From Minisyncoccota bacterium (GTDB lineage: Bacteria; Patescibacteriota; Minisyncoccia; Phycocordibacterales; UBA9973): a stretch of 58,071 bases of DNA. Under the pieces are notes generated by a model. It worked only from the letters and a program-made list of their open reading frames with translations, ran no database searches and was not told the origin of the DNA. The position numbers and the translations under genes were made by a program. Positions 1 to 58,071 of the stretch are shown here, piece after piece (positions within the stretch are counted from its first letter, which is position 1; each line of letters opens with the position of its first letter). The stretch is taken from NCBI GenBank assembly GCA_018061865.1, contig JAGOTH010000002.1:1-58071 (forward strand), given 5' to 3'.

Positions 1-644
1 GGACTTATCTCGTCACGTAACTTCACAACTCTTTTCAAATAATCCCAGTTCGCTGGAACTTTGGACAAATCTTTTCTTGTTCGTGCGTGGACAGTCAAAG
101 CGTCTACCCCTTCTTCCAGAATCGTTCTAATCCAAGTATCAATTTCTTCTTTTCTGTATCCAACTCGAGTCTTCACAGAAACCGGCAAGTCTCCTGCTCC
201 GGCTTTTGCCGCACGAATCACAAGCTTTGCAATCTCTGGCGTCTCTATCATCTTTGCTCCACAACCTTGCTTTTCTATTGTCCTATCGGGACAACCCATA
301 TTTATATCAATCCCGTCAAAACCTAATTCACGACAAAGTTCCGTTGTCTTCTGTATATTTTCTGGATTACTGGAAAATATCTGGGCAACTATAGGACGAT
401 GGTTTTCATTAAATTTCAAATCATACATTAGGGCCTCTCTTCCAGCAGAACAGAGTCCATTTGCAGAAACGAATTCTGTCCAGAAAACATCTGGGCCACC
501 CTGCTCTTGTCCGGCACGACTTGCTCGAGCGATTACATCTCGAAATGCGACATCAGTCACATCAGCCATTGGAGCTAGCGCAAAAAAAGGACGAGGAAGC
601 TTTGTCCAGAAGTTTATTTTTTCTTTTTGTGTATCTTGATCCAT
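1..644 (-). CDS. dus: tRNA-dihydrouridine synthase, N-terminal part (gene continues past window start)
   Basis: Not in ORF track because it runs off the window. My minus-strand translation from ATG 644..642 reads MDQDTQKEKINFWTKLPRPFFALAPMADVTDVAFRDVIAR...GFDGIDINMGCPDR...VSVKTRVGY. The APMxxxTD and INxGCP motifs fit the Dus FMN TIM-barrel family. Confidence 0.8.
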   Translation of the reverse strand, partial: MDQDTQKEKINFWTKLPRPFFALAPMADVTDVAFRDVIARASRAGQEQGGPDVFWTEFVSANGLCSAGREALMYDLKFNENHRPIVAQIFSSNPENIQKTTELCRELGFDGIDINMGCPDRTIEKQGCGAKMIETPEIAKLVIRAAKAGAGDLPVSVKTRVGYRKEEIDTWIRTILEEGVDALTVHARTRKDLSKVPANWDYLKRVVKLRDEIS

Positions 645-647
645 TTA

Positions 648-1514
648 TTATTTATAGTAAACCTTTCCGTCAAAACGAAGATCAATATATTCTATTCCGC
701 TTTCACTTTCAAACTTTGTCAAAAATTCCTGCAAAGAAAAGAGCGCTTCCAGATTGTTCGCTATTTTTTCTGGATCAAAGTCTGTTTTAAAAATTACCTT
801 TGGAGGAAGACTTCTACCTTCATATTCTTTTTTAAAATAAATTACATAATTCTTTTCTACATCAGGAGCACCCTCCAAAGTCAGAGTTGTAGAATCGAGC
901 CCGATACCATCAACTAAATCAATAAAATAAACTAGTTTTTTGAATTCTTCTATATTAAAAACATAACTACCAAGTGGTTCATTTTCTATAGAACTAAAAA
1001 ATCTAAAATAAATACTTCCGGAAAAGAGTGGCGCTTTTGCAAAAATAAAACCGGTACTATCAACAAAATAACATTCTACATTGGCCAGATCTGCACCGAA
1101 AACGGCACTAGATCCGCACCATAGATATTCTTCTTCTCTCTCAACAACTGAAAAAGAGACCGTGCTGGAATTAGTCTTTCCTCCACGAACTTCCCCAATT
1201 CTTGGAAATTCTTTCATTATTTCACTTTCCACTTTATTCATTGGGAAGAATATATAATTTTGTTTGGAAAAAACATAAAGAAACTTTGAATTCATTTCTT
1301 CTTTTACAAAGTTTTTTATATCTTCAGAATTGAGAACTTCGGCTCCACTTACTTCGATATTTTCTATCCTCATTATTTTTGAATTAGATAAGACAGAAAA
1401 ACCGACAATAATCAAAACAAAAAAAAGAAAGAAGAAAAACATCTTCCTTCTAAACTTTTTCCGTCTAGCCTGACGAATCTCTTTTGGCAGAATGTTCAGC
1501 TTTCTTCTAGCCAT
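648..1514 (-). CDS. ftsQ: cell division protein FtsQ-like (basic N-terminus, one TM helix, POTRA-like region)
   Basis: ATG start. MARRKLNILPKEIRQARRKKFRRK is followed by the hydrophobic helix FFFFLFFVLIIVGFSVL, then an extracytoplasmic beta-rich domain. Architecture-based call only. Confidence 0.5.
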   Translation of the reverse strand: MARRKLNILPKEIRQARRKKFRRKMFFFFLFFVLIIVGFSVLSNSKIMRIENIEVSGAEVLNSEDIKNFVKEEMNSKFLYVFSKQNYIFFPMNKVESEIMKEFPRIGEVRGGKTNSSTVSFSVVEREEEYLWCGSSAVFGADLANVECYFVDSTGFIFAKAPLFSGSIYFRFFSSIENEPLGSYVFNIEEFKKLVYFIDLVDGIGLDSTTLTLEGAPDVEKNYVIYFKKEYEGRSLPPKVIFKTDFDPEKIANNLEALFSLQEFLTKFESESGIEYIDLRFDGKVYYK

Positions 1515-1516
1515 TT

Positions 1517-2797
1517 TTATTTCTTAGGTAATATCTTTTCTTTTCCTCCCATATACGGACGGAGGACTTCGGGAATTATGATGGAACCATCTTCTTGCTG
1601 GTAGTTTTCAACGATGTGTTGGAGGATACGAGGCATAGCAAGAGCTGTATTGTTTAGTGAGTGAGCATAACGAAGCTTTCCTTCAGAATCTTTGTACCGA
1701 ATATTTAATCTGCGAGTTTGAAAATCGTGGAAATAAGAACATGAGTGTGTCTCTCTAAATCTATCTTGTGATGGCACCCATGCTTCAATGTCATATTTTT
1801 TCACTTGTCCTAGTCCCAAATCCCCTCCACAGTTAATCACAACGTGATAATGAAGTCCGAGCGCTTGCAAAATCTCTTCTGCATTTGAAAGAAGTTCTTC
1901 GTGGTGTTTTACTGAAGTCTCATGATTTGCCTCACAAAGAATCACTTGCTCAAACTTTCGAAATTCGTGAACACGGAAAAGACCTTTTGTGTCTTTGCTG
2001 TGGCTTCCGGCTTCACGACGAAATGCTGGAGAAAAAGCTAGAACTTTTTTAGGCAATACATCTGGTTCAAAAACTGTGTCTGTAAAATAGCTCATAGTTG
2101 CAACTTCTGCTGTTCCAGAAAAATAATCACTATCTTGAGTTTTATACATATCATCTTCTCCTTGTGGAAGATATCCTGTACCAAAAAGAGTTTCTCTACG
2201 CACAAGTGAAGGAACAATCATAAATTCATAATCTGACTTCTTAGAAGAAAAATGACTAACAACAAACTGATGAAGTGCAAACTCAAGAAGAGCTCCGTCC
2301 CCTTTCAAAAAATATCCTCTGAAGCCGGCAACTTCTGCACCTTTCACAAAGTCGGCAATGTCGAGAGATTCCATAAGAGCAATGTGATCTTTTGGAGTAA
2401 ATTGAAATACTGGTTTTTCTCCCCACACTTTTGCTTCTACATTTGAAGAGTCATCTTCTCCTTCTGGAACAGAAATATCTGGAATGTTAGGGACTGACAA
2501 CATAAGGACCTGCCATTTTTTTATAAGCTCTCTCAAGTTGTCTTCACCCTTCTCTAGATCCTCTTTCAAGATTTTCATTTCAGAAATCATCTGGTCTCTG
2601 ACATTAGAGTCCTTCTCAACGGCGATCTTTCTTGAGGCGAGGTTTTGTTCAGCGCGCAGATCCTCTACTCGCTTCAACACAACCAATCTTTCGTCGTCAA
2701 CAGAGATTAGTTCATTAACATCAAAATTCACTCGCTTTTTCTTGGCTGCGAGCTCTATAAGATCCTTATTCTCTTTTATAAATTTGATATCAAGCAC
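1517..2797 (-). CDS. serS: serine--tRNA ligase
   Basis: 426 aa, GTG start. Canonical MLDIKFIKEN N-terminal coiled-coil arm and class II core (FRREAGS, TGYLPQ, NNTALAMPR). Confidence 0.95.
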   Translation of the reverse strand: MLDIKFIKENKDLIELAAKKKRVNFDVNELISVDDERLVVLKRVEDLRAEQNLASRKIAVEKDSNVRDQMISEMKILKEDLEKGEDNLRELIKKWQVLMLSVPNIPDISVPEGEDDSSNVEAKVWGEKPVFQFTPKDHIALMESLDIADFVKGAEVAGFRGYFLKGDGALLEFALHQFVVSHFSSKKSDYEFMIVPSLVRRETLFGTGYLPQGEDDMYKTQDSDYFSGTAEVATMSYFTDTVFEPDVLPKKVLAFSPAFRREAGSHSKDTKGLFRVHEFRKFEQVILCEANHETSVKHHEELLSNAEEILQALGLHYHVVINCGGDLGLGQVKKYDIEAWVPSQDRFRETHSCSYFHDFQTRRLNIRYKDSEGKLRYAHSLNNTALAMPRILQHIVENYQQEDGSIIIPEVLRPYMGGKEKILPKK

Positions 2798-2844
2798 TTG
2801 TCTATAGATTATACAAATATTAGTGATACAATCAAATCAAAGTT

Positions 2845-3717
2845 ATGGGAGACGATATACTCATAATAAAACCGGAGGACTTTCCGAGAAGACTAAAAGA
2901 GATCCCCGACCCTCCAAAAGAACTCTATATAAGAGGACCCTTCCCCGACGAAGACCTCATTTTTCTTACAATTGTCGGATCTCGTAAATACACAACATAC
3001 GGCAAGGACGTTTGCGAGAAACTAATAGCCTCTCTTCGTGGTGCTCCGGTCGTTATAATCTCCGGACTTGCCATCGGCATGGACACTCTCGTTCACGAAT
3101 CCGCACTCAAGGCAGGGCTGAAAAATATTGGGGTCCCGGGTGGAGGAATTTCTCGTGGTGTTATTTATCCCCGAAGAAATCTTTTACTTTCTGATGAAAT
3201 TCTAAAAGCTGGTGGGTGTCTCTTGTCTGAATACAAACCAGACTTTCGTCCAACACTCTGGAGCTTTCCGCGACGGAACAGAATAATGTCAGGACTATCT
3301 GACGCGGTGCTAATAATTGAAGCAGAAGAAAAATCTGGGACTCTCATTACCTCACGACTTGCCACTGAATACAATCGCAATGTTCTCGCTGTTCCGGGAA
3401 ACATAACTTCTCCATCTTCAAAAGGAACAAATATGTTAATTCGACTTGGAGCCACTCCTATAACTTCTCCGGAAGATTTGATTGAAGCGCTCGGAATAAA
3501 TAGCCTACCCCTAATAAATCGAAAACAAAAAGAGAACACTTCTCTGTCCCCTTTAGAAAATAAAATCTTAGAAATTCTAAACGAACCAAAATCCAAGGAT
3601 CAAATTTTTTACGAACTCGACTATGAAGAAAGTAAAATAATAATGTCACTTAGTCTCCTTGAAATGAAGGGTCTAATAAAAGAAGAGTTGGGAGAGATAA
3701 GGCGAATAGATTCCTGA
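2845..3717 (+). CDS. dprA: DNA processing protein DprA/Smf
   Basis: 290 aa. IVGSRKYTTYG...SGLAIGMDTLVHESALKAG...GTLITSRLATEYNRNVLAVPG is the typical DprA Rossmann-like core. Confidence 0.9.
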   Translation: MGDDILIIKPEDFPRRLKEIPDPPKELYIRGPFPDEDLIFLTIVGSRKYTTYGKDVCEKLIASLRGAPVVIISGLAIGMDTLVHESALKAGLKNIGVPGGGISRGVIYPRRNLLLSDEILKAGGCLLSEYKPDFRPTLWSFPRRNRIMSGLSDAVLIIEAEEKSGTLITSRLATEYNRNVLAVPGNITSPSSKGTNMLIRLGATPITSPEDLIEALGINSLPLINRKQKENTSLSPLENKILEILNEPKSKDQIFYELDYEESKIIMSLSLLEMKGLIKEELGEIRRIDS

Positions 3718-3768
3718 GTTTGCTATCTTTGTGCCTTTATTGTATAAATTAGGCAAAACTTGTGAGGT

Positions 3769-4299
3769 ATGAAAAACTTAATAATAGTATGCATCGCTGG
3801 AACCAAAACGAATGGATCACTGAGTAGAACAGAACTTCAAAACTTAAAGAAGATAAATGACGACATACGAAAAGGTGTTCTCAGTAAATACATTGGTGAA
3901 AATACCACAATTTATTGTGGAAACAACGAAGAGGAGGACCAGGTTTTATCTGAAGCCTTAAATATTCTAAATCCAAAACAAAAAATAAGTGTGGGACAAA
4001 AGGCGTCCTTCATAATCAGGAAGATAAATTTTTTGTCACGGAGAAATACTGGAAAGTCGGCTCATCAGCAAGCCTTTTTTCTGAACAAACACCTGAAAGC
4101 GGTATATTTTTCCAAAAAAATACTGCAGACCGAGATTGTTCTAATGAGTGAAAGAGGTATAAAAAAATCTCTAACACATTTAACAAGCAGGCCGGGATAC
4201 GGATGTCCACCAGAAATCCTTCGGAAAGAAATTCCTGTCGGAACAGCAATAAAAATAAAAATGCCCCAAAAATATATCGAGGCATTCTTTATAAATTAG
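3769..4299 (+). CDS. hypothetical protein (176 aa)
   Basis: ATG preceded by GTGAGG. Followed by the hairpin terminator at 4324-4358. No recognisable motif. Confidence 0.5.
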   Translation: MKNLIIVCIAGTKTNGSLSRTELQNLKKINDDIRKGVLSKYIGENTTIYCGNNEEEDQVLSEALNILNPKQKISVGQKASFIIRKINFLSRRNTGKSAHQQAFFLNKHLKAVYFSKKILQTEIVLMSERGIKKSLTHLTSRPGYGCPPEILRKEIPVGTAIKIKMPQKYIEAFFIN

Positions 4300-4323
4300 T
4301 TACCTCAACATAAAGTTGAGGAG

Positions 4324-4358
4324 CCCCCACATCAATAACCTTTGGTGTGGGGGTTTTT
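4324..4358 (+). terminator. intrinsic terminator, member of a repeated hairpin family
   Basis: cccccacatcaa...ttggtgtggggg, a 12-bp stem followed by TTTTT. A near-copy lies at 37777-37805. Confidence 0.7.
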
Positions 4359-4402
4359 GACAAAATAGATTTTTGGCGTTATATTGAAGAAAATTTTGTA
4401 GC

Positions 4403-4828
4403 ATGAAAAAACAATATCAAACACCTGCCGGGTTTATCGGAAACCTCGTAGAAAAAGAAGAAGAGTTTAAGAAACTAAACAGTCAGGCGCTTATGCTTTA
4501 CCCAACCATTGAGGAATTACTGAAAGAAATAGAGGATGGAAAAGCGGATGAGTTCTTCGAAGACAAGAATGCTCCTTTCGCCACATGGCTTGTACCAAAA
4601 GGAGGAACGCTTGATACCTTCAAGGGTGGATATCAAGAGTACTGGCAAATTGAAAGAACAGCCAAAAACAGCTTTTCAGTTGAAAAAGTTAGCCTTGAAA
4701 TTATCCTGGCAACAATTTCAAAAAAATACATAATTCCTTTTAAGCACAGCTTCTCTAAAAAAATAGAAAATGAAGTTGCCACGTCCGAAAAAGACGGGCA
4801 AATAGTATACGAAGAAGAAATTAACTAA
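4403..4828 (+). CDS. hypothetical protein (141 aa)
   Basis: ATG ORF with its own terminator at 4848-4881. No recognisable motif. Confidence 0.5.
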   Translation: MKKQYQTPAGFIGNLVEKEEEFKKLNSQALMLYPTIEELLKEIEDGKADEFFEDKNAPFATWLVPKGGTLDTFKGGYQEYWQIERTAKNSFSVEKVSLEIILATISKKYIIPFKHSFSKKIENEVATSEKDGQIVYEEEIN

Positions 4829-4847
4829 CTCCGTATTTACGGACACA

Positions 4848-4881
4848 CCTGAGCATTAAAATTTTAATGCTCGGGTTTTTT
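4848..4881 (+). terminator. intrinsic terminator
   Basis: cctgagcattaaa/tttaatgctcggg stem followed by TTTTTT. Confidence 0.75.
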
Positions 4882-4983
4882 ATTTGCCAAAAAATCAGTC
4901 TTATAGTATAACTTCGGCCATTGGGTGTTTTCCACTATTTAAAGAGGCCTGAAAATATTCATACTATATACTTAAACTAAAAT

Positions 4984-7176
4984 ATGAAATTACTAATCGT
5001 TGAGTCACCATCAAAAGCAAAGACAATTGAGAAATATCTCGATGGCGCTTTTACCGTTCGTGCCTCTGTAGGACACATCCGTGATCTACCAAAATCAAAC
5101 AAAAAAGCCATAGACATAGAAGGTGGATTTATTCCTCATTATGAAAACTCTCCGGGGAAAATAAAGGTGATTCATGAACTTCAACACTTGGCTGAAAAAG
5201 CAGAATCTATAGTGCTCGCAACCGACCCGGACCGTGAAGGAGAAGCTATTTCTTGGCACCTAAAACAAATCCTCGATGAAGATAAAAAAGTTAAAGCAAA
5301 AATAAAAAGAGTTACTTTCCACGAGATTACAAAAGAAGCAGTAGAAGAAGCTCTAAAGAACCCTAGAGATATTGATGACAAATTAGTGAAAGCCCAAGAA
5401 GCACGTAGAGTTCTAGACCGCCTCGTGGGTTATGACTTGTCTGGATTAATCTGGAAAAAAGTTCGTTACGGACTCTCTGCTGGACGAGTTCAGTCCCCTG
5501 CACTCCGAATAATAATGGAACGCGAAAGAGAAATCCGAGCATTCATTCCAGAGAAATTCTGGGTTCTGGAAGCTGACACAAAAACAGAGAAAAAGTCTCC
5601 CCTACTTCTAACTTGTTCTGAAGAACCACGAGACGAAAATCTTGTTAACAAAATCCTAGAAAAGGGTAAAGCTGGAAAATGGAAAGTCTTGGATGTTAAA
5701 GGAACTGAACAAAAGCGTGTTCCTCGTGCCCCTTTTACAACTTCAACTCTTCAACAAACTGCTTCAACTCGTCTCGGCTTCTCCCCTTCTCGTACAATGC
5801 AAGTTGCCCAAAAACTATATGAAGCTGGACACATAACATATATGAGAACGGATTCGACAAATATTTCCGCTCAAGCAAAGGCGCAGGCAATATCTGAAAT
5901 TGAAAAAAGATATGGAAAAGAACTGGCTGAAGAACACACATATAAAACAAAATCAAAAAACGCTCAAGAAGCTCACGAAGCAATCAGACCAACTCACTTC
6001 AACCTCATCTCTGCCGGAACAACAGAAGAACAAAAGAAACTCTATCGACTAATCTGGGAAAGAACTGTTTCTTCACAAATGGTAGATGCAAAAGTTCTAC
6101 GAACAAAAATCACAGCTGAAATCGAAGGAGAAAACCTACCAGAGTTCCAAGCAAATGGATCACGAATACTTTCTCTCGGATGGCTTACAGTAGACACCGC
6201 AGCTCGCGGAGAAGACGTAGAACTTCCAGAAGTAAAAGCTGGGGAATATTTGCAACTAGTTGATCTCCGAAGTATTGAGAAAGCTACAGAACCGCCAAAC
6301 CGATATTCTGAAGCAGGGCTTGTGAAAGAACTTGAAGCTCGAGGAATCGGACGACCTTCCACTTATGCCTCTATTATGAGAACTCTCGAAGAGCGAGGTT
6401 ACGTAACAAAAGAAGGAAGAACTCTTTTCCCTACAGATACGGGAGACGTTGTTTCTACATTCCTCGAAGCTAACTTCATTGATTATATTTCTGATACTTT
6501 CACAGCTGAAATGGAGGATAAGCTCGACGAAATTGCTGAAGGAAAAAGAGAATACGCAAAAACTCTAAAAGACTTTTATGGACCTTTCCTGAAAGACGTA
6601 AAAGCGAAAGACAAACTTGAAAAAATCACAAACCTAGGGGAGGCTCCAAAAGAATTCCCTTGTCCTGTTTGTGGAGCTGAGATGATTGTAAAACTAGGAA
6701 AGAACGGAAAGTTTTTGTCTTGCTCAAAATTCCCAGACTGTGTTGGAGGCAGAACAATCGATGGAAAAATAATGGAAGGACCGAAAGAAATCGGTGAACC
6801 TTGTCCCGACTGTGGAGAAAAACATGGAGGAAAGCTAGTAATCAGAGAAGGACGATTTGGAATGTTTATTTCTTGTTCTCGTTATCCAAAGTGTAAGTTT
6901 ATAAAAGAAGATGAAGAAGAGAGAAAGAAGAAACTAACAGGCGTGCAATGTCCTAATTGTAAAAAAGGTGAAATGATGGAACGCCGAGGAAAGTTTGGAA
7001 TATTTTATTCTTGTTCAAACTATCCTGACTGTAAAACTGCAATCAAAGCAAAACCAACTGGAAATATTTGTGATATGTGTGGAGCGCTGATGATGGAAGG
7101 GACAAAGACTATTCCAGAAAGATGTAGCAATAATAAATGCCCAAACCACAGACCTGATAAGTTGGTTAAAAAATAA
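4984..7176 (+). CDS. topA: DNA topoisomerase I
   Basis: 730 aa. Toprim N-terminus (MKLLIVESPSKAKTIEKYL), active-site Tyr context ITYMRTDS, and four C-terminal CxxC...CxxC zinc ribbons. Confidence 0.95.
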   Translation: MKLLIVESPSKAKTIEKYLDGAFTVRASVGHIRDLPKSNKKAIDIEGGFIPHYENSPGKIKVIHELQHLAEKAESIVLATDPDREGEAISWHLKQILDEDKKVKAKIKRVTFHEITKEAVEEALKNPRDIDDKLVKAQEARRVLDRLVGYDLSGLIWKKVRYGLSAGRVQSPALRIIMEREREIRAFIPEKFWVLEADTKTEKKSPLLLTCSEEPRDENLVNKILEKGKAGKWKVLDVKGTEQKRVPRAPFTTSTLQQTASTRLGFSPSRTMQVAQKLYEAGHITYMRTDSTNISAQAKAQAISEIEKRYGKELAEEHTYKTKSKNAQEAHEAIRPTHFNLISAGTTEEQKKLYRLIWERTVSSQMVDAKVLRTKITAEIEGENLPEFQANGSRILSLGWLTVDTAARGEDVELPEVKAGEYLQLVDLRSIEKATEPPNRYSEAGLVKELEARGIGRPSTYASIMRTLEERGYVTKEGRTLFPTDTGDVVSTFLEANFIDYISDTFTAEMEDKLDEIAEGKREYAKTLKDFYGPFLKDVKAKDKLEKITNLGEAPKEFPCPVCGAEMIVKLGKNGKFLSCSKFPDCVGGRTIDGKIMEGPKEIGEPCPDCGEKHGGKLVIREGRFGMFISCSRYPKCKFIKEDEEERKKKLTGVQCPNCKKGEMMERRGKFGIFYSCSNYPDCKTAIKAKPTGNICDMCGALMMEGTKTIPERCSNNKCPNHRPDKLVKK

Positions 7177-7223
7177 AAAAAACCCGCAACACCAAAATAT
7201 TGATGTTCGGGCATGCCCGCAAG

Positions 7224-8021
7224 TTATGCGGGAGTAAATCTCGTTGTCGACTGAAAAGTTAAAACCCCTCGTCCTTTTTCAAAAATTTTATTCTTTTCTG
7301 TATAGACCGGCTCCACACAGATATAATCGAGAGAATCTCTCCACAAATAAAATCCTTCAATCCGAATTGGTCTGTTTGATTCTAATCCTAACCTCCAATC
7401 AAAAACTCCTAATCCAACAGAAAAAAGACTAAAGCCAGGAACGGCATGTGTGTGAACGGGTACGGAAATAAATAAATCATGATTAAATGGATACTCCCGA
7501 CTGTTTAACTCTATCTGATTTCCGTGCCTTCCTAAAAAACTAAGAACGAACTCTCCACCAGAACTCGGCGTCCGAAAATAAGGATGAATCCCCACATTCA
7601 GATAGTCATTTAAGCCTGTCGAGGAAAGATCAATTGTTAATTCCTCAAATAACTCATACCCTTCGGAATCCAGTTTTCTTTTTAAAATTGGCAATGGAAT
7701 ATTTTTATATCTTCCCTCAAGGTCTTCATTTCTGTGAAATTCAAATCCTACCTCTTGGTTTGTTTGACTAGCAATCAATACTTCCAAATCTCTCAGGAAT
7801 CCATGTTTCTTTTTCATCTCACCAAGCGGATCAGTTCCGAATATTGGATAACAAAAATGTGATCCTCCACGAATTATTTTTAATCCATTTTGGTCCAAAA
7901 CTTTTTGTCTTGGGAAAAATAATTCAACGTCTTCCCCTGTCTCGCTGAAAGTCCAAGAGACTATATTCCCGTGACTATCCATAGATAGACTCGAATACTT
8001 ACTACTTATATTAAAGTTCAT
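7224..8021 (-). CDS. aldose 1-epimerase / hexose-6-phosphate mutarotase-like protein
   Basis: Trimmed from the TTG at 8066 to the ATG at 8021 (MNFNISS...). GGSHFCYPIFG resembles the GGIPxCxPxFG motif of the aldose-epimerase superfamily. Confidence 0.5.
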   Translation of the reverse strand: MNFNISSKYSSLSMDSHGNIVSWTFSETGEDVELFFPRQKVLDQNGLKIIRGGSHFCYPIFGTDPLGEMKKKHGFLRDLEVLIASQTNQEVGFEFHRNEDLEGRYKNIPLPILKRKLDSEGYELFEELTIDLSSTGLNDYLNVGIHPYFRTPSSGGEFVLSFLGRHGNQIELNSREYPFNHDLFISVPVHTHAVPGFSLFSVGLGVFDWRLGLESNRPIRIEGFYLWRDSLDYICVEPVYTEKNKIFEKGRGVLTFQSTTRFTPA

Positions 8022-8115
8022 TTTTACAATTTTCCTAAAATATACAGGAAAAACAGCCTTTTGCAAGAAGGCACTATTTGCCCGAAAGTCGTGAAAGAGC
8101 TATATTTTAATTACT

Positions 8116-9582
8116 ATGATATCCCCTCACCCAAAGACTCTTATAGAAGCATTGGCGAACCCAACACACAAAGACCGTGAACTAATTACGAAAGCTTATC
8201 ACTTTGCAGAAAACGCCCACCGCGAGCAAAAAAGAAATTCCGGTGAACCATATTTTAACCACGTCTTTGCTACTGCAAAGAACATCGCCGACCTCGGAAT
8301 GCCGTCTCTTCTTATCGCCGCCGGACTTTTGCATGATGTAATAGAAGACACTGACGTTACAGAAAAAGATTTTGAAAAAGAGTTCGGTAAAGAACTTCTT
8401 TATATTGTTCGTGGTGTTACAAAACTTGGAAAAGTTAAATATCGAGGAATGGAACGCAGTGTTGAGAATCTTCGAAAGTTTTTTGTGGCAATGGCGGAAG
8501 ACATGCGGGTGCTTGTTGTAAAACTTTGCGATCGTCTACACAACGCCGAAACCTTGGAATTCGTTCGTCCTGACAAGCGTGAAAGAATTGCAAAAGAAAC
8601 TCTCGAGATATATGCACCACTCGCCAACAGACTCGGAATGGGACTTCTAAAAGGCCGACTTGAGGATGCAGCTTTTCCTTATGCGCACCCAAAAGAATAT
8701 AAACTTGTGAAAGATTTACTCTCTGAGAAAAAAGGAATAAGTGAAAAATATCTAACTGAAATTGAAAAAGTTCTCAAAAAAGAAATGAAGAAACACGGAA
8801 TTGAGAATTTCGCTATAGACAAAAGAGTAAAGCATTTATATAGCTTGTATAAAAAACTTCTCCGTTATGACATGGATATAGAGAAGGTTCACGACATAAT
8901 GGCTCTTCGTGTTGTCGTAAATACTGTAGAGCAGTGCTACCACACACTAGGAATGATTCACGGCCTCTGGAGACCCTTGCCTGGAAGAATAAAGGACTAT
9001 ATCGCCCTACCAAAACCGAACGGTTACAAATCTCTTCATACAACCATTTTTACAGGAACAGGAGGAATTGCCGAAATCCAAATTAGAACAAAACAAATGC
9101 ACGACGAAGCAGAATACGGAGTCGCGGCCCACTTCGCTTATAAAGAAAAAATTCCACTTCACAAAAATGATCCAACTGGACAATTTGCTTGGATAAAAGA
9201 ACTTTCTGAAGCTCAGAAAAAAATTACTGATGTTGATAAATTCTTTGAAAACTTATCAATGGATTTCTTCCGAGACAGAGTTTTTGCACTTACCCCAAAA
9301 GGAGACATTATCGACCTTCCAGAAGGAGCCTCAACTCTTGATTTCGCTTACGCCGTCCACACCTCTATAGGAAGCAGGGCTCGTGGAGCAAGAGTAAATG
9401 GAAAGTATGTATCCCTTGATACAAAGCTAAAGTCTGGAGACCTCGTAGAAATCGATACCGCAAAAAACGCTCATCCAAGCGAAAAGTGGCTAGAGTATAC
9501 GAAAACTTCAAAAGCCAGAGCTCGGATAACAAGATACCTCAAAGCCAAGGAAACTCTCGACAGTATAATTCCGAAAAACTAA
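8116..9582 (+). CDS. rel: RelA/SpoT-family (p)ppGpp synthetase/hydrolase (short, 488 aa)
   Basis: HD hydrolase motif LLHDVIEDT, synthetase core YKSLHTTI...EIQIRT, and a TGS-like C-terminus (FALTPKGDIIDLPEGASTLDFAY). Confidence 0.9.
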   Translation: MISPHPKTLIEALANPTHKDRELITKAYHFAENAHREQKRNSGEPYFNHVFATAKNIADLGMPSLLIAAGLLHDVIEDTDVTEKDFEKEFGKELLYIVRGVTKLGKVKYRGMERSVENLRKFFVAMAEDMRVLVVKLCDRLHNAETLEFVRPDKRERIAKETLEIYAPLANRLGMGLLKGRLEDAAFPYAHPKEYKLVKDLLSEKKGISEKYLTEIEKVLKKEMKKHGIENFAIDKRVKHLYSLYKKLLRYDMDIEKVHDIMALRVVVNTVEQCYHTLGMIHGLWRPLPGRIKDYIALPKPNGYKSLHTTIFTGTGGIAEIQIRTKQMHDEAEYGVAAHFAYKEKIPLHKNDPTGQFAWIKELSEAQKKITDVDKFFENLSMDFFRDRVFALTPKGDIIDLPEGASTLDFAYAVHTSIGSRARGARVNGKYVSLDTKLKSGDLVEIDTAKNAHPSEKWLEYTKTSKARARITRYLKAKETLDSIIPKN

Positions 9583-10646
9583 AGAGAGAAGTTTTTTATA
9601 TTATATAAATCTTCGTCTTCTTTTTTCTCGTCGTCCTTTTTCTGTTCTTCAGTTCTGTCGTCTACTGGTGCGTCTATGTTTTCTGGATTTTCTACAGGAA
9701 TATTTTCTGGGATTTCTTCTCTAATTGCTTCACTTACCAAACTCTCTACAGTTGGAGACTCTGATAGGTTTTCTTCTTTTTGAGATTGAATATACTCATC
9801 GATTCTCTCGTTTGGGTTCCCTGCCATTTTTTGTTTTAGAAGCTCAGCGATTTCTTGCAAGTCTTCTGGGGTAAAGAAGTCTATTGAAATAGTTCCTCCA
9901 AATTCTTTTTTCTGAATATGAACTCTAGTTCCAAGCGCTTCGTGCAAAACATCTTCAAGGTCTAGAATTTCTGGATCAGGAAGAAGCTCTTTCTTTCGAG
10001 CTCGGTCTACAGCGATTCGGCGAGAAATTCTTTCTGCTTCACGAACTGTAATTTTTTTGTAAACTATTTCCTTGAACAAAACCATCTGCTCTTCCGGTCT
10101 CTCAGACAACATCATAAGAGGACGAGTGTGTCCTTCTGTTATTTTTCCTTGAGATAGCGCATCAAGAATTTCTTGTGGCATAGAAAGAAGTCGCATTGTG
10201 TTTGAAACATACTCACGACTCTTACCTACTTTCTTTCCAATATCTGCGTGAGTGAATTTGAATTCATCAGCTAGACGATGAAAAGCTCGAGCTCTTTCAA
10301 CGGCGTTAAGGTCCTCTCTTTGGAGGTTTTCAATAATCGCAAGTTCAAGCTTTGTTCGATTGTCATCCCCTACACGGATTACACAAGGCACCTGAGAGAG
10401 CCCAGCCAGCTTTGAGGCCCTTAGACGACGTTCTCCTGCGATTAGTTCATATTCAGTCTTTATTCCGTCTGGAGTCTCTTTTTCAATGCGAGAAACAGTA
10501 AGAGGCTGAAGAACTCCGTATTGGCGGATTGAGTCAGACAAATCTCGAAGAGGTCCTTCTTCGAATTCACGACGAGGTTGATATGGGTTTGGAACAACCT
10601 TATCTACATCTATAAAAAATATTGAGTTTTCGTATCTTCCTTGCAT
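9579..10646 (-). CDS. parB: ParB/Spo0J partition protein
   Basis: 355 aa. GERRLRA and IIENLQREDLN ParB boxes plus an acidic C-terminal tail. Its stop overlaps the rel stop by 4 nt (convergent). Confidence 0.9.
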   Translation of the reverse strand: MQGRYENSIFFIDVDKVVPNPYQPRREFEEGPLRDLSDSIRQYGVLQPLTVSRIEKETPDGIKTEYELIAGERRLRASKLAGLSQVPCVIRVGDDNRTKLELAIIENLQREDLNAVERARAFHRLADEFKFTHADIGKKVGKSREYVSNTMRLLSMPQEILDALSQGKITEGHTRPLMMLSERPEEQMVLFKEIVYKKITVREAERISRRIAVDRARKKELLPDPEILDLEDVLHEALGTRVHIQKKEFGGTISIDFFTPEDLQEIAELLKQKMAGNPNERIDEYIQSQKEENLSESPTVESLVSEAIREEIPENIPVENPENIDAPVDDRTEEQKKDDEKKEDEDLYNIKNFSL

Positions 10647-10732
10647 AGATTAGATTGTAACAGAATAGAAAATAGAGACAAACTTTAATATATTAAGAAT
10701 CTGTGATATAAATTCAAAATAGTTAAACCCCT

Positions 10733-10814
10733 GCCCGGGTGGCGGAATTGGTAGACGCGCACGACTCAAAATCGTGTATCGCAAGGTATGAGAGTTCGAT
10801 TCTCTCCCCGGGCA
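10733..10814 (+). tRNA. tRNA-Leu (anticodon CAA)
   Basis: Hand-folded cloverleaf. Acceptor gcccggg/cccgggc, anticodon stem cacga/tcgtg with loop ctCAAaa, long variable arm, T-arm gagag-ttcgatt-ctctc. No encoded CCA. Confidence 0.9.
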
Positions 10815-10819
10815 CACAA

Positions 10820-10843
10820 ATAAAAAATCCGCTCTATGCGGAT
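10820..10843 (-). terminator. intrinsic terminator for the 10834..11127 gene
   Basis: aatccgc-tcta-tgcggatt hairpin, followed by a T-run on the minus strand. Overlaps the stop codon. Confidence 0.55.
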
Positions 10844-11127
10844 TGCCCTATTTCTTCAAAAAAGTTGAACTCCTGATCAATTGTAAAATTTATGTCAGTT
10901 ACTCCAGCTAATTCTCCCTTTTCAATTTTTACCAAAAGCCCACTAATAACACTTCTGGACAAAAGAATTGACATTTTTGCGTCAATTTTGGAAAGTTTTG
11001 TCATTTCTGTTTTATCAACATTTCTTAATGCATTTAAAATAACTTTATCTACACAAGAAATACACATATGGACCTCTTTAAAAAGTAGTTCTTCTGTCAT
11101 GTTTGAAATGTATTCAATTTTGCTCAT
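10834..11127 (-). CDS. hypothetical protein (97 aa)
   Basis: ATG ORF followed by a terminator. The antisense ORF 10892..11146 looks less protein-like. Confidence 0.45.
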   Translation of the reverse strand: MSKIEYISNMTEELLFKEVHMCISCVDKVILNALRNVDKTEMTKLSKIDAKMSILLSRSVISGLLVKIEKGELAGVTDINFTIDQEFNFFEEIGQSA

Positions 11128-11199
11128 AAACCAAGTTTTGTTCTAGATTACTCTTTTTCCCAACTTTGTCAAAAGACCAATTTCTGTTACTCTAGTCTC

Positions 11200-12036
11200 G
11201 TGAAAAAACCTTTCATTATGTCTATCGTCGGTCCAACATCTTCTGGAAAAACAGCAGTATCTATTGATTTCGCAAAAAAGCTCAAAGGACTTGGAATAAC
11301 CGCCGAAATTGTTTCTGCCGACTCAAGGCAAGTCTACATAGGGCTCAATTTACTCTCTGGAAAGGTTACAAAAAAAGAAATGGGATTGATTCCCCATCAC
11401 ATGTTAGATGTAGTGAGTCCAAAGAAAGTTTATTCAGTTTCCGATTACAAGAAAGATGCTGAAAAAATTATCGACGAAATAGTCGCTCGCGGAAACCTCC
11501 CAGTTCTTGTTGGTGGAACAGGATTCTATGTTGATGCAATTACTAAAGGAATAATTCTTCCTGAAGTTCCACCAAATAAAGAGCTACGAAAAAAACTTGA
11601 AAAACTTGAAACAAAAAAGTTACTCGAAACACTCAAGAAACTGGACCCTGCTAGATATCGTGAAATCGATCAAAACAATCGCGTCCGACTGATAAGGGCA
11701 ATTGAAATCGCAAAGTCTATAGGTAAAGTTCCAAAGATAAAAACAAAACCAAAGTATGATGTTGAGACTGTTTACGTCGATTTACCCGACGAAGAACTGA
11801 AGAAAAAAATCCATACTCGTCTACTCGCACGCATCAAGTCCGGAATGATAAACGAAGGCAAGAAACTTCATACTTCTGGTGTTTCTTGGAAGAGAATGGA
11901 AGAACTAGGTCTTGAGTGTAGATTTGTTGCACTTCACCTGCAAGGAAAAATGTCCAAAAAAGAAATGATTGAGGAGCTAGAAAAATCTACTTGGCAGTAT
12001 GTAAAGAGACAAAGAACTTGGTTTAGGAAAAAATAA
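11200..12036 (+). CDS. miaA: tRNA dimethylallyltransferase
   Basis: P-loop GPTSSGKT, SADSRQVY, GGTGFY. GTG start at 11200, with an alternative ATG at 11218. Confidence 0.9.
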   Translation: MKKPFIMSIVGPTSSGKTAVSIDFAKKLKGLGITAEIVSADSRQVYIGLNLLSGKVTKKEMGLIPHHMLDVVSPKKVYSVSDYKKDAEKIIDEIVARGNLPVLVGGTGFYVDAITKGIILPEVPPNKELRKKLEKLETKKLLETLKKLDPARYREIDQNNRVRLIRAIEIAKSIGKVPKIKTKPKYDVETVYVDLPDEELKKKIHTRLLARIKSGMINEGKKLHTSGVSWKRMEELGLECRFVALHLQGKMSKKEMIEELEKSTWQYVKRQRTWFRKK

Positions 12037-12082
12037 ACAAACTGGGCAAAAAGGACTTATTTTGATATAGTTTGAAAACAAA

Positions 12083-12153
12083 GGGTGATTAGTTTAGTGG
12101 CAGAACAGCGGTCTCCAAAACCGCTGGCGAGGGTTCGATTCCTTCATCACCCG
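12083..12153 (+). tRNA. tRNA-Trp (anticodon CCA)
   Basis: Acceptor gggtgat/atcaccc, anticodon stem gcggt/accgc with loop ctCCAaa, T-loop ttcgatt. No encoded CCA. Confidence 0.9.
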
Positions 12154-12165
12154 CCTTCAAATAAT

Positions 12166-12193
12166 AAAAAACCCCGCTTTTGCGGGATTTTTT
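12166..12193. terminator. bidirectional intrinsic terminator (tRNA-Trp / rpmG)
   Basis: aaaaaaccccgc-tttt-gcgggatttttt, with an A-run and a T-run on either side. Confidence 0.75.
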
Positions 12194-12194
12194 A

Positions 12195-12356
12195 TTATTT
12201 CTTAAGCTCCTTATGAGTAGTGCTTTTTTTACACCACTTACAGAACTTCTTAAGTTCTATTTTTTTAGTAACTAGTTTCTTGTTTTTGCTGGAATAGTAA
12301 TTAACCCTTTTGCAGGTTGCGCAAGCTAGTTTGAATAGTCTGTCTTGTGATGCCAT
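12195..12356 (-). CDS. rpmG: 50S ribosomal protein L33
   Basis: 53 aa, below the ORF-track cutoff. My translation is MASQDRLFKLACATCKRVNYYSSKNKKLVTKKIELKKFCKWCKKSTTHKELKK, with the two CxxC pairs typical of L33. Confidence 0.85.
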   Translation of the reverse strand: MASQDRLFKLACATCKRVNYYSSKNKKLVTKKIELKKFCKWCKKSTTHKELKK

Positions 12357-12423
12357 AAAATATCTTAAAATCCTTTATTTATTAGTCCTAAGACTTTATC
12401 ATAAAAGGCTATTTTTGTAAAAT

Positions 12424-15400
12424 TTAGCTTTGAGGGTTAGCTTTTGAAGCCCCGTCGTCCTTGGTAGCAGCCTTCCAACCACCATTATTAGCGCCTCCTA
12501 TAGATGTAGCCGTTTGACCCTGACTCTCTACTCTGGAACCTCTCTGTCCTGACTCTTTTATCTCCTTTATCTTGTTTGCATCCATCATATCTCTCGTTAC
12601 AATCCTAGGTGGAGCCTCAACCACTTCAGCATCTTCATCTTCTCCAGCTTCTCGTGGTCTATTTTCGTCCCAGTCCTTAACATCTTCACCTTTTCTTTTT
12701 CTCATTTCTCTCATTATTTCTTTCTTAGACATACCAAGAAGGAAGTCAGCTTCTTTCATCATTTCTTCGTGCATCTTTATGCTATTTTTAAGACTTTTTA
12801 TCTCGTCTTTTGATTTCTTGTCATTCTTGTCTGCGTCAACCTTGTCTTCAAAGTCTTTCTTCTCATCTTTTAGAGATTGAATTTTTTCTTTAAGATTTTC
12901 TAGATACTTCTTCGTATATTCTGAAGGTCTGAAAACAGCAACCCCTATTCCACCATTTCGTTTTGATTTAATGAAGTCTTCTTTAGAAATTATATCTTCA
13001 CCTAATTCCTTTTTGTAATCCAAGTAGTCAATTATTGAGTCCATGGCAAGAATTGCCCCTACTGCTTTATACACTTCATTGGATTCTTCGGCGCGTTCAA
13101 GTCCCGAGATATTTGCCATATAAATATTTTTCAATTCCTCTGCACTCTTTCCTTCAAGATTTTTCAAAACTTCTTTTGTAAGAAGAGGAAAACCAGGAAC
13201 TGATTCGAAACTACTTTCACTTTCTGCAAAAGGAATATTTGAATCAATTTGTCTATAAGCCCTAACTGGGGCATCGGCAGACCCTGCTCGCCACTGATCA
13301 AGACCACTTCTCCATCCTGATTCTTCTTCTACATATTCACCCTCTTCACCTTTCTTAAGAGTTTTTTGATCCTTAGGCTTTTCAGGGTTTATATTTTTAC
13401 GAGCTTGGTCAATCTGTTCTTTTGTCTTTCTCTTTGTTCCACCAAGACCTCGTCGAGGATCCATTGGAATGATTGGCGGCAATGTTGGATCAACAAATGT
13501 TCCGTCTCTTGCTGGCTCTCCGATATCATAAATGATTGTTTCTTTTATGCTTTCACTTCCGCCGTCAACTGTATCTGTTATTTTATCCATTCCGTCTCCA
13601 ACATAAGTTGCAAGAATTCTGACGTGTTCAACACCATTAGTTTCTCCTCGAACTTCCGCCACTTCAGCGTAGCGACCGAGGAATTCTGCTTTACCATTGT
13701 GCATATCGAACAACTTTCCAGCAGGACTGTCTGGATCGATTGTCGCAGAACCATCAGGATTAAGGGTTACTTCAAAAGGATGTGACTGAGTTCCGTCAGA
13801 CGCTGACAAAAGAATTTTTAGCTTTCCTTCAGCAAGAAGCTGTTTTGCGTCTGCACTTTCAAGACCTTGGAATGACCCGTTTTCTGTCATTCTACTCATA
13901 TCGAAAACATAGTTTCCATTTGCATCTATTCCCTTTCCATCAACTCCTCCCCAATCAAGCTTAAGCTCATTCTTATCAAACAAAGGTGAAGGGGTGTCAT
14001 TTCCGTACCAGAGATCTCTTTTTATGTGCTCTGTCGCATCAGCGTGATTCTCCACAAATTCATCGTCTGTTATTTCTCGGACAACATCATCAGCTTCTAC
14101 ACTAGAAATATATTCATCAAATCTTATTCCCTCTTTCAAGAAAGCTTCTTTCGCTTCGTCTGTCAGAGTTCCATCTTCATTAACTGTGAAGTAATTCAAA
14201 ATAACTTCTCCATCTTTCATCAAGGCATAACCATCTATCTTTTGATCGACTTCAACAATGTCATATCCTTCTGGAAGACAGAAAGTGTTTTCATCTATTT
14301 TAAACTCAACTGTCGGAAGTAGTTCTGTTCCAGAAAAAGACATATCTCCACCTCCAAATTTTCCATTCTGAATCCAGCCACGAACAGACTCCATAAAGGT
14401 TGCGTGATCAACTCCCTTGTTCTCAAGCTTAAATGCTTTATCAAACATTTTCTCAAAGAATCCGATTTTGTTTTGCTGAAAGGCCGCTCCGATTTCTTGG
14501 GTAACAGTTCCAACGAGTAGACCAGTCGCAAGCCCTTTAACAACAGCTTTTGCCACTCTTCCTCTTTTCATCTTTTTGAAAATTCTATCTTTGTCTTTCA
14601 TTCCCTCAACACCCTTTTCTTCATCTCCCTCTCGGATTAGTTTTGTTTGAGTTTCTACGTTTCCTCTCAAGTAATCGTCGAAAGTCTGACCTTCAGGAAT
14701 TTTTACTTTTCCTGTTTCTACGAGTTTTCTCAATTCAACTTTAGCTTTTGCTTTTGCAAGATCAAGAGCAAATCTCTCTTCTTCAACTAGAGTGACATCT
14801 GTATAGTGAAGCAAGTCAATTTTTTCTTTGTCAGACATCTGAACTCTAGTTTCTGCATTGGCAAGAAAATTCATCTTTTCATTGAAGTAAGCTTCTACTT
14901 CTTTTTCAGTAGCCTCAGGTTTTAATGTTTTGGACAAATTGTCCATCATGTTTTTTGCACCAACAGTCTCATATCGAGCCTCTTCCATCTTGTCTCTTCG
15001 TGCTGCTTCTTTTTCATTTTCCTCATCTCCCTCTCGTCCCTCAGCCATTTGTCTTGAGTGTGACTTTCTTTCGAGTTTTACTTTTCTTGATTCACGAAGT
15101 CCTGCACCGACTCCAGTAATAAGAGCTCCCGCTCCAAAAGTTATCTGACTTCTTAGTGTTTGAGAAATTTTGCTTTTTGTTGCAAAGGACAGGATTCCTG
15201 AAGTAATTGCAACAGCGCTCGCCAAAGTTGCTTCGTTTACATATTTACCCACCTTAGACTCCATAACGAAGTTAGTGAACTTATCTATTTTGTTATAGTT
15301 TGCTTCTGTTCTAACTCCTGTTTTCGCTTTTCCGAGGACGATCTCAAGATCGTAATCAAGCTTATCTAATCCGTCACTGTGCTCCATAAGAGCCTTTATC

Positions 15401-16125
15401 TGTTCTGCAGCTTCTAAGATGTTATCAGCATAAATAACTCCCTTATCTAGGACTTCTTTAGACATTGCTTCTTTTGTAGAAGAAAGAATTACATTTTTTC
15501 TGCTATCAAAATCTTCTTTGCTTATTTTGTTTTCTACATACAGATCAATAAGACCTCTTATTTCTCCCTCTACTTTTTTCCCAGCTGTTGTTTCTGCGTT
15601 TAGAACTTCTCTCGCTTCTCCCGCTTCTGTGTGGATCAATCCTTCAACTTCTTCTATAAATCTCTTAGCAGTTACAAGCTTGGCTGTTTTGTCAGAAGAA
15701 ATAGAAGCGTCTTCTTCGTTCGCGTATAGATTTTTTGAGTCTTCTATATTCTTTTTAGCTTTTCTTTTTGCTTTTGCTCTCTCGTAATCATAAAAATAAT
15801 TATTCCAAACTCTACCAAAGAATCCTTTTACTCCTTTTGACTCGGCGCTTCTTTTTTCTAATTCTCTTTCGGCTGCATCAATTGCCTTGTCTTCTATTCC
15901 AGAAGAAACGTCAACGATACCAACTTTTATTTTTGGTTTTTTGTTTTCAGTCTTTGTTTCTTCTTTTTTTATTTCGTTTTTTTCTTCAGAAGCAACAACT
16001 TTTTCTTTTGGTGCTTCAGGAGAAACTTTTACCTCAGAATCAGAAGCGCCTTCATTTTTTTGAAGTTTCTTCTTTGTATTTAAATTTTCATTTTTTGGTT
16101 CGAGTTCCGGGATGCTTTCAGGCAT
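12424..16125 (-). CDS. giant (1233 aa) K/E-rich membrane-anchored protein of unknown function
   Basis: Uninterrupted ATG ORF. Highly charged N-terminal region of about 300 aa, hydrophobic segments at aa ~299-316, ~328-343 and ~524-547, and a C-terminal region of about 680 aa with no motif I recognise. Confidence 0.7.
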   Translation of the reverse strand: MPESIPELEPKNENLNTKKKLQKNEGASDSEVKVSPEAPKEKVVASEEKNEIKKEETKTENKKPKIKVGIVDVSSGIEDKAIDAAERELEKRSAESKGVKGFFGRVWNNYFYDYERAKAKRKAKKNIEDSKNLYANEEDASISSDKTAKLVTAKRFIEEVEGLIHTEAGEAREVLNAETTAGKKVEGEIRGLIDLYVENKISKEDFDSRKNVILSSTKEAMSKEVLDKGVIYADNILEAAEQIKALMEHSDGLDKLDYDLEIVLGKAKTGVRTEANYNKIDKFTNFVMESKVGKYVNEATLASAVAITSGILSFATKSKISQTLRSQITFGAGALITGVGAGLRESRKVKLERKSHSRQMAEGREGDEENEKEAARRDKMEEARYETVGAKNMMDNLSKTLKPEATEKEVEAYFNEKMNFLANAETRVQMSDKEKIDLLHYTDVTLVEEERFALDLAKAKAKVELRKLVETGKVKIPEGQTFDDYLRGNVETQTKLIREGDEEKGVEGMKDKDRIFKKMKRGRVAKAVVKGLATGLLVGTVTQEIGAAFQQNKIGFFEKMFDKAFKLENKGVDHATFMESVRGWIQNGKFGGGDMSFSGTELLPTVEFKIDENTFCLPEGYDIVEVDQKIDGYALMKDGEVILNYFTVNEDGTLTDEAKEAFLKEGIRFDEYISSVEADDVVREITDDEFVENHADATEHIKRDLWYGNDTPSPLFDKNELKLDWGGVDGKGIDANGNYVFDMSRMTENGSFQGLESADAKQLLAEGKLKILLSASDGTQSHPFEVTLNPDGSATIDPDSPAGKLFDMHNGKAEFLGRYAEVAEVRGETNGVEHVRILATYVGDGMDKITDTVDGGSESIKETIIYDIGEPARDGTFVDPTLPPIIPMDPRRGLGGTKRKTKEQIDQARKNINPEKPKDQKTLKKGEEGEYVEEESGWRSGLDQWRAGSADAPVRAYRQIDSNIPFAESESSFESVPGFPLLTKEVLKNLEGKSAEELKNIYMANISGLERAEESNEVYKAVGAILAMDSIIDYLDYKKELGEDIISKEDFIKSKRNGGIGVAVFRPSEYTKKYLENLKEKIQSLKDEKKDFEDKVDADKNDKKSKDEIKSLKNSIKMHEEMMKEADFLLGMSKKEIMREMRKRKGEDVKDWDENRPREAGEDEDAEVVEAPPRIVTRDMMDANKIKEIKESGQRGSRVESQGQTATSIGGANNGGWKAATKDDGASKANPQS

Positions 16126-16129
16126 TGTT

Positions 16130-16444
16130 TTAAGCGGCTACGCCGAAGTAAATATTTCTAAAGGAAATCATTGTTGATGCAATTAGAGCATCAAGGTCTG
16201 GAACATTCTTGGAGATGAAGTTCTGAATCTCAGAATCATCATCTTTATCAAGAAGAGCCTCAAACTCTTCCAATTTATCTTTTGGAATGTTTTCCAAAAC
16301 TGAAGCATTGATTCTTGTCTCAAGTCTATCAGTCAAATCACTTCTCATTTGATCTACAACTTCCTTATCCATCGATAAAACCCCTTTTTCTTCTAGGATT
16401 TTATTTATAAAATCTTTTATTATGTCTTCGCTTTGTGTTAACAT
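16130..16444 (-). CDS. hypothetical acidic helical protein (104 aa), immediately upstream of the giant ORF
   Basis: ATG ORF whose stop lies 4 nt before the giant gene start, so probably co-transcribed. Confidence 0.55.
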   Translation of the reverse strand: MLTQSEDIIKDFINKILEEKGVLSMDKEVVDQMRSDLTDRLETRINASVLENIPKDKLEEFEALLDKDDDSEIQNFISKNVPDLDALIASTMISFRNIYFGVAA

Positions 16445-16553
16445 GGCAAAAAATTACACTAGTAATCTATACTGTTGTCAATTATACCATTCTCAGACCT
16501 AAAAAGCAATCATTTTTGGGGATTAAAACAGCCCCCTCTCACCAATAGAGTCC

Positions 16554-16582
16554 TTGAAATTATTTCAAATTTCGTTTATAGT
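16554..16582 (+). promoter_or_regulatory. sigma-70-like promoter of the tRNA-Tyr locus
   Basis: TTGAAA, 17 nt spacer, TATAGT. The predicted start lies just before the pseudo-5' fragment at 16593. Confidence 0.5.
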
Positions 16583-16592
16583 GCATTTACTT

Positions 16593-16653
16593 GCGTCAGT
16601 GGTAGAGCTTGTTCCGCCAAGGCGGAATGAAGTCAATTACAACAAGTATAAAT
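16593..16653 (+). pseudogene. partial, interrupted copy of the 5' ~40 nt of tRNA-Tyr
   Basis: gcgtcaGtggtagag matches tRNA nt 1-15 and tcaattacaaca matches nt 19-30. A 25-nt insert (16608-16632) holding the hairpin ttccgc-caag-gcggaa replaces D-loop tgg. No T-arm or 3' acceptor. Confidence 0.6.
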
Positions 16654-16737
16654 GCGTCGGTGGTAGAGTGGTCAATTACAACAGACTGTAAATCTGTCGG
16701 CCTTAGGCCTACGAAGGTTCGAATCCTTCCCGGCGCA
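16654..16737 (+). tRNA. tRNA-Tyr (anticodon GTA)
   Basis: Acceptor gcgtcgg/ccggcgc (one G-U), anticodon loop ctGTAaa, long variable arm cggccttaggcct, T-arm gaagg-ttcgaat-ccttc. No encoded CCA. Confidence 0.9.
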
Positions 16738-16752
16738 CAATATAAAAAACTT
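16724..16752 (+). repeat. 29-nt direct repeat, copy 1 (tRNA-Tyr 3' end plus flank)
   Basis: tccttcccggcgcacaatataaaaaactt is identical at 16899-16927. Confidence 0.9.
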
Positions 16753-16790
16753 GAAACTTTTTGTTTCAGGTTTTTTATATTTATAAATAC

Positions 16791-16913
16791 TGTGCGGATT
16801 CGAACCGTGAAGGGGGTCGGGGAAACGGAAGTTTCCCCGTGGAGGAAAGTATTGAAAACCGAGAGGTTTTCAAAGAGGAATTTATGACGACGTGAGATTC
16901 CTTCCCGGCGCAC
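16791..16913 (+). ncRNA. candidate structured RNA or disrupted tRNA-Tyr paralog ending in a tRNA-Tyr 3' acceptor copy
   Basis: Two perfect hairpins with GNRA loops only in plus sense: ggggaaac-GGAA-gtttcccc (16819-16838) and gaaaacc-GAGA-ggttttc (16854-16871). 5' tgtgcgg can pair with 3' ccggcgca. Followed by its own terminator-like hairpin. Confidence 0.3.
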
Positions 16914-16927
16914 AATATAAAAAACTT
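16899..16927 (+). repeat. 29-nt direct repeat, copy 2
   Basis: Identical to 16724-16752. Identity starts inside the T-loop, as at tRNA att sites. Confidence 0.9.
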
Positions 16928-16971
16928 CAGGTAAATAGTTTGAGGTTTTTTATTTTATCAGGCTTGCCTGT

Positions 16972-16986
16972 ATTCGAACCTTCGTA
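16972..16986 (-). repeat. inverted 15-nt copy of the tRNA-Tyr T-arm
   Basis: The reverse complement tacgaaggttcgaat is identical to 16710-16724. A second inverted 11-mer, ggttcgaatcc, lies at 16796-16806. Confidence 0.8.
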
Positions 16987-17008
16987 CGGCAAAACAAAAA
17001 AACCGCAA

Positions 17009-17386
17009 CTATTGCGGTTCTCCTCCAAAAATATCTGTGTAAAAAGCCCTAAGGAGACTCTCTATCCTTTCTTTATAATCCCCTTTTTTTGAGGAACTTA
17101 AAAAATTCTCACTAATAATATAAATCCTTCCTTGTTTGTCTATGTTTGCTTCTATTAGCAAGTCTTGATCCTCTTTTATACCTCTTACGAATAAAATCGT
17201 GTCTTCGTCTTTTTTAAATGTTTTAAATACTCCAATTCTTTCGTCAGAAAATTGATATACGATAGAATCTTTTCCGGCACAATATTTAACAACTTCTGAT
17301 TGAATATCAGTCAGTGTTTTTTTCTCTGTTTTACTACAAGAAGAAAAAACTAAGAAACTGGCTAAAAAATATAGTATATTTTTCAT
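17009..17386 (-). CDS. putative lipoprotein (125 aa)
   Basis: MKNILYFLASFLVFSSCSK is a signal peptide with a lipobox-like FSSC. Confidence 0.6.
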   Translation of the reverse strand: MKNILYFLASFLVFSSCSKTEKKTLTDIQSEVVKYCAGKDSIVYQFSDERIGVFKTFKKDEDTILFVRGIKEDQDLLIEANIDKQGRIYIISENFLSSSKKGDYKERIESLLRAFYTDIFGGEPQ

Positions 17387-17439
17387 AAGTACTTATTTTG
17401 GCTATTTATACTCCAAAATTAAAATAAAGCAAGCGTGCA

Positions 17440-17477
17440 AAAAGCCCCGCGGATTCAACAGAATCCGCGGGGCTTTT
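17440..17477 (-). terminator. intrinsic terminator after clpB
   Basis: aaaagccccgcggattc-aaca-gaatccgcggggctttt, a 13-bp GC-rich stem. Confidence 0.8.
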
Positions 17478-17485
17478 TATTCATC

Positions 17486-20158
17486 TTAAGCTTTAGTTTT
17501 CACTCGAGCTTTTGATTTTTTATGTTTTGAAACATCAACAAAGAATTCCCCGTCTTTTACATCCACAACAACACTATCTCCCTTTCCTGCGCCTTCTCCG
17601 ATTATTGCATTCGCGATTGGGTTTAATATTTTTGATTGAATTAGACGATTTAGCGGACGAGCACCGAAGTTTGGATCGTACCCCTCTTTTGCCATTTTAT
17701 CCAAAGCATTGTCGTTAACCGTCAGAATTATTCCTTTAGACAAAAGTCTAGCTGACACTTCTGAAATTCTAATATCAACGATTTTTCTAATTATTTCAGG
17801 TGTTAGAACATCGAAGACAATAGTCTCATCAACTCGATTCAAAAACTCTGGTCGGAAAAATTCTTTCAAGCTATCCATGACTTTATCTTTTGTGTATTGG
17901 TATTCTTCCGCTTCTGTGTGATTTGTGAATCCCATAGATTCCATTTTTTGAATATGCTGAGAACCCAAGTTTGAAGTCATTATGATAACTGTATTCTTAA
18001 AGTTTATTTTTCTTCCCTTTGAATCAGTCAGAGTTCCTTCGTCTAGAACCTGCAGAAGGATATTAAAAACTTCTGGATGAGCCTTTTCTATTTCATCAAA
18101 TAGCACAACTGAATAAGGTCGGTGACGGATTGACTCAGTCAATTGACCTGATTCATCGTATCCAACATATCCTGGAGGGCTTCCCACGAGCTTTGAGACG
18201 CTGTGTCGTTCCATATATTCACTCATGTCCACTCTGATAAGAGCTTTCTCATCGTTAAACATAAATTCAGCCAAAGCTTTTGTTAGCTCTGTTTTTCCTA
18301 CTCCAGTTGGACCAAGGAAAATAAATGAACCAATCGGTCTATTAGGATCAGATATTCCAGCACGAGAACGACGAACAACATCTGCAATCTTCTTTATTGC
18401 TCCGTCTTGTCCCACAACGCGAGATCTTAATTCGTTTTCCATTCGTCCAAGTTTTTCTCTTTCTTCCTCCATCATTTTAGACAAAGGCACTCCAGTCCAA
18501 CGAGAAACAACTTCAGCAATATCTTCCTCCATTATTTCTTCTTTCATTATTTTTCTAGATCTCTGAAGTTTTTTGAGCCTTGCAGATTTTTGTTCAAGCT
18601 CTTTTTCAAGAGATGGAATTTCTCCATAACGAATTTCAGCAGTTCGAGACAGGTCAGCCCGAGCTTCAGAATTTTCTGCTTCAAAACGTAAAGTTTCTAA
18701 TTCTTTTTTAATTGCTCGAATATTTTGAACTGTGTCTTTTTCACTTTGCCATTTTAGTTCCAACTCACGAGTTTTTTCTTTTAGATTCTCAATCTCAGAA
18801 TCTATTTCTTTAATTCTTAATTTTGTTTCTTTATTATCATCTCTTTCCACATCTTTCTTTAGTGCTTGTTTTTCAATCTGTAGACGCATTATTTTTCTGT
18901 GAGCCTCATCTAGTATTTCTGGCTTATTTTCAAGCGCAATTCGTAGAGAAGAAGCGGCTTCATCAATTAAGTCCACAGCTTTGTCTGGAAGAAACCTGTT
19001 TGTAATGTAACGAGTAGAAAAATTAACAGCTGCGACAATCGCCTCATCAGTAATTCTTACTCCATGGAATAATTCATATTTTTCTTTCAACCCACGCAAA
19101 ATTGAAATTGTGTCTTCAATTGAAGGCTCCTCGATGTAAACAGGTTGAAAACGCCTAGCGAGAGCTGGATCTTTTTCAATATGTTTTTGGTATTCCTTGA
19201 TAGTTGTCGCTCCAATTGCTCTAAGTTCTCCACGAGAGAGAGCCGGCTTTAGCATGTTAGAAGCGTCCATCGCTCCTTCTGATGCTCCCGCTCCAACAAT
19301 TGTGTGAATCTCATCAATGAAAAGAATTACCTTTCCATCAGCTTTTTCTATTTCTTTCATTATTGCTTTGAGTCTTTCCTCAAACTCTCCACGATATTTT
19401 GTTCCAGCAAGAAGTGAACCCAAATCAAGAGATACAAGTTCTTTGTCTTTCAAACTCTCTGGCACATCCCCCTTTGCGATTCTTTGTGCAAGACCTTCAA
19501 CCACGGCAGTTTTTCCAGTTCCTGGTTCTCCGATTAGTATAGGATTATTTTTTGTTCTTCGAGAAAGTATCTGCATTATTCGCATTACTTCTGTGTCTCG
19601 TCCGATAACTGGATCGAGTTTATCTTCCTTTGCCAGTTTAGTTAAATTTCTAGTGAACTTAACAAGCATTTTGAATTTCTTTTCTTGAGCTGGTTCTTTT
19701 TCTTCTTCGTTACGGAGTTCTTCAAGAAGTTTCAAAACTTGTTCTTTTCCAATTTTGTATTTAACTAACAAATCTCTAACCTCTCCCGGCACTTCAAGCA
19801 TTGCTAAAAACAAATGCTCGGTAGATGCATGTTCGTCTTTTAAGAAAGCTGCAATTTTCATTGAATGCTCAAGAATCTGAGCTGTCTCAGGTGTTAGATA
19901 AATTTGGTATGAAGGAGAAAGTGTTCGGCTAGATTCAGGTGAATCAATAGCGTCTAGCACAACATCAGTTAGAGCCTGAGCGTCCATATCAAGGCGTTCG
20001 AGAATTCTCTCAACCATTGATTCTTCTTGGAGGAGAAGTGAGGCGAAAACGTGCATTCCTGAGACATGATTCTGTCCCCGCTCGATTGCTAGCTCGTGCG
20101 ACTTCTGGATTGCTTCTTTTGCTTTTGCTGTAAATTTATTAAATGGTGGCATATTCAT
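17486..20158 (-). CDS. clpB: ATP-dependent chaperone ClpB
   Basis: 890 aa. Two AAA+ modules ([16 protein letters not shown]), a long middle coiled-coil and a Clp N domain. Confidence 0.95.
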
Positions 20159-20271
20159 AGTTTATTTATACAATATAATATGACTTTTGTCTAGAGCGAC
20201 GAACTCTGATACAAAATCATTATATCACTAAATATAAAAACGGATTATTTTTTATTTTGTGACTAAAGTTT

Positions 20272-21462
20272 TTATTTTTTTATTTGAATATTAAATATTC
20301 TTTTTAAAATCAAAATAGTTTTTTCTAAATCTTTTTTTGTAGTACTTCTGCCAAAAGAGAATCTAATATATGCCTTGTCTGTAAACTCACTCTCTCCTAT
20401 TGCTCTTAGAACATGAGAATCCCCTTCTTCTCCCTCTTTACATGCACTTCTTCCCGAAGCAAAAATTCCATAACGAGAAAGGGAGAGAACTAAAACATCT
20501 GAAGAAATACCCGCAAAACAAACTGACACATGATTTGGAAGACGATAATCTGAACTTCCAGTGAAATGATCGAACTCTTCCAACTTTTTTATCTCAGATA
20601 CAAAATAATTTTTTAATTCCTCGAGACGCTTTGTTTCGTTTTCTTTTTTAGTTATAGAAATCTCCAGAGCTTTTGAAAGAGCGACACCTGTTGCGACAGA
20701 AACAGTTCCAGAACGAAGGCCAAACTCCTGTCCTCCTCCGGAAAAAATCGGAGAGAGAAAAAAGTTTTCCCTCATAATTAAAACCCCTCCGCCCGGTGCA
20801 TAAATTTTTGTTCCATTAAAAGAGAGCATATCAACCCCCAGTTTTGGAATAATTATTTCTTCATATTGCACAGCCTGACAAGCATCAGTATGGAAAAATG
20901 GAATTAAATTTGTCCTAGAATTATAAAGACGAAACTTTGCTTTTCTAATTGTATGCGATATTTCTTTTATATCCTGAACTGTTCCAATTTCATTATTTGC
21001 GTAACCTATAGAAACTAAGACTGTATTCTCATCAATCAACTCCGCCAAATGCTTCTGGTTTACTATTCCCGCCTCATCGATCTCTACAAACCTAACTTCC
21101 CCATTTTGTTCTTCTACTGCTTTTTGTATTGCAGACAGAACTGCGCCATGTTCAATCTTTGTAGTTATAAAATTTGGTTTTGATATTTGGTGCAAAGACT
21201 TTATCCCTCTGATAGCAAGGTTTATAGACTCTGTCCCCGTTGCAGTGAAAACAACCCCGTCTTTTGGTACACCAAAAGACTTGGCAATAAAGCTCCTCGA
21301 GAAAGAAAGCTGTTCCTCTGCCTCTACTCCAGCCGTATGAATAGAACTTGGATTACCAAAAAAATCCTTTATAGCCTTTGTGTATACACTCAAGACCCGA
21401 GGCTCAACTGGAGTCTTGGCTGAGTGGTCCAAATATATAGTTTTTGAGCCGAAAAACTTCAT
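20272..21462 (-). CDS. cysteine desulfurase (NifS/IscS-like class V aminotransferase)
   Basis: Trimmed from the TTG at 21489 to the ATG at 21462 (MKFFGSKTIYLDHSAKTP). PLP-lysine context SFNGTKIYAPGGG and catalytic Cys loop SGRSACKEG. Confidence 0.85.
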   Translation of the reverse strand: MKFFGSKTIYLDHSAKTPVEPRVLSVYTKAIKDFFGNPSSIHTAGVEAEEQLSFSRSFIAKSFGVPKDGVVFTATGTESINLAIRGIKSLHQISKPNFITTKIEHGAVLSAIQKAVEEQNGEVRFVEIDEAGIVNQKHLAELIDENTVLVSIGYANNEIGTVQDIKEISHTIRKAKFRLYNSRTNLIPFFHTDACQAVQYEEIIIPKLGVDMLSFNGTKIYAPGGGVLIMRENFFLSPIFSGGGQEFGLRSGTVSVATGVALSKALEISITKKENETKRLEELKNYFVSEIKKLEEFDHFTGSSDYRLPNHVSVCFAGISSDVLVLSLSRYGIFASGRSACKEGEEGDSHVLRAIGESEFTDKAYIRFSFGRSTTKKDLEKTILILKRIFNIQIKK

Positions 21463-21562
21463 TTCGAGAGTATATACCAAACTCGACAAAAAGGTAAAAG
21501 TAGTGTAGTATCTACAGTATCAAACACCGCGAAAAGCGGTCTTTAAATTCCTCAAAACATCT

Positions 21563-23074
21563 ATGAAAGAAGACTTAAACAAAACCTCTCCCCGCCCACC
21601 AGTTGTTGCCATAATGGGACATATCGACCACGGAAAGTCGACTCTTCTTGATTACATCCGAAAAACAAACATTGTTGCAAAAGAAGCCGGAGGAATTACT
21701 CAGCACCTATCAGCTTATGTTGTATCCGTAAAAGATGAGAATGGAAAAGAAAAAAGTATTTCTTTTATAGACACTCCAGGACACGCCGCGTTTCAAGGAA
21801 TGCGAGAGAGAAGCGTAACAGCAGCAGATATTGCTGTTTTAGTTGTATCCGCCGAAGATGGAGTAAAAGCTCAAACACTTGAAGCTTGGAAAACCATTGA
21901 AAGAAAAAAACTTCCCTACATCGTTGCTATAAACAAAATTGATAAAGAAAATGCAAACATAGAGAGAACAAAAAATACTCTTCTTGAAAATGGAATTTAT
22001 CTTGAAGGAATGGGAGGAACTATTCCATTTGTTGCAATTTCTGCAAAACAAGGACAAGGAGTGGATGAATTGCTTTCTATGATTTTACTTGTGGCTGAGA
22101 TGGAAGATTTTACTTATTCAAAAGACAAACCAGCTGAAGGTTTCGTAATTGAGGCCCACCTCGATCAAAAAAGAGGAATAACAGGAACTCTAGTTATAAA
22201 AGACGGGACTCTTAAAAAAGGAGACTTCCTCGTTGCCGGAGAAGCCTTCGCCGGAACAAAAATAATGGTGGACTTCTTGGGTAAGCCAATCGAAGAAGTT
22301 AGCGCGGGATATCCAGTGGGAATCGCCGGATTTTCTATCGTGCCAGATTCTGGAACCAAGTTCGTCTCTTGTGGTTCAAAACGAGACGCTGAAGAATGTG
22401 CCCTCCTCGCCAAGAACAAAGTCCTTGGAGACGAACTTGAAGAGATTGAAATAGACGGAATAGAAGAAACTCTTTTCTTACCTATCATTATTCGAGCGGA
22501 TGTCGGAGGAACAAAAGAAGCAATTGAAGATGCAATTAAAAAAATAAAACTGGATAGATTCCGTTACAAAATAATATCTTCAACAGTTGGCCCAATAACT
22601 GAAAACGATATCCGAATCGCCACAACAGACAAAAACACAATTATCGTTGGATTCAATGTCCCAATTGATTCTATGGCCCAAGGGGTAAACGAATCTGCTG
22701 GAGTTACAATCAAACAGTTCGACATAATATATAAGCTGACCGAATTCCTCGAAGAGTTTGCCGAGCAAATGAGACCAAGATTTAAAGTTACAGAGCCGGT
22801 TGGAGAATTGAAAATATTAAAATTATTCAGCCAGACCAAAGATGACCAAGTAATCGGAGGAAGAGTGACTGATGGCAAAATAATAAAAGGCGCTAAAACT
22901 TTTATAATCAGAGCAGGAGAAGAAATCGGTGAAGGAAATCTAAACGAGATACAGGTACAAAAAATGAAAGCCGGAGAAGTTGAAAAGGGAGAGGAGTGCG
23001 GACTTCTATTCAATTCAAAAGTGAAAGTGGTTGAGGGAGATATTTTAAGACAAACAAAAGAAACACTAAAATAA
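21563..23074 (+). CDS. infB: translation initiation factor IF-2 (short form, 503 aa)
   Basis: The G domain starts about 10 aa from the N-terminus: IMGHIDHGKSTLLD, DTPGH, NKID. Confidence 0.95.
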   Translation: MKEDLNKTSPRPPVVAIMGHIDHGKSTLLDYIRKTNIVAKEAGGITQHLSAYVVSVKDENGKEKSISFIDTPGHAAFQGMRERSVTAADIAVLVVSAEDGVKAQTLEAWKTIERKKLPYIVAINKIDKENANIERTKNTLLENGIYLEGMGGTIPFVAISAKQGQGVDELLSMILLVAEMEDFTYSKDKPAEGFVIEAHLDQKRGITGTLVIKDGTLKKGDFLVAGEAFAGTKIMVDFLGKPIEEVSAGYPVGIAGFSIVPDSGTKFVSCGSKRDAEECALLAKNKVLGDELEEIEIDGIEETLFLPIIIRADVGGTKEAIEDAIKKIKLDRFRYKIISSTVGPITENDIRIATTDKNTIIVGFNVPIDSMAQGVNESAGVTIKQFDIIYKLTEFLEEFAEQMRPRFKVTEPVGELKILKLFSQTKDDQVIGGRVTDGKIIKGAKTFIIRAGEEIGEGNLNEIQVQKMKAGEVEKGEECGLLFNSKVKVVEGDILRQTKETLK

Positions 23075-23075
23075 T

Positions 23076-23396
23076 ATGGAAGAAAGAAAATTTAGAAAAG
23101 AAAAAATAGAAAACATAATTCGCGAAACAGCTGCGATGTTCTTCGAAACAGAAGGAACTCGCGACGCCCTTGTTTCTGTCACTCGGGTAGAATCAGACGA
23201 CAAGATTATTAACACGACTGTTTTTATTTCTGTTATGCCAGACTCGAAAGAAGCTGGAGTTATGGACTTCGCAAAGCGTCACATAAATGATCTACGAAAA
23301 AAAGTTCAAGCAGCACTCCCTAGTGCTAGAGCCCCTTTCCTTTCTGTTGAAATCGATGCCGGAGAAAAGCTGGCAGGACTAATTGAAAGACTTTAA
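23076..23396 (+). CDS. rbfA: ribosome-binding factor A
   Basis: 106 aa, directly after infB (the conserved infB-rbfA pair). Size and KH-like pattern are typical of the family. Confidence 0.8.
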   Translation: MEERKFRKEKIENIIRETAAMFFETEGTRDALVSVTRVESDDKIINTTVFISVMPDSKEAGVMDFAKRHINDLRKKVQAALPSARAPFLSVEIDAGEKLAGLIERL

Positions 23397-23454
23397 TCTG
23401 GGTCTTTTAAAATAAATATTTTGTGATAAAGTAGTTATTACAAAGCAATTATAT

Positions 23455-23579
23455 GCTGAAGTGGCGCTCTGTCCTGCGAAACCTTGGTGGAGTAGGAAAA
23501 CCTGCCCCGCCTTGGCGGGGTGAAGTAAAAAGGACAGAGTTAGATAATATGTGGTAGGGTAAAAATTGTTAAATTATAT
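23455..23579 (+). other. pseudo 5' end of tRNA-Leu(TAG) followed by a structured ~105-nt insert
   Basis: aattatatgctgaAgtggcg (23447-23466) repeats aattatatgctgaGgtggcg (23572-23591). The insert is closed by ctctgtcct/aggacagag (23467-75/23531-39) and contains the hairpin ccccgc-cttg-gcgggg followed by TGAAGT. Confidence 0.5.
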
Positions 23580-23661
23580 GCTGAGGTGGCGAAATTGGTA
23601 GACGCACTTGCCTTAGGAGCAAGCGGGGTGACCCATGGAGGTTCAAGTCCTCTCCTCAGCA
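23580..23661 (+). tRNA. tRNA-Leu (anticodon TAG)
   Basis: Acceptor gctgagg/cctcagc, anticodon stem cttgc/gcaag with loop ctTAGga, long variable arm, T-loop ttcaagt. No encoded CCA. Confidence 0.9.
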
Positions 23662-23718
23662 CAAAGTCTGGCTTCGCGTGGTTCCCTTCCCTAGTCGGTG
23701 CGAATCCCGACATAAAAC

Positions 23719-23790
23719 GGCCACGTAGCCAAGTAGTAAGGCATTCCTCTGCAAAAGGAATATACGCGAGTGCGATTCTCGCCGTGGCCT
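23719..23790 (+). tRNA. tRNA-Cys (anticodon GCA)
   Basis: Acceptor ggccacg/cgtggcc, anticodon stem ttcct/aggaa with loop ctGCAaa, T-arm gcgag-tgcgatt-ctcgc, discriminator U. No encoded CCA. Confidence 0.9.
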
Positions 23791-23876
23791 CAGGATAGTT
23801 TGTAGTTTAAAATTATAAAGGAATAGAAACATTAAGCATTTACCTTGTTCCATTACCCTTATGATATAATTTATTC

Positions 23877-24350
23877 ATGAGGACTAAAAAATGGGCACAA
23901 AAAGAACTTTCTTTAGCTGTAAAACAATCTACAAGTATACGGCAAGTCATAAAAATTCTTGGACTAATACCAGCTGGTGGGAATTATCACCAGGTATCTA
24001 AGTATATAAAAGAATTTAATATCGATATAAAGCATTTTAAAGGTAAAGGTTGGAACAAAGGAAACACTGGCGGATATAGACCAATAATCCCAACATCTTT
24101 AATCCTAAAAAATGGAATAGAGTTTCAAAGTTATAAACTAAAAAATAGATTATTTAAGGAAAAAATATTAGAACCAAAATGTTCTTTGTGTGGATGGGCA
24201 AAAATTTCAGAAGATGGTAGACTTCCTCTTGAATTAGATCATATAAATGGGAAGAGGAATGACAATCGTATAGAAAACCTAAGAATACTTTGTCCAAACT
24301 GTCATAGTCTTCAAATAACGCATAGAGGTAAAAACAAAAAGAGAAGTTAA
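23877..24350 (+). CDS. HNH endonuclease (157 aa)
   Basis: C-terminal HNH/zinc motif CSLCGW...LELDHINGKRNDNRIENLRILCPNCH, with an N-terminal HTH-like segment. Sits between tRNA-Cys and tRNA-Leu(TAA). Confidence 0.85.
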   Translation: MRTKKWAQKELSLAVKQSTSIRQVIKILGLIPAGGNYHQVSKYIKEFNIDIKHFKGKGWNKGNTGGYRPIIPTSLILKNGIEFQSYKLKNRLFKEKILEPKCSLCGWAKISEDGRLPLELDHINGKRNDNRIENLRILCPNCHSLQITHRGKNKKRS

Positions 24351-24355
24351 AATTT

Positions 24356-24441
24356 GGGCCAGTGGCGAAATGGTATACGCGCAACACTTAAAATGTTGTC
24401 TCAACTCTGAGGTGCGGGTTCGACCCCCGCCTGGCCCACCA
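24356..24441 (+). tRNA. tRNA-Leu (anticodon TAA), 3' CCA encoded
   Basis: Acceptor gggccag/ctggccc, anticodon stem caaca/tgttg with loop ctTAAaa, variable arm ctca-actc-tgag, T-arm gcggg-ttcgacc-cccgc, then A-CCA. Confidence 0.9.
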
Positions 24442-24447
24442 TAAATC

Positions 24448-24478
24448 AAAAAACCTAAGACATTGTCTTAGGTTTTTT
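24448..24478 (+). terminator. intrinsic terminator after tRNA-Leu(TAA)
   Basis: aaaaaacctaagaca-ttg-tcttaggtttttt. Confidence 0.8.
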
Positions 24479-24482
24479 GATT

Positions 24483-24602
24483 GTGCCCCCGACAAACAAC
24501 ATTACGAACGCTGGGGCAATTTATGAAGGTAATTCTAGCCCAGGAAGCCTGAAAAATGAACTTATGGAATTAAAGGACATACTTGAGGATAAAAGTGAGT
24601 AA
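24483..24602 (+). repeat. paralogous 120-nt unit, copy 1 (possible 39-aa GTG-initiated mini-ORF)
   Basis: Would translate as VPPTNNITNAGAIYEGNSSPGSLKNELMELKDILEDKSE*. Same length and frame as 25204-25323. The ends are near-identical and the middle diverged with conservative codon changes. Confidence 0.6.
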
Positions 24603-24623
24603 ATTAAAGCTTATTCTAACAAC

Positions 24624-24653
24624 TTGACAAAGCAACCTTTTATGTGATATAAT
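24624..24653 (+). promoter_or_regulatory. sigma-70-like promoter with extended -10
   Basis: TTGACA, 18 nt spacer, TGaTATAAT, about 85 nt upstream of the ATG at 24740. Confidence 0.6.
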
Positions 24654-24739
24654 AACTATAGACGTATACATTCTGTTTATGTCCCTGCCTCGGCAGTTTC
24701 CGAGAATTCTTGTACATTTAAATAAAAGAAAAAACTGTT

Positions 24740-25123
24740 ATGAAACAGAAAACTTTTCATCCGCTGACAGCTACTTTCATAAGTGCTGTTGTGCAAACTC
24801 TCCCAACTGACATTTCAACTGAACACATGCAACTTTGGATTGAACATCCAAAAGACCTGCAGATTGTTTTAAAGACAATGTTAGAATCATCTTTCACCGT
24901 TATTGATAATGACGATGAACTTTATAAGGGAAGATTATCCTTTAAGATAACAAAAATTGGAGACGAAACCTTTCACCAACAAACTGCGAAATTTATCGCC
25001 GTTGTAGTGCAAAGCATTCCTATGATTAGCAATGATCGTATGGAATTCTGGAGCAGTCATCTGAACACTCTGCAAAGAGAACTCAGGAAAACTTTACTCA
25101 AGAATTTGGTTCCAAATATCTAA
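24740..25123 (+). CDS. hypothetical protein with an internal tandem repeat (127 aa)
   Basis: Two ~45-aa repeats: FHPLTATFISAVVQTLPTDISTEHMQLWIEHPKDLQIVLKTML and FHQQTAKFIAVVVQSIPMISNDRMEFWSSHLNTLQRELRKTLL. Has its own promoter and terminator. Confidence 0.6.
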   Translation: MKQKTFHPLTATFISAVVQTLPTDISTEHMQLWIEHPKDLQIVLKTMLESSFTVIDNDDELYKGRLSFKITKIGDETFHQQTAKFIAVVVQSIPMISNDRMEFWSSHLNTLQRELRKTLLKNLVPNI

Positions 25124-25203
25124 GGCTTAATTACACAGACTACACAATATCATTCCACCAGGGATGATATTTTTTTATATGTAATTGTTATTTATAACAA
25201 TTT

Positions 25204-25323
25204 GTGCCCCCGACAAACAAGATTACGAACGGTGGGGCATTTTCTGAGGCTGAACTTAATACAAAAAGCCTTAAAAACGACCTTTTGGAGTTAAAAGAGA
25301 TACTTGAGGATAAAAGTGAGTAA
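25204..25323 (+). repeat. paralogous 120-nt unit, copy 2 (possible 39-aa mini-ORF)
   Basis: Would translate as VPPTNKITNGGAFSEAELNTKSLKNDLLELKEILEDKSE*. The 26-nt run atacttgaggataaaagtgagtaaat is identical to copy 1. Confidence 0.6.
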
Positions 25324-25359
25324 ATAGAAAACCTACTTATTATTTAAATAATATTTTTC

Positions 25360-26346
25360 CTATATATCTTCTAATCTTTTTATTTCCCCTCTTTCTAAAT
25401 TCTCTATAAGCCAAGACATTTTATGTCTGGCCTCATCTTCAACCGTATCCCATAGCCAAGAAGAACGATTGAAAGTCTTTGTAACAAGATTTAATATCTT
25501 TTGGACAGCATCAAACAACTCTTCTGTGTCTTTAAAAATAATTCTATTGAGTCCATTTCTATCTACATCTAAATCAAGATGAGCCACAGTCTTATCCCTA
25601 ATATCTTTAAGATATTCTATATTTGTTTGTTGAGAATCAATAATTTCATTAATTTCTTTTAATTGTTCTTCAGAGGGCTCTAGTAATTTAATAATCTTTT
25701 TTAGATTAAGTGATGGATCTTGTTTGTCAAAAAACAAACATAGATCGATTACAAAAACATAGAAACATCCCCTAAGAATACTATTAAAAACAAAACCATA
25801 CTTGCTTATAACAGACACGAAATGATCTGCCCTCTCAACACCAGCTTCATTTGTATTTCTTGCAGATTCTATCCACTTCCATAATAAGTAAGAAGTGTAA
25901 GCAGAAGACATTCTTGAAATTGCCAAAGTGATCATATTCTCAAGCTTGATAAGTCTTTTAACTTCTTCATTTATATAATTCTCTGGTATTTCTTCTGGAT
26001 TAAACCACTTCCATTCAGTAAATTTTTCTGGTTCCATAAGACGAGGCTCTTGGTTACTTGAACAACGATAAACCAAAACCTTGTCATCTTTATAGACTCC
26101 GCTAACTTCTCCTAAAAATTTTTCTATTTTTAAATCGTTAAGTCCTACCTCTTCTTCGGTTTCTCTTTGTAAAGCTTGTTCTATGGTTTCTCCATCGTCA
26201 CATCTTCCACCAGGACAGGTCCAAACTGATATAACCTTATATTTATCTTTAGTATAATTCCTTAGCCCACACAGAACTTTTCCGTCTCGAAAAATAATGG
26301 CTTGAGTAGCTATTTTATTACCACCTTTTTCTTTTAGTCTATGCAT
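25360..26346 (-). CDS. Nudix hydrolase fused to a HEPN-like (AbiU2-style) C-terminal domain
   Basis: aa 47-69 GRCDDGETIEQALQRETEEEVGL fit the Nudix box Gx5Ex7REUxEExGU. The helical C-terminal ~190 aa carry RDKTVAH (aa 250-256, nt 25579-25599), which matches the HEPN Rx4-6H motif. Confidence 0.65.
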   Translation of the reverse strand: MHRLKEKGGNKIATQAIIFRDGKVLCGLRNYTKDKYKVISVWTCPGGRCDDGETIEQALQRETEEEVGLNDLKIEKFLGEVSGVYKDDKVLVYRCSSNQEPRLMEPEKFTEWKWFNPEEIPENYINEEVKRLIKLENMITLAISRMSSAYTSYLLWKWIESARNTNEAGVERADHFVSVISKYGFVFNSILRGCFYVFVIDLCLFFDKQDPSLNLKKIIKLLEPSEEQLKEINEIIDSQQTNIEYLKDIRDKTVAHLDLDVDRNGLNRIIFKDTEELFDAVQKILNLVTKTFNRSSWLWDTVEDEARHKMSWLIENLERGEIKRLEDI

Positions 26347-26516
26347 ACGGTTTTACTTATTTAAACTACTGTTTTACCAATTGGGAAAATAATACAATAT
26401 TTTTATCTAAATAGAAAATTTACCCTATATCCTTCTCTTTAAATAAAATAATTTTGAACCAGAAAATAATCTTTATTTACAAGATAAAAGAGATGTTTTA
26501 TCTCTTTTATCTTGTG

Positions 26517-26592
26517 TGGTGCGCCCACTAGGAGTTGAACCTAGGACCGTTCGCTTAAGAGGCGACTGCTCTACCAGCTGAGCTATGGGCGC
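26517..26592 (-). tRNA. tRNA-Lys (anticodon CTT), 3' CCA encoded
   Basis: The reverse complement folds as gcgccca-ta-gctcagctggtagagc-...ctCTTaa...-ctagg-ttcaact-cctag-tgggcgc-a-cca. Terminator hairpin at 26481-26514. Confidence 0.9.
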
Positions 26593-26665
26593 GAAATTGA
26601 CTGAAATGAGACTAACGAGCTCGATTATAGCCCGTTCTAGCCTTAAAAAACAAGGGTTTTAACCT

Positions 26666-26695
26666 TTGACAAACACCCATTAACTATGGTATAAT
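26666..26695 (+). promoter_or_regulatory. sigma-70-like promoter
   Basis: TTGACA, 18 nt spacer, TATAAT, upstream of the gene starting at 26716. Confidence 0.6.
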
Positions 26696-26715
26696 AACAA
26701 AAAAGCTATTTGAAA

Positions 26716-27963
26716 ATGATAAATTCGATAAACAAAGCTATTGTGTGGCTAGTAGTCATAACAGTAGCAATCTGGCTATTTCTTGCCGGATTTAATTTGG
26801 GGCCATTTGCCCTTGTGTTCCCTGCCCTCACAATAACATTCTGGAGATTTATACTCTGGGATGCAAACAACAAGAACTGGTTTGTTGTAAAGGCCAGAGA
26901 AAATGAAGCCATCTGGGCGGTATCAGGCGACAGTGTGCCCAAAAAACCTATTTTTACATCAGAAGGTAGAAAGATTCTCAGAAATGGAGACATGAAAGAA
27001 GCTCCTAGTAAAAAAACTGGGATAATGAATGGACCTGGTATTTTTGGTTCAGGAATTTATTTTCTTCCCAACCTAGGTAGAATCGGTGGTGTAAAAATAC
27101 TCAAAAAGAAAATGTCTTGGCTCGAGTACGAGCAAAAAGACAAGACATTTGATTTGATTCCTCGAGTAAAAGAAGAAACTCCTTATATTTACACGAAGAC
27201 TGCCAACTATGCAGTAGTTTTAAATAGCATAGAAGACATGGACGGACTTCGGGTTGATCTGATAATAGGAGTCCCTGGATTTTTCGAGAATGTTAAAAAA
27301 CCAGTTTTTAAAGTAGATGAACCTTTTGCAAGAATACAAAATATTTTGCAAGATGCAGTAGTCAAACTGGCACTGGAAGAATTAACCTTCGACTTCATGA
27401 CCCAAACAGAGGGAAATCAAGGAAACGCAAATATTCTCAAAAGGAAGAAGACCTTCGAAAGAATAAAAGAAGTTATCAAGGAATCTCATTCTCGTATAAA
27501 AGAAGAGCTAGGGTTTACTATTGTTCAAGAGATGATTATCTCTTTCGAACTTGCAGGTGCTATCGGTCAACAACTATACGAAAAGCTGGCCGGTGTAGAA
27601 ACTGCCCGACTTGATGCCAGAATAACTGTCATGAATGCAGAGGCTCTAGCCGACGCAGCGATTCACGAAGCAAAGGCAACAACGGTAAAGGGTAACGCAG
27701 ACGCTACGGTTATTAAAGCAAAAGGTGGGGCCACAAACAAAATCCTTAATAAAAGAAAGAAACAACTCGGAGAAATGGGATTCGCAATGAACCAATTCAA
27801 TGAGGGAATTTCTAATTTCCAAGGAGAGGCCATTTCCATCAACTTTGGAAGTGACGCCAAAAGTAACCTTCAGTTTGTAAAACCCATCGGAGGCGGTGGG
27901 GGCAACAAAGGAGGTGGAAACACACCTCCGAAAAAAACCAAACAAATAAAACAAAAAAATTAA
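26716..27963 (+). CDS. SPFH/band-7-like membrane protein
   Basis: Trimmed from the TTG at 26710 to the ATG at 26716. N-terminal TM hairpin, then VVKARENEAIWAV...GIYFLPNLGRI (SPFH-like). Ala-rich coil LDARITVMNAEALADAAIHEAKATTVKGNADATVIKAKGGA and a Gly/Lys tail. Confidence 0.55.
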   Translation: MINSINKAIVWLVVITVAIWLFLAGFNLGPFALVFPALTITFWRFILWDANNKNWFVVKARENEAIWAVSGDSVPKKPIFTSEGRKILRNGDMKEAPSKKTGIMNGPGIFGSGIYFLPNLGRIGGVKILKKKMSWLEYEQKDKTFDLIPRVKEETPYIYTKTANYAVVLNSIEDMDGLRVDLIIGVPGFFENVKKPVFKVDEPFARIQNILQDAVVKLALEELTFDFMTQTEGNQGNANILKRKKTFERIKEVIKESHSRIKEELGFTIVQEMIISFELAGAIGQQLYEKLAGVETARLDARITVMNAEALADAAIHEAKATTVKGNADATVIKAKGGATNKILNKRKKQLGEMGFAMNQFNEGISNFQGEAISINFGSDAKSNLQFVKPIGGGGGNKGGGNTPPKKTKQIKQKN

Positions 27964-27969
27964 AAAGAG

Positions 27970-28227
27970 ATGAGCTTAATTGTATGGATTATTTTTGGGG
28001 TGATCATGGGACTGATAATTTTGGCAAACTTTTTCTTCTTTAGAAATAAAGATTCAAAGAAAAAAACCAAAAATCAGGAGGATGATATCATCGCTCCGAA
28101 ATTCAAGACAAAGGATCCTTGGCAAAAACGGAACCTGTTTAATGGGTTCCTGTATTATGTCGGACAGCCCGCAATTTGGTTTGTGGGAGTGTCGCTGATA
28201 TTCTACGTAATTGTCAACGGATTCTAA
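27970..28227 (+). CDS. small two-TM membrane protein (85 aa)
   Basis: ATG preceded by AAAGAG, 6 nt after the SPFH-like gene. Hydrophobic helices at both ends. Confidence 0.5.
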   Translation: MSLIVWIIFGVIMGLIILANFFFFRNKDSKKKTKNQEDDIIAPKFKTKDPWQKRNLFNGFLYYVGQPAIWFVGVSLIFYVIVNGF

Positions 28228-28280
28228 AAAATAGGTGCACCCTCAAAAGTGCACCTTTTCTATTTCTAAAAATTGAATTC

Positions 28281-28309
28281 AAAACGCCCCGAGAATACGG
28301 GGCGTTTTT
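28281..28309. terminator. bidirectional intrinsic terminator
   Basis: aaaacgccccg-agaata-cggggcgtttt. A second hairpin at 28233-28256 ends the plus-strand operon. Confidence 0.75.
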
Positions 28310-28330
28310 CTTTTCTTTACTCTTCCCTAT

Positions 28331-28705
28331 TTAAGTAGGCAAGTCTCCATCATAACCAACAGTATTTCCAACAATTCTGATTATTGTATAAACCGCCAGC
28401 ATTATCACAAATCCGATAATACCCCACATCATATGTTGCTGTCCGTTCTTCTTTGCGTCAGCTGATTCCCAGTCTTTTATGTATTGGAAAACTCCCCACA
28501 TAAACACAAGTAGTGCAACTGCAAACATGAAGTAGATAACGGGGTTTATAATAAGAGCCCCAAGCTTTCCAATAAAATCTCTTATTGGTTGCAAAACAGC
28601 ATCATTATCCCCATCCGCGGCATACAGAAAGAGCGGTGACGCCACCGCTCCTACTACAATCAGAACTTTATTCGAAATCGATTTCAAAGTCTGGAATTTC
28701 ATCAT
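28331..28705 (-). CDS. TrbC/VirB2-like pilin paralog 5
   Basis: Start trimmed to the ATG (MMKFQTLKSISNKVLIVVGAVASPLFLYA signal peptide). Two TM helices flank the loop DWESADAKKNGQQ. Overlaps the upstream paralog's 3' end. Confidence 0.6.
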   Translation of the reverse strand: MMKFQTLKSISNKVLIVVGAVASPLFLYAADGDNDAVLQPIRDFIGKLGALIINPVIYFMFAVALLVFMWGVFQYIKDWESADAKKNGQQHMMWGIIGFVIMLAVYTIIRIVGNTVGYDGDLPT

Positions 28706-29024
28706 CTGTAATTGATTGTCCTTGATCAAGATCAAAAGTACCAGCAAGTATTCCTACAAGTCCCCATAGACATAGTATTCCTGCGAAAATTCCGACAGCA
28801 AGAAGAACTTTGTCTTTTGCAGCTTTCTTTGCATCATCATCTTTTGCAATAAAAAGCATAATCATCTGATAAACGAAGAATAGGAATCCTAGGGCAAGAA
28901 GGAATGGGATAAGGTCGTTAATAAATCCTCCGAGTGTTTCAAGGACACCTTGAATGTCATCAGCGGCAAATACAAAAACTGGCATAAATCCAGCGATTAT
29001 TCCAAATGGAAGTAATTTTTTCAT
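28668..29024 (-). CDS. TrbC/VirB2-like pilin paralog 4
   Basis: Signal peptide MKKLLPFGIIAGFMPVFVFA. TM, loop AKDDDAKKAAKDK, TM. Acidic tail. Confidence 0.65.
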   Translation of the reverse strand: MKKLLPFGIIAGFMPVFVFAADDIQGVLETLGGFINDLIPFLLALGFLFFVYQMIMLFIAKDDDAKKAAKDKVLLAVGIFAGILCLWGLVGILAGTFDLDQGQSITDDEIPDFEIDFE

Positions 29025-29103
29025 CTAATTAATATAAAGTTTATAACTTCTAATAAATCAATTATAGCATCAAAAGTCCCCTGTAAACAGGACCTGTGGA
29101 ATA

Positions 29104-29601
29104 CTATATTCCGTTTATTGTATTTAGAATTATTCCCACAATTCCAAATATAGTAACCATGACAGTGAAAGCTATAACACTCCAGAGCATATACTCTGCA
29201 GCTTCTGCTCTCTTTTCTGATTTTGCTGGATTGTTAAGATAACTTATTGCATTCCAAACAAAGAATACGAAGGCAATGGCAATAACGAGAGGAATTAAAC
29301 TTTTTGAAATCAAACAAGTCGCAAAATTAAAAACATTAGCCACAGATCCGGCTGGTTTATCGGGACAATTTCCGAGCCCACTAGAAAAGGATCCACTTCC
29401 TCCACCTTGGCCAACCGTAAAAGGATCTATGTCGTTGTCTCCGCTTAAGACATTTATGTTTGTATCTATACCAGAACCTGATCCGTCAGTTTGAAGTATA
29501 ATCCCGTCTTTTTGTGAAGTAGTAAAACCCCAAGTATCTGTTCCCGCGAAAGAAAATGCTGGAGTTACAAGTAAAATAATAAGTAGGAGTATATTTTTCA
29601 T
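29104..29601 (-). CDS. TrbC/VirB2-like pilin paralog 3 (Gly/Ser-rich insert)
   Basis: Signal peptide MKNILLLIILLVTPAFSFA. TM, loop NNPAKSEKRAEAAE, TM. Confidence 0.65.
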   Translation of the reverse strand: MKNILLLIILLVTPAFSFAGTDTWGFTTSQKDGIILQTDGSGSGIDTNINVLSGDNDIDPFTVGQGGGSGSFSSGLGNCPDKPAGSVANVFNFATCLISKSLIPLVIAIAFVFFVWNAISYLNNPAKSEKRAEAAEYMLWSVIAFTVMVTIFGIVGIILNTINGI

Positions 29602-29609
29602 CTCAATAT

Positions 29610-29975
29610 TTAAAGTGCGTCTATGGTTCCTTGTAATGCTTCGGCGATGGCGTTTGCACCGAGAATTAGAGCAGTTCCGAGTACCGCACCTAAAAACATA
29701 CTTTTGGCGTTTGTCAGTTTTGTTTTATCCCCCATTGCTGTAACAAACAAAAATCCTGAGTAGATGAAAACAATTGTCAGAACAGGTATTGCGATAAGTG
29801 TAATGATATCAATTATAAGAGTTATCACTTCTGGAACATCATCGGCAGTTCCTGCGATAGGGTTTTCGAGCTTTACATCAAGAGTGTAACCGTCCCCTTC
29901 GGCGGCCATAACTGGGCTAAAGGCTAGAAACATTCCGAAGGCTAAAGCAGAAAATAATTTTAGTGTTTTTTTCAT
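29610..29975 (-). CDS. TrbC/VirB2-like pilin paralog 2
   Basis: Signal peptide MKKTLKLFSALAFGMFLAFSPVMA. TM, loop MGDKTKLTNAKS, TM. Confidence 0.7.
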   Translation of the reverse strand: MKKTLKLFSALAFGMFLAFSPVMAAEGDGYTLDVKLENPIAGTADDVPEVITLIIDIITLIAIPVLTIVFIYSGFLFVTAMGDKTKLTNAKSMFLGAVLGTALILGANAIAEALQGTIDAL

Positions 29976-30000
29976 TAATTTAATATTATCACAAATAAAA

Positions 30001-30384
30001 TTAGCCTAAAAACTGAGTACACGAATCACAACCCAAGGCCTCGAGAACAAACTCCACAATAAGCCAAGCAGCTAGGGCAATAGAGAGACCTATTAAAACA
30101 TTCCACATCATTCCCTTGGCCTTCTTTATTGCATCAGGACTTGCCCCTTTGGTTAGAAATATCCAGCCAGCGTACATGATTATTATAGTCGCAATAGGAA
30201 TAGCTAAAGTAAAAATCAGAAAATCAATAACATTATCAACAAGAAGTACTACATCTTCGAAGCTACAAGGGTCTCCTGCGTTTCCATTACACGGAATAAG
30301 ACCGTAATCTGCAGCTGAAGATGCCAGCGGGAAAATTAGAACTATTAAAGAAAATATAATTAAAAGTATTTTTTTCATAAACAT
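30001..30384 (-). CDS. TrbC/VirB2-like pilin paralog 1
   Basis: Signal peptide, PCNGNAGDPCSFED, then TM, loop KGASPDAIKKAKG, TM. Resembles the CPR T4SS-pilin-type family. Alternative ATG at 30378. Confidence 0.7.
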   Translation of the reverse strand: MFMKKILLIIFSLIVLIFPLASSAADYGLIPCNGNAGDPCSFEDVVLLVDNVIDFLIFTLAIPIATIIIMYAGWIFLTKGASPDAIKKAKGMMWNVLIGLSIALAAWLIVEFVLEALGCDSCTQFLG

Positions 30385-31688
30385 TATTTTACCAACGAAT
30401 CAATCTTATCTGATATTTCTGACACCGCTCCGGATGCATCATAAAACCCGTTTGTAACACCGCTTATACCTTCAGCAAAGATTCTATATGTCGCGTCTTT
30501 GTCTGGGTCTATCCAAGTCCGAGAAAGTAGAGCTGCACTCCAAAATCTTGATAAATAAGGGTCTTCTGGTTTTACCTTCAAAAGACTTCTCTTTGCAGGA
30601 GCTAATCCCGACAGTGTCGAATAAGACATCAGATTTTCATCCTTCAAAAATTCTGTTATGACAGAAAGAGACGCTTCCTTGTTTGCTGAGTTTTTCATTA
30701 TAGCCAAGCCTTTTATTCTACCAACGGTGTAAGAAGCGGTTGTCCCTTCTGGTCGAGGAACTAAAGCTACGTCAAAATTTAAATTTGGATTCTTCTTCCG
30801 AAGAAACTCTGCCTCACTGGAATATCCGAAATAAATTGCAAGTCTTCCAGAAAGAAATTCATTTTCATCATAAGCAATAGATTTATTCCAAGTAAAAATT
30901 TCAAGTGAAGGATTGGAGAATGCTGTAAAATAATTTATTGCATCTATTAAAGACTCTCTTCCCTTTTGATTTGAAGACCCTACACCACTTTCTAGTTCGT
31001 CATTTTCTCTATCGTAAGAAGTTATCATTCCTCCTGCCTGAGAAGAAAGTAGCGCCAAAACAGTCTTCGGATAACTAGTGTTCTCAAATACTCCAAAAGG
31101 TACAGCGGAAGCGGTAATAGCTCCAGAGGCTGTTTCAGAAGTAAGCAAAGGAGTAATTTCTACCAACTCATCCCAAGTGACAGGTGGAAGCGGTAATGTT
31201 TTTTCTGCAAAAATAGTTTTGTTCCAATACATAACAAAAGGATCAATAGTTACAGGAAAAGCCAATGTTCCCTTATCTGACAAAAATATTGTTCCCGCAT
31301 CAGCAAAAGCGTCTCGAAAAGTTCTTTCGGGATAAGAGTCATAAAGTGTCGGAGAAATCAAATCTTTCAAACTCCAAATGTTTGTGTCATCAACTAAAAT
31401 AACATCTGGCGCACCACCACGAGCGATAGCTTCGACTATGTCTTGAACAAAATCAGCACTATCTTTCTCTACATATTTGATGGTTATATCTTGATCGGTA
31501 AATTCTAAATTATCAAAAACTTCATTCATTATTTCAGAACTTTCACTTCCCCAGACTGTTATTTTTACGCCTTTCTGTTTATTGTTGCTAACCCCACCTT
31601 TTCCAGAGAAAAAGATAAGACCAAGAGCGATAAAAACTGCAAAAAATATTATTACGCCGAGTTGAATTGGAGAAAATCTTTGAGCCAT
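30384..31688 (-). CDS. membrane-anchored extracellular solute-binding-like protein
   Basis: 434 aa. N-terminal anchor IIFFAVFIALGLIFF, with overall sugar-type SBP family 1-like sequence. No ABC permease or ATPase adjacent. Confidence 0.55.
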   Translation of the reverse strand: MAQRFSPIQLGVIIFFAVFIALGLIFFSGKGGVSNNKQKGVKITVWGSESSEIMNEVFDNLEFTDQDITIKYVEKDSADFVQDIVEAIARGGAPDVILVDDTNIWSLKDLISPTLYDSYPERTFRDAFADAGTIFLSDKGTLAFPVTIDPFVMYWNKTIFAEKTLPLPPVTWDELVEITPLLTSETASGAITASAVPFGVFENTSYPKTVLALLSSQAGGMITSYDRENDELESGVGSSNQKGRESLIDAINYFTAFSNPSLEIFTWNKSIAYDENEFLSGRLAIYFGYSSEAEFLRKKNPNLNFDVALVPRPEGTTASYTVGRIKGLAIMKNSANKEASLSVITEFLKDENLMSYSTLSGLAPAKRSLLKVKPEDPYLSRFWSAALLSRTWIDPDKDATYRIFAEGISGVTNGFYDASGAVSEISDKIDSLVK

Positions 31689-31695
31689 AGTTTAT

Positions 31696-32202
31696 TTATT
31701 TCTTTCTTAATACTAACACATAATTCGAGTCGCCTAAATCAAAGAAATTAACCTCCTCAAAAGGGCTACCAGCAAAGTAAGACCTGGCCTGTTCTCTTTT
31801 TATTGCATTAACGGGCCTAGCTTCCCACTCGAGCAGAAAAATGAAACCTCCTTTCTTCAAAACTCGAGCAGATTCTTTTATTGCCCCCTTTTTGTCTTCC
31901 AACATAAAAAATGTGTTGCAGATTAGTACCGCATCACAAATCTCATCTTTTATCTTAGTCCCTCCAAGATTTTCAACATTCCCCCAAATTGGTTCAACAA
32001 TAGAACCGACTCGCGCACTTTCGGCTTCTTTTTTAATTCTACCGATTAAATCTTTTTGAACTTCTACAGCATAGACTCGGCCAGTCGGAGCAACGGCACG
32101 CGCCACCTCGACAGTCATAAGAGCACTTCCAGAACCAAAGTCAGCAACTTTCATTCCTTCATGAAGAGGTATTTTTGATAGAAAATCTGAAAATAAAAAC
32201 AT
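31696..32202 (-). CDS. class I SAM-dependent methyltransferase
   Basis: Motif I VADFGSGSA, 168 aa. Confidence 0.75.
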   Translation of the reverse strand: MFLFSDFLSKIPLHEGMKVADFGSGSALMTVEVARAVAPTGRVYAVEVQKDLIGRIKKEAESARVGSIVEPIWGNVENLGGTKIKDEICDAVLICNTFFMLEDKKGAIKESARVLKKGGFIFLLEWEARPVNAIKREQARSYFAGSPFEEVNFFDLGDSNYVLVLRKK

Positions 32203-32244
32203 TCTTAAATTATATCAGATTATATTTAATTTTAAGCAAAGGTT

Positions 32245-34719
32245 TTAAAGTAGTGACACAGAGGCTATTGTGTCAGACTCTCTCAATTTCATAATTCTAA
32301 CCCCTTGAGTAGATCTTCCGAGAACCGGAACAGAAGAGAGTTCTGTTCTTATAACTTGGCCTTTTTTAGACATGGCAATAAGCTCAACTTCATCTTTTAC
32401 AAGTCCCGCAACCATAACTGGACCAGTTTTTGCAGTAACATTAGCAGTCTTTATTCCAGAACCTCCTCGCTTTTGAATTTTATATTCATCAACGGGTGTC
32501 ATTTTTCCAAATCCAAGCTCACTCATTACAAGAATTTTTGCCTCCTTATCTCCTTTTTTGATTATTCCCGCACCAACGATCTGATCGGTTCCTGCAATCT
32601 TAAATCCTCTAACTCCTCCAGCTGTGCGTCCCATCTCTCTAACATCTCCTTCGTCAAAACGAATTGATTGTCCTTTTTTGGAAACAAGCAGAACACTGTC
32701 CCCTTTTTCTACGATGTTTGCATTAACAAGCTCGTCATTTTTGTCTAGTTTAATAGCGATTATTCCACTTCGACGAACATCCTTGAAGCTCTCATAAGAC
32801 ATCTTCTTGGTTGTTCCATTTTTAGTTGTGAGAATTAGCATCGCTCCATCTTTATTCTTCATGTCTTTTTTAATTGAAAGAATTGAAGTAATGCTTTCTT
32901 CACTAGGAAGAGACAGGAAGTTCATAATTGATTTTCCTTTTGTGGCACGCTTTCCTTCTGGAATATCAAACATTTTTATTTGATAAGCTCTTCCGAGATT
33001 GGTGAAAAATAGCAAATCATCATGAGTATTTGCAGTTAGAAGCATTGTTACAAAATCTTCTTCTTTTGTTTCAAGATCGATAACTCCAACTCCTCCTCTT
33101 TTTTGACTTCTGTATTCGCTTGGGTCAGTTCGTTTTACATAACCTCCCTTTGTAAATACAAGGACTGATTCTTTTTCAGGAATTAAGTCCTCTACAGAAA
33201 TTGTTTTTACTCCACCACGGATAACCTTGGTTCTTCTTTCATCTCCGTATTTGTCTCTTATTTCTTTCAATTCATCAGAAACAACTTTCAAGATTTTCTT
33301 CTCACTCTTTAGAAGTTCTTCGAGACGAGCAATAAGTTCTTGTTTTTCTTTCAATTCATTCTCAACTTGTTTTCTCTCAAGTCCCGCGAGTTTCTGCAAA
33401 CGCATTTCCAAAATAGCGGTTGCTTGAATCTCTGTAAATTTGAATTCTTTTATAAGATTGAATTTTGCTTCTAGTGAGTCTTTTGATCCTCTGATTGTAG
33501 AAATAACTTTATCAATATGGTCTAGAGCTTTCTTAAGTCCGAGCAATATGTGCTCTCGAGCTTTAGCCTCTTTAAGTTCAAACTGAGTTCTTCTTGTGAT
33601 CACCACCTTTCTGTGAGAAATAAATTCTGAAAGAAGAGATGTTAGAGATAGTGTTTGTGGCACACCTTCAGATAGAGCAACAATGTTGTAGTGAAAAGCG
33701 GTTTCTAGGTCTGTATGTTTATAAAGATAATTCAAAACCTTTTGAGGGTGAACTCCTGTTTTTAGATCAATCGCAATTCGAATATCCTTTGTAGACAGGT
33801 CTCTGATGTCTTTCACCCCTTCAAGTTTTTTCTCATGAACCAATTCTGCAATTCTAGAAATCATTTTTGCCTTAACAACCTGATAAGGAATTGAAGTGAT
33901 TATGATTTGGGCAACTCCAGTTTTTTGTTCTACAATCTCGGCTTCTCCACGAATAATAACTGGACCTCTTCCTGTTCCATAAGTGTGAACAATTTCTTTG
34001 TCTACATATACAAGTCCGCCAGTTGGGAAATCTGGTCCTTTTATAAACTGAAGAAGGTCTTCAGTTGTGGCGTCTTCATTCTCAATCAAATGCAAAGTTG
34101 CATCCACTACTTCAGTTAGGTTGTGAGGAGGGATCTTGGTCGCCATTCCCACAGCAATTCCAAGAGTTCCATTCAATAGCAGGTTTGGCACCGCAGCAGG
34201 AAGAACAGATGGTTCTTTTCTTGTTTGGTCATAGTTTCCTCTCCAATCAACAGTTTCCTTTTCTAGATCACGCATCATCTCTCCGGCAATTTTGGACATC
34301 TTAGCTTCCGTATAACGCATCGCAGCAGCATTGTCTCCGTCGATTGTTCCAAAGTTTCCTTGTCCAATAACTAGAGGATATCTAGTTGAGAAATCTTGAG
34401 CCATTTGAACCATGGCATCATAAACAGAAGTATCTCCGTGTGGGTGATATTTTCCGAGCACGTCTCCCACTACCGCCGCGCTTTTCTTGGTTCGGGCAGA
34501 AGAGTTAAGTCCCATTTCATGCATTGCGTATAAAATTCTTCGGTGAACTGGTTTAAGTCCATCACGAACATCAGGAAGAGCACGAGAAGTAATAACACTC
34601 ATCGCGTAACTAATGTATGAATCTTTCATTTCCTTTGTAATCGGAACTGAAATAACTCTACCTGTGTGAACTACAGGAACATCGTTATCTTTATTTTCTT
34701 TTCCAGTTTTTTTCGCCAT
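32245..34719 (-). CDS. gyrA: DNA gyrase subunit A
   Basis: 824 aa. DGLKPVHRR, active-site [11 protein letters not shown], and C-terminal beta-pinwheel repeats. Confidence 0.97.
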
Positions 34720-34720
34720 A

Positions 34721-34942
34721 TTAGTTGTTTATATTTACTCCGGCACTAACACTCTCTGACAATCCCTGAACAATGTTAGCTTGTGGGTTTTTTTCCATTT
34801 TCTTAAAAGAATCAATTCTGTGTCCAACAAGCAAAACCATTATCGCCATAAGGAAGACTGCAAAAAAACTTGTGACCCCAATCAGAATGTTCTCTTTTTT
34901 CTCGGGATCATAACTTCTTAGCCTTTTTATGTGATGTTCCAT
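34721..34942 (-). CDS. small single-TM protein (73 aa)
   Basis: ATG ORF packed between neighbouring genes. Hydrophobic helix [21 protein letters not shown]. Confidence 0.45.
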
Positions 34943-34946
34943 ACTT

Positions 34947-35561
34947 TTATGATTTTATAATTATGACATCTCCATCTCTAGATTCAAGATCTTTTCTTTT
35001 TACTTGAAGCTTCTCCACTGTTTCTTTTGCGTCATCTCCGTATTCCTTCAAAAATGCAGACAGGCTTTCCTTTGTGTATTCTATCGGGATCACGATGTGT
35101 GGCTCCATCATTGTAACGAGCTTGGCCGCTTCTTTTGGAGTCGTGACATCATCTCGAAGAGAAATGATTAAAATATGTGCCCCTAAAACTAAATCTTTCG
35201 CTGAATCACTTAGATTTTTTGAAGAAAGACCGAGAACTGCAATCTTCATTTCTTCCCATTCCACCAAAAATATATTGTTTAGTTCTTTTCCTTTTTTTGT
35301 TTCAACTTCAGTTGAAACTCCTTTTATTAAAATTGAAGAAACCTCAAACTCTCCAGGGTTTTCTATAACAAATGGAATAGTTTCTCCGAAAGACATCTCC
35401 TCACCACCAGAATATTTTTCATCAAAATTTGAAGAAATAACGACATTTGCGCCGAATTTCGGTAGGTCAAGTTTCGCCTCTTTTTTGGGAGGATTTATAG
35501 CCAAAGTCGTATCTCCATGAACGACTTTCAAAAACTGCGCTCCATAATAATGAAGTATCAT
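34947..35561 (-). CDS. MBL-fold-like (UPF0173/COG2220-type) protein, His motif not evident
   Basis: 204 aa. The N-terminus MILHYYGAQFLKVVHGDTTLAINP resembles beta-lactamase-fold hydrolases. Weak call. Confidence 0.4.
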   Translation of the reverse strand: MILHYYGAQFLKVVHGDTTLAINPPKKEAKLDLPKFGANVVISSNFDEKYSGGEEMSFGETIPFVIENPGEFEVSSILIKGVSTEVETKKGKELNNIFLVEWEEMKIAVLGLSSKNLSDSAKDLVLGAHILIISLRDDVTTPKEAAKLVTMMEPHIVIPIEYTKESLSAFLKEYGDDAKETVEKLQVKRKDLESRDGDVIIIKS

Positions 35562-35599
35562 ATGGTTTATTATACCAAATTCAAGACTTTTTTCCTACC

Positions 35600-35628
35600 T
35601 TGCAAAGTGGACCAAAGTCTGGTATTCT
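35600..35628 (+). promoter_or_regulatory. sigma-70-like promoter upstream of the rpsA leader
   Basis: TTGCAA, 17 nt spacer, TATTCT. Confidence 0.5.
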
Positions 35629-35634
35629 TGGAAA

Positions 35635-35739
35635 GTTATCAGCGGATAGTTCGGATAACCTCATGAGCTCGCCTCCTTTACGAAATTAGGGCTCGGAACC
35701 CGGACTATTACATCCCGCGAAAGCGGTTTTTTATTTTAA
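35635..35739 (+). promoter_or_regulatory. structured ~105-nt leader with terminator-like hairpin immediately before rpsA
   Basis: 10-bp stem gatagttcgg/ccggactatt (35645-54/35699-708), inner stem gagctc/gggctc, and loop CCUCCUUU (35672-79). ccgc-GAAA-gcgg plus T6 (35715-32) ends 8 nt before the ATG. Confidence 0.4.
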
Positions 35740-36819
35740 ATGGAAACAGATAACAAAATCATGAAAGACTTGGTTCTCTCTCTACCAGACAGACCAAGAG
35801 AAGAAGAAATCATAGAAGGAACAGTTATTGCAATTACTCCTTCTAGAGTTTTCATTGACCTACGACCTCACGGAACTGGAGTCATCTTCGGAAAAGAATT
35901 TATAAACGCTCGAGATATTATCAAAAAGATAAATATCGGAGACACAATCAAGGCCAAGGTTGTTGAAGCTGAAAACGAGGAAGGTTATGTAGAACTTTCT
36001 CTAAAAGAAGCCAAACAAGCTCTAATGTGGAGCGAGGCTGACAGAATAATCAAGGACAAAGAACTCGTTTCTCTTCCAGTTAAGGAAGCAAACAAAGGAG
36101 GACTTATTCTTGAGTGGCAAGGAATCCAAGGATTTCTTCCAGCTTCTCAGCTTAAACCTGAGCACTACCCACGAGTAGAAGATTCTGACAAAGACAAGAT
36201 CTTGAAAGAATTGAAGAAACTTATTGGAACAAAGCTTGAAGTGATAATCATTTCAGCAAATCCAAAAGAAGGAAAACTAATCTTCTCAGAAAAAGATTCT
36301 GATCCAGATTCTAAGAAAGAGGTTCTTGAAAAATACCACCTCGGACAAGAACTTGATTGTGAAATCTCAGGACTTGTTGACTTCGGAGTATTCTTGAAAG
36401 TTGAAGACGGCCTTGAAGGACTTGTTCACATTTCAGAACTCGACTGGGGTCTAGTTGAAGATCCTCGAAGCCTATACAAAATGGGAGACAAGGTTAAAGC
36501 TAAAGTGATTGATATAAAAGACGGAAAAATCTCTCTTTCAATCAAAGCACTAAAAGAAAACCCTTGGAAAGAATTCGAAGGTAAACTTCAAAAAGGAGAT
36601 ATCGTGAAAGGTGTTGTTATAAAATACAACAAACACGGAGCTCTAGTTTCTATCAAACAAGGTGTGGCGGGACTAGTTCACAACTCACTCTTTGGTTCTG
36701 ATGACAAACTTCATCAAACTCTAGAGTTAGGAAAAACTTATCCTTTCCAAATCACTCTATTTGATCCAAAGGAACACAAAATGACTCTTACTTTCCTTAT
36801 AGACGAAACTGCAAAATAA
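35740..36819 (+). CDS. rpsA: 30S ribosomal protein S1 (four S1 domains, 359 aa)
   Basis: Repeated S1/OB motifs (GTVIAITPSRVFIDL, GFLPASQL, GLVHISEL, GLVHNSLF). Confidence 0.85.
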   Translation: METDNKIMKDLVLSLPDRPREEEIIEGTVIAITPSRVFIDLRPHGTGVIFGKEFINARDIIKKINIGDTIKAKVVEAENEEGYVELSLKEAKQALMWSEADRIIKDKELVSLPVKEANKGGLILEWQGIQGFLPASQLKPEHYPRVEDSDKDKILKELKKLIGTKLEVIIISANPKEGKLIFSEKDSDPDSKKEVLEKYHLGQELDCEISGLVDFGVFLKVEDGLEGLVHISELDWGLVEDPRSLYKMGDKVKAKVIDIKDGKISLSIKALKENPWKEFEGKLQKGDIVKGVVIKYNKHGALVSIKQGVAGLVHNSLFGSDDKLHQTLELGKTYPFQITLFDPKEHKMTLTFLIDETAK

Positions 36820-36833
36820 AGTAAGTAACTCAC

Positions 36834-36865
36834 AAAAACCACCCGAGAAGTCGGGTGGTTTTTTG
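36834..36865 (+). terminator. intrinsic terminator after rpsA
   Basis: aaaaaccacccga-gaag-tcgggtggttttt. Confidence 0.8.
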
Positions 36866-36915
36866 TTTTATTGACACAATTAATAAAAAGAGTAGAGTGA
36901 GGAAAAATTAGTTCT

Positions 36916-37360
36916 ATGCCTACTATAATTGAAAAAACAAACAAAGAAGAAGTTGACTACAACTATCCACTTCTAACAGAAGATTCCCTTGTGTCAGAAC
37001 TTTCTGAACAATTGAGGGCCTTGACTCTTAAAATGACTGCAGTAAAAGTAAGACTTGATGACAAGGTTGCCGAAATAAGGAGAAATTGCCCTCATGACAA
37101 TACAACTTCGAACTGGGAAAAAGATCCCAACTACCGTATAAGATTTGAAGGTGGATCAAGTGAATACGGCCAAAAAGCCCTTGTGTCAAAAACCTGTGAC
37201 GGCTGCGGAGAGACAATCAAAAGATCAAAAGGAAGAGAATATCAAATATGTTTTAAGTGCTGGGGGGCCAATGAAATACGTTGGAGCAAACCCAGGACAA
37301 GGATCCTGTGAAAAAATATACGAATGTGAAAATTGTGGAAGTGCAGTTTCTCACACATAA
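36916..37360 (+). pseudogene. zinc-ribbon protein gene split by a frameshift at a G6 run
   Basis: ORFs 36916..37311 and 37145..37360 overlap in different frames. Removing one G from gggggg (37262-37267) joins ...CDGCGETIKRSKGREYQICFKCWG to PMKYVGANPGQGSCEKIYECENCGSAVSHT, which adds a further Cys knuckle. Confidence 0.55.
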
Positions 37361-37455
37361 AAATATCCCCGGATAACACCGGGGTTTTTATTTTATATTT
37401 TTCTTATTATTGACAATTTGGTGATATATAGTATAGTTACAGAAAATGTACCACT

Positions 37456-37725
37456 ATGAACTACAGAATGCAGATAGCACCGAACCCAAGTATTTTATTA
37501 ATTTCAACCAATAAAAAGTTTGTTGGAGAAATAACTGAAATAACCCGAGGCAACCTTGGGACCGCCCCAAAAGGAGCGAAAGAAATTGCAGAAAAACTTC
37601 TTGAAATAGAAGAAATTTACACACTTCAGTTCGACGAAGAAGGAAGAATTGAAATCGATGCAGTAGAAGAAGTGGATTGGGACCAAATTATTCCCCAAAT
37701 AGAGAACATTCTTGATCTCTTCTAA
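37456..37725 (+). CDS. hypothetical acidic protein (89 aa)
   Basis: ATG ORF with a TTGACA/TATAGT-like promoter (37410-37437) and a terminator at 37751-37771. Confidence 0.5.
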   Translation: MNYRMQIAPNPSILLISTNKKFVGEITEITRGNLGTAPKGAKEIAEKLLEIEEIYTLQFDEEGRIEIDAVEEVDWDQIIPQIENILDLF

Positions 37726-37750
37726 AAAATTAAAATTTAGAAAGAAAAAA

Positions 37751-37771
37751 ACCCGGAATTCCGGGTTTTTT
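37751..37771 (+). terminator. intrinsic terminator
   Basis: acccggaattccgggt palindrome followed by TTTTT. Confidence 0.75.
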
Positions 37772-37776
37772 ATTTA

Positions 37777-37805
37777 CCCCCATATCAATCTGAGTGGTGT
37801 GGGGG
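37777..37805. repeat. second copy of the cccccaYatcaa...tggtgtggggg hairpin
   Basis: cccccatatcaatctgagtggtgtggggg, compared with cccccacatcaataacctttggtgtggggg at 4324-4353. Confidence 0.7.
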
Positions 37806-37818
37806 TTTGCTAAAAAAT

Positions 37819-38547
37819 CTACCTCCTAATTTCATAAAGCGTTATCGCCACAGACACAGAAGCATTCAAGGATTCAACATCCTTTTCCATTGGAATAGAA
37901 ATCAATTTATCACAAAGTTTCTTTGTTTCTTGTCTCATGCCCGCTCCTTCTCCTCCAACAACAATCGCACTTCTCTCCCCTTTCATGTCTTTTCCGTCCA
38001 GAACTTCTTTGGCTTCACCATCCAGCCCATAAACCCAAAACTTTTCTTCTTTTAGTTTTCTGATTGCTTCATTTATATTTGAAACAGAAACAATGTTAAC
38101 AAGATCAACTGTTCCAGCTGAAGTTTTGTAAACATTTCCGTCTACAGGAGCCTGACGACGATCCGCCACAATAACATCCGCACCAAAAGCTGCACAGTTT
38201 CTGATTATTGCACCGAAGTTGTGAGTATCTTGAATCTCATCAAGCAATACAACTAGAGCGTCTTCTTTTCCATCCACGAGAGTAAAGTATTCTGTAAGAC
38301 TGAGTAATTTCTTTTCTTCACAAATAGCCACAATTCCTTGGTGGTTTCCGTCTCTTATCATTCTATTGAAGAAAGAGTTGTCAGCTGTTGTAATTCTAAT
38401 TTTTGCCCGACTGGTGTCACGAAGAAAGTTTCTGTCTTCCAGAAGCTCGCTTCCGTCTTTGACAAAAAGCTTCTTTATTCGAGAAGGCTCTCTTTTAAGT
38501 AAATCCAGTACCGGATGTTTTCCAAAAATATAATTTTCTTTTTTCAT
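37819..38547 (-). CDS. rlmB: SpoU/TrmH-family RNA 2'-O-methyltransferase (RlmB-like)
   Basis: 242 aa. N-terminal SpoU substrate-binding-like region, NFGAIIRNCAAFG and VVGGEGAGMR motifs. Confidence 0.8.
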   Translation of the reverse strand: MKKENYIFGKHPVLDLLKREPSRIKKLFVKDGSELLEDRNFLRDTSRAKIRITTADNSFFNRMIRDGNHQGIVAICEEKKLLSLTEYFTLVDGKEDALVVLLDEIQDTHNFGAIIRNCAAFGADVIVADRRQAPVDGNVYKTSAGTVDLVNIVSVSNINEAIRKLKEEKFWVYGLDGEAKEVLDGKDMKGERSAIVVGGEGAGMRQETKKLCDKLISIPMEKDVESLNASVSVAITLYEIRR

Positions 38548-38554
38548 AATTTAA

Positions 38555-39148
38555 TTAATTTGTATTAGCTTTATTCATTGCAATTTCGAAACCTTTTTGG
38601 GCAAAAAGACCTATTGCTTCTTCTATTTTCTTCACTGACTTTTTGAACTCTACTGCCTCAGACATAGAAAAGTTTTTTTCAACCAAAACATCTTTCAATT
38701 TTGATCCATCCGGGCGGATTACTCCACCTTTCTTTTTTTCTTTTGAAATCCCAATTCTGATTCGTCCAAAATTCTCACTCTTTAGATTTTTAATAACTGA
38801 ATCAAGCCCATTGTGTCCACCAGAACTTCTGTTCGTAGACATCTTGATTTTCCCAATCGGAATATCTAAATCGTCATAAGCTACGAGAATTTTTTCTCGG
38901 TCTTTAGCTGTTTTGACGAAATACTTCACACTTGTTCCTGATTTATTCATGAAAGTATTTGGCAAAACAAAAGTAACTTTCTTTCCTTCTATAACGCCAG
39001 AAGAAATTGTGGCAAAAGCCTTTTTGCTCTCTTCCCACTCGCTAAACTTGTTCTTCTTAGCAATAGAGATGAGCGCCATTCTACCAGCATTGTGCTTGGT
39101 ATTTTCATATTCTTTTCCTGGATTTCCTAGTCCGAAGATATAAAACAT
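38555..39148 (-). CDS. pth: peptidyl-tRNA hydrolase
   Basis: Trimmed to MFYIFGLGNPGKEYENTKHNAG, the canonical Pth N-terminus. Confidence 0.9.
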   Translation of the reverse strand: MFYIFGLGNPGKEYENTKHNAGRMALISIAKKNKFSEWEESKKAFATISSGVIEGKKVTFVLPNTFMNKSGTSVKYFVKTAKDREKILVAYDDLDIPIGKIKMSTNRSSGGHNGLDSVIKNLKSENFGRIRIGISKEKKKGGVIRPDGSKLKDVLVEKNFSMSEAVEFKKSVKKIEEAIGLFAQKGFEIAMNKANTN

Positions 39149-39238
39149 TTTTGCATTATACATCAAATATTGATTTTTGACTAGAACACAAAATATTGTT
39201 TTGTGTCAATCCCTTTCGTGCGGTAGAATACATGAATA

Positions 39239-39838
39239 ATGAACGAAGAAATAAGAAGAGAAGAATCTTTTGTAAAAACCCAAGAAAATGAGAACAAGAA
39301 AAATTCTCTATGGGAACTAGTTAGAGTTGTTTTGCTTGCGGTGATCATTGTTTTACCTATCAGACTTTTTATTGCACAACCATTCATCGTCTCTGGAACA
39401 TCTATGGTTCCAACATTTCATGACAGTGAATATCTAATCGTTGACGAAATAAGCTACAGACTCGATGAACCAAAAAGAGGAGAAGTTATAGTTTTCAGAT
39501 TTCCCCATAATCCTTCCGTTTTCTACATAAAGAGAGTGATTGGTCTTCCGGGAGAAACTATAAATATAGAAAAAGGGGTTGTGACAATTAAAAATGAAGA
39601 AAATCCTGATGGAACAGAGCTAGAAGAACCATATGTTTCTGCGGTTGTAGATGACGGACGAGACATGAGCGTTGAATTAAAAGAGAACGAATACTTTGTA
39701 ATGGGAGACAATCGCCCTGCCAGCTCTGACTCAAGAAGCTGGGGTCCGCTTGAAGAAGATTTTATTGTCGGAAGGGCGCTAGTTAGAGTCCTACCATTCG
39801 AAGAATTTGGAATATTCCCTGGATTTTTTAGTTACTAA
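39239..39838 (+). CDS. lepB: signal peptidase I
   Basis: TM anchor, catalytic SGTSMVPT, KRVIGLPGE, GDNRPASSDSR. Confidence 0.9.
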   Translation: MNEEIRREESFVKTQENENKKNSLWELVRVVLLAVIIVLPIRLFIAQPFIVSGTSMVPTFHDSEYLIVDEISYRLDEPKRGEVIVFRFPHNPSVFYIKRVIGLPGETINIEKGVVTIKNEENPDGTELEEPYVSAVVDDGRDMSVELKENEYFVMGDNRPASSDSRSWGPLEEDFIVGRALVRVLPFEEFGIFPGFFSY

Positions 39839-39846
39839 ATAAAAAT

Positions 39847-41142
39847 ATGACACAAAAACAAACACCAAAAAAGAACAACGACTCAATCTCTGCACCAAAG
39901 GGAATGAGGGACATTCGTGACGCTGAATATTATGAATTTCAAGGATTTTTTGAAAAAGCACAAGAAGTTTCTATGTACTTTGGATTCAAACCGATTGAAA
40001 CTCCAATCCTAGAACACGAGCATACCTACACAACAACAATCGGAGAAGGAACAGATATTGTCGATAAAGAAATGTACACCCTAAAAACAAAGGGAGGTGA
40101 TCACCTTGCAATGAGACCAGAACACACAGCTGGAACCATGCGTGCTTATATAGAACAAGGAATGCAATCAGAGCCACAACCAGTTATGCTTTATCACTAC
40201 GGTCCAGTTTTCCGTCACGACAATCCTCAAAAGGGACGATACCGACAATTCTACCAATTCGATGTTGATGTTTTGGGATCTGAAAAAAGCATAAACGATG
40301 CTTTGGTTATAAAAACTCTTTACAGTATTTTTGAAGAAGCGGGAGCGGAAAACCTTGTTGTTGATATCAACTCAATCGGAGACAAAGAATCACGCCCTGC
40401 TTACATAAGAGAGTTAACAAACTACTACAAAAAGCACATTAATTCCCTGCCTCCAGTTGATCGTGAAAGATTGAAAACAAACCCGATTCGAATACTCGAC
40501 TCAAAAGACGAGAAGACAAAAGAAATAAACGAAGGCGCGCCAGACTCTATTTCATACCTTAGCCCATCTGGAAAAAGACACTTCAAAGAAGTGCTTGAAT
40601 ATCTTGAAGAATTAGGTATACCTTACCGAATAAATAAAAATCTTGTTCGAGGTCTTTCTTATTACACTCACACTGTTTTCGAAATAATGGAGGAATCAGA
40701 AGACGGTTCTTCAATGGCTCTCGCCGGAGGAGGAAGATACGACTACCTTGCAAAACAACTCGGTGGCAAAAAAGACGTTCCAGCGGTTGGAGGATCAATC
40801 GGAGTAGACAGAATAATCATGGCTCCTTGGTACAAAAAACTTGCCCCAAGAATAATGAAGAAACCAAAAATATACTTTATTCAAATCGGATCTGACGCAA
40901 AGCTAAAAAGTCTAAACATACTTGAAACTCTAAGAAAGGCACATGTTCCTGTTCTGCAATCTCTTTCAAAAGACTCTCTGTCACAACAACTAGCGATTGC
41001 TGAAAAGTTGGAAATTCCTTTTGTTATAATTTTCGGTCAAAAAGAATCAATCGAAAAATCTGTAATCGTTCGAGATATGAAAACTCGCTCTCAACAAACT
41101 GTAAAAATAGACAGACTAGCTGATTACATAAAACATTTGTAA
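39847..41142 (+). CDS. hisS: histidine--tRNA ligase
   Basis: 431 aa. GMRD, MRPEHTAGTMR, FYQFDVDVLG, GGGRYD. Confidence 0.95.
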   Translation: MTQKQTPKKNNDSISAPKGMRDIRDAEYYEFQGFFEKAQEVSMYFGFKPIETPILEHEHTYTTTIGEGTDIVDKEMYTLKTKGGDHLAMRPEHTAGTMRAYIEQGMQSEPQPVMLYHYGPVFRHDNPQKGRYRQFYQFDVDVLGSEKSINDALVIKTLYSIFEEAGAENLVVDINSIGDKESRPAYIRELTNYYKKHINSLPPVDRERLKTNPIRILDSKDEKTKEINEGAPDSISYLSPSGKRHFKEVLEYLEELGIPYRINKNLVRGLSYYTHTVFEIMEESEDGSSMALAGGGRYDYLAKQLGGKKDVPAVGGSIGVDRIIMAPWYKKLAPRIMKKPKIYFIQIGSDAKLKSLNILETLRKAHVPVLQSLSKDSLSQQLAIAEKLEIPFVIIFGQKESIEKSVIVRDMKTRSQQTVKIDRLADYIKHL

Positions 41143-41144
41143 AA

Positions 41145-41669
41145 ATGCCAACAAAAATTGTTCAAAAAGAAGATCCTGTTCTGCGGAAAAAGGCCAAGGA
41201 GGTTCCTTTGTCTGAAATAAACAGTGACAAAATAAAGAAGGTAATAAAAGACATGAAAAGCGCTCTTAAAAAAGAGGGCGACGGGGTGGCAATTGCAGCT
41301 CCTCAGATTGGAGAGTCTGTTCGAATCTTTGTTCTGTCAGATAGAATATATGGAAACTTTTTTGGAGAAACTGGTGTTGAAAAAAATGAAGGACTTGTAT
41401 ATATCAACCCAAAAATAACAAAAAAATCAAAACAAGAAAAACTAATGTTTGAGGGCTGTCTTTCTGTTCGACCGCTTTGGGGACATGTAAAAAGAGCAAC
41501 TCAAGTAACAGTAGAAGCCTATAATGAAAAGGGTGAGAAATTCACTCGGGGTGCAGGCGGAATCCTCGCTCACATCTTCCAACACGAAATAGAGCATCTT
41601 GATGGAATTCTATTTATCGACAAGTGCAAAGACACAAAAACCCTAGAAGAACACGGACTCACAGAATAA
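41145..41669 (+). CDS. def: peptide deformylase
   Basis: GVAIAAPQIG, EGCLS, QHEIEHLDG. Confidence 0.9.
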   Translation: MPTKIVQKEDPVLRKKAKEVPLSEINSDKIKKVIKDMKSALKKEGDGVAIAAPQIGESVRIFVLSDRIYGNFFGETGVEKNEGLVYINPKITKKSKQEKLMFEGCLSVRPLWGHVKRATQVTVEAYNEKGEKFTRGAGGILAHIFQHEIEHLDGILFIDKCKDTKTLEEHGLTE

Positions 41670-41670
41670 T

Positions 41671-42489
41671 ATGAAAATAGCTTTTTTTGGCTCACCTCAC
41701 TTGTGTTTATCTTTTTTGGAAAAAATGAAAGAAGAATCTTTTTGTCCTTCTTTGGTTATAACAAATCCTGATAAGCCAGTCGGACGAAAACAAACCATAA
41801 CTCCAACTCCGGTAAAAAAATGGGCAGAAGAAAATAAAATAGAAGTTCTAACTCCAGAAAAAATAACGGCTGAGTTTATTTCTGAATTTAAGGAGAAAGA
41901 TATAGATTTATCAGTTGTCATTGCTTATGGGAAAATCCTACCTGAAGAATTAATAAACGCACCTAAATATGGAACTATAAATGTTCACTTTTCACTTCTT
42001 CCTCGTCACCGAGGGGCAACACCAGTAGAAGCCACAATTCTCTCTGGCGACACTGAGACGGGAGTTGCAATCCAGCAAATGGTCTTTGAATTAGACGCGG
42101 GAGATGTTTTAAGTGAAGAAAAAATTGAAATAAAAAATGACGACACAAAAGAAAGTCTTTTTAACTCTCTATCAGAAATAGGTTCCTCTCTTTTAATTCA
42201 AACAATAAAAAATATATCTGAAGGAAAATCAGAAAAAAAGCCACAGGATAACACTCTCGCAACCTTCTCTAAAAGAATAAAGAAATCTGACGGAGAAATA
42301 ACAGACGCCGACACAGAAGAAATGATGTGGAGAAAATATCGTGCCTATACACCTTGGCCTCGAACTTTCTTTTTTAAGAATGGAAAAAGATTCGTCATAA
42401 CTGAAGCTACTTTTGAAAATTCAAAGTTTGAAATAAAGAAAGTAATTCCTGAAGGTGGAAAAGAAATCCCCTATTCAGAGAATCTCTAG
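41671..42489 (+). CDS. fmt: methionyl-tRNA formyltransferase (short, 272 aa)
   Basis: HFSLLPRHRGATPVE motif, in the def-fmt pair. Confidence 0.9.
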   Translation: MKIAFFGSPHLCLSFLEKMKEESFCPSLVITNPDKPVGRKQTITPTPVKKWAEENKIEVLTPEKITAEFISEFKEKDIDLSVVIAYGKILPEELINAPKYGTINVHFSLLPRHRGATPVEATILSGDTETGVAIQQMVFELDAGDVLSEEKIEIKNDDTKESLFNSLSEIGSSLLIQTIKNISEGKSEKKPQDNTLATFSKRIKKSDGEITDADTEEMMWRKYRAYTPWPRTFFFKNGKRFVITEATFENSKFEIKKVIPEGGKEIPYSENL

Positions 42490-42705
42490 AAGCTTGGAGG
42501 GAGAATTGTATCCATTTATTATCCGAACATTTTTTGCCTTCAAATGAGACTTTAAAATTGTAACGACTCTAGCGTTCGCTTCTCCCCTTTCGGCCTTTTC
42601 GCGAACAGAAATAATAAAATACCCCGGCTTTGTCTCTTCTAAAAAGTCTCTGCGGGCGCCCGCAGAGACTTTTGCATGAATATACTTTGGAGTCTTCTTT
42701 ACCAC
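42475..42705 (-). CDS. DUF167/YggU-like small protein
   Basis: 76 aa, GTG start. GEANARVVTILKSHL...V.IINGYNSPSKLLEI resembles the UPF0235 pattern. The 3' end overlaps fmt by 15 nt (convergent). Confidence 0.55.
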   Translation of the reverse strand: MVKKTPKYIHAKVSAGARRDFLEETKPGYFIISVREKAERGEANARVVTILKSHLKAKNVRIINGYNSPSKLLEIL

Positions 42706-42715
42706 TTCTTTTTCT

Positions 42716-43105
42716 TTAATATTTTGAAGTAAAAGGATTTCTATCTGACAATCCCTTCATCATTTTTTTGATACTTCGAGCTCCTCGACGGAACATTGTG
42801 TCGCCTTTGTCTTTTTTTGCTGTTAGTTGTCGCTCTATTTGTTCTCTTGCTTCATCAATAGACGCATATAGATCTGCTTTTTCGCAAACTGCAAAATATT
42901 TTTGGCCATGGAAATTTATATCAACTTCAGCTTTAAAAAAGTCTCCCTGTTTATGGTGCATAGTGGTCTTTGCCACTTCAACATATGCAACAGCATCATC
43001 TGCAGATTCTTGAAAATATTTTTCTAATGAAGAGACCTTCTTTTCTGCATATTCTCTAATCGCTTCTGTCAGTTCTAGATTGGTTGCTTTTATATTTATT
43101 TTCAT
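42716..43105 (-). CDS. hpf: ribosome hibernation promoting factor (short HPF/RaiA family)
   Basis: MKINIKATNLELTEAIREYAEKKVSSLEKY is the typical S30AE N-terminus. Confidence 0.85.
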   Translation of the reverse strand: MKINIKATNLELTEAIREYAEKKVSSLEKYFQESADDAVAYVEVAKTTMHHKQGDFFKAEVDINFHGQKYFAVCEKADLYASIDEAREQIERQLTAKKDKGDTMFRRGARSIKKMMKGLSDRNPFTSKY

Positions 43106-43150
43106 AATTTTAAGCCTGTTTACTTATAACTACCTGTATTTTACCACACT

Positions 43151-44554
43151 TTAGACATTCTCGATTAACATCATATTGGTCGCCCCGGAACGTCCCTGCA
43201 TAAGCCCAGCACAAACTATATAAGAGTCTCCTGTTTTTAGATTAGCAGAGGAACGAGCAATACCACTGACAATGGCTCTAGCCTCTTCAAACTTTTTGGC
43301 CCCCTTATGAAAGGTTGGGATAACACCGAAAGAGAGATTTAGAGTTCTGATTGTTTTTATGGAAGAAGATATGGCATAAACAGGAAGAGGTGAACGATAT
43401 CGGGCGAGCATTCGAGCTGTGAAGCCACTTTGAGTCAGGGCAATTATCGCCTTTGCTCCTACTTCTTCGGCATTATGAATTACGGAAGAAGAAACAGAAT
43501 CAGCAATATTTCCTTTCATAACTGAAACATGTTTGTGCATTGTAAGGCCAGTTTCTACTTCACTTGCAACTCGGTTCATCACTTCCACTGCTTTCTTTGG
43601 AAATTTTCCCACGGCGGTTTCTTCTGAAAGCATTATTGCGTCAGCTCCGTCGTATATTGCGTTCGCAATGTCAGAAACTTCAGCGCGAGTAGGAGTTGCG
43701 TTTTCAACCATGCTCATCAACATTTGAGTTGCAACAATCACTGGTTTTCCTTTGCTATTACATCTTGAAATCAAATTCTTCTGAACTGTTGGGATTTTTT
43801 CAATTCCAACCTCAATCGCCAAGTCTCCCCGAGCCACCATTATCGCGTCTGTCTCTTCCATGATTGCATCAATGTCGAGAAGTGCCTCTGGTGTTTCTAT
43901 TTTTGCCACAATTCGCGCTTCGCTTTTTAGTTTCTTCAAAAGCCCACGAAGTTCTCTTATATCTTTCACGCTTCGGACAAAAGACAAGGCGACAAAGTCC
44001 ACTCCGTTTTTTACACCAAAAACTAAATCCTTTTTATCTTTTTCTGTAATTGCAGAAATAGAAAGATTTGCTCCTGGAATATTTACACCACGACGAGAAC
44101 GAATCATTCCACCAACCTCAACTTTTGTATCAACAAAATCTTTTCCAACACTTATAACTTTTAGTTTCTTTTTTCCATCATCAAGTAAAATAAACATTCC
44201 CGGTTTTACTTCATTTCTCAGTTTCGGATAGTTTATATAAAGAGTCTTTTCGTCCCCCAAAACTGGTGAAAAAACGAGGCGCAAATCAGAGCCTTTCTTG
44301 AGGGTAACTTCCCCACCTTTTACGTCCCCTGTTCTGATTTTAGGGCCTGCTAGGTCAAGAAGCGAGGCAACCTCTACCCTAGTGGCTTTACGGGCCAAAT
44401 CAAGCTGTTTTAGGCGCTCTCCGTGCTCTTCGTGGGATCCATGGCTCATATTGAGTCTAGCCACTGAAAGTCCTAGTTTTATGAGCTCAGATATCTCTTT
44501 TGCAGTATTTGAAGCCGGTCCGAGAGTCGCCACAATCTTAGTTTTTGTTTTCAT
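43151..44554 (-). CDS. pyk: pyruvate kinase
   Basis: Trimmed from the TTG at 44575 to the ATG at 44554 (MKTKTKIVATLGPAS). NMSHGS, MVARGDLAIEVG. Confidence 0.95.
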   Translation of the reverse strand: MKTKTKIVATLGPASNTAKEISELIKLGLSVARLNMSHGSHEEHGERLKQLDLARKATRVEVASLLDLAGPKIRTGDVKGGEVTLKKGSDLRLVFSPVLGDEKTLYINYPKLRNEVKPGMFILLDDGKKKLKVISVGKDFVDTKVEVGGMIRSRRGVNIPGANLSISAITEKDKKDLVFGVKNGVDFVALSFVRSVKDIRELRGLLKKLKSEARIVAKIETPEALLDIDAIMEETDAIMVARGDLAIEVGIEKIPTVQKNLISRCNSKGKPVIVATQMLMSMVENATPTRAEVSDIANAIYDGADAIMLSEETAVGKFPKKAVEVMNRVASEVETGLTMHKHVSVMKGNIADSVSSSVIHNAEEVGAKAIIALTQSGFTARMLARYRSPLPVYAISSSIKTIRTLNLSFGVIPTFHKGAKKFEEARAIVSGIARSSANLKTGDSYIVCAGLMQGRSGATNMMLIENV

Positions 44555-44639
44555 ATGGCCGAAATTATAGCACAAATTTAGCTTGCATTTTATGGTTTTT
44601 TTGGTAATATTTGCCTTAGTTCTTTGTGGTAATTAATAT

Positions 44640-44711
44640 TCTCCGGTAGCTCAGTGGTAGAGCGGTCGCCTGTTAAGCGATTGGTCGTAGGTTCGAATCC
44701 TACCCGGGGAG
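44640..44711 (+). tRNA. tRNA-Asn (anticodon GTT)
   Basis: Acceptor tctccgg/ccgggga, D-arm gctcagtggtagagc, anticodon loop ctGTTaa, T-arm gtagg-ttcgaat-cctac. No encoded CCA. Confidence 0.9.
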
Positions 44712-44718
44712 CAGTATG

Positions 44719-44748
44719 AAAAGAGTCCGTCTTATGACGGACTCTTTT
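44719..44748. terminator. bidirectional intrinsic terminator
   Basis: aaaagagtccgtc-ttat-gacggactctttt. Confidence 0.8.
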
Positions 44749-44751
44749 CAT

Positions 44752-44985
44752 TTACCTATGCACACACCCTGCCCAACAACACGGACGGCGCATTCCGCCT
44801 TCAAGTTTTGAAATTGCTTTTGAGATACGGATATTTCTCGTTTCTGCTTTCTTGCCGGAAGTCACCCAACAAATCCATTCGTTCCTTGCGAGTGGTGTGA
44901 CATCTTTCCATACTCCGCTCGCCCCTTTTGAAGAAGCGATGGCTTTCTGAAAATCCGTAGGCATTTTATGTGGCAAACTAGTCAT
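44752..44985 (-). CDS. YdeI/OmdA-like small protein
   Basis: 77 aa. ARNEWICWVTSGKKAETRNIRISKAISKLEGGMRRPCCWAGC resembles the YdeI/OmpD-associated C-terminal domain. Confidence 0.55.
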   Translation of the reverse strand: MTSLPHKMPTDFQKAIASSKGASGVWKDVTPLARNEWICWVTSGKKAETRNIRISKAISKLEGGMRRPCCWAGCVHR

Positions 44986-45038
44986 ACCCCTTATTCTACC
45001 AAATTTGGCGCTAATGTTTTTACTGGTATAATTAGGTT

Positions 45039-45239
45039 ATGCAAAAAATAGCTACAAAAATATTTATAGGCGCATCTATCTCCTTCGGAATTATCGGTAT
45101 TATTATGGCAGTAACAGGAGGATTAGACGGAGAACAGACAGTATTAAGCGAAACACTAGCAAGACTCTTGCAAACTACTGTCTTTATAATACTTCCCTCC
45201 TTTGCCATTAGCATCGCTGGTAGATATTTAAACAAATAA
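45039..45239 (+). CDS. small two-TM membrane protein (66 aa)
   Basis: Preferred over the antisense ORF 45032..45301. Clean helix-loop-helix hydrophobicity. Confidence 0.4.
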   Translation: MQKIATKIFIGASISFGIIGIIMAVTGGLDGEQTVLSETLARLLQTTVFIILPSFAISIAGRYLNK

Positions 45240-45376
45240 ATAAAACAAATTATTATGAATCCCGTTAGAAATAGCAAACGATACGGGGAAACAAAGATCA
45301 TGAATTTAATTACAAGAATATTATAAATAACAAAAAAGGATCAAGGATATAATGTCCGCGTCCGATTTCTAACGGG

Positions 45377-45748
45377 ATGAAAAAACACAAAATAATTTTC
45401 TGGGTTACAACAAGTCTTATCTTTATTTTCGAGGGAGTCATGCCAGTATTAACTTCACAAAGTGAAATGTCTATCCAAGGCATTGTAGGTCTCGGATATC
45501 CGCTCTATTTCGTAACATTACTCACTGTGTTTAAGGTTCTCGGATCTGTCGTGCTTATCGTTCCAAAGTTTCCTCGCAATGTAAAGGAGTGGGCGTATGC
45601 AGGATTTGGAATAGATTTCACATGCGCATTTGTTAGTCTTTGGGTAGTTACAGGATTCAGCGCAATGCTTGCGATACCCGTCATAGCATTCATCACACTC
45701 GCACTCTCATACAGGTCTTATCACAAGATTACCTCTAAAGCCTTGTAA
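45377..45748 (+). CDS. DoxX-like membrane protein
   Basis: 123 aa, four hydrophobic helices, and the KEWAYAGF motif typical of the DoxX-like family. Confidence 0.6.
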   Translation: MKKHKIIFWVTTSLIFIFEGVMPVLTSQSEMSIQGIVGLGYPLYFVTLLTVFKVLGSVVLIVPKFPRNVKEWAYAGFGIDFTCAFVSLWVVTGFSAMLAIPVIAFITLALSYRSYHKITSKAL

Positions 45749-45780
45749 CTGGCCTACCTGCAAGGTAAAATTATCTGTAT

Positions 45781-46764
45781 ATGAAAAAAACCAAGGAGGC
45801 GTCCAATGTCAAAAATATTTCAATAATATTTTTGTCTTTTGCTGTTGGTGGATTACTTATGTATATATTAATAAACGAAAAGGAGTCCTTTGTTCCAAAA
45901 TTTTCTGAAAACAGATACACGGATAAATATGAATACATATCTCCCTTACTAGAATGTGACACTTACGAGTCTGACGAGCTTGCTTGGTTTGATAATAAAA
46001 TAGAAAACAAAGCAGAAGAGTTAATGTCTAATGGAAACACAACTCACATTTCTTACTACTTCAGAGACTTTAATAACGGAGTCTGGTTTGGAATAAACGA
46101 AAAAGAATTGTTTTCTCCAGCTAGCTTGTTCAAAACTCCAGTAATGATGTCCTATCTAAAGCAAGGCGAAGAAAATCCAGAACTACTTAGTAGAAAAATT
46201 GTTTTTACTGAAGCAGATAAAAATTATGAAAAACAAAACATAAAGCCAGTCACAGAAATGGAGATTGGTAAAAGCTATACAATCGAAGACGTCATTAACC
46301 GGATGATAATATACTCTGACAATAGCGCTCTTAGAATACTACTTCGGGAGGGAAACTCTTTCGCTTACAGAGTTTTTTATGACTTAGATGTTGGTATTCA
46401 ATCGGATCAAGAAGGACTAGAAAACTTCATGTCTGTTTATGAATACTCTAGATTCTTTAGAATTCTATACAACGGTTCTTATCTAGATTTTGAAAATTCT
46501 AACAAAGCTCTTGAAATACTAACAAAAGTTGATTTCAAAGACGGGCTAGTTGCAGGGATTCCTTTGGACATTCCTGTTGCTCATAAATTCGGAGAGAGAC
46601 AATTCGGAAACGAAAAACAACTTCACGACTGTGGTATTGTTTATCATCCAGAAAAACCATATCTAATCTGCATAATGACAAGAGGAAAAGATTTGGAAAA
46701 GCTACCGCACGTTATATCTGAATTATCAAAAGTTACATACGAGGAAATACTAAAGTCAAAATAA
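45781..46764 (+). CDS. class A beta-lactamase-related serine hydrolase, membrane anchored
   Basis: SxxK (SLFK), SDN (YSDN) and a KTG-like HKFGE triad in the correct order. N-terminal TM anchor. Confidence 0.65.
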   Translation: MKKTKEASNVKNISIIFLSFAVGGLLMYILINEKESFVPKFSENRYTDKYEYISPLLECDTYESDELAWFDNKIENKAEELMSNGNTTHISYYFRDFNNGVWFGINEKELFSPASLFKTPVMMSYLKQGEENPELLSRKIVFTEADKNYEKQNIKPVTEMEIGKSYTIEDVINRMIIYSDNSALRILLREGNSFAYRVFYDLDVGIQSDQEGLENFMSVYEYSRFFRILYNGSYLDFENSNKALEILTKVDFKDGLVAGIPLDIPVAHKFGERQFGNEKQLHDCGIVYHPEKPYLICIMTRGKDLEKLPHVISELSKVTYEEILKSK

Positions 46765-46779
46765 ATCTAATATAATTTA

Positions 46780-46805
46780 AAAACCACATATCTAATGTGG
46801 TTTTT
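46780..46805. terminator. bidirectional intrinsic terminator
   Basis: aaaaccacat-atcta-atgtggtttt. Confidence 0.75.
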
Positions 46806-46808
46806 AAA

Positions 46809-47618
46809 TTAGCGACTTTTTTTATTCCTAAACAAATAACCTGAAATCGGAATAGCTATAATGGCAAAACCTACACACCAAATTATTGATATAATTCCGT
46901 GACTCCCAATGTCTGTACCGTTCATAAGAGCGCGTATCGCTTCAATAATATGGGTAATGGGCTGATTCTCTGCAAAAAATTGCAAACCTCGTGGCATTCC
47001 TTCGGTAGGAACAAAGGCGCTCGATGCAAAAGTTAAAGGGAAAACAACAACGAAGCCTATCCATTGAGTTGCCTCAACTGTTTTGGCCGCCAGACCCATA
47101 ACTGCAGAAAGCCAGGAAAATGCAAAAGTAAAGAGTAGAACGAGAGACAGAATATACATCCAGTCAATAAATGAAGCTTCTGGACGGAACCCAACAAGAA
47201 GAGCAATACCAATCATAACAATTGAAGATAAAACATTTCGAACCAAATCCGCCACAACATGACCCATAAGAACTCCTGAGCTTACTATCGGCAGAGTTTT
47301 CAAACGCTCAATAATCCCCTGTTTCAAGTCATTGGCAACGGACAGAGATGTTGTTGTTGCGCCGAAAGCGAGTGTTTGTACCAAAATACCAGCAACCAAG
47401 TAGTTCACGTATGTAGTTCCACCAGTGTCTATTGCGCCACCAAACACGTAGCGAAACAAAAGCATAAACATGATTGGGGAAATTATTATAGAAAGTATTT
47501 GATCAAGATTTTTAAATATATGACGAAGACTTCTCATTATCAAAACCCCTGTATCCAAAAATACAAAAAATATTTTTGAACGCTTCATTGGAACAAGTTT
47601 TTGTTGTGTATTAGTCAT
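46809..47618 (-). CDS. ABC-2 type transporter permease
   Basis: 269 aa, six hydrophobic helices. Overlaps the upstream ATPase gene by 8 nt. Confidence 0.8.
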   Translation of the reverse strand: MTNTQQKLVPMKRSKIFFVFLDTGVLIMRSLRHIFKNLDQILSIIISPIMFMLLFRYVFGGAIDTGGTTYVNYLVAGILVQTLAFGATTTSLSVANDLKQGIIERLKTLPIVSSGVLMGHVVADLVRNVLSSIVMIGIALLVGFRPEASFIDWMYILSLVLLFTFAFSWLSAVMGLAAKTVEATQWIGFVVVFPLTFASSAFVPTEGMPRGLQFFAENQPITHIIEAIRALMNGTDIGSHGIISIIWCVGFAIIAIPISGYLFRNKKSR

Positions 47619-48564
47619 TTTTTTCTTTTATATCAGTAGAGTGACCTGTTAATTTCAAAAATACATCATCCAGAGTTGGCTTGTGCAATGAAAATGTTTC
47701 CACCTCAATTCCATTCTCTTCCATAACATCAAGGACTCTTTTCAAATCGGAAACGGTTCCATCAGTTGCTACACTTATCCGACGCTCTTCTTCGTTAACT
47801 TCTTTATTTTCACCAGTTACAACACTAGAAGCTTTTGCAAAATCGCTTTCATTCTCAATGGTTATCTCTAATCTTTCTTTTCCAACCATTGATTTCAATT
47901 CATCAGCAGTACCTTCAGCAATTATTTTTCCATGATCAAGCACGGCTATTTTGTCAGCCAGTTTATCTGCTTCGTCTAAGTATTGAGTTGTAAGCACGAT
48001 TGTTGTGCCTTGAGACAAAAGTTTTTTTATTATTTCCCATATAGTAATACGACTTCTCGGATCTAAGCCGGTTGTTGGCTCGTCGAGAAAAAGAATTGGC
48101 GGGGTGGCTATTAGAGAAAGGGCTAGGTCAAGACGACGTCTCATTCCACCTGAATATGTTTTGGCAGTTCTACTCGAAGCTTCAACTAAATCAAACTCTT
48201 TAAGCAATTCTTCTGCCCGAATTCGAGCATCCTTTTTTGAAAGATGATACAGACTTCCCATCATAATAAGATTTTCTCTTCCAGTTAAAAGTTCATCAAC
48301 AGCCGCATATTGGCCTGTTAAACCTATAGAAGAACGGACACTATTAGCATCTTTCATAACATCAAATCCGTTGATTGTAACGCTTCCTCCATCAGGTTTT
48401 AAGAGTGTGCTTAGTATTCTAATGGTTGTTGTTTTCCCTGCACCATTTGGCCCCAAAAGAGCGAGCATCTTCCCCTCTTCAACCTCAAGATTTATACCCT
48501 TTAAAACATCCACGGATTTAAAGGATTTGGTTAGATTTTTTATTGAAATAATGCTTTTTGCCAT
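47611..48564 (-). CDS. ABC transporter ATP-binding protein (DrrA-like)
   Basis: Trimmed to the ATG at 48564 (MAKSIISIKNLTKSF). Walker A GPNGAGKTT, signature YSGGMRRRL, Walker B ILFLDEPTTGLD. Confidence 0.9.
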   Translation of the reverse strand: MAKSIISIKNLTKSFKSVDVLKGINLEVEEGKMLALLGPNGAGKTTTIRILSTLLKPDGGSVTINGFDVMKDANSVRSSIGLTGQYAAVDELLTGRENLIMMGSLYHLSKKDARIRAEELLKEFDLVEASSRTAKTYSGGMRRRLDLALSLIATPPILFLDEPTTGLDPRSRITIWEIIKKLLSQGTTIVLTTQYLDEADKLADKIAVLDHGKIIAEGTADELKSMVGKERLEITIENESDFAKASSVVTGENKEVNEEERRISVATDGTVSDLKRVLDVMEENGIEVETFSLHKPTLDDVFLKLTGHSTDIKEKND

Positions 48565-48614
48565 AATGGTTTTGTATTGTATCATAGCTGAAATTTTTGT
48601 AAAAATTTGATAGG

Positions 48615-48866
48615 ATGGTATATATGACAAAAAACTGTAAAGATGCCTGCGAAAGTTGCTTAATGCCATTTTCAAAAGATCCGGGAATTCGCGAAAGCGA
48701 CAAGTATTGTAGCTACTGTTTCAAAAACGGAAAATTCACCTATGAAGGAGATCTAAAGGGATTCAAAGAATTCGTGTATAACGGAATGAGAGGAGTTGGT
48801 ATACCAAAACTAAAAGCTAAATTCTATACTTGGCTAGTACGTTTTGCTCCTAGATGGAAAAAGTAG
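48615..48866 (+). CDS. zinc-ribbon domain protein (83 aa)
   Basis: CESC...CSYC motif in the N-terminal 40 aa. Alternative ATG at 48624. Confidence 0.55.
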   Translation: MVYMTKNCKDACESCLMPFSKDPGIRESDKYCSYCFKNGKFTYEGDLKGFKEFVYNGMRGVGIPKLKAKFYTWLVRFAPRWKK

Positions 48867-48930
48867 ACTTAAATAATAAAAATCCCAAAAAAATGTATAA
48901 TAAGGGCGTTCGTAATACTCAATAATATCA

Positions 48931-49596
48931 ATGAAAATAAACATACACCTCAGGGACAAATTTGGAATATCTCGCAATGAAGCTGAGAGGCTTCTAAAAG
49001 CCGGACAAGTGAAAGTAAACGGCAAGCCAGCAAACGGATCCGTGGAAGTGGTTGCGAAAGATAAGGTTGAAATAACTAAAAAAATTCATGAAAAAGAATA
49101 TTTTGCCTACAACAAACCATATGGACTTCTAACTCAAGGAAAAGCCGAGGAGAAGAGCGTTGTCACTCTTTTCAAAAAACATCACCTCTTCCCCATTGGA
49201 CGACTCGACAAAGATTCTGAAGGATTAATGATACTAACTAATGACGGATCAATCACCGCAAAAGTCCTAGAAGCCGAATCAAAGAAAGAAAAGGAATACG
49301 AAGTAGAGACAGACAAGCTAATTCCCAAAAAAGCAGAAATCACTTTCCGCACTGGAATGAACAGCCGAGAGCTCGGAAAATTAAAGCCGGCCAAGGTAAA
49401 AATAACAGCAGATAAAAAAGCTCGAATATCAATAATTGAAGGAAAGAAGCATCAAATCAGAATTATGTTCCTTGAAATGGGAGCAAAAGTGACAAGACTA
49501 AAAAGGGTTCGAATCGCAAGTGTGGAAATTGGCGGGTTAAAGGCAGGACAGAAACGACCTCTCACAAAAAAAGAGCTAGCAAGCTTAATAAACTAA
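48931..49596 (+). CDS. RsuA/RluB-family pseudouridine synthase with S4 domain
   Basis: S4-like N-terminus and catalytic GRLDKDSEGLMILTNDG. Confidence 0.85.
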   Translation: MKINIHLRDKFGISRNEAERLLKAGQVKVNGKPANGSVEVVAKDKVEITKKIHEKEYFAYNKPYGLLTQGKAEEKSVVTLFKKHHLFPIGRLDKDSEGLMILTNDGSITAKVLEAESKKEKEYEVETDKLIPKKAEITFRTGMNSRELGKLKPAKVKITADKKARISIIEGKKHQIRIMFLEMGAKVTRLKRVRIASVEIGGLKAGQKRPLTKKELASLIN

Positions 49597-49619
49597 AAAT
49601 CGGCCTTAGGCCGATTTTT
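49597..49619. terminator. bidirectional intrinsic terminator
   Basis: aaaatcggcc-ttag-gccgatttt. Confidence 0.8.
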
Positions 49620-49622
49620 AGT

Positions 49623-50342
49623 TTATTGTTTATTAGAAGAAGTAGCTGTTGAGCTTGTAGAATTTTCTTCTGCCTCAATCCTTTCTGCTCGCTCTTTTGC
49701 AAGAGATGGGATCATTTCAACAATATCGTCCGTAGACTGAAAACCAGTCATAACCTCGTCGTTTATTATAAGAGCCGGAAGTTTAGTATCTTCAATTTTA
49801 AATACAGAAATCAAGGATCTTACTGCAGACAAATCTAATGAATAGTCAAAAGAGTAAACACGGACATTTGGGAACTCATCACGGAGATCCGTTAAGGCAT
49901 ATCCCTGCTTAGCACATTCACTACAATTATCTTCTGTTGTGTAAAAATACAGAACTACAACCATGTCATCATCTGCCCCACAACGTTCACGAATATTCTT
50001 CATCAAAAGATAATCTTTTATCTGAAGTAGAGAATAAAACTTTTTTAATTGATCAACCTGCTCTTTATCTCCAATGTTTTCCTCAGAATAAGTAATTTTG
50101 TCAGCGAATACCGCCAACTCTTCAGACAAAGCCGTGTTGTCTACATCTTTACAAGCAAGCTCTTCCAAAAGAGCAAATTGAGTTTCAGTGGACAAAATAT
50201 CCAAAGAAATATTATCTTGCACATCTTTTAAAGAGTCTATTTTCTTTTGAGAAAAATAACTAGAAAGCAACATTGCACAACCAAAAACAAGTGCTGTTAT
50301 AAAAAATGAAACTATATATCTTCTTAAATCTTTGTTTTTCAT
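49623..50342 (-). CDS. membrane-anchored thioredoxin-fold-like protein with CxxC
   Basis: Trimmed from the TTG at 50375 to the ATG at 50342 (MKNKDLRRYIVSFFITALVF). The YFYTTEDNCSECAKQ ... PALIIND pattern resembles a thioredoxin/glutaredoxin fold. Confidence 0.5.
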   Translation of the reverse strand: MKNKDLRRYIVSFFITALVFGCAMLLSSYFSQKKIDSLKDVQDNISLDILSTETQFALLEELACKDVDNTALSEELAVFADKITYSEENIGDKEQVDQLKKFYSLLQIKDYLLMKNIRERCGADDDMVVVLYFYTTEDNCSECAKQGYALTDLRDEFPNVRVYSFDYSLDLSAVRSLISVFKIEDTKLPALIINDEVMTGFQSTDDIVEMIPSLAKERAERIEAEENSTSSTATSSNKQ

Positions 50343-50346
50343 AAAA

Positions 50347-51624
50347 TTATCTCCATTTAACTTCTCTTCCGACAACTGCTGAATAAATTGCTTTCAAAAT
50401 CCAAAAAGGTGCTACAAAGCTATAAACCAGAACAAAATAAACAAAACCTAGTGAATTAAATTTTATCTTTTCATCTGACATTTTTACCCCAACAATAAAA
50501 GTAAACATAGTTACTAAGTATAGAGTTATACCGAGCATTGTTATTAGATTAGTGTTTACATAAAAAAGATCAAACTTTGGAGAAACTTCTAATGCATTAA
50601 TACCTCTAACGGATAATTCATTTATTTGAGAGGAAGCGAAAGCTACACTATTTGAAAAAAGTGTCACAAATAAATGAACAACAGCAACTAATCCAACCGC
50701 ACCAAAAGGAACGGTAAACATTGCAAAAACTCCAAACTTTTTATTAAATAAATATTTTCTATAATCAAAAGTGTTCATTATAAAACCATAAATCCATCTT
50801 AGTCTTTGTTTGTATAATCCTTTTATGGTTTTTGGCGAATATGTATACACAAAAGCCTTGTGACAGTTAACAATTTTCATACCGTTAATTTGCATACGGT
50901 AAGCAATTTCCATGTCTTCTGTCTTGTGCGCAGATCTAAAACCTCCTATCTTTTCAAAAACATCTTTTCTATAAAAAGAAAAAGGACCGGGAGTAACGTG
51001 TATTCCACCAATCATACCTAAAACTTTTTTCAAAAATACTCCCATGAAATACTCAACCCTCTGAGCAATCTGAATTGGATTTTTTGGATCAAAGATAATA
51101 ACGTTAGGGGCAACAGACATGACTTCTTTATCTTCAAAGTAAGAAACTATTCTAGAGAGAGCTTCTGGGTGAACAAACGAGTCTGCATCAAGACATCCAA
51201 TAAGTTCAGCTTTTGAAGTTTGGATTCCTAGGTTAACAGCAGTATGTTTTCCACCATTTTCTTTTTTAACCAAAGTAATTCTTGGATTATCCTTGTACTC
51301 GAGCATCTTCTCCCAAGTATTATCTGTACTACCATCATCAACCAACATTATCTCAATTTTATTTTTTGGATATTTCAAAGCTAAAAGAGACTTTACTGTC
51401 TTCTGAATAGTATTAGCTTCATTCCAACAAGGAACAATTATAGAGACTGTCGGGTATCTTTTGGGTGCTTTTTTCTTCTCGTCCATCTTTATATCATCTC
51501 GATTCTCAAAATAAGACACTATCAAAAAAACCTGGGCGTAGAGCGCCAGAAAAGTAGTTCCGTATAGGATTATAGTGTTTATTCCTTCCACAGGCTTAAA
51601 ATAAAGAGATTCTTCTCTTTCCAC
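50347..51624 (-). CDS. family 2 glycosyltransferase, processive membrane type
   Basis: GTG start. VDDGSTD, DADS, and QRLRW (QxxRW) motifs. N- and C-terminal TM helices. Confidence 0.85.
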   Translation of the reverse strand: MEREESLYFKPVEGINTIILYGTTFLALYAQVFLIVSYFENRDDIKMDEKKKAPKRYPTVSIIVPCWNEANTIQKTVKSLLALKYPKNKIEIMLVDDGSTDNTWEKMLEYKDNPRITLVKKENGGKHTAVNLGIQTSKAELIGCLDADSFVHPEALSRIVSYFEDKEVMSVAPNVIIFDPKNPIQIAQRVEYFMGVFLKKVLGMIGGIHVTPGPFSFYRKDVFEKIGGFRSAHKTEDMEIAYRMQINGMKIVNCHKAFVYTYSPKTIKGLYKQRLRWIYGFIMNTFDYRKYLFNKKFGVFAMFTVPFGAVGLVAVVHLFVTLFSNSVAFASSQINELSVRGINALEVSPKFDLFYVNTNLITMLGITLYLVTMFTFIVGVKMSDEKIKFNSLGFVYFVLVYSFVAPFWILKAIYSAVVGREVKWR

Positions 51625-51721
51625 TATTATAACACAAAACCCCTTATATTTAAAGCTTTTAAAACAGTTCTAAATTAGGGCTGTTTTGCTATAATTATTA
51701 GATAAAAGTAATAAAAAATAC

Positions 51722-52387
51722 ATGGAAAATAAACTATCCCAACCAGTGGCAATAATTATTGCAGGAATTCTGGTAGCTGGAGCGATCGTGCTCTCAAATA
51801 TGCAGAAACCGTCTGATACAGAAAAGGAGGTAAAAAAATTTGAAGTTGCAAAAGTAACTCAAGACGAACACATAAGAGGATCTTTGTCTTCAACAATAAT
51901 TGCAATTGAATATTCTGATACAGAATGTCCATTCTGCAAAGTTTTTCATAAAACAATGACAGAAGTTTTTAATGAACGAGGAGATTTTGCTTGGGTCTAC
52001 AGACACTTCCCTCTTTCAATTCATCCAAAAGCATATAACGAAGCCATCGCCACAGAATGTGCAGCCGACTTAGGAGGAAACAATGCCTTCTGGGCATATA
52101 TGGATAGAATTTTTGAAATAACCCCTTCAAATGATGGACTTGATGTAAACGAATTACCAAAAATCGCCACTTATATAGGACTTAACGTTTCAGAATTTGA
52201 AACATGTCTTGCTTCTGGAAAATATGATTCCGCTGTGGCCGAAGATATTGCTTCTGGAGAGGCTTCTGGGGTACGAGGAACACCACACACAATCCTTCTT
52301 AATCAAAAGACAGGAGAAACAGTGATAGTATCTGGTGCACAACCAAAAGAAGCAATCAACTCCGCGATCGACAGTTTGCTTAAATAA
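51722..52387 (+). CDS. DsbA-family thiol:disulfide oxidoreductase, membrane anchored
   Basis: N-terminal anchor, active site CPFC, and GTPHTILLN (cis-Pro loop-like). Confidence 0.8.
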   Translation: MENKLSQPVAIIIAGILVAGAIVLSNMQKPSDTEKEVKKFEVAKVTQDEHIRGSLSSTIIAIEYSDTECPFCKVFHKTMTEVFNERGDFAWVYRHFPLSIHPKAYNEAIATECAADLGGNNAFWAYMDRIFEITPSNDGLDVNELPKIATYIGLNVSEFETCLASGKYDSAVAEDIASGEASGVRGTPHTILLNQKTGETVIVSGAQPKEAINSAIDSLLK

Positions 52388-52397
52388 AACTGAAAAC

Positions 52398-52430
52398 AAA
52401 AATCCCCTCACAGACGTGAGGGGATTTTTT
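52398..52430. terminator. bidirectional intrinsic terminator
   Basis: aaaaatcccctcac-agac-gtgaggggattttt. Confidence 0.8.
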
Positions 52431-52431
52431 A

Positions 52432-53706
52432 TTAATCAAAATAATTTTTAAGTTTTTGAATCTTTTCGTGGTTTCGAAGTTTATCATGAACCTTGGCTTC
52501 AATCTGTCGGATACGCTCACGAGTAACACCGAACTCTTGCCCAACTTCTTCAAGAGTATGTTGTACACCGTCAATTAATCCATAACGAAGCTCGAGAATT
52601 CTTCTCTCTTTTGGAGATAGCTCGTCTAAAACTTCTTTGAAATGATCCGCCAGAATTCTTCTAGAAACTTCTTGATCGGGTCGTAGAATCTTCTCATCAG
52701 CAATAAATTCACCAAGAGTAGATTTATCTTCATCGTCTCCGATTGGTTGTTCAAGGCTTCTTGTATCTTGATTGATTTGCTCAATAGTGTGGACCTTTTC
52801 AACTTCAATTCCCATCTCTGTTGCAATCTCCTCAGCAAGTGGTTCTCTTCCAAGGTCTTGTCCTAGTCGACGAACAACTTGTTTATATTTTGAAATTGTT
52901 TCCACCATGTGAACCGGAATTCTGATTGTTCTAGATTGATCAGCAAGCGCTCGAGTAATTGACTGTCGAATCCACCAAGTTGCATAAGTTGAGAACTTGT
53001 AACCCTTTGTCCAGTCAAATTTTTCAACTGCTTTGAAGAGTCCCAAGTTTCCTTCTTGAATCAAATCAAGAAGAGAAAGTCCTGAACTTCTTCCATCATA
53101 TTTCTTTGCAATAGACACCACAAGACGCAAGTTCGCACGAGCAAGAAGATTCTTTGCCTCTTCATCCCCCGCTTCAATTCTTTTGGCAAGCTCTCGCTCA
53201 TCTGCTCCAGAGATAAGTGGATATTGTCCGATTTCTTTTAAATAAATTTGAATTGAATCATGGTTTGTCTGAGTTACTCTTCCAGTTGTTGGAGCCTCGG
53301 CTAGTGAAGAGCTGTCCAGGTCTAGGAGGTTTCCTCCTTCTAGCACATCAATACCAGCCTGCTGAAGACGGTCATACAGCTCTTCGAGGAACAGAACATT
53401 TTGTTCAATATCAGGAAAAGTTTTTAGAATCTCGTCGTAAGTAACAAAACCCCTCTTTCTTCCTTTTGCAATAACCTCTTCTTTTCTTTTTTCTAAAATT
53501 TCAAGCTTTTTATCTTTTACCCCTTTTACTTTCTTTACAGGTTTTTTTGCAACTACTTTTTTGGCAACAATTTTTTTCTTTATAACCTTTTTAACAACCT
53601 TCTTTTTTGGAGTAGGTTTTTTCTTAGGAGCAGTTTTTTTGACTACCTTCTTTACGATTTTCTTTTTTGTTTTTGGTTTTGCTTTTACTTTCGCTTTTTT
53701 AGACAT
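52432..53706 (-). CDS. rpoD: RNA polymerase sigma factor RpoD
   Basis: Lys-rich N-terminus, region 2 [13 protein letters not shown], and region 4 [20 protein letters not shown]. Confidence 0.95.
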
Positions 53707-53712
53707 AGATTT

Positions 53713-55428
53713 TTAAACTTTTACTGATAAGGTTTTTATTTCTCCGATTCTTTTTGTTAACTCTTGGCACTTTTTTAAAATTTCTTCTGCTTTCTTGGGA
53801 TCTCCGTTTTTTTCAGCTTCCTTCAGGTCATCCATTAAAAACTTTAACTTCTTTTCTATTTGAATCCTCTCAAGAGCAACCATCAAATCTTCAATCAAAT
53901 CTTTTATCTTAATGCTACTACCAAACATATTTTCTGCTCTGAGTGCCCTCTCTTCTATTTCTTTCTCTGTAAGCCTCTTTATCCTTGTATCTAGATCCTC
54001 TTCCGTCAAACCCTGAAACTTCTTATTCATCTCAGCTTTGTCGAAAGGAGGAGATTCTTTTCCGCTCCAAATCAAGTATATACCTTCAATCGCGTTTATT
54101 ATTCTATCTTCCTGAGAAACTGACACTTGCGGAACCTTGGAGGGCGAGAATTCTACATCTGTTTGATTTTCCAATTTTACCTTATCTACCTCTTCGCGAA
54201 CAGAGTTATCGTCAATTCCAAGCTCTCTTGCAACCTCCTTAATTGCCTCTGCTTGCTCAATCTTGTCTTCCATAACTTTTATTATTGGAAGAATTCTTTT
54301 CTTTACTTGCAGAGACCTTTCACTTTTGGGATATTTTTCTCTTATTTTATTTAATAGATATTCAATCCCCGTCTTTGATTTCTCTGTCATCAAAACCCAA
54401 ACATCAGCATTTTCTCTTATCTGATCCGCCGGATCTTTTCCGCTTTGGATTTCTATAACCTCACTTCTAACTTCAAGTGCATAAGAGATCATTAGGGCCC
54501 TTTCAAGCGCCTTTATTCCGGCATCATCAGAATCAAAACAAAATTGAACTTTGTCCGCGACTCTTCCTACAAGCATGATGTGTTCAGGTGTAAGAGCTGT
54601 TCCGCTCGTTGCTACAGTGTTTTTTGTTCCCGTTTGATGAGAAAGTACTACATCGAACTGACCTTCAACAACAATAACCTTTTTACTTTTCAAAATATCT
54701 CCCTTGGCCTTATCGTAACCATAAAGAATTTTTGATTTGTGAAAAACTTTTGTCTCCGGAGAGTTTAGATATTTTGGCGCTTCGCTGTCTTCTACTTGCC
54801 CAAATATTCTTCCAGAAAAACCAACAACGACTCCTTGAGTGTTTCTTATCGGGAAAATAATTCGTGATCTGAATCTGTCAAAATATTTTCCATTCTTTTC
54901 ATTTATCAACCCCGCCTCAATCATCTCTTTTTCATTATAGCCACGCGCTTTCAAGTGATCATATAGATTTCTCCATCCATCTGGAATAAATCCTATATTC
55001 CAATCTTTTATTGTCTCAGTCTGAACTCCACGATCCTTTATGTATGATAGAACTTTTTCATTTTTAGAAAGACAGTCTTCAAAAAAACTTTCTGCCTCTT
55101 TTAGAACTTCAAGAATTCTTGTGTCGTCCTTTTCTGTTTTTTGGAACTTTTTTATCTCAACTCCAGCCTTCTGTGCCAGAATAGTTAAAGCCTCTTTGAA
55201 AGGAATTCCCTCTACTTCTTCAATGAATGAAAAAATATCTCCTCCTTTGTTACAACCAAAACAGTGATATGTTCCCCTGTCTGGTGAGACAAAAAACGAA
55301 GCTGTTTTTTCATTGTGAAATGGACACTTGCCCTTGAAAGACGCCCCGGCACGATCGAGCTTAATATAGCCCGACACAACGTCTACAATCGATAGACGGT
55401 CTTTTATTTCTTGAACCGGGGAATTCAT
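53713..55428 (-). CDS. dnaG: DNA primase
   Basis: Zinc finger CPFHNEKTASF...CFGC, and Toprim VVEGQFDV...DSDDAG. Confidence 0.95.
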   Translation of the reverse strand: MNSPVQEIKDRLSIVDVVSGYIKLDRAGASFKGKCPFHNEKTASFFVSPDRGTYHCFGCNKGGDIFSFIEEVEGIPFKEALTILAQKAGVEIKKFQKTEKDDTRILEVLKEAESFFEDCLSKNEKVLSYIKDRGVQTETIKDWNIGFIPDGWRNLYDHLKARGYNEKEMIEAGLINEKNGKYFDRFRSRIIFPIRNTQGVVVGFSGRIFGQVEDSEAPKYLNSPETKVFHKSKILYGYDKAKGDILKSKKVIVVEGQFDVVLSHQTGTKNTVATSGTALTPEHIMLVGRVADKVQFCFDSDDAGIKALERALMISYALEVRSEVIEIQSGKDPADQIRENADVWVLMTEKSKTGIEYLLNKIREKYPKSERSLQVKKRILPIIKVMEDKIEQAEAIKEVARELGIDDNSVREEVDKVKLENQTDVEFSPSKVPQVSVSQEDRIINAIEGIYLIWSGKESPPFDKAEMNKKFQGLTEEDLDTRIKRLTEKEIEERALRAENMFGSSIKIKDLIEDLMVALERIQIEKKLKFLMDDLKEAEKNGDPKKAEEILKKCQELTKRIGEIKTLSVKV

Positions 55429-55438
55429 AATTTATATT

Positions 55439-58071
55439 TTATTGTTCTATGATTTCTTCTTTGTCGCGTCCGCCTTTTCCGAATCCAGTTCCGGCTGGTA
55501 TTAGTCTTCCAACAATAACGTTTTCTTTTAATCCTCTTAAGTGATCAATTCCTCCTCGAACAGCGTTATCAATCAAAACCTTGTTTGTGTTTTGGAATGA
55601 AGCAGCTGACAAGAAGCTCTTTGAAGTAATAGAAACTTGAGTGATTCCGAGTAGATCTGTATCTCCTTTTGCTTCTTTTCCACCAATTTTTACAATTCTT
55701 TCGTTTTCTTCAATCAACTCTACTAGTTCTACTTTGTCTCCAACTGAGAAATCTGTATCTCCAGAATCTTTGATTATTCTTCGAGAGAACATTTGTCGAA
55801 CTATTATTTCGATGTGTTTCTTAGAAATTGGCGCGCTTTGTAGCTCGTAAACTTTCATGATTTCTCGAATAATATACTTTTCTGTTTCTTCTTTACCGGC
55901 ATATTTGTAGAGCTCACTCAAATCAGCAGAACCATCAGTGATGAGTTCTCCTTTTTTGAATTTGCTTCCAACTTTAACAATCGGTGCACGTCGAGCAGGA
56001 ACAGTGTATTCAATTTCTGCCTTCTTGCTTCCAGCTTCTCCGAGAACCTTTATGATTTTTTCTTTTCCATTAAGTTCAATTGAGATAACTTCACCATCTT
56101 CTTCAGCAATAACAGCTGGAACTTTTGGCGGTCTTCGGTCAAAGATTTCTTCAATTCTAGGCAAACCTTGTGTGATGTCGCTTCCGGCAACTCCTCCCAA
56201 GTGGAAAGTTCGTAGAGTCAACTGTGTTCCTGGTTCTCCAATCGCTTGAGCAGCAACGATTCCCACAGCTTCTCCCTTTGCTACTGGCTTGTTTCGAGCC
56301 AAGTCTAGTCCGTAACATTTCTGACAAACTCCGTGAACTGTTTTACAGGTTAGAGGTGAACGAACTTTTACAGATTTAACTCCTAGAGATTCTATTTTTA
56401 CAGCTTCTTCTTTTGTGATCAAGAAACCTCTCTTGTATAGAGTCTCTCCATTTTCATCTTTTATATCTTCAGCTACAACTCTTCCACGGATATTTTTTGA
56501 TAGAGGAATTTCAACTCCAAGAATATCTTCTCGTGTCATTGTAACAGCGTCTTTTGTTCCACAATCTTCTTCTGTAACAACTATGTCTTGTGCCACGTCC
56601 ACGAGTCTTCGTGTTAGGTATCCAGCTTGAGCAGTTTTTAGGGCTGAGTCAGCAAGACCTTTTCGGGCTCCGTGAGTTGTAATGAAGTATTGAATTGGAG
56701 AAAGTCCTTCTTTGAAAGATGGGATGATTGGGTATTCGATAACTTTTCCTGAAGGGTTAACGATGTTTCCTTTCATTCCAGCCATCTGAGTAAGAGAACC
56801 GAGAGATCCTCTAGCTCCAGATTTGATCATATCGTAGTAAGGACCGTGCTTTTCGATTTTATCTGGAAGCATTTTTTCGATTTCACCTCTTATTTTTTCC
56901 CAAGTCTCAATAAGTTTTTGGTATTTTTCTTCTTCAGAAATAAGTCCATCGTTGTATTGGTCCATGATAACCGCTTGTTCTTTCATTCCTTTTTCGATGA
57001 AAGCAGTTTTTTCCGCTGGAACAATAACGTTGTCTATTCCCCATGTAATTCCTGAACGAGTTGAATAGTGATATCCAAATTCTTTTATCTTGTCTAGAAT
57101 TTTCGGCATGTTTTCAAATCCATAGTGCATTATAAGCTCATCAATAAGAGCCATAACTCTCTTTGTGTTTATTTCATCGTTAACATATTCGAAGTCATCA
57201 GGAAGAACTGTGTTAAACAAAAGTCTTCCAACTGATGTCTCAAATAATTCTCCTCCGAATTTTTCATATTTCTTTTTGTCAGTTCCCACAACTTTAATTT
57301 TTGATTGCAAAGCAAGTTCTCCGTAGTCGTAAGCTAGCATGGCAGCGTTTGGAGAACCGAATACCATTCCTTCACCTTTTGCTCCTTCAATCAATTTTGT
57401 CATCCAAAAACATCCAACGATAATATCAAGTTTTGGGTTAACGATTGGATCTCCGTTAGCAGGTTTAAGTAGGTTTCCGGCTGCACTCATAAGAGTTTTA
57501 GCTTCGTTTTGAGCCTCATCAGAAAGAGGAACATAAACAGCCATTTGGTCTCCGTCGAAGTCTGCGTTGAAAGCGGTACAAACGAGAGGGTGAACTTGAA
57601 TAGCGTTTCCTTCAATTAGAACTGGGTGAAAAGCTTGTATTCCTAGACGGTGAAGAGTTGGCGCACGGTTTAGAAGAACATATTTTCCTTTGATTACTTC
57701 TTCTAGAATTGCCCAAACTTCTGGAATTCCTTCTTCTATAAGTCGGTTTGCTCCACGAATGTTGTAAGCCAACTCATTTTTTATAAGTTTAGAAATTATA
57801 AATGGTTTGAATAACTCAAGTGCCATGTGCTTTGGAAGACCGCAGTGATCGAGTTTTAGTTTTGGTCCCACAACGATAACGCTTCGTCCTGAGTAGTCAA
57901 CACGTTTTCCAAGAAGGTTTTGTCGGAATAGTCCTTGCTTGCTCTTTAGGTTATCAGCAAGAGATTTTAGAGCTCTCTTTTGCGCTTGGCTTGCATTTTG
58001 GTCTCCTTGTTTTGAAGAAGATCCATCAATCAAAGTATCAACCGCTTCTTGAAGAATTCTTTTTTCGTTTC
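55439..58071 (-). CDS. rpoC: DNA-directed RNA polymerase subunit beta', C-terminal ~875 aa (5' end beyond window)
   Basis: NADFDGD catalytic motif. The track start at 58033 is an internal TTG, and the frame stays open to 58071 (…[18 protein letters not shown]…). Confidence 0.97.

What the first reader, a model, noticed from the sequence alone, without database searches (positions are those of the whole stretch)
25360..26346. Single-polypeptide Nudix + HEPN-like (Rx5H) fusion in a tRNA-bounded islet: candidate undescribed toxin/defence module
Seen in sequence: aa 47-69 are a full Nudix box (GRCDDGETIEQALQRETEEEVGL). After a linker near aa 135, an all-helical ~190-aa domain carries RDKTVAH (aa 250-256). 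That matches the Rx4-6H catalytic signature of HEPN RNases, in the R-[DN]-x-x-x-A-H form seen in AbiU2/AbiD-type abortive-infection HEPN domains. Established knowledge: HEPN domains are RNase effectors of Abi, toxin-antitoxin and CRISPR-accessory systems, and are usually held in check by a partner. Nudix domains hydrolyse nucleotide-derived substrates. Inference: the Nudix half could gate or sense for the HEPN half, or destroy a nucleotide signal. I do not recognise this fusion as a named system. The gene is monocistronic and sits in a non-housekeeping patch next to tRNA-Lys. This fits a defence islet, and HEPN anticodon nucleases that target tRNA are known.
Basis: partly seen in the sequence, partly recalled or inferred. 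Interest (0 to 1): 0.75.

Follow-up and report, generated by a model that had tools for sequence, protein, structure and literature searches.

The report
Nudix hydrolase fused to HEPN RNase
A small uncultured (CPR) bacterium carries a rare, well-conserved gene that joins a nucleotide-pyrophosphate-cutting enzyme (Nudix) to a predicted RNA-cutting toxin domain (AbiU2-type HEPN), inserted into a tRNA gene cluster; it looks like a new one-gene variant of known anti-phage "suicide" RNases, but its function is untested.

Summary
ORF 25360..26346 (-) encodes 328 aa with an intact Nudix box (aa 47-69) and RDKTVAH at aa 250-256. Pfam calls NUDIX (E 6e-19) and HEPN_AbiU2 (E 3e-14, above cut-off). R250 and H256 are the only invariant columns in 72 family members. 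Both halves are under strong purifying selection (dN/dS about 0.05).

The fusion is very rare. An exhaustive scan of 1.84 billion representatives found it in one 50% cluster only (two Zambryskibacteria-like lineages). Sister HEPN proteins are stand-alone or fused to ASCH instead.

The gene lies in an AT-rich insertion that splits a tRNA array which is compact in relatives. In the second lineage it sits at an unrelated site, with homology limited to the coding sequence. No partner gene is conserved.

Caveats: no fold match to solved HEPN structures, no solved AbiU2 structure, and the PADLOC hit is non-specific.

Best reading: a mobile, single-gene abortive-infection-type RNase whose Nudix domain recognises and processes RNA 5' ends or nucleotides. 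The anatomy is secure; the mechanism is inferred. I rate it a new variant of a known kind, of moderate interest.

The parts
25360..26346 (-). Complete coding sequence of the Nudix-HEPN(AbiU2) fusion protein, 328 aa plus stop
   Evidence: ORF list. Pfam finds both domains. The relative P0002 is 78% identical with the same architecture. dN/dS is 0.059.
25963..26310 (-). Nudix hydrolase domain (aa 13-128), minimal MutT-like type
   Evidence: Pfam NUDIX E 5.9e-19. PDB sequence hits to MutT, BdRppH and AtNUDX1. The AF2 model has a Nudix alpha/beta fold, and Foldseek gives probability 1.0 to NUDT15, BdRppH 3ees and MutT 4dyw.
26140..26208 (-). Nudix box, aa 47-69: GRCDDGETIEQALQRETEEEVGL (G47, E53, R61, E62, E65, E66, G68 all present)
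   Evidence: String position. Identical catalytic residues in P0002 and in the stand-alone relatives.
25855..25968 (-). Predicted single continuous helix (aa 127-164) joining the last Nudix helix to HEPN helix 1
   Evidence: DSSP on the AF2 models, H127-164, pLDDT 84-94, pTM 0.83. This is a prediction only.
25363..25938 (-). AbiU2-family HEPN domain (aa 137-328), all-alpha
   Evidence: Pfam HEPN_AbiU2 E 7.4e-15 on the isolated half. All 72 family members hit the same model. AF2 pLDDT is about 90. No fold hit.
25579..25599 (-). Rx5H motif RDKTVAH (R250...H256), the predicted RNase active site, at the end of helix 240-255
   Evidence: R250 and H256 are invariant in 62 and in 72 sequences. [quoted passage not shown]
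25726..25728 (-). Codon of D207 (FFDKQ), a conserved acidic residue at the end of HEPN helix 2
   Evidence: Invariant in 62 sequences and at least 90% conserved in 72. PMC3710099 describes a conserved acidic residue in helix 2 lying near the motif.
26479..26515 (-). Perfect 16-bp AT-rich hairpin between tRNA-Lys and the fusion gene; possibly a weak terminator
   Evidence: Inverted repeat I6. No clean U-tract follows it, and no consensus promoter was found at 26347-26516, so read-through from tRNA-Lys is possible. This is inference.
26517..26592 (-). tRNA-Lys(ctt), inverted relative to the ancestral array; right-hand landmark of the insertion
   Evidence: ARAGORN, Rfam. The relatives have it on the + strand directly after tRNA-Leu(taa).
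24356..24441 (+). tRNA-Leu(taa); left-hand landmark of the insertion
   Evidence: ARAGORN. It is adjacent to tRNA-Lys in L023-L027.
24442..26516 (.). Inserted, AT-rich block (32.3% GC against 37.5%) holding the repeat-bracketed orf127 cassette and the fusion gene
   Evidence: Synteny comparison. GC content. No homologue of these genes occurs in the syntenic relatives.

Best explanation
Shown: the gene encodes a real, selectively maintained two-domain protein. The N-terminal domain is a minimal MutT/RppH-like Nudix pyrophosphohydrolase with all catalytic residues present. It is joined, probably through one continuous helix, to a C-terminal AbiU2-family HEPN domain with an invariant R250-x5-H256 motif. 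The gene is a single-gene accessory unit. It sits in an AT-rich insertion inside a tRNA array, occupies an unrelated site in the only other lineage that has it, and has no conserved partner gene.

Inferred mechanism: it is an abortive-infection-type RNA-degrading toxin. The HEPN domain, presumably as a dimer, is a metal-independent endoribonuclease that cuts RNA. The Nudix domain is an optional front end that recognises and hydrolyses a nucleoside-diphosphate-linked group. I favour the 5' end of RNA (triphosphate or NAD-type cap) as that group. On this reading one protein both strips the protective 5' end and cuts the RNA body, shutting down gene expression during phage infection or other conflict. 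The sister proteins that carry ASCH (a reader of RNA or modified bases) instead of Nudix would use the same logic with a different recognition module.
For: Architecture: Pfam finds both domains. The Nudix fold is confirmed by model and Foldseek. R250 and H256 are invariant in 72 sequences, and D207 is conserved. The helix order and motif position match the published HEPN definition.

Functionality: dN/dS is 0.053 for the Nudix half and 0.055 for the HEPN half between lineages that are 78% identical. The same protein occurs on 29 and on more than 25 contigs from independent assemblies.

Mobility and accessory status: only one 50% cluster among 1.84e9 representatives. One species among 185,579 genomes. 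Homology between the two lineages is limited to the coding sequence. The gene lies in an insertion within a conserved tRNA array, next to a homing HNH endonuclease. GC content is low. In the relatives the gene borders a variable patch with restriction-modification, Panacea-type and recombinase genes. A stand-alone family member lies between two integrases.

Defence precedent: a stand-alone HEPN AbiU2 protein and a stand-alone NUDIX protein each conferred phage resistance in a cassette screen.

Front-end reading: most of the family (about 64 clusters) lacks any accessory domain. ASCH replaces Nudix at either terminus. [quoted passage not shown] BdRppH and NudC are among the structural neighbours of the Nudix half. 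No signal-producing enzyme lies nearby in either context.
Against: No RNase or Nudix activity has been measured for this protein or, as far as I could find, for any AbiU2-family protein. The HEPN half has no significant fold match in the PDB or BFVD and no sequence relative with a solved structure. Its HEPN status therefore rests on the Pfam family, the motif and the helix order. The Nudix half resembles nucleotide-sanitising enzymes (NUDT15, MutT, AtNUDX1) as closely as it resembles RNA pyrophosphohydrolases, so an RNA 5'-end substrate is not favoured by the data. The PADLOC hit is non-specific, and no known defence gene is immediately adjacent. The rigid connecting helix would also suit allosteric gating. 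The gene is fixed and highly conserved within its species, which is also compatible with a housekeeping role.
Confidence: 0.4

Rival explanations
1. Ligand-gated RNase. The Nudix domain is a sensor that binds a small nucleoside-diphosphate-X molecule, such as ADP-ribose, an NAD derivative, an ApnA alarmone or a phage-modified (d)NTP. Binding switches the HEPN RNase on or off through the connecting helix, and hydrolysis of the ligand resets the switch. This would be analogous to CARF-HEPN Csm6, whose sensor domain degrades its own activator, and to PrrC, whose N-terminal NTPase senses GTP and dTTP.
For: A predicted continuous helix rigidly couples the two domains, and pTM is 0.83. The N-terminal position of a nucleotide-binding domain ahead of HEPN mirrors CARF-HEPN; there is a weak PADLOC CARF_HEPN hit on the HEPN region, E 0.002-0.006. 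The catalytic residues are intact, as expected for a self-resetting sensor. A lone HEPN toxin needs some form of restraint, and no antitoxin gene is present. The Csm6 and PrrC precedents come from my own knowledge.
Against: Most family members have no accessory domain at all, so Nudix cannot be the general safety catch. ASCH can sit at the N- or the C-terminus, which fits poorly with a defined allosteric path. There is no cyclase, TIR or other signal generator nearby. The fusion has only two sequence clusters, so the inter-domain prediction has almost no covariation behind it.
Confidence: 0.25
2. Two independent effectors on one chain. The Nudix domain depletes or degrades an essential or phage-specific nucleotide pool (dNTPs, NAD, modified dNTPs), and the HEPN domain separately cleaves RNA. 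The fusion only ensures co-expression of two anti-phage activities.
For: Stand-alone NUDIX and stand-alone HEPN AbiU2 cassettes each protect against phages on their own. NUDIX hydrolases are described as exchangeable effector modules of defence systems such as CBASS. The Nudix half is closest to nucleotide-pool enzymes.
Against: The Nudix half is 50-63% identical to a very abundant clade of ordinary stand-alone CPR Nudix proteins, some with housekeeping-type neighbours. That does not look like a specialised toxin. The predicted rigid junction is not needed for two independent activities.
Confidence: 0.15
3. Not a conflict gene. It is a lineage-specific housekeeping enzyme of RNA or nucleotide metabolism, formed when the resident small Nudix gene of these bacteria fused by chance to a HEPN gene. 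It was then kept as an RNA-turnover factor combining 5'-end processing with endonucleolytic cleavage.
For: Purifying selection is very strong, and the gene is present in every assembly of the species examined. The Nudix clade is a common CPR gene, sometimes next to RNase Y, HU, ClpP and trigger factor. In the relatives the gene lies on the conserved side of the locus. No defence partner is adjacent.
Against: The HEPN family is patchy and linked to islands. The gene sits at different sites in the two lineages with no flank homology. It is inside an insertion that disrupts a conserved tRNA array, and it has atypically low GC. The architecture is absent from every other CPR lineage.
Confidence: 0.12
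4. Anticodon nuclease aimed at tRNA-Lys, with the adjacent tRNA-Lys gene acting as a linked target, decoy or spare copy, by analogy with PrrC.
For: tRNA-Lys(ctt) lies 170 nt upstream on the same strand. HEPN-type anticodon nucleases that cut tRNA-Lys exist (PrrC; my own knowledge, and PMC3710099 lists PrrC and RloC).
Against: In the other lineage the nearest tRNAs are Ser(cga) and Glu(ttc), about 2 kb away, and there is no tRNA-Lys. tRNA-Lys belongs to the ancestral four-tRNA array present in relatives that lack the gene. Other family members lie next to tRNA-Val or tRNA-Thr. The adjacency is therefore best explained by tRNA genes being insertion hot spots.
Confidence: 0.05

Closest known systems
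AbiU2-family HEPN proteins (Pfam PF18734): Lactococcus lactis AbiU2 and stand-alone relatives, including the Vibrio mimicus integron cassette HNPBCG_15845
   Same: The C-terminal half is a member by profile (53-55 bits against a cut-off of 26.8). It has the R-[DN]-x3-A-H form of the Rx4-6H motif. Like the Vibrio cassette protein reported to protect against T4 and T7, it is a single gene. It is associated with restriction-modification and mobile regions, as noted for AbiU2 in PMC3710099.
   Different: It carries an N-terminal Nudix domain that is not reported for this family. Its host is a CPR/Parcubacteria bacterium. It is too divergent to match any plasmid record by tblastn. There is no AbiU1, Sel1-repeat or Bxe_C0808 partner.
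ASCH-HEPN(AbiU2) proteins P0080 and P0093, sister fusions found here
   Same: They belong to the same short HEPN subclade (36-38% identical), with the same conserved core residues W156, K157, D201, D207, R250 and H256. Each has one small nucleotide- or RNA-binding domain attached directly to the HEPN core.
   Different: The accessory domain is ASCH (PUA-like), not Nudix, and it sits at the N-terminus in P0080 but at the C-terminus in P0093. They are known only from one to three short metagenome contigs.
CARF-HEPN ribonucleases Csm6/Csx1 of type III CRISPR systems
   Same: An N-terminal nucleotide-binding domain is followed by a C-terminal HEPN RNase. This offers a possible analogy for ligand control and self-limiting ligand hydrolysis (my own knowledge). 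There is a weak profile hit to the HEPN part of a PADLOC CARF_HEPN model.
   Different: The sensor fold is Nudix, not CARF (Rossmann-like). There is no CRISPR locus, no Cas10 and no cyclic-oligoadenylate source nearby. The Foldseek match to Csm6 is insignificant (rank 35, E 2.4).
PrrC/RloC anticodon nucleases
   Same: A HEPN-type RNase at the C-terminus is controlled by an N-terminal nucleotide-handling domain. They act in abortive-infection-type defence and are linked to restriction-modification genes (PMC3710099, and my own knowledge).
   Different: Their N-terminal domain is an ABC-type NTPase, not Nudix. There is no evidence here for tRNA targeting, and the adjacent tRNA-Lys is part of an ancestral array.
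Small MutT-like Nudix hydrolases: BdRppH (3EES), NUDT15/MTH2, AtNUDX1, MutT; and defence-linked Nudix proteins (PADLOC PDC-S07, the V. vulnificus cassette LDILCD_07645, CBASS 2TM-NUDIX effectors)
   Same: It has a full Nudix box and the minimal ~130-aa fold. A stand-alone dimeric NUDIX protein protects against ICP phages, and NUDIX domains are recognised defence-effector modules.
   Different: It is fused to HEPN. Its substrate class is undetermined. The PDC-S07 model is matched much better by E. coli MutT (6e-39) than by this protein (4e-15), so that hit carries no information about defence.

Membership tests
Nudix hydrolase superfamily (PF00293) | Nudix box GX5EX7REUXEEXGU with the catalytic glutamates | tested here: met
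   G47-x5-E53-x7-R61-E62-T63-E64-E65-E66-V67-G68-L69. It is conserved in P0002 and in the stand-alone relatives.
Nudix hydrolase superfamily (PF00293) | Profile match above the curated threshold, and the alpha/beta/alpha Nudix fold | tested here: met
   68.8 bits against a cut-off of 21.1. The AF2 model gives Foldseek probability 1.0 and TMt 0.6-0.7 to NUDT15, BdRppH and MutT.
Nudix hydrolase superfamily (PF00293) | Pyrophosphohydrolase activity on a nucleoside-diphosphate-X substrate | not testable with these tools
   This needs enzyme assays. The substrate class cannot be assigned from the sequence or fold neighbours.
HEPN superfamily, AbiU2 family (PF18734) | Profile match to HEPN_AbiU2 above the gathering threshold | tested here: met
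   53.3 bits for the whole protein and 55.4 bits for the isolated half, against a cut-off of 26.8. All 72 aligned relatives hit the same model, best E 1.6e-23.
HEPN superfamily, AbiU2 family (PF18734) | Conserved Rx4-6H motif with a polar residue after R | tested here: met
   R250-D251-K-T-V-A-H256. R and H are invariant in 62 and in 72 sequences. The residue after R is D, N or S in the relatives shown, and P0080 has Rx4H.
HEPN superfamily, AbiU2 family (PF18734) | [quoted passage not shown] | tested here: inconclusive
   The helix order in the AF2 models fits: H184-204 followed by D207, a variable insert at 205-239, H240-255 ending in the motif, then H263-289. However, Foldseek finds no significant HEPN structure in the PDB or BFVD, and the profile search of PDB sequences finds nothing.
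HEPN superfamily, AbiU2 family (PF18734) | Metal-independent endoribonuclease activity | not testable with these tools
   I found no biochemical data for any AbiU2-family protein.
Lactococcal AbiU system (AbiU1 + AbiU2) | Presence of the AbiU1 partner gene next to abiU2 | tested here: not met
   The neighbours in the window and in L001-L008 carry no such gene. There are only unknown small ORFs, tRNAs and a homing HNH endonuclease.
HEPN-MNT type II toxin-antitoxin pairs | An adjacent minimal nucleotidyltransferase (MNT) antitoxin gene | tested here: not met
   No nucleotidyltransferase domain occurs in any neighbour in either context.
CARF-HEPN (Csm6/Csx1) CRISPR ancillary nucleases | A CARF sensor domain and linkage to a type III CRISPR-Cas locus | tested here: not met
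   The N-terminal domain is Nudix. No cas genes occur in the window neighbourhood or in L001-L008.
PADLOC candidate system PDC-S07 | A specific match to the PDC-S07 model, beyond generic Nudix similarity | tested here: not met
   The fusion scores 4.2e-15, ordinary CPR Nudix proteins score 2e-12 to 4e-11, and E. coli MutT (sequence from memory) scores 6.3e-39. The model does not discriminate defence Nudix proteins from housekeeping MutT.
Genomic-island or accessory gene (operational class) | Presence/absence polymorphism at a conserved backbone site, atypical composition, and different sites in related genomes | tested here: met
   The tRNA array is compact in L023-L026 but split by 2,075 bp in the window. 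GC is 32.2% against 37.5%, in the lowest 2.6% of windows. Homology to the relatives' loci is confined to the coding sequence. No integrase or clear att repeat was found, so the means of transfer is unknown.

The most novel reading that the evidence does not exclude
The Nudix domain is a true sensor. It would bind a nucleoside-diphosphate-X signal or an RNA cap, switch the HEPN RNase through the continuous connecting helix, and reset itself by hydrolysing the ligand. That would be a new class of ligand-gated RNase built on a Nudix fold, the functional counterpart of CARF-HEPN with its ring-nuclease activity. The ASCH-HEPN sister proteins would then be parallel switches that read modified nucleosides. 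Together they would define a family of AbiU2 RNases with exchangeable sensor heads in ultra-small bacteria.
Probability: 0.2. Interest if true: 0.8.

Novelty: new variant of a known kind. Interest (0 to 1): 0.5.

Why it matters
HEPN RNases are the effectors of Cas13, Csm6, many toxin-antitoxin pairs and several abortive-infection systems. How each one is kept silent and aimed at its target is a central question. This protein, with its ASCH-bearing sisters, shows that the AbiU2 branch can be equipped with exchangeable small domains that handle nucleotides or RNA marks. A catalytically intact Nudix domain joined directly to a HEPN domain is an architecture I could not find described anywhere.

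If the Nudix half directs or gates the RNase, this would give a compact 328-aa single-chain RNase whose activity depends on an RNA 5' end or a nucleotide ligand. That would be of interest both for understanding immunity in CPR bacteria, whose defence repertoire is poorly known, and as a tool.

Its narrow distribution limits the general importance: it occurs in two closely related lineages and one 50% cluster among 15 billion proteins. It may simply be a lineage-specific elaboration.

Tried and rejected
1. The mixed 120-sequence alignment (A3) placed the HEPN-only proteins on the Nudix half, so I discarded it. I tested compositions locally and used A4 and A6 instead.
2. Foldseek of the HEPN-confident model against the PDB and BFVD gave only generic long-helix hits (BAR, TRF1), with E of at least 0.07. 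Csm6 appeared at rank 35, E 2.4.
3. PDB sequence searches with 4- and 72-sequence HEPN profiles gave nothing meaningful.
4. Rosetta-stone test: I looked for a separate Nudix gene next to the stand-alone HEPN relatives P0005, P0006, P0060 and P0061, and for a HEPN gene next to the stand-alone Nudix genes P0219, P0227 and P0269. None was found.
5. Other fusions of the Nudix clade (glycosyltransferase, aldo-keto reductase, TsaD fragment, tandem Nudix) gave no functional hint.
6. The PADLOC PDC-S07 hit was rejected as evidence after the MutT control.
7. Viral contigs (two scans), the phage collection and the plasmid collection hold no HEPN relative. A genome-contig scan with the large alignment failed for lack of a conserved stretch; the scan with A1 found one genome.
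8. I could not calibrate vertical descent against transfer. The window and the relatives' loci share no other gene, and the nearest IF-2 in the metagenome collection is only 52% identical.
9. orf417 compared with the positional counterpart in L023 shows no similarity, so the right edge of the insertion is undefined.
10. The 124-nt repeat has no Rfam match and no fold better than shuffled sequence.
11. The tRNA-Lys targeting idea was rejected as the main reading because the adjacency is ancestral to the array and is not shared by the other lineage.
Full report
**1. The observation**

The ORF at 25360..26346 on the minus strand is real: 328 aa with an ATG start. The Nudix box occupies aa 47-69 (G47-x5-E53-x7-R61-E62-T-E-E65-E66-V-G68-L69). 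RDKTVAH occupies aa 250-256, and I read it directly from bases 25579-25599. Pfam finds NUDIX at aa 13-128 (E 5.9e-19). It finds HEPN_AbiU2 at aa 175-308 (E 3.3e-14, 53.3 bits against a gathering score of 26.8). The isolated C-terminal half scores 55.4 bits. One detail differs: there is no flexible linker. In the better AlphaFold model (pLDDT 85.9, pTM 0.83), a single helix at 127-164 runs from the Nudix domain into the HEPN domain.

**2. The fusion is real and functional**

The same architecture occurs in a relative that is 78% identical, P0002 from Candidatus Zambryskibacteria and 'Parcubacteria group' MAGs. It was assembled independently on more than 25 contigs. The window's own protein occurs on 29 contigs. 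Between the two lineages, dN/dS is 0.053 for the Nudix half and 0.055 for the HEPN half. Synonymous sites are near saturation, so these ratios are approximate. Population variants keep both motifs. Public records name the protein 'hypothetical', 'Nudix hydrolase domain-containing', or, wrongly, orotate phosphoribosyltransferase. The HEPN half has never been annotated.

**3. The two halves**

*Nudix half.* It belongs to a very large clade of stand-alone Nudix proteins of about 140 aa in Parcubacteria, 50-63% identical to it. These genes are monocistronic and have no conserved operon. Some lie next to RNase Y, HU, ClpP and trigger factor.
- The closest solved structures by sequence are MutT, the RNA pyrophosphohydrolase BdRppH and AtNUDX1.
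- The closest by fold are NUDT15, BdRppH, AtNUDX1 and MutT, with NudC lower in the list. All have probability 1.0.
- It is therefore a minimal MutT-like Nudix, and its substrate class cannot be assigned.

*HEPN half.* It belongs to a family of at least 64 clusters in CPR and DPANN metagenomes, nearly all stand-alone proteins of 190-250 aa. All 72 aligned members hit HEPN_AbiU2. R250 and H256 are the only invariant columns in those 72. D207 is invariant in 62 sequences and at least 90% conserved in 72.

[quoted passage not shown] The model matches each of them:
- Helix 184-204 is followed by D207.
- A variable segment spans 205-239, which is where longer relatives carry a 31-residue insertion.
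- Helix 240-255 ends in R250...H256.
- Helix 263-289 comes next.

This support is limited. Foldseek finds no significant match to any solved or viral predicted structure. Profile searches of PDB sequences find nothing. The HEPN assignment rests on family membership, the motif and the helix order, not on a three-dimensional match.

**4. Rarity and modularity**

A full phmmer scan of 1.84 billion representatives, standing for about 15 billion proteins, found 2,581 hits. Only the window's own 50% cluster matched over both halves. Among 185,579 species-representative genomes, only one Zambryskibacteria MAG carries a match. Viral contigs, phage records and plasmid records hold no HEPN relative.

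The same short HEPN subclade (36-38% identical) is fused to an ASCH domain in two other proteins. In P0080 the ASCH domain is N-terminal; in P0093 it is C-terminal. This HEPN core is therefore usually alone and occasionally acquires a small domain that handles nucleotides or RNA marks. [quoted passage not shown] The HEPN catalogue lists AbiU2 only with Sel1-repeat and restriction-modification neighbours and does not mention Nudix or ASCH. Literature searches found no Nudix-HEPN fusion.

**5. Genomic setting**

The backbone ClpB-IscS-IF-2-RbfA ... pilin paralogues-SBP-GyrA is syntenic in distant relatives L023-L027.
- In L023-L026, RbfA is followed by a compact array: tRNA-Cys, tRNA-Leu(taa), tRNA-Lys(ctt) and tRNA-Leu(tag). 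All are on one strand, and the Leu(taa)-Lys gap is 35-143 bp.
- In the window the array is rearranged. A phage-type homing HNH endonuclease (phrog_10822, E 8e-45) sits between tRNA-Cys and tRNA-Leu(taa).
- tRNA-Leu(taa) and tRNA-Lys are 2,075 bp apart, and tRNA-Lys is inverted. The gap holds the orf127 cassette and the fusion gene.
- The inserted block has 32.3% GC against a window mean of 37.5%. The fusion gene falls in the lowest 2.6% of equal-sized windows.
- L027 has other insertions in the same array, including a LAGLIDADG-type ORF.

In the second lineage the gene lies elsewhere, about 2 kb from tRNA-Ser and tRNA-Glu. Beyond those tRNAs is a variable patch that holds, depending on the contig, an MvaI/BcnI restriction-modification pair, a SocA/Panacea-type gene, or a serine recombinase with an SNF2 helicase. 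Nucleotide homology between the two lineages is confined exactly to the coding sequence.

Stand-alone family members lie between two integrases next to tRNA-Thr (P0005), directly before tRNA-Val (P0060), or as tandem paralogues (P0061). No neighbour is shared between contexts and none matches a known defence partner. The unit is therefore a single gene. No consensus promoter was found in the 170 nt between tRNA-Lys and the start codon; there is only a perfect AT-rich hairpin. Transcription may depend partly on read-through from tRNA-Lys. This last point is inference.

**6. Mechanism**

What is shown: two intact active-site signatures on one conserved chain, accessory and mobile behaviour, and no partner gene. 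Experimental precedent comes from a 2026 preprint. In integron-cassette screens, a stand-alone dimeric NUDIX hydrolase protected against phages ICP1-3, and a stand-alone dimeric HEPN AbiU2 protein protected against T4 and T7.

My best reading is an abortive-infection-type RNase whose Nudix domain is an optional recognition and processing head, most likely for RNA 5' ends. The arguments are:
- Most family members need no head.
- ASCH, an RNA or modified-base reader, can replace Nudix at either end.
- No signal-producing enzyme lies nearby.
- RNA pyrophosphohydrolases are among the nearest Nudix structures.

The main rival is ligand gating through the rigid connecting helix, by analogy with CARF-HEPN Csm6 and with PrrC. 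The other rivals are two independent effectors on one chain, a housekeeping RNA-turnover enzyme, and a tRNA-Lys anticodon nuclease. The last is unlikely, because the tRNA-Lys adjacency is ancestral to the array and is not shared by the other lineage. None of these can be settled without experiments.

**7. Controls and dead ends**

The PADLOC hit of the Nudix half to candidate system PDC-S07 (4e-15) is uninformative. I found no Rosetta-stone pairs, meaning adjacent separate Nudix and HEPN genes. I could not test whether the 78% identity exceeds that of core genes, which would indicate horizontal transfer. The loci share no other gene, and the closest IF-2 available is 52% identical.

**8. Verdict**

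The domain interpretation and the islet setting are supported. The defence role is plausible but circumstantial, and the mechanism is inferred. This is a new variant of a known kind: a single-gene HEPN Abi-type module with a new accessory domain. It is confined to one narrow CPR lineage. I score interest at 0.5.

Noticed in passing
window 24481-24604 and 25202-25325: A 124-nt direct repeat, 82% identical with no indels, brackets a 597-bp cassette. Both copies keep an open frame of about 40 codons ending ...ILEDKSE*, as if each were the 3' tail of a gene or a small ORF. The first copy starts right after the tRNA-Leu(taa) hairpin; the second ends 35 nt from the stop codon of the fusion gene. There are only two copies in the window, no Rfam match and no significant RNA fold.
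   Followed up: partly
window 24624-25171: A self-contained cassette lies between the repeats. It has a perfect TTGACA-18-TATAAT promoter (24624-24653), a 127-aa ORF of unknown function (24740..25123; only weak DUF505 and LmuC hits) that contains an internal duplication (...TATFISAVVQTLP... / ...TAKFIAVVVQSIP...), and an 11-bp-stem terminator (25146-25171).
   Followed up: partly
window 23877-24350: A free-standing, phage-type homing HNH endonuclease (phrog_10822 E 8e-45; PADLOC 'HEase' 1e-17; 30.8% GC) is inserted between tRNA-Cys and tRNA-Leu(taa). Relative L027 has a LAGLIDADG-type ORF in the same tRNA array.
   Followed up: partly
window 23580-26592 compared with L023-L027: The four-tRNA array Cys-Leu(taa)-Lys(ctt)-Leu(tag) is conserved and compact in the relatives but rearranged in the window. 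Leu(tag) has moved to the front and Lys is inverted, so more than one rearrangement occurred at this hot spot.
   Followed up: partly
window 28331-30384: Five tandem small membrane proteins match T4SS-pilin or TrbC/VirB2 models. This paralogue cluster is syntenic in the relatives, between the tRNA array and an SBP-GyrA block, and no other type IV secretion genes are nearby.
   Followed up: no
window 26710-28227: orf417 (one N-terminal membrane segment and a glycine-rich tail) and orf85 have no Pfam, PHROG or PADLOC match, and no detectable homologue at the same position in the syntenic relatives. They may be fast-evolving backbone genes or part of the insertion.
   Followed up: partly
window 12424-16125: A 1,233-aa ORF has no Pfam match at E up to 0.01.
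   Followed up: no
L012 2952-4228 (also L013, L014): Two adjacent 206-aa genes lie in tandem. At least the first (P0061) belongs to the AbiU2-like family, which may indicate a HEPN heterodimer pair.
   Followed up: no
protein P0155 (491 aa): An AbiU2-type HEPN domain lies at the C-terminus of a protein whose N-terminal region of about 260 aa has no Pfam match. This may be a third kind of head on this HEPN family.
   Followed up: no
L001 4994-7566 and L005 2399-7035: The variable patch beyond tRNA-Ser in the relatives has two alternative contents. One is a LexA/S24-N6_N4 methyltransferase fusion with an MvaI/BcnI endonuclease. The other is a serine recombinase with a 1,086-aa SNF2/DEAD helicase. 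This is a strain-variable defence and mobile hot spot.
   Followed up: no
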